NCBI GenBank assembly: GCA_000182565.2
Contig: KQ257451.1
Reading direction: 5' to 3' (one strand)
Source: Spizellomyces punctatus DAOM BR117
Lineage: Eukaryota
DNA length: 10,778 nt
Shown here: positions 1 through 10,778 of the stretch, in pieces
How positions within the stretch are numbered: position 1 is the stretch's first letter
Layout of the letters: each line of letters opens with the position of its first letter
Notes under the pieces: model-generated
Seen by the model: the letters and a program-made list of their open reading frames with translations, nothing else
What the model was told of the DNA's origin: nothing
Database searches by the model: none
Translations under genes and position numbers: made by a program

Positions 1-79
1 GGTTGCTGATAATTGCCAGTGTCCGAAGGCCTCGATTGAATTTTTGAATTTTTGACTTTCTAGGGGTCTGTGACGCCAT
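1..79 (-). CDS. Possible N-terminus of a gene running off the left edge (MASQTPRKSKIQKIQSRPSDTGNYQQ...)
   Basis: Minus-strand ATG at 79 in AAGATGG context, open to the window edge (26 codons). A minus-strand TATAAATA lies upstream at 376-369 and a pyrimidine-rich CTACAG acceptor-like site at 190-185. Too short to recognise homology. Confidence 0.3.
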   Translation of the reverse strand, partial: MASQTPRKSKIQKFNRGLRTLAIISN

Positions 80-368
80 CTTTTTCTTGTGGATACAAAC
101 AAGGCTGTGCAAATGTGTCACAGTCACGGTGTCAAGAGTTTAAATTTCCTTCTCTTCTGCCAAGATGCATTTCACTCGGCTGCACTGTAGGAGAGAGATT
201 TTAATGATTTCAACGTGGATATGACAGCAGCAAGACGCAAGCCGATAGAGCAAGAGGAGAAGAGTTTGAACTTTTTGATTCAGAGTTGCGCGCAGCAGCT
301 GCCAATTGAATCGTGTTACGATCTTGTCCTAGTGACGGTGCCCTGCGATCCAAGCTGGCAAATGCGTC

Positions 369-376
369 TATTTATA
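369..376 (-). promoter_or_regulatory. Candidate TATA box (TATAAATA) for a leftward transcript
   Basis: Plus strand reads TATTTATA at 369-376, in a region divergent from the DUF3712 gene. Confidence 0.35.
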
Positions 377-752
377 GTACAGTTTTTGGGTTGGTCCTTC
401 CAGTGGCCCGTGTTTGTTTGCGCCTGAGGCGGCCGTACATCGGAGATTGCGGCGACTATCGGTGGCGACCGCCCTGCCAGGAACAACACTGCTAGGGTCC
501 TCTGCGCACTCGAGTGACATTCTGGCTTGTTCATCACATGACAGTGACTACCAGTAATGGATAAATGAACTGCCTATTCTGGTACATTATCCTCACGATC
601 ACATGCATTGAAACACATGATAAATCTCCCATCTTTCCTACCCCGCTTGACTGAGCTTGTTCTCCCGCTGGTCGTCGTCGTGGTCTTTCTCCGCCTTGCG
701 TTCCACCGTCATTTCTGCATCCTTTGCGGTGCAAAGACGGTCAACGCCAGCC

Positions 753-2210
753 ATGTGCTCCCATCCCCTTCTCGATCGGCTGATGACGCACCTCCGCTCC
801 CTCTCCGTGCCTCGTCTGCTCCTCACCATTCTCTTGTCCCATCTCCTCATTACACGTCTGCTCTTGAGGCGCCTCCTTCCTTTTATCGCCCAACGACTCA
901 TCAACCGCTCCGTACTTACAATCACAAATGCAACCATCACAGATCCTCAAAAGGACAGGCTTGTCATGTGCATGAAAGGTCGCGTGGAGAATGCAGGACC
1001 ATTGCCCGCTAAAATCGAATTCTTGGGCCCCGTCAAGTTATGTGTGGACGATGACAGATCATTGGGTGCGGGAAAACGCCGAGTGGTGGTAGAAGGCGGA
1101 AGGCGGCTGGTGATTATTGGTGAAGCAGATGGGATGCCAGCCATCTCAACATCAACAAGCGGGTCTGCTGACATTGACGCCAAAGTTACAGTGCGCATCC
1201 TGGACACGCAAGCTTTTGCCGCATTTGCAAAAACAATGATGGAATCCACAAAGTTTTCGTTAACTCTGCTTGCCACTGATATCAAAGTGGTTTCTTTCAA
1301 CCTTCCCATCTATTCGACCAAGCTCCTCAAGACGGTCACCCTCAAAGGTTTGCAAAATCTGAATCAGATTCAGATCCTGAAGGCTGTCACGACGGGGGGA
1401 ACACCGACCCACATCACGCTCAGCACCACATGCGAGATTTACAATCTATCAGACATCACACTCTCCGTAGGAACTGTGACTCTCGCTCTCTATCACGAAG
1501 ACATTTACCAAGTGGGCACCGTCGAAATGAACAATCTCACGCTCCAACCAGGCACAAATAGGATAACCGCCACAGCTGCATATTCGCCTCAGACAACACC
1601 TGCAACTCAGTCTGGCCGAAAGCTGTTGGCATCTTACGTCACAAACACTCCAGCCACTGTAACGATCCGTGGTACGCAAACGTCAACGCCTATATCGTAT
1701 CTTCGCCCTGCTCTTCAGTCGCTAAGTGTTACCACAATATTACCACCGGAGTCGCGCAAAATGATAGAAAAGACGCAACTCGTTATCGACCCGTTTCGTC
1801 TGACAACTAGGTTGCAGTCGGCTACCAAACTCGTCCTGTTCAATCCGATGCTTGCGCCTGTGACAATATTGTGGATGAAGGGTACTGTAACTTGTCGAGG
1901 GGAAGTGGTGGGCAATTTAGATGAGGATTTGCAGAGCAGGAATGAAATGGTTGTATTAGCTCCAGAGACCAGTGTACAAACTGGGATCATGGGTATGCGA
2001 CTGAGAATAGCACCAGGGGCTTTGGGTGCCATTCTGACGGCTGCGATCGCCGAGGGTCGAGGGGATGGCCAGACACAGACTCCCAATCAAGATGGTGGCA
2101 TCAAGCTCTTTGAGGTGGACGTTGAAAGTACCATCGGCTGTCGGGTCGGACAGTATGAGGTGGTGATTGATTACAGACAGGAAGGCGTACCTGTTGGGTT
2201 GGGCGGGTGA
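753..2210 (+). CDS. DUF3712 / Tag1-like beta-sandwich-repeat membrane protein, ~485 aa, intronless
   Basis: Long ORF; first in-frame ATG at 753 (GCCATG), whereas the ORF-track start at 657 is TTG. N-terminal hydrophobic anchor followed by PFIAQRLINRSVLTITNATI, then ENAGPLPAKIEF, VTLKGLQNL and NLSDITLSVGTVTL...VGTVEMNNLTLQPGTN, which I recognise as the fungal DUF3712 pattern. Stop TGA at 2208-2210. Confidence 0.8.
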   Translation: MCSHPLLDRLMTHLRSLSVPRLLLTILLSHLLITRLLLRRLLPFIAQRLINRSVLTITNATITDPQKDRLVMCMKGRVENAGPLPAKIEFLGPVKLCVDDDRSLGAGKRRVVVEGGRRLVIIGEADGMPAISTSTSGSADIDAKVTVRILDTQAFAAFAKTMMESTKFSLTLLATDIKVVSFNLPIYSTKLLKTVTLKGLQNLNQIQILKAVTTGGTPTHITLSTTCEIYNLSDITLSVGTVTLALYHEDIYQVGTVEMNNLTLQPGTNRITATAAYSPQTTPATQSGRKLLASYVTNTPATVTIRGTQTSTPISYLRPALQSLSVTTILPPESRKMIEKTQLVIDPFRLTTRLQSATKLVLFNPMLAPVTILWMKGTVTCRGEVVGNLDEDLQSRNEMVVLAPETSVQTGIMGMRLRIAPGALGAILTAAIAEGRGDGQTQTPNQDGGIKLFEVDVESTIGCRVGQYEVVIDYRQEGVPVGLGG

Positions 2211-2761
2211 TCACCGACCTCGTTTTTGCATGGACACTGTACCTGCTCTACTATGTCTCTTTACTGGCACCTGCTCTACCTTCATTTGTCTGGCATCACA
2301 CCTTGAGGGAGTCTTGCGTTTTAATTTTTCTGTGGAGAATAATCATTTTGGCTATTAGCAGACCAAAAATTAAGTATTTCCTGTTACATTTACCTTTTTT
2401 AAAAACATATTTTGGATGGATTATACAATAGTACAGCAAACTTGTGAGATCCTTCTAGCTTGCTGTTGAAAACCAGTTTTGGTAGTCCGCTTTTAGACAG
2501 AGGTAGAGTATTATCTTTTCCTCGGACAAGCTATTGTGCCATTGGACATATGTATCTATAAAAGGTTTAACATACAAAGAGTGTACCAGTAAAAGCTAGT
2601 TCGGCAACTTGCATCATTGCAGCTCAGTCTATTTGTGAGATTTGTGTATTGATTATTCCAAGTTGATGGAACATCACGCGCCTACCAATTTTACCAGTTC
2701 TTAGTGTGCCCTTTTCACACCCCGCTGGCCCGCCCGCCCCTCCTCAACAGACTAATGCTCA

Positions 2762-4715
2762 ATGCAGGTACAAGAACTGCAATGGCGAGTGTTGTTGAGA
2801 TGCTGCCTCCTCTTATCCCTTCTCCCGACGGTCCAACCACAAGCCGATAGCCAAATTGTTAACGTTGCTCTGCGAGTCCAACGAGACCTTAGCCATGCGG
2901 TCCCAATAAATCGAGTTGCGGGTGCAGGAATATCGTTGAAGGATACCATTCTGAAAGGAAATTACTCTCTCGCCGCATTAAGTCAGACAGAAAAGCTTGT
3001 GCTGAACCTTGTCAAAAGGCTCGTTTTGGACATATATTGGGATAATCGACGGAAACAATGGCAAGTGTGTCCGGTAGCCTATCCTCATGGTACTCAAGCT
3101 CAACCCGCAATGGGGGCTACGCCGGATGAAGTTATACTGGGAAACGTCACTTGCTCCAAAGTCCCATATACTGTAGCGGATATTGGAGCGGCCATTCGTC
3201 AATCCTTAACATCTGGACAAGGCTCGCTTAACGCTGTGATAGTTCTCGTATTGAACCTCCACGACCTTCAAGTTCCCATCCCCGCCGATGCAACGGTTCC
3301 AACGACCTTTTCCACAATCAGTCAATCCCTTAATAGTGGTGGAATATTTACACCGAAAATGCTAACTCAATTCCGATCAAACCTTGCCGCCAACGCGACG
3401 AGTCCTTACTTTACCATGTCCACCGATCCAGCGACAGGCAAACTGACGACACCGAATGGATGGCCTATGGGGAAGTTGCTGATTGCCAATGGAACGCAGA
3501 TTTTGGTCGGGTTTGGGCAAAATGGTCTGAGTGCAGGCTCGGGCTATGATCCCTCCGTCGATCAGGACGTTGTGTTCAGTGCCCAAGAGATTAACGGCAT
3601 GCCCAGCATCAGCACTACAGAGCTGAATTCAGATATCACATCATGTGCCAAACCCGGTCCCACAATTGCCATGAATGGCACTGGCTTTGATGTTTCAGAC
3701 TCACGGTATTCACTGCAACCTTCTAATGCAACGAACGACACATCGCTGTCTTGGAGTACATGGAGCTTCCCTTATGTAGTGGATACACCTTCCAAACCAT
3801 TTACGCCAGCTGTTGTATCCAAGTTGGTTGAATGCGGCTTTCAACCTTTATTTTTGATAAATTTCTCCGTGGAAGCAATGAATGCTAGTGTGTGGAGTTG
3901 GGAGGATGGGCAGCCTTCTGGAGCGCATGGCCTGGATTGTGCGGTTATTAAAAGGAGTACGGGGCGATGGTTCGTTACCAGTATGTTCGTATGGGGGAAC
4001 AGCTATTATAAGAAATTGCTAACTGGCTTGGCGTTTCTGGCGTAGGGCTGTGGATCGATGCCAAACAGCATTGCCTGTAGCTTGTCAGCGCCTCCCACCA
4101 AATGCAACCCAGGCAGATCCATATGATGTGCGTGTTTCTCATTACGCGGTCATAGCAGAGCTTCTCTGTGAGCTAATTCGGCTGTATTCATCAGTGGATC
4201 ATTGTCAACAACAGAAAGATATTTGAAGAAGCTGTGGATGCCTGCCAGCCACCCTATGTCTTTAATGTTCCACGGACTGCACAAGAGAATGCCGCTCTGG
4301 CCGACGCACTTAGGGCGACAGATATAAGCAAAGCCTGGATCAACCTCAATCAGGTTTTGCCCACTTGTTGGGTTGCTGGATGGCAATCCAAGTGTCCTTA
4401 TGATGTCAAGGTAACTCCAATTCTTTTGCGAATGCTGGTCTGTTGCTAATCAATTCGTGATTGGCATAGGATGCCAACCCTCAAGCGATCATTGGCGCAA
4501 CACTTAAGCAGGGCATAGTGATCATCCTCATATTCAGTATCTTTCTGTTCTTTAAATGCCGGAGACAGTTGAGAGTCAGTCGCTTGAATAAGCGGAAAGC
4601 CGAAGTGAGACGCAAGATTCGGCAGAATGATTATGTTACTGTTCCGGTAAAGTGTCCTATGACATGCAATAACTTATGACAAGATGATTGATAAACTATT
4701 CCACTATAGGCGTGA
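2762..4715 (+). CDS. MTC6: Maintenance of telomere capping protein 6 (MTC6)-like type I membrane protein, ~562 aa. Exons 2762-3969, 4046-4127, 4195-4410, 4470-4646, 4710-4715
   Basis: Signal peptide, then MTC6-like motifs ALRVQRDL, LVLDIYWD...WQVCP, WSWEDGQP, CAV..STGRW, C..LPVAC, FNVPRTAQEN, WINLN..CWV..CPY, a TM helix (IVIILIFSIFLFFKC) and basic tail ending DYVTVPA. Introns 3970-4045 (GTTCGT..GCTAAC..TAG), 4128-4194 (GTGCGT..GCTAAT..CAG), 4411-4469 (GTAACT..GCTAAT..TAG) and 4647-4709 (GTAAAG..TAG) keep one open frame. Confidence 0.85.
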
Positions 4716-5336
4716 ACTAGAGTATTTGTCACTTTCATCATTGTACATTATACGATACCTAACCATTTCAGTAGTGCTTTTTTATTAATATACCAATATC
4801 ATGCACTTGCATCAAAACGTTTTGGCATCTGACGAAGTGGAGCTGTTTGGATATCACTCATGGGGTAATTGGCAATCGATATCCTGTTATCGTATCTATC
4901 GCATCTACGAGTGTCCAAAAAAGAAGCCCTGCGGTCGCCCTCCTGGACCCCTTTGAAGGTGTGATGACCATTTGTGATTATGTGAGCGCGTTAGTCATTT
5001 ATTTATCTTTTTCCCACGGTGCTCGAGTAGGATGAAAACGACCACCGTTTTGCACAGATGAAGAGCAGACAATGCAGAATATGGACAGCCTTTCAATGCA
5101 CAATGTCGTCTTGACCATGTCCAGTTGTTTTACGGCGGTTGCAGTCGACAAGGTTCGTCGTGAACGGAATTTCCGCGGAAGAACGAGCGCGTCAAGGAGA
5201 TGCCAGGGGTAGAAGCACGTTCTACAGATCAACGTCGATTGGTGCTACTCGCAAGGGACTAGAACGTCATCGTCTTCTCGAGAGAAAGAGCTTACGTTGC
5301 ATGCCCCACAACCCCAAAAGCGCAGTCGCCCTCGGT

Positions 5337-5344
5337 TATAAAAA
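5337..5344 (+). promoter_or_regulatory. TATA box (TATAAAAA) upstream of the K-turn array
   Basis: Consensus TATAWAWR inside GC-rich flanks, ~55 nt before the first hairpin, with no credible protein-coding ORF downstream on this strand. Confidence 0.55.
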
Positions 5345-5392
5345 GGCACCCTTCCCTCGCCCCCCCGCTTTTGAACTTCACCGGTTGACGCT

Positions 5393-5890
5393 GACTGCAG
5401 ACCCGCGATGGTTGGGGCGGCTGCTATACCAATGATGTCTTCGGACGGAGGTATACCTGACGATGCCTTCGGGCGGAGGGAGGACCCGTGGTTGAGATGG
5501 ACTGTAGTCTGCGCTGGTGTGGAGCAGCTACTTATATCCCAATGATGCCTTCGGGTTGAGGGATATAACCCAATGATGTCTTCGGGCGGAGGGAGGGCCT
5601 GAGTGGGTGGTTGCATGGACTGCAGTCGCGATGGTTGGGGCGGCTGCTATACCCGATGATGCCTTCGGGCGGAGGGAGGACCTAGTGGGGTTGCATGTGG
5701 GTGGTTGCATGGACTGCAGTCGCGATGGTTGGGGCGGCTGCTATACCCAATGATGCCTTCGGGTTGAGGGAGGACCTTGGTTGAGATGGACTGATAGCTG
5801 CGTTGGTGTGGAGCAGCTACTTATATCCGGATGATGCCTTCGGGCGGAGGGATATAACCCAATGATGCCTTCGGGCGGAGGGAGGGCCTG
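5393..5890. repeat. Imperfect tandem repeat of five ~80-115 nt units containing eight copies of CC-RAT-GATGYC-TTCG-GRYKGA-GG
   Basis: Core copies at 5425-5455, 5456-5480, 5532-5568, 5569-5593, 5652-5676, 5746-5770, 5821-5857 and 5858-5882. 5603-5654 is identical to 5697-5748 (52 nt), and 5489-5601 is near-identical to 5778-5890. Confidence 0.97.
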
Positions 5891-5906
5891 GGGGTTGCGA
5901 AAGTTA

Positions 5907-5912
5907 AATAAA
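5907..5912 (+). terminator. Candidate polyadenylation signal AATAAA
   Basis: AATAAA 25 nt after the last K-turn, at the abrupt change from G-rich to A-rich sequence. The A-rich tract may instead, or also, be the U-rich 3' end of the minus-strand JHY gene. Confidence 0.4.
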
Positions 5913-6019
5913 GGAAGAAAAGATCCAAAAGATAAATATGTTTATTGAAAACGAAAAATAATTCCATCCAACGTCCTTTGAACATCCCAATCATCTTCAT
6001 CCAGTCGCACCATTCTAGT

Positions 6020-8748
6020 TCACAAGCCCAGTTCTTTTCTTATGTTTTCCACAGCCTCCAGACCTCTCTCGTGCTCTTCCTCCAATTGTCGCAGTTCATC
6101 CTGTTCTGCCATAACAGCCGCTGTCAGATCTTTTGCAGACTCTCTGGACGTCCTTACCGGAGATGATGATGAGAGACATAAAGTAGGTTTCTTGATGGTG
6201 GACGCGTAGGCTTTCATCTGTAATCAAAGTCAGCTTATGGGCGTTCTGTGCGGTTGGGACTTTGCAATGGAATGACCTTTTCTCTCTTGGCAATCGCTTG
6301 CTCCAATTTGTCAGACGACGCAAGTTTAGAGCCAATGAAAACCGACGCAGGTTGTTTCTTCCTTCCCTTTTCTGCGACCGACTGTCTCTGCTGAGGCGAC
6401 GGAGAAGGACTCATTCTTTTATCTCCAGAGTCACTTCGTGCCGAATGTGCTCGTGCTGCGGTGGAAGTTTGGGAGTGCGGCCGGAGATCGGGCTGACTCC
6501 TTGAATCGGAGACGTTATGGGGAGTGGTGCGTGTGATGGCTCGGATTTGGGCGCCATACTCTTTTTGACGTTGCCATTTTTCAAGCTGTATTTTCACGGT
6601 TCAGATGAATGTCGCTGATGAAGAATACAAATCGACTTTTACCTTGGCTTTGTACTCTTCGCTTCCAATATCTGGGCCCAATCCACCTAGTTTGACCGGC
6701 TGTACGATCTTTGTGGTCTGTCGCGGCGTACGTTGATAGAGGGATACAGATGAGGACCTCGTCGAAGGTTCGTGATCTTCGGCTGCTCTTGCGACATTTG
6801 TTTTGGTAATTTGAAGCCCTTGTGGTGGATCATGTATTGGAGGTAAACTAACCGTTTCGGTGGAAGGGATGGCATGGGAACGAGCTCCCATATGCGAACC
6901 GAGTGAGGGAGACATGGCACCTGCAGGGATTGGAGTGAAGGATGTACTTGCCGATTGCCGTGCGGCAGGTAGAGGCGGTAACAAAGGCATGCTTCCATAC
7001 TCTGCATATGTATTTGGTGGTTGCATGATAGGTTGGTGTGGGGATGGGGTATATGCGTATGGGCTCTGCATGTTCATCCGTATTCCAAACGTTCCTGTAG
7101 TGCCGCAAGTGTAGACGGTTGGATCTTGACCTGCAAGGACGTACGGATATCTAGGTGCTGATGATGGCTCATGGTGATCCGGTTTACGGCACCCAGGCCA
7201 TAAGCCAGCTGTTTCTCTCAGCCTGTAATCATTCAGCGTAGGCTGCGACCGATACTTTGGTAAATGAGATGCTGATGGGCGCGATGTCGACAATGCTGGA
7301 GAGCTATTGTATTGCTTGTTTTCAGGGGCGTTCCGAACTCGTAGTGATGAGTGCTGTAGTGCCCTAGCAGAAGGATTCCCTCCATAGGAGCTTTGAGATG
7401 AGGACCGGCTTTGGGGTTGTTGGTGTGCAGGGTGTTTCGGTTGTGCGTGGGGCGGTACGAAAGAGAAGGAGAAAGCGGATGGCCGTGGGTTGCTTGGGAC
7501 GACACTTTGCTGGTTATGCGACCGTTCGGGTTGGTTTGCCGCCTGCTTACCATAAACATAGGAAGGGGCCTCCCTTTGCTGTACAAGTGGTTGAGGAGTA
7601 TTGGGAATACTTGGGAGACGGAGAACTGGAATAGATTCAAGATTGGGAAGATCGTAATCATCAGGATTCAAAGAGACGCTCGATTTGGAAGTGGAATCGG
7701 CATGGTCATTGTCGCTATCTTTACTACCGTCTTGCGATGGTGACGTTTCCTTCTGCACATCCCTCTCTGACGCTGCCTCTACATTCATCTTCCAGACAGT
7801 CGATTGCACAGCTTCTGTCATCTCTTTCATCGCCTGAAAGGACCAATTTGGGTATTTCCGCAGTACTCGCAGGGCTGCACTTTTTAGGCTTTCAGTTTCT
7901 TCGGTGTTGGAGGTTGCTTGTATTTCCGAGATATCGTGCGTGATTTCAGGTGACGTGAGAGTTGTGGTTGAAGGCATGTGGGGCAATTGTGTAGAAGCAA
8001 TATTCCTGCCATTTCAACCATGGAGTTAACAAGGTGAAATTTGCGGAAAAAACCTGAGATATAAAACCTACTCTGTGGGGTTCATGACACTTGCGTCCTG
8101 TTTCAAAACATTCCTGTTCTCCTCACTGGAGGTAAGTACATGGCTCTCTGTTGGTTGTGATAAACTCCATTGTGATTCAATCATGTTGACGTCCACATCA
8201 GCGCTTTTAACAGCTGATGTCTCAGATTGCTGTTGCTTCTTCCCTCTGTTGTCCCCTTGTCGTGATTTTCCTCTAGAGGAGAGTCTTTTGTACTTTACTC
8301 GAGGTTTAAGAGAATGTGAAATCGATGGAGAACTCTTCCATCGACGCATCGACGCGGATGAAGCCCTAGGTGCGAGGCGTTTGGATGGAGCAACTGTTAG
8401 TGGCATGTTCTTTTTCCCGTTCACAATTGGGACGATGCTGCCGTCACGGGCGATCCGAGAGACCCTGGAGCCAAGCTGTCATAAAAGTTTTATGCACGTC
8501 GGTTAGCTGAAATAGATATGCCGTACGCATATTGGGTGATTGATACCAACTTTTATAAGAAATGCATCATGGGCTGCAGTCGCTTGTGATACGGCGTTGT
8601 CCAAAGGTGATCGCACATTAGCGGACGATAAGGTCGCCTCTGGTAGCATTTCAACACTGCTTGCGTCACGATGCGTATAGTACCGTTGCGCCCGAGGTAA
8701 TGGAATACCACTGCCCAAGAGAGTGTCCTCGGAAGGTTGATTGTTCAT
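6020..8748 (-). CDS. JHY: JHY-domain (C11orf63/DUF4591-like) cilia/flagella-associated protein, ~823 aa, largely disordered. Exons 8748-8551, 8475-8072, 8005-6643, 6585-6277, 6217-6020
   Basis: Five adjacent minus-strand ORFs join in frame through introns 8550-8476 (GTTGGT..GCTAAC..CAG), 8071-8006 (GTAGGT..GTTAAC..CAG), 6642-6586 (GTAAAA..CAG) and 6276-6218 (GTCATT..GCTGAC..CAG). The C-terminal blocks VKLGGLGPD..K/LEKWQRQKEYGAQIR, KREK/MKAYASTIKKP and LRQLEEEHERGLEAVENIRK match my recollection of the JHY C-terminal domain. The rest is S/P/Q-rich low complexity. Confidence 0.75.
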
Positions 8749-9747
8749 TGTTTGGTTCCTGGGGGATGTAGAGTGTTAAGGATTTGGCATCCGGGCGGTA
8801 ACGGGCCACGTATGATTAGGGATCTCTATGTCTCCCCGAAACCACCTTTGACCAGACTTTCATCCTAGCTGTACCAAAGATGGAACATATCGGATCTTTC
8901 AACATCCTTAATTCCGGCCTTGATTAATGATCGACCGTGGCGTTCGCGCACTGGCGGGCCAATCTTATCGCGCATTGACAGCAAACATCAAGGAAGAGCA
9001 GATGTGAGATGATACTATAGTCGGATGACTGCTCGAAGGAAAATAAGTCAAGTAGCATCAAACCATGACGATATCCTGGTTTATTGAATGATGCCTCGAT
9101 TGAGATAATGCAGAATCGCGCCCCGTAAGCAAGTTCCGTAAGCAACCGTTTTCAATTATTGGGCAGTTGCCAGAAACATTTGTATACAAATCGTTCAACA
9201 ACTGTAGTAGCCGACACAAATCTACTAAAAGATCTGACGAGTATGGAACGATACAATGAGCGTTGTCCCTGCAAAAGCACCATTGCTCCGACTGCCCTTG
9301 GTGACCTACTACTCTTTCAGTAGCGATTAAATTGCATTTTGCATTGGTGAACGATCCATCTCTTGTTAATTTACGTTTATTTTCAAGAGCCCAACAGGCT
9401 ACTCGCATAAATTCGCCCATAAGTAGCGCATGGGGCCATAAAACCAGCGTTGTGGCCAGCCGATCGCAATAGCCCAAAACAAATCCTAAAATTCGATTAT
9501 TCCGTGAATCGAACTTTGCCATGCAGCACAGTCATGCCGAGTGGCACAGTCACCTCAAGGGGTGTGTTTTAAGCCGAAGTTTCGATTCACCACGTTGGGC
9601 GACAAGGGCTGGGCTGGCAAGGTGGAGGCTGTGGGCGGAAAACCACTTGGCAACACCTGTACAATTCCGTATTTAAGCTGAGTGCTCATCCCGCTTCCCC
9701 CGCTTTCCCTAACCAAGTCGCATTCCGGTCATCCTCGAATTCCTGTC

Positions 9748-10778
9748 ATGCATGTCCCCACATCCATTATTCTCGCGGTTGCCGTTGCGGCTGCACCAGC
9801 GCTCGCAGCCTTGTCTGACTGCCAGAAATCTATTGTCCAGCAACTGACAAATACATATGAAAACAGTCAGCTCAACTTTGCGTTTGATTACTGCGAGAAT
9901 ATTAAAGATGGAAGAGGATATACTGTTGGAATTGTAGGGTTTACAACGTATGTTTTCCTTGTGCTCGTGTGTAGGCATATCAGATAGACCCTCTAACCTC
10001 ACACCATCTCCTCCAATCTCCATAGCGCAACACGGGATGCATTCGATGTTGTCAACACATATACCAAATCTTCAAATTACACGGGGGAATTTGATCCCTA
10101 CTATGACCGCCTAAAGCAACTCAATCAAACAGGCGATTCATCAACATCCGGGTTGAATGGTTTCTGTGATGCTTGGTACACAGCCTCATCCAACCCAGCA
10201 TTCCGAGCAGTCCAGGTCGCAAAAGCCGATACACTCTACTACGTCCCCTCACAAGGCTACGCTGAACAGCTCAACCTGAATTTGCCAGTCTCCAGAGGCC
10301 AGTTGTACGATGCGGCCATTCAGCACGGCACGGACCCTGATCCTGATTCTCTACCTTCGATGATATCGCGGGTTCCAAAACCTTCTGATATGGATGAATT
10401 GACATGGATAAGTAACTTTATGAAAGAACGCACTCGCACGTTGTGTAACACCGCGAATAAGGCGACACAAAAGGCGTGGTGCCAATCTACTTCCCGTGTG
10501 CGATCATATCAAACCATTTTGAGCAATAAGCCAGATTTTAACGATACAGTGGACGCACTGGACAATGATGGAAAGCCTCTGACAGTGCAGTGTGATTTGG
10601 GACTCTGGACGAGGTACATTCCTGGCCCGGCTGCCGGCGGAAAGGCTGGATTGTCGGGTGCAGCCGTTGCGGGTATCGTTATTTGCATTTTGTTGGTAGT
10701 GGCGGCCATTGCGTACTTTGTGTACAGGCGGTGGAAATCTGGAAGCTGGAGACCGGTGGGAAAGGGATCCTTGGTTTG
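9748..10778 (+). CDS. Glycoside hydrolase family 46 chitosanase with signal peptide and C-terminal transmembrane helix. Exons 9748-9947 and 10026->10778 (3' partial)
   Basis: Signal peptide MHVPTSIILAVAVAAAPALA. GH46 signature YENS...YCENIKDGRGYTVGIVGFTT with candidate catalytic Glu (9859-9861) and Asp (9907-9909). Phase-2 intron 9948-10025 (GTATGT..CTAAC..TAG). Exon 2 gives ATRDAFDVV, FCDAW..A..NPAFRAVQ, LYY.PS, GQLYDAAIQHG and DELTWISNFMKER, then TM GLSGAAVAGIVICILLVVAAIAYFVY-RRWK. No stop before the window end. Confidence 0.92.

Follow-up and report, generated by a model that had tools for sequence, protein, structure and literature searches.

The window analysed here, a stretch of 10,778 nt in its full length, contains an array of eight short hairpins with the sequence features of K-turns, together with an independent transcription unit that runs across the array. 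This unit is expressed as an abundant, unspliced and discrete + strand RNA of ~530-570 nt. The features of the locus are listed in Table 1. In the neighbouring genes, Pfam recognizes DUF3712, an MTC6 TIM-barrel and GH46, and these genes suggest no functional link to the array RNA. One neighbouring protein is 93% identical to a protein of Spizellomyces sp. 'palustris', in agreement with the earlier guess of a chytrid; the locus is that of a Spizellomyces-type chytrid. Pfam returned nothing for the - strand ORFs of 461 and 120 aa, and the 461-aa ORF has no match at >=0.9 in the Atlas. No L7Ae-family protein is present among the window ORFs of at least 80 aa that were scanned with Pfam.

Table 1. 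Features of the array locus, with positions numbered from the first letter of the window
Feature	Position	Strand	Description
TATAAAAA box	5337..5344	+	53 nt upstream of RNA 5' end; sequence read
Transcribed unit, non-coding RNA	5390..5935	+	RNA-seq; 5' end 5389/5390, 3' end approximate, ~5920-5960
H1 hairpin, alpha type	5397..5424	+	GCAG(AC)CCGC / GCGGCUGC, loop GAUGGUUGGG
Kt1	5425..5455	+	6-bp C stem (UAUACC/GGUAUA), bulge AAU, G.A/A.G, NC stem UGUC/GACG, UUCG loop
Kt2	5456..5480	+	C stem CCU/GGG, bulge GAC, NC stem UGCC/GGCG
H2 hairpin, beta type	5504..5531	+	GUAG(U)CUGC / GCAGCUAC
Kt3	5532..5568	+	9-bp C stem (UUAUAUCCC/GGGAUAUAA), bulge AAU, NC stem UGCC/GGUU (3b.3n U.U, 4b.4n G.U)
Kt4	5569..5593	+	C stem CCC/GGG, bulge AAU, NC stem UGUC/GGCG
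H3 hairpin, alpha type	5622..5647	+	GCAGUCGC / GCGGCUGC
Kt5	5652..5676	+	C stem CCC/GGG, bulge GAU, NC stem UGCC/GGCG
H4 hairpin, alpha type	5716..5741	+	
Kt6	5746..5770	+	C stem CCC/GGG, bulge AAU, NC stem UGCC/GGUU
H5 hairpin, beta type	5793..5820	+	G(A)UAGCUGC / GCAGCUAC
Kt7	5821..5857	+	8-bp C stem plus G.G by bulge GAU, NC stem UGCC/GGCG
Kt8	5858..5882	+	C stem CCC/GGG, bulge AAU, NC stem UGCC/GGCG
AAUAAA, candidate poly(A) signal	5907..5912	+	Sequence read; read depth declines across 5867-5968
G4-type motifs (two)	5584-5607 and 5873-5894		

The RNA evidence consists of the raw reads of a single run (X20), from which 3901 reads were aligned, originating from ~6 in 100 of the run. These reads are 60 nt long and stem from a library of unstated type; 3629 of the 3901 are partly aligned and 182 fit two places. 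Over the bins from 5357 to 5917, the depth ranges from 56 to 1009 in the + direction and does not exceed 0.92 in the - direction. Upstream of the array, depth is 0 in three bins (5153-5305), 0.96 in the bin 5306-5356 and 490 in the bin 5357-5407, and on the downstream side it drops to 14.5 (5918-5968) and 2.6 (5969-6019). The aligned part of 398 + 605 reads begins at 5389/5390, and the 5' end is based on the depth step and these loose-end pile-ups, since the read-end clustering table lists no site. The depth within the array is uneven, with 1009 over 5408-5458 versus 157-476 further on, because about 1000 reads begin at the 5' end. In this run, coverage is continuous across all linkers, no internal pile-up of read ends was reported in the array, and no splice joint inside it is supported by at least 3 reads. 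The convergent neighbour gene is covered at a depth of 31-46 in the - direction, and its intron joint (6217->6277) has CT..AC ends, which shows that read direction equals RNA sense in this run. Therefore, the array RNA derives from the + strand and is several-fold more abundant than the neighbour gene. The preliminary description of this DNA had predicted a + strand RNA of ~500-550 nt, and a strand-specific transcript of this kind is indeed present and abundant.

The TATA box upstream of the 5' end (Table 1) would be the promoter of the array RNA. Transcription by Pol III was considered and judged unlikely, as no T-run terminator (runs of at least 4 T) is found on the + strand between 5390 and 6000. 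The RNA is non-coding: the eight motif cores fall in frames 1, 2, 0, 1, 0, 1, 1 and 2, stops occur in all three frames, and the longest AUG ORF is 45 aa.

The presence of eight motif copies at 5425-5882, on the + strand only, had been noted before. A search of the window with the degenerate core GATGYCTTCGGRYKGAGG, in which up to 2 mismatches were allowed, recovered these eight copies with 0 mismatches each (starts at 5434, 5462, 5544, 5575, 5658, 5752, 5833 and 5864), 0 on the - strand and none in 200 dinucleotide-preserving shuffles. On the - strand, UC...UC replaces GA...GA, and thus the K-turn signature is absent there, in line with the earlier reading. The details given earlier for stems, bulges, invariant positions and stem changes also agree with the sequence. 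GA...GA and C(UUCG)G do not vary among the copies (8/8), and the bulge is AAU in 5/8, GAU in 2/8 (copies 5 and 7) and GAC in 1/8 (copy 2). The NC stem UGCC/GGCG is shared by copies 2, 5, 7 and 8, with the variants UGUC/GACG in copy 1, UGUC/GGCG in copy 4 and UGCC/GGUU in copies 3 and 6. The G.G of copy 7 adjoins the bulge, and this copy could alternatively be read with a 4-nt bulge. Three pairs of hairpins abut directly (Kt1/Kt2, Kt3/Kt4 and Kt7/Kt8). A covariance model (R1) made from the eight copies and run against the whole window with filters off returned its training copies at 35-49 bits and no further copy, the next best score being 10.7 bits (E = 0.14).

While the count of eight copies stands, their independence does not. 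The copies lie in five tandem modules, each with, in this order, a linker rich in G and U, a hairpin of 8 bp (H) and either one or two K-turn hairpins that abut H. TRF periods of 28/31 correspond to adjacent hairpin pairs and periods of 94/113 to higher-order units, and a repeat search yielded an 81-nt family, whose 3 copies are 64-100% identical, together with a pair of 116-nt repeats at 91% identity. Modules of recent duplication are 91-96% identical. The array thus represents five duplicated modules and the hairpins are not eight independent events, so that copy number alone says little and the pattern of variation carries the information. The H hairpin, which was missing from the preliminary description, is conserved in its 5 copies and is preceded by an invariant pentamer, GACUG (5/5). 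In H, 92.5% of cells pair and two C-G to U-A double changes are found; three cells of H5 are counted as unpaired because MAFFT misaligns the H5 bulge. Kt5 seems to be a fusion product, its 5' flank being of the Kt-a type and its 3' flank of the Kt-b type.

Variation among the copies affects 9/25 core columns but 0/10 columns of the signature (GA/GA and cUUCGg). For this distribution, P is 0.0024 by a naive calculation of placement. In the K-turn pairs, 90.9% of 77 cells pair, versus 39-57% after a shift of the 3' partner by 1-3 columns, and in the NC helix 93.8% of cells pair. Double-sided changes that preserve pairing are found in the C stem (C-G to A-U) and the NC stem (C-G to U-A), next to the one-sided changes G-C to G.U and C-G to U.G. 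Between the two module subfamilies, identity is 88% in the K-turn cores (351/400), 65% in H (110/170) and 35% in the linkers (55/156). When close paralogous modules are compared, differences are no scarcer in the K-turn hairpins than elsewhere, with 5/63 in Kt, 3/29 in H and 4/26 in linkers for U2 and U5, and 3/26, 0/27 and 4/35, respectively, for U3 and U4. As the copies arose by recent duplication, what they have in common is for the most part inherited, and a semblance of conservation could also come from gene conversion. The X20 reads also contain expressed copies that are absent from the window. A U-to-G variant at position 3b, which leaves this position non-Watson-Crick, occurs in 165/418 reads at 5577 and 33/100 at 5866, and another variant, ending in '...GGGCT' after 5751, occurs in 67 reads. 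These reads suggest that there are more copies than the eight in the window.

By sequence alone, the hairpins follow the K-turn definition of a C helix, a 3-nt bulge on one strand, tandem G.A/A.G pairs and an NC helix. The closing -1b.-1n pair is C-G in 6/8 copies, U.G in Kt2 and G.G in Kt7, and the next two pairs are standard in 8/8. At 3b.3n, six copies have U.G and two have U.U; then come three more pairs, the first of them 4b-4n (G-C; G.U in Kt3, Table 1), and the cUUCGg cap. The array hairpins carry the sequence features required by Snu13/15.5K, with U at bulge position 3 (L3) in 7/8 and the closing pair in 7/8. These two features are the requirements of Snu13p/15.5K in the available text of Clery et al. 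2007 (PMC1874613), where Snu13p SELEX preferred a U.U pair. Position 3n is G in 6/8 copies, and according to the available part of McPhee et al. (PMC4382518), 3n = G favours ion-induced K-turn folding, a feature against which U4 sequences are biased.

Nearest-neighbour folding does not model K-turns. For isolated hairpins, the MFE structure is the K-turn-compatible fold in 7/8 copies (the exception is Kt6), with single-hairpin z-scores from -2.21 (Kt3) up to +0.18. The full-length RNA has a z-score of -1.57 and 5/100 shuffles fold as well, which means that its stability is not unusual. In the full-length fold, the NC-stem probability exceeds 0.5 only in Kt3 (0.70-0.92), Kt5 and Kt7 (0.99), and none of the five H hairpins exceeds 0.02. 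With pairs restricted to a span of <=60 nt, Kt3 (0.72) and Kt7 (0.84) are the only Kt hairpins that form, and the inner pairs of H2-H5 reach 0.81-1.0 (H2 0.81-0.93, H3 0.99). The model therefore supports a whole-RNA equilibrium in which only 2-3/8 K-turn hairpins would be favoured. The competing pairing involves CCUUCG with CGGAGG of the neighbouring copy or with G-rich flanks.

The window has 0 Rfam matches at the gathering score and 2 sub-threshold matches. No described fungal RNA of eight tandem K-turns had been known at the outset, and the literature search, which did not extend to supplementary transcript tables, found neither an RNA of this kind nor a natural multi-K-turn lncRNA. The K-turn of the U4 5' stem-loop binds Snu13/15.5K and then Prp31, and its NC stem has 2 pairs and a pentaloop. 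The array hairpins share with it a short C stem ending in C-G, the tandem G.A/A.G pairs, a short capped NC stem and a 3-nt bulge with U as its last nucleotide (AAU in 5/8 array copies), whereas their NC stem has 4 pairs and a tetraloop, and the array has neither a U6-pairing region nor an Sm site. In addition, 3b.3n is G-C or G-U in 97% of U4 sequences (PMC4382518, available text), in contrast to U.G (6) or U.U (2) in the array. With this difference, and with no Rfam U4 match even at E <= 10, U4 snRNA was rejected. The initial comparison with a standard K-turn as in U4 is thus sound for the sequence definition and fails for stem II, which is closer to that of box C/D K-turns (3b = U, 4b = G, 4n = C, and U.U in two copies).

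The consensus sequences of boxes C and D are RUGAUGA and CUGA. The array has AUGAUGC/U (GUGAUGC in Kt5 and Kt7), which agrees with box C at 6/7 positions, and ACGAUGC in Kt2 at 5/7; on the 3' strand, 6 copies read CGGA and 2 read UUGA, which agrees with box D at 3/4 positions. Only a 4-nt loop separates the strands, so no methylation guide is possible. A box C/D snoRNA was rejected on these imperfect boxes, the lack of a guide and a best Rfam box C/D match of 12.7 bits against a threshold of 75. SECIS elements have a large internal loop and a long helix II, at the apex of which A residues are conserved. The array has a 3-nt bulge and a helix II of 4 pairs capped by UUCG, and a SECIS element (SBP2 site) was also rejected; the name 'Spizellomyces' has 0 occurrences in the fungal selenoprotein preprint 10.1101/314781. 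Another rejected candidate is the SAM-I riboswitch, which gave a sub-threshold Rfam match at 5843-5869 (14.7 bits versus 44.4, model positions 15-40 of 108). This match aligns to the K-turn of the riboswitch, with 3n = G as in ion-folding K-turns, and it runs from the 3' half of Kt7 into the 5' half of Kt8, which indicates an alternative register and not a riboswitch. There is no ORF downstream for riboswitch-type regulation.

In mouse, tiSNORDs of 20-50 nt bound by Snu13 and fibrillarin are reported in the accessible part of a preprint (bioRxiv 10.64898/2026.07.28.740266). They resemble the array in the tiny size of the K-turn unit and differ in being single, intronic and of low abundance, whereas the array has eight units in one independent abundant transcript. 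Adjacent K-turns in a natural RNA, each binding one copy of an L7Ae-family protein, are known from P12 of euryarchaeal RNase P RNA (PMC5499556, available text). However, these are two K-turns in one helix of a catalytic RNA, from another domain of life and with another protein, while the array consists of separate tetraloop-capped hairpins along a non-catalytic transcript. Conceptually, the array is similar to repeat-built sponge lncRNAs, which are abundant non-coding RNAs with many copies of one protein-binding element; it differs in that its element would be a structured K-turn hairpin, a candidate L7Ae-family site. The sno-lncRNAs of the Prader-Willi region, for example, reportedly sequester Fox proteins.

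No orthologue or relative of the array was found in the metagenome, prokaryotic, viral and protein collections searched. A 23-nt motif scan had a sole match, in a metagenome locus, which is a single copy in coding-like AT-rich DNA and was rejected as a chance match. The double-module pattern has 0 matches in prokaryotic genome contigs and 0 in viral contigs; as these collections are prokaryotic and viral, absence there says little about fungi. For the 133-aa - strand frame over the array, a protein search gave 11 candidates, none at E <= 1, and Pfam gave nothing.

The reading preferred here, with a probability of about 0.45, is that the array RNA is specific to its lineage and multivalent, with K-turns that bind a protein of the L7Ae family, in all likelihood Snu13. 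The eight hairpins would act as docking sites for the L7Ae-family protein, and the array RNA would form a multivalent K-turn ribonucleoprotein. Its role would be to buffer or concentrate Snu13 and perhaps also those box C/D partners by which stem II is read. That the K-turns fold in vivo, that a protein binds them, which protein this is and that it is buffered or scaffolded are inferences. A more far-reaching version is doubtful: the array RNA might be the first sponge or scaffold of K-turns to come from nature, which would titrate or concentrate shared Snu13, and perhaps Nop56, Nop58 and fibrillarin through stem II. The assembly of snoRNPs and of the U4 snRNP could in this way be tied to growth or to the stage of the life cycle.

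The main rival is an expressed young tandem repeat without a selected function, in which a lineage-specific minisatellite lies behind a promoter and a chance K-turn-like unit was multiplied by duplication. This is rather unlikely, although several results fit it: the five duplicated modules with their 91-96% identity, the equal frequency of close-paralogue differences in K-turn hairpins and elsewhere, the weak thermodynamic support for the hairpins and the lack of relatives outside the window in the collections searched. Moreover, K-turn-like sequences far outnumber functional ones in the transcriptome, as stated in the accessible part of the tiSNORD preprint (bioRxiv 10.64898/2026.07.28.740266). 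A neutral repeat is harder to reconcile with a discrete transcript that has a TATA box, sharp boundaries and a depth above that of the neighbour gene, and with a motif confined to the transcribed strand. The variation argues in the same direction, as 0/10 signature columns vary versus 9/25 core columns, both hairpin types have double-sided compensatory changes, and subfamily identity is 88% in K-turn cores, 65% in H and 35% in linkers. A polycistronic precursor is less probable again. In this case the ~550-nt RNA would be processed to small, stable K-turn RNPs (hairpins, pairs or modules), which would act without a guide as mini box C/D-like RNAs, similar to the tiSNORDs of mouse. The box C/D-like stem II, with U.U in two copies, would suit such products, and the '...GGGCT' read variant would put CU before GA, as in box D. 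Uneven coverage (1009 versus 157-476) could also point to processing, but the 5' excess is explained by the ~1000 reads from the 5' end, coverage continues over the linkers, no internal end pile-up was reported, and the 4-nt loop has no room for a guide; the 60-nt reads are blind to RNAs of 25-40 nt. That Snu13- and fibrillarin-bound RNAs of 20-50 nt exist is known from the same preprint, in its accessible part.

Two other explanations place the function outside protein docking by the K-turns. The K-turns could be architectural elements of a structured RNA, folding without protein, or the real ligands could bind at the H loop, the G/U-rich linkers or the G4-type motifs. The H hairpin, conserved with compensatory changes and an invariant GACUG (5/5), and the two G4-type motifs (5584-5607 and 5873-5894) are in keeping with this, and 3n = G in 6/8 copies would predispose the hairpins to folding in metal ions alone (PMC4382518, available text). 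It is nevertheless improbable: there is no sign of tertiary partners, hairpins with a 4-bp NC stem and a tetraloop are too small for the usual K-turn long-range contacts, and the linkers are the least conserved parts (35% between subfamilies). A short-peptide mRNA is very improbable. The first AUG, at 5408 and near the 5' end, opens a 45-aa frame, similar AUGs recur in the modules, and ORFs of 45, 40 and 29 aa begin in or just before the repeated AUGGUUGGGGCGGCUGC segment. However, the cores are spread over three frames, so the repeat would be read in three ways, and stops break all of them; the - strand ORF over the array has neither a Pfam match nor a homologue in the large protein collection searched, and its strand is not transcribed.

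Snu13 is common to the spliceosome (U4), all box C/D snoRNPs and U3, among which cells have to apportion it. If the preferred reading of a multivalent Snu13-type K-turn RNA is true, a natural tandem array would offer a handle on this apportioning in an early-diverging fungus that is amenable to genetics. The few known lncRNAs that are built of repeats and buffer proteins would gain an example with a structured motif, and multi-K-turn arrays, hitherto a synthetic-biology device, would occur in nature. If the array is a neutral repeat, it would be a caution on how easily K-turn-like hairpins arise and multiply.

Contigs from other runs overlap the array. Two contigs of 151 nt in X11 (5865-6005 and 5986-6136) and one of 155 nt in X7 (5500-5654) are identical to the window and therefore give no divergence information. 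A 212-nt contig in X12 (depth 2.6), which may be an orthologue, a paralogue or an assembly chimera, has 2 differences over 5560-5608, then a 113-nt skip with 21 other letters, and then 10 differences and 3 gaps over 5722-5850. Four of these differences have no position; among the placed 6/10 differences and 3 gaps, seven lie in linker or H (5725, 5787, 5794, 5798, 5803, 5807 and 5812) and two in the distal C stem of Kt7 (5821 and 5825).

The core GATGYCTTCGGRYKGAGG has eight matches in the array, all eight on the + strand, and had none in 200 dinucleotide-preserving shuffles. The eight motif copies that the preliminary description placed at 5425-5882 are borne out by this motif search and by a reading of the sequence, and its motif observation is thereby confirmed. 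The same reading agrees with the long canonical (C) stems described for copies 1, 3 and 7, the bulges (AAU in five copies, GAU in two and GAC in one), the invariance of GA...GA and C(UUCG)G in the eight copies, the variants of the non-canonical (NC) stem (UGUC/GACG in copy 1, UGUC/GGCG in copy 4 and UGCC/GGUU in copies 3 and 6) and the G.G adjoining the bulge of copy 7. As read from the sequence, the repeated unit is a K-turn of the textbook type, which is already known.

The eight hairpins (Kt1-Kt8, in order) are not independent. Tandem Repeats Finder gives short periods of 28 and 31, which match pairs of hairpins that abut, and longer ones of 94 and 113, which match higher-order units, and a repeat search of the array gives an 81-nt family with three members and a 116-nt pair with 91% identity. 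The array consists of five modules in two subfamilies, alpha and beta, in which a G/U-rich linker with the invariant pentamer GACUG at its end is followed by an 8-bp hairpin (H), by a K-turn hairpin that has a long A/U-rich C stem and abuts H (Kt-a) and by a K-turn hairpin that has a CCC/GGG stem and abuts Kt-a (Kt-b). Kt5 and Kt6 have the 5' flank of Kt-a and the 3' flank of Kt-b, as if they had arisen when Kt-a and Kt-b within a module underwent unequal exchange. The H hairpin, absent from the preliminary description, differs between alpha and beta by two C-G to U-A double changes in the stem. In the alignment of H1-H5, one from each module, 92.5% of the cells are paired, and the three unpaired cells all come from H5, in which MAFFT misaligns the bulge. 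GACUG lies directly 5' of the H stem in all five modules; GGACU, which overlaps it in four of the five, fits the m6A DRACH consensus. Also, in Kt4 and Kt8 the 3' half, together with its flank, is overlapped by a G-quadruplex-type motif with four tracts, and the GC skew in the array is strongly positive (0.298 over 5601-6000).

Table. Features of the array and its surroundings (window positions)
Feature	Position	Strand	Detail	Basis
K-turn cores, Kt1-Kt8	starts 5434, 5462, 5544, 5575, 5658, 5752, 5833, 5864	+		motif search
Alpha modules	starts ~5390, ~5598, ~5682	+		sequence comparison
Beta modules	starts ~5484, ~5776	+		sequence comparison
H stem, alpha		+	GCAGUCGC/GCGGCUGC	
H stem, beta		+	GUAG(U)CUGC/GCAGCUAC	
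GACUG	5394-5398, 5500-5504, 5618-5622, 5712-5716, 5789-5793			
G-quadruplex-type motifs	5584-5607, 5873-5894			
Convergent gene 3' of array	5918-6376	-	intron 6218-6276	
GH46 ORF	10153-10776	+	runs off window end	

RNA evidence comes from one raw-read run with the same species label (X20), aligned to 5000-6500. About 6 in 100 of the run supplied 3901 reads of at most 60 nt, of which 3629 are only partly aligned and 182 match two places. Read sense was taken from the intron ends of the convergent neighbour gene and not from the library chemistry: the gene is covered in the - direction, and its joint 6217->6277 has CT..AC ends, which are GT..AG on the - strand, so that read direction equals RNA sense and the array RNA lies on the + strand. 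The + depth in eleven bins over 5357-5917 is 490, 1009, 160, 214, 476, 362, 180, 170, 180, 157 and 56, with a - depth of at most 0.92; this strand-specific depth clearly shows the + strand transcription that the preliminary description had named as its first decisive test. The three bins over 5153-5305 have zero depth in both directions, and the array RNA is therefore no 3' extension of the MTC6-like gene that lies upstream. On the 3' side, the + depth is 14.5 in bin 5918-5968, where the 3' end of the neighbour overlaps the array RNA end (- depth 10.3), and then 2.6 in 5969-6019, while the - depth of the neighbour is 31-46 over 5969-6121. The array RNA is several-fold more abundant than the RNA of this gene.

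At the 5' end, the aligned part starts at 5389 in 398 reads and at 5390 in 605; automatic detection of piled-up molecule starts or ends flagged no site in X20 over 5000-6500. The sequence TATAAAAA is found at 5337-5344, 53 nt 5' of the transcript start, and AAUAAA at 5907-5912 is a candidate 3' end signal; polyadenylation was not seen. There are no T runs of at least four on the + strand in 5390-6000 and no splice joints with at least three X20 reads inside the array.

The X20 reads also contain variants. G replaces U at the K-turn position 3b in 165 of 418 reads at 5577 and in 33 of 100 at 5866. Even the cleanest of the 5577-G reads has one further difference, most likely C at 5579, which is found in 184 of 424 reads and which Kt8 has at the matching position. 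In addition, 67 reads diverge after 5751 into a different NC stem, 44 run on past 5683 into sequence absent from the window, and loose read ends are also observed at 5568. Such variants suggest that the assembly has collapsed some units, or that paralogous arrays at other genomic sites are expressed. A divergent contig from another run (X12), with four of its ten differences unplaced and an ambiguous origin, was left out of the statistics. No relatives of the array were found in prokaryotic and viral collections; the sole metagenome match to the 23-nt motif (locus L001, 1611-1633) falls within coding-like DNA that is AT-rich and has the motif only once, and was judged to be due to chance.

Isolated hairpins have a K-turn-compatible fold as the MFE structure in seven of eight cases, with z-scores of -2.21 to +0.18; for the whole region they are -1.57 (+ strand) and -1.13 (- strand). 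The partition function computed for the full RNA puts the NC-stem probability above 0.5 only in Kt3, Kt5 and Kt7, and leaves the H hairpins at or below 0.02. If pairs may span at most 60 nt, the probabilities of the inner H2-H5 pairs rise to 0.81-1.0, and the only K-turn hairpins formed are Kt3 (0.72) and Kt7 (0.84). The competitor is a fold of 6-9 bp, in which the partner of CCUUCG(G) is either CGGAGG from the copy before it or the G-rich 3' flank; RNAfold ranks this inter-copy pairing (for example 5446-5471, with equivalents between other neighbours) above most short-stemmed K-turn hairpins. As modelled, it could be a structural switch or a mere by-product of G-rich composition. Since nearest-neighbour models give no credit for K-turn geometry, protein binding or co-transcriptional cUUCGg formation, we take the folding result as a real uncertainty that falls short of refuting the hairpins. 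Those with C stems of 3 bp, five in all, would probably need protein to be held.

The inferred function of the array RNA, and our leading reading with a probability of about 45%, is that of a K-turn ribonucleoprotein (RNP). Across the eight aligned hairpins, standard pairs occupy 90.9% of 77 cells, against 39-57% with the 3' partners shifted by 1-3 columns. Two pair changes are two-sided, both in Kt1 (C-G is replaced by A-U in the C stem and by U-A in the NC stem), and three pairs change to wobble pairs; the 5b/5n double change of Kt1 favours the local hairpin over inter-copy pairing, because the latter does not involve 5n. Variation is seen in nine of 25 core columns but in no column of the signature (ten columns, comprising cUUCGg and the four nucleotides of G.A/A.G), and a naive placement calculation, which ignores the kinship of the copies, gives P = 0.0024. 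Alpha and beta are identical at 351/400 positions (88%) in the K-turn core, 110/170 (65%) in the H hairpin and 55/156 (35%) in the linker. Differences between close paralogues in the K-turn hairpins fall at tolerant positions (bulge position 1, 3n, 4n and 5b), except for C-to-G at -1b in Kt7. Against the K-turn reading, close paralogues show no shortage of differences in the hairpins relative to the remaining sequence: modules U2 and U5 differ at 5/63 K-turn, 3/29 H and 4/26 linker positions, and U3 and U4 at 3/26, 0/27 and 4/35, respectively. Gene conversion could have homogenised the core, and an expressed repeat that is neutral is an unlikely explanation. A coding transcript is hardly credible and was rejected: the eight cores are spread over frames 1, 2, 0, 1, 0, 1, 1 and 2, stops occur in all three + frames, and the longest AUG ORF has 45 aa. 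A - strand ORF spans the array; it has no Pfam match, no homologue in a large protein collection and no transcription in X20.

For the RNP reading, stem II of the array hairpins (U, G / C) resembles that of box C/D, so that a recruitment of Nop56, Nop58 and fibrillarin is conceivable. As described in Clery et al. 2007 (PMC1874613), Snu13p/15.5K recognise K-turns in which G.A/A.G closes a 3-nt bulge, require at least one bulge-closing pair, select U at bulge position 3 and have U.U atop the sheared pairs as their sole sequence preference in helix II; conversion of the bulge into a large internal loop lowers their affinity and raises that of SBP2. The hairpins, with U at position 3 in seven of eight, a closing pair in seven of eight and U.G or U.U on top, would fit Snu13 as a candidate ligand. 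No L7Ae-family protein was found among the scanned window ORFs of at least 80 aa. SBP2 is an unlikely partner: the geometry is wrong, and the accessible part of a fungal selenoprotein preprint (10.1101/314781) does not mention Spizellomyces. In the U4 stem-loop, 3b.3n is G-C or G-U in 97% of sequences (McPhee et al. 2014, PMC4382518), whereas the array has U.G or U.U, and the hairpins are therefore not copies of it. By the rule from the same source that G at 3n favours metal-ion-only folding, six of the eight might fold protein-free. An architectural role of the K-turns, or other ligands of the array RNA, is very unlikely. Processing into small RNAs is quite unlikely as the role of the transcript; among small RNAs with K-turns, the tiSNORDs of mouse (20-50 nt, Snu13-/fibrillarin-bound) come closest, and their authors themselves, in their preprint (10.64898/2026.07.28.740266), weigh biological noise.

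The claim that no RNA of this kind has been described agrees with a phrase search for tandem or multiple K-turns, in which no matching paper reported a natural lncRNA with such an arrangement; the closest natural arrangement encountered in print is a double K-turn in the RNase P RNA of euryarchaea (PMC5499556). The Rfam scan called for earlier to expose a known family found nothing in the window that reached gathering score, and only two sub-threshold matches at E <= 10. A SAM riboswitch was rejected, as only the K-turn part of the model matched (14.7 bits vs a threshold of 44.4, at 5843-5869, running from the 3' half of Kt7 into the 5' half of Kt8), and so was the box C/D family (12.7 bits vs 75). 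The SAM match shows that a K-turn of opposite register can be drawn from the 3' half of a hairpin and the 5' half of its successor, at 5843-5869 with a GGG/CCC C stem closed by AUAUAA. By its sequence and the X20 reads, the locus encodes a repeat-built, abundant non-coding RNA with a putative Snu13-type K-turn hairpin as the repeated element.

Among the neighbouring genes, the convergent one has no recognisable protein family in Pfam and a further database search. The ORF on the upstream side contains a TIM-barrel domain of MTC6 and has 93% identity to a Spizellomyces sp. 'palustris' protein and 44% to a Gaertneriomyces protein, which identifies the source of the window as a Spizellomyces-like chytrid. 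Other window ORFs have DUF3712 and GH46 domains. The GH46 match (E = 2.2e-17) is to a glycosyl hydrolase family of mainly bacterial chitosanases, which is unusual in a fungus.

Follow-up and report, generated by a model that had tools for sequence, protein, structure and literature searches.

To our knowledge, the K-turns known in eukaryotes occur once or twice per RNA (U4, U3, box C/D snoRNAs and rRNA). The U4 5′ stem-loop is a K-turn bound by Snu13/15.5K. CsrB/RsmZ and NORAD are multivalent protein-decoy RNAs, whose single-stranded motifs are directed to one protein. In the available text of two sources, C:G at −1b:−1n and U:G or U:U at 3b:3n are given as standard K-turn values, C:G and U:G promote folding in Mg2+ while G:C at 4b:4n hinders it, and all tested K-turns fold when L7Ae binds (PMC5689011, PMC4382518). 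In riboswitch K-turns, the role of the kink is to direct a long arm into a tertiary contact (PMC5689011, accessible portion), and recruitment of Nop58 depends on the sequence of stem II, beyond the binding of 15.5K (PMC4242836, likewise in the accessible portion).

The locus considered here lies in a 10,778 nt stretch of Spizellomyces punctatus DAOM BR117 DNA (contig KQ257451.1; the window), and has eight predicted K-turns in groups of 2, 2, 1, 1 and 2, distributed over five units with one hairpin at the head of each. Spizellomyces is a soil chytrid fungus. An earlier note had proposed a hairpin, one or two K-turns and AGGRCC as the repeat unit. This is supported, and the unit is transcribed; GACU precedes each unit and GGGAGGRCC stands at its end in all five, as had been claimed. 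What had been missed is GGUUG after GRCC, the full unit being GACU, hairpin, K-turn(s), AGGRCC, a short spacer and GGUUG. With a model of the unit, the five copies score 77–89 bits and anything else in the window 11 bits or less. Units U1, U3 and U4 are of one type (A), and U2 and U5 of another (B); identity is 96% between U3 and U4 and 91% between U2 and U5.

Judged from their letters, all eight K-turns (+ strand) conform to the standard motif, a 3-nt bulge with G·A and A·G between the C helix and the NC helix. Unit 1 has, at 5425..5480, K1 with a C helix of 6 bp and K2 with one of 3 bp, both under a cUUCGg cap; unit 2 has K3 (9-bp C helix) and K4 at 5532..5593; K5 is at 5652..5676 and K6 at 5746..5770; K7, in which G·G beside the bulge is followed by 8 bp, and K8 are at 5821..5882. 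Pairing is found in 41 of 42 helix cells. The helices are supported by two double changes, both from K1, a count that is matched in 18 of 500 shuffles and is of a kind inflated by relatedness. At −1b:−1n C:G is present in six of the eight, at 3b:3n U:G in six and U:U in two, and at 4b:4n G:C in six. Since the K-turn arm here is a UUCG cap, a docking role would be the plainer reading.

The five hairpins of about 8 bp that had been claimed are confirmed with 8 standard pairs apiece (40/40), all on the + strand: H1 (5397..5424, type A with a 2-nt bulge), H2 (5504..5531, type B with a 1-nt bulge), H3 (5622..5647, type A, 8 bp without a break), H4 (5716..5741, identical to H3) and H5 (5793..5820, type B with a 1-nt bulge). 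H1 is the weakest predicted, its pair probability being at most 0.21 in every model. That a hairpin precedes every K-turn module is true of each of the five units, but not of three of the eight K-turns; because a hairpin heads each unit, five K-turns directly follow one. The loop is 10 nts long in units 1, 3 and 4 and 11 nts in units 2 and 5. Of the G-rich sequence said to be shared, both UGG are invariant, whereas the base after the first UGG is variable (C in read variants as against U in the window). Position 2 occurs as all four bases, and with the read variants included the consensus is G-N-UGG-N-(G)-UGG-R.

That the array has a gene of its own, giving an abundant non-coding RNA some 540 nts long (5390..5930, + strand, with G5390 as 5′ end and an approximate 3′ end), is well supported. 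RNA run X19 has 4,374 mapped reads in the window; the array takes most of them, almost all on the + strand, and first-mate orientation agrees with the sense of both flanking genes. Summed array depth is 13x and 24x that of the two neighbouring genes, an estimate from one raw-read run that has end-biased coverage and includes reads from other copies. Depth is 180–720 across 5390–5839, 72 at 5840–5926 and 0 at 5231–5317, and on the + strand it drops from 72 to 8 past 5926. As depth per strand does not exceed 1.2 across 4970–5317, the array RNA is not read-through. Loose ends before 5389/5390 are found in 1,016 reads, and by bin arithmetic 1,398 reads start at 5390 compared to a depth of 1,399 at 5433, so nearly all 5′ reads begin at 5390. 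The loose leading letters of these reads resemble barcodes, and the ends at 5389 would be a chance match of the last base. A likely TATA box, TATAAAAA (5337..5344, + strand), is 53 nts upstream of the RNA 5′ end, and the candidate polyadenylation signal AATAAA (5907..5912, + strand) is shortly upstream of where coverage stops. Probably, the RNA is made by RNA polymerase II and polyadenylated. Weak second support for transcription comes from run X9, in which there is a single 155-nt contig identical to 5500–5654, plus a spliced MTC6 joint; run X8 reaches only the 3′ edge of the array. No splice joint is present within the array in X19, compared to three in the flanking genes, and a reading of the GT...AG motifs in the linkers as mini-introns was rejected on that ground. 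No reading frame is kept across the units. Downstream of the TATA box but ahead of the RNA 5′ end, a C-rich tract (5348–5368, + strand) has complementarity to the G-rich 3′ strand of the K-turn together with the AGG tail (predicted duplex −32.6 kcal/mol); in a longer transcript it would unfold a K-turn, but it lies outside the observed RNA.

The array is between a + strand MTC6-family gene (PF25506; 2762–4800), whose reads stop near 4800 and whose splice joints in RNA reads are 4127/4195, 4408/4468 and 4645/4709, and a convergent − strand gene ending near 5930–6020. The latter is Ser/Pro-rich and spliced (6020–7986, − strand; joint 6217/6277), and has no Pfam match in the three pieces scanned. 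Its 3′ end and that of the array RNA overlap in antisense near 5930. Further out are a DUF3712 gene (819–2210, + strand), with a product 95% identical to a protein of Spizellomyces sp. ‘palustris’ (the remaining named matches are chytrids), and a GH46 chitosanase-like gene (9742–10778, + strand) with a signal-like N terminus and a C-terminal hydrophobic stretch.

Reads indicate more than the window itself contains. In DNA run X20 there are 11 variant positions in 5177–5333, none of them inside the TATA box, more in the array and none in the flanks (among 40 of 41 rows). Mean X20 depth is 12.6 over 5057–5926 compared to 7.5 and 5.2 alongside, though as X20 is a ChIP library, depth by itself is ambiguous. 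The clustering of the variants points to a second copy, promoter included. RNA reads of X19 have linked differences not present in the window, and 44 reads depart from its sequence beyond 5683, continuing into a short tail whose last letters are A's. The array copies are likely to form a small expressed family, with a strain difference as the alternative. Among 29 listed array differences, nine are on modelled pairs; four keep or restore pairing and five break it. The pair-breaking difference at 5652 is explained by K1-like reads placed on K5, and a DNA variant at 5874 that breaks the K8 closing pair is in 3 of 10 DNA reads and 1 of 95 RNA reads. Changes to G at 5641, 5645 and 5739 that are confined to RNA (10–20% of reads; 0 of 19, 0 of 21 and 0 of 7 DNA reads) would disrupt hairpin pairs. 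Poor base calling may be the cause, though unit 1 has the same context and is without such changes. At loop position 2, A>G at 5631 is in 148 of 315 RNA reads versus 1 of 18 DNA reads and A>C at 5725 in 77 of 195 versus 0 of 10, while A>T is a DNA variant and the equivalent base, 5408, has no listed difference. The RNA/DNA mismatch at these two positions could be due to other copies, editing or base modification. In 5559–5579, RNA reads differ by insertion of a G, loss of one base and G in place of the 3b base (169 of 423), which points to another expressed copy whose predicted K-turn has G·G at 3b:3n.

Searches for relatives gave little. With Rfam 15 there are no matches in the window at E up to 5 (U4, T-box and ribozyme families included), and none with ARAGORN. 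Neither the double nor the single K-turn pattern is present in the viral contigs; the double pattern is absent from the prokaryote genomes, and its three matches in metagenomes are all chance. The loop pattern had at least 120 matches in one scan and 4 in another, and unit model R1, in which the K-turn structure is out of register so that it is less sensitive to diverged K-turns, gave no more than 23 bits on 87 of 127 loci; in view of the 77–89 bits of true units, these loci are taken as chance. There was no match by blastn to phages and plasmids, and protein searches with the minus-strand open frame, for mis-called genes on related arrays, had either no match or two unrelated repeat proteins. 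Viral, metagenomic, prokaryotic, phage and plasmid collections thus contain no homologue, none of them being a set of fungal genomes. In the literature, subscription papers and supplements aside, no description of the array RNA was found.

How then does the array compare with the described systems? A SECIS element, with its long helix II, apical AAR motif and location in a selenoprotein 3′ UTR, was rejected since here the NC helix is 3–4 bp, the loop is UUCG and the RNA is separate from the upstream gene. A telomerase template was also rejected, the resemblance to the telomeric repeat being just 6 bases. Like CsrB/RsmZ and NORAD, the array RNA is an abundant stand-alone transcript in which hairpin units recur, their loop motif being conserved, and its repeated modules are putative binding sites, as for a multivalent decoy or scaffold; unlike them, each unit couples a K-turn to a second, different loop. 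The LSU rRNA P-loop, which binds tRNA CCA, offers another likeness, in that the type A loop plus 3′ arm fits a 13-base degenerate pattern that also matches bacterial 23S rRNA. However, the pattern fails on type B units, its match runs across the boundary of loop and stem, and patterns this short often occur by chance; the resemblance is treated as coincidence. The U4 5′ stem-loop is similar in its three-base bulge, tandem G·A/A·G, short non-canonical helix with small loop and C:G at −1b:−1n, but has one K-turn rather than eight and a 3b:3n strongly biased to G-C/G-U instead of U:G/U:U (PMC4382518, in the text available). As there is no Rfam match, U4 and U4atac snRNAs were rejected. With the box C/D K-turn there is a C-like AUGAUG and a D-like NNGA in common, with 4b:4n G:C in six of eight and 3b:3n U:U in two (PMC5689011, in the text available). 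The array stem is, however, closed immediately by UUCG, the C-like and D-like strands being joined by a 3–4 bp UUCG hairpin, and there is no guide of 10–21 nts 5′ of the D-like box. Exact CUGA is absent from all window K-turns, the combination of U:U at 3b:3n and G:C at 4b:4n is in none of the eight, and Rfam has no match; a box C/D guide snoRNA was consequently rejected. Assembly into a complete snoRNP is not expected, since none of the K-turns in the window carries the whole box C/D signature. Judging by read differences at 5445 and 5447, one variant copy appears to combine U:U with G:C. The T-box riboswitch also has UGGN in an unpaired element and an L7Ae-family K-turn within one RNA, but is a bacterial cis leader with specifier, T-loops and antiterminator (PMC7583486, accessible text), none of which is found in the array, whose UGG is in a terminal loop instead of adjoining a helix. 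With no Rfam match and UGG 2 nts off the stem, where a T-box has its UGGN beside helix A1, a T-box was rejected.

Folding predictions do not distinguish the array by stability. The array region is no more stable than shuffles (z −1.47), and for the hairpins with GACU leader, 7–60% of base shuffles fold equally well. Stem-exact hairpins have z values of −3.5 (H3), −2.6 (H5), −0.5 (H1) and −1.3 (H2), and predicted hairpin stability by itself is not above chance. In unconstrained global folding the probability of all five hairpins is 0.02 or less, as inter-unit pairing displaces them. With a pairing span of at most 60 nts, it is 0.87–1.0 for H2–H5 and 0.2 for H1; with a credit of 5 kcal/mol per K-turn in global folding, it is 0.75 for H3, 0.78 for H5 and below 0.1 for H1, H2 and H4. 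Because global folding displaces the hairpins, the modelled modular fold would need co-transcriptional folding or a bound protein. The type B loop of unit 5 (5802–5812) is complementary over 10 pairs to the linker/C-helix strand of unit 1 (5423–5434; −12.8 kcal/mol), which may be promiscuous G/U pairing. G4Hunter scores reach 1.5–1.9 at three unit ends (5584–5608, 5667–5691 and 5873–5897, + strand). The unit 2 and unit 5 ends contain four runs of at least 3 G, and from their composition a quadruplex there could compete with the last K-turn.

Is the hairpin selected, or is it a passenger copied by tandem duplication in an array where only the K-turns, or nothing, are under selection? The C-G to U-A swaps on both arms that had been noted amount to two double substitutions, but both stem from one split between type A and type B, a single branch, and so are not five independent tests; the apparent covariation is real but thin. 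In simulations with 4–5 random stem substitutions, retention of all pairs together with two double changes has P 0.001–0.04, and all pairs are kept at all in 0.4–15% of trials, depending on transition bias, these values being weakened by delimitation of the stems after the fact. With transitions only, the probability that all pairs are kept is 0.11–0.15, which with the ordinary stability of the hairpins and the closeness of U3 to U4 and U2 to U5 suits a passenger. So does the context of the swaps, both of which are transitions, one falling within CpG in each arm and the other within CpA in each strand. Context-driven mutation (C to T), or hairpin-templated repair, on both arms could in this way mimic compensation, and cytosine methylation occurs in Spizellomyces. 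The distribution of change is harder to reconcile with a passenger. Variable columns number 3 of 11 in the loop and 0 of 4 in GACU, but 7 of 16 in the stem (two of these reflect one gap placement) and 6 of 7 in the linker. That the loop is less variable than the stem is supported and is what would be seen for a putative displayed binding site. There are three separate bulges, yet 8 pairs remain intact. A read variant of H2 with five linked differences (20–22 RNA reads, with four of these differences shared by 3 DNA reads) differs from every unit of the window; one A-U is replaced by G·U in the stem, and the other changes are in the bulge, at positions 2 and 6 of the loop and at its final position, but again both UGG and all pairs are kept. 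On this thin covariation the hairpin is probably functional, and that it is a passenger we consider unlikely, with a real minority share of our belief.

If the loop does have a partner, this could be RNA, with UGG pairing to tRNA 3′-CCA or the GG doublets of two loops forming a two-tier G-quadruplex. The two invariant UGG with a variable base after the first are as such pairing would have it, and T-box UGGN pairs with tRNA NCCA in an RNA with an L7Ae-bound K-turn (PMC7583486, in the accessible text). In the T-box, though, UGGN directly abuts the helix (same source and extent), while two bases intervene here; there is no specifier or T-loop module by Rfam, and three or four pairs alone are very weak. 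The high G4Hunter scores that would favour a quadruplex come from K-turn 3′ strands, whereas the loops score 0.96. An RNA partner is accordingly doubtful. Poorer still are the prospects of the unit as a switch, in which the loop 3′ end would pair with CC(C) of the next K-turn until binding of an L7Ae-type protein frees the loop. The free duplex of type A loop and CCCAA is about −9.9 kcal/mol, 3–5 pairs are possible in every unit by inspection, and archaea provide a precedent for protein-induced folding of a K-turn stem-loop (PMC6298567, available text). However, the complementarity of loop UUGGG to CCCAA, from which a pseudoknot had been suggested, is confined to type A loops and is exact within its own unit solely in unit 4. 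The proposed pairing consumes the K-turn C helix and bulge, making it an alternative fold that excludes the K-turn, and in unit 4 it comes out weak, 2.7 kcal/mol worse than hairpin plus K-turn even without credit for the kink. In addition, the C helices of K1, K3 and K7, of 6–9 bp, should dominate, the K-turn needs CC anyway, and the type A linker from the 8-bp stem to its target is only 4 nts. There is a slim chance at best that a small peptide is translated from the RNA. A 45-codon frame opens at the first AUG, which is at 5408 within the H1 loop, 18 nts from the 5′ end, and has G both at −3 and at +4, but the A of this AUG is at the loop position that occurs as all four bases, and K-turn and hairpin spacings keep no frame, the modules being in different ones. 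Hardly credible is a self-cleaving ribozyme or processed small RNA, despite the very sharp 5′ end 53 nts past the TATA box, since there are no upstream reads, coverage is continuous, ribozyme families in Rfam give no match at E up to 5 and the best 7 of 303 loose-end rows include no end piles at equivalent places in units 2–5; known ribozymes were rejected on these grounds.

The reading that we favour, at about even confidence, is of a multivalent RNA scaffold or decoy, with a predicted L7Ae-family protein on the K-turns and a predicted second partner on the loop. The units would fold locally during synthesis. The K-turns, closed by cUUCGg three or four pairs past G·A, have no arm to steer and would instead dock an L7Ae-family protein (Snu13/15.5K most likely, eL30 possibly), whose binding would shield the local fold from inter-unit pairing. 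The hairpin would keep the G-N-UGG-N-(G)-UGG-R loop open for the second partner, most likely a protein, which would thereby be set beside the L7Ae protein five times per RNA.

That the array represents a new class of K-turn-array RNP, whose unit has two partners of whatever kind, is a somewhat less than even prospect. A more specific version by analogy, that Snu13/eL30-type proteins on the eight K-turns and UGG of the five hairpins would make a new eukaryotic RNP capturing uncharged-tRNA 3′-CCA, T-box-like but in trans and multivalently, is a long shot; if true, it could, for example, serve tRNA storage or sensing in translationally silent zoospores. If the hairpin is a mere passenger, the finding reduces to a K-turn array. 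The small size of the gene, its mapped 5′ end and the apparent further copies make pull-down and probing straightforward. Many copies of Snu13, or of a relative, could be bound by an RNA that is highly expressed and has eight K-turns plus a second repeated loop; this could have effects on the assembly of snoRNPs, spliceosomes or ribosomes, or nucleate an RNP body.
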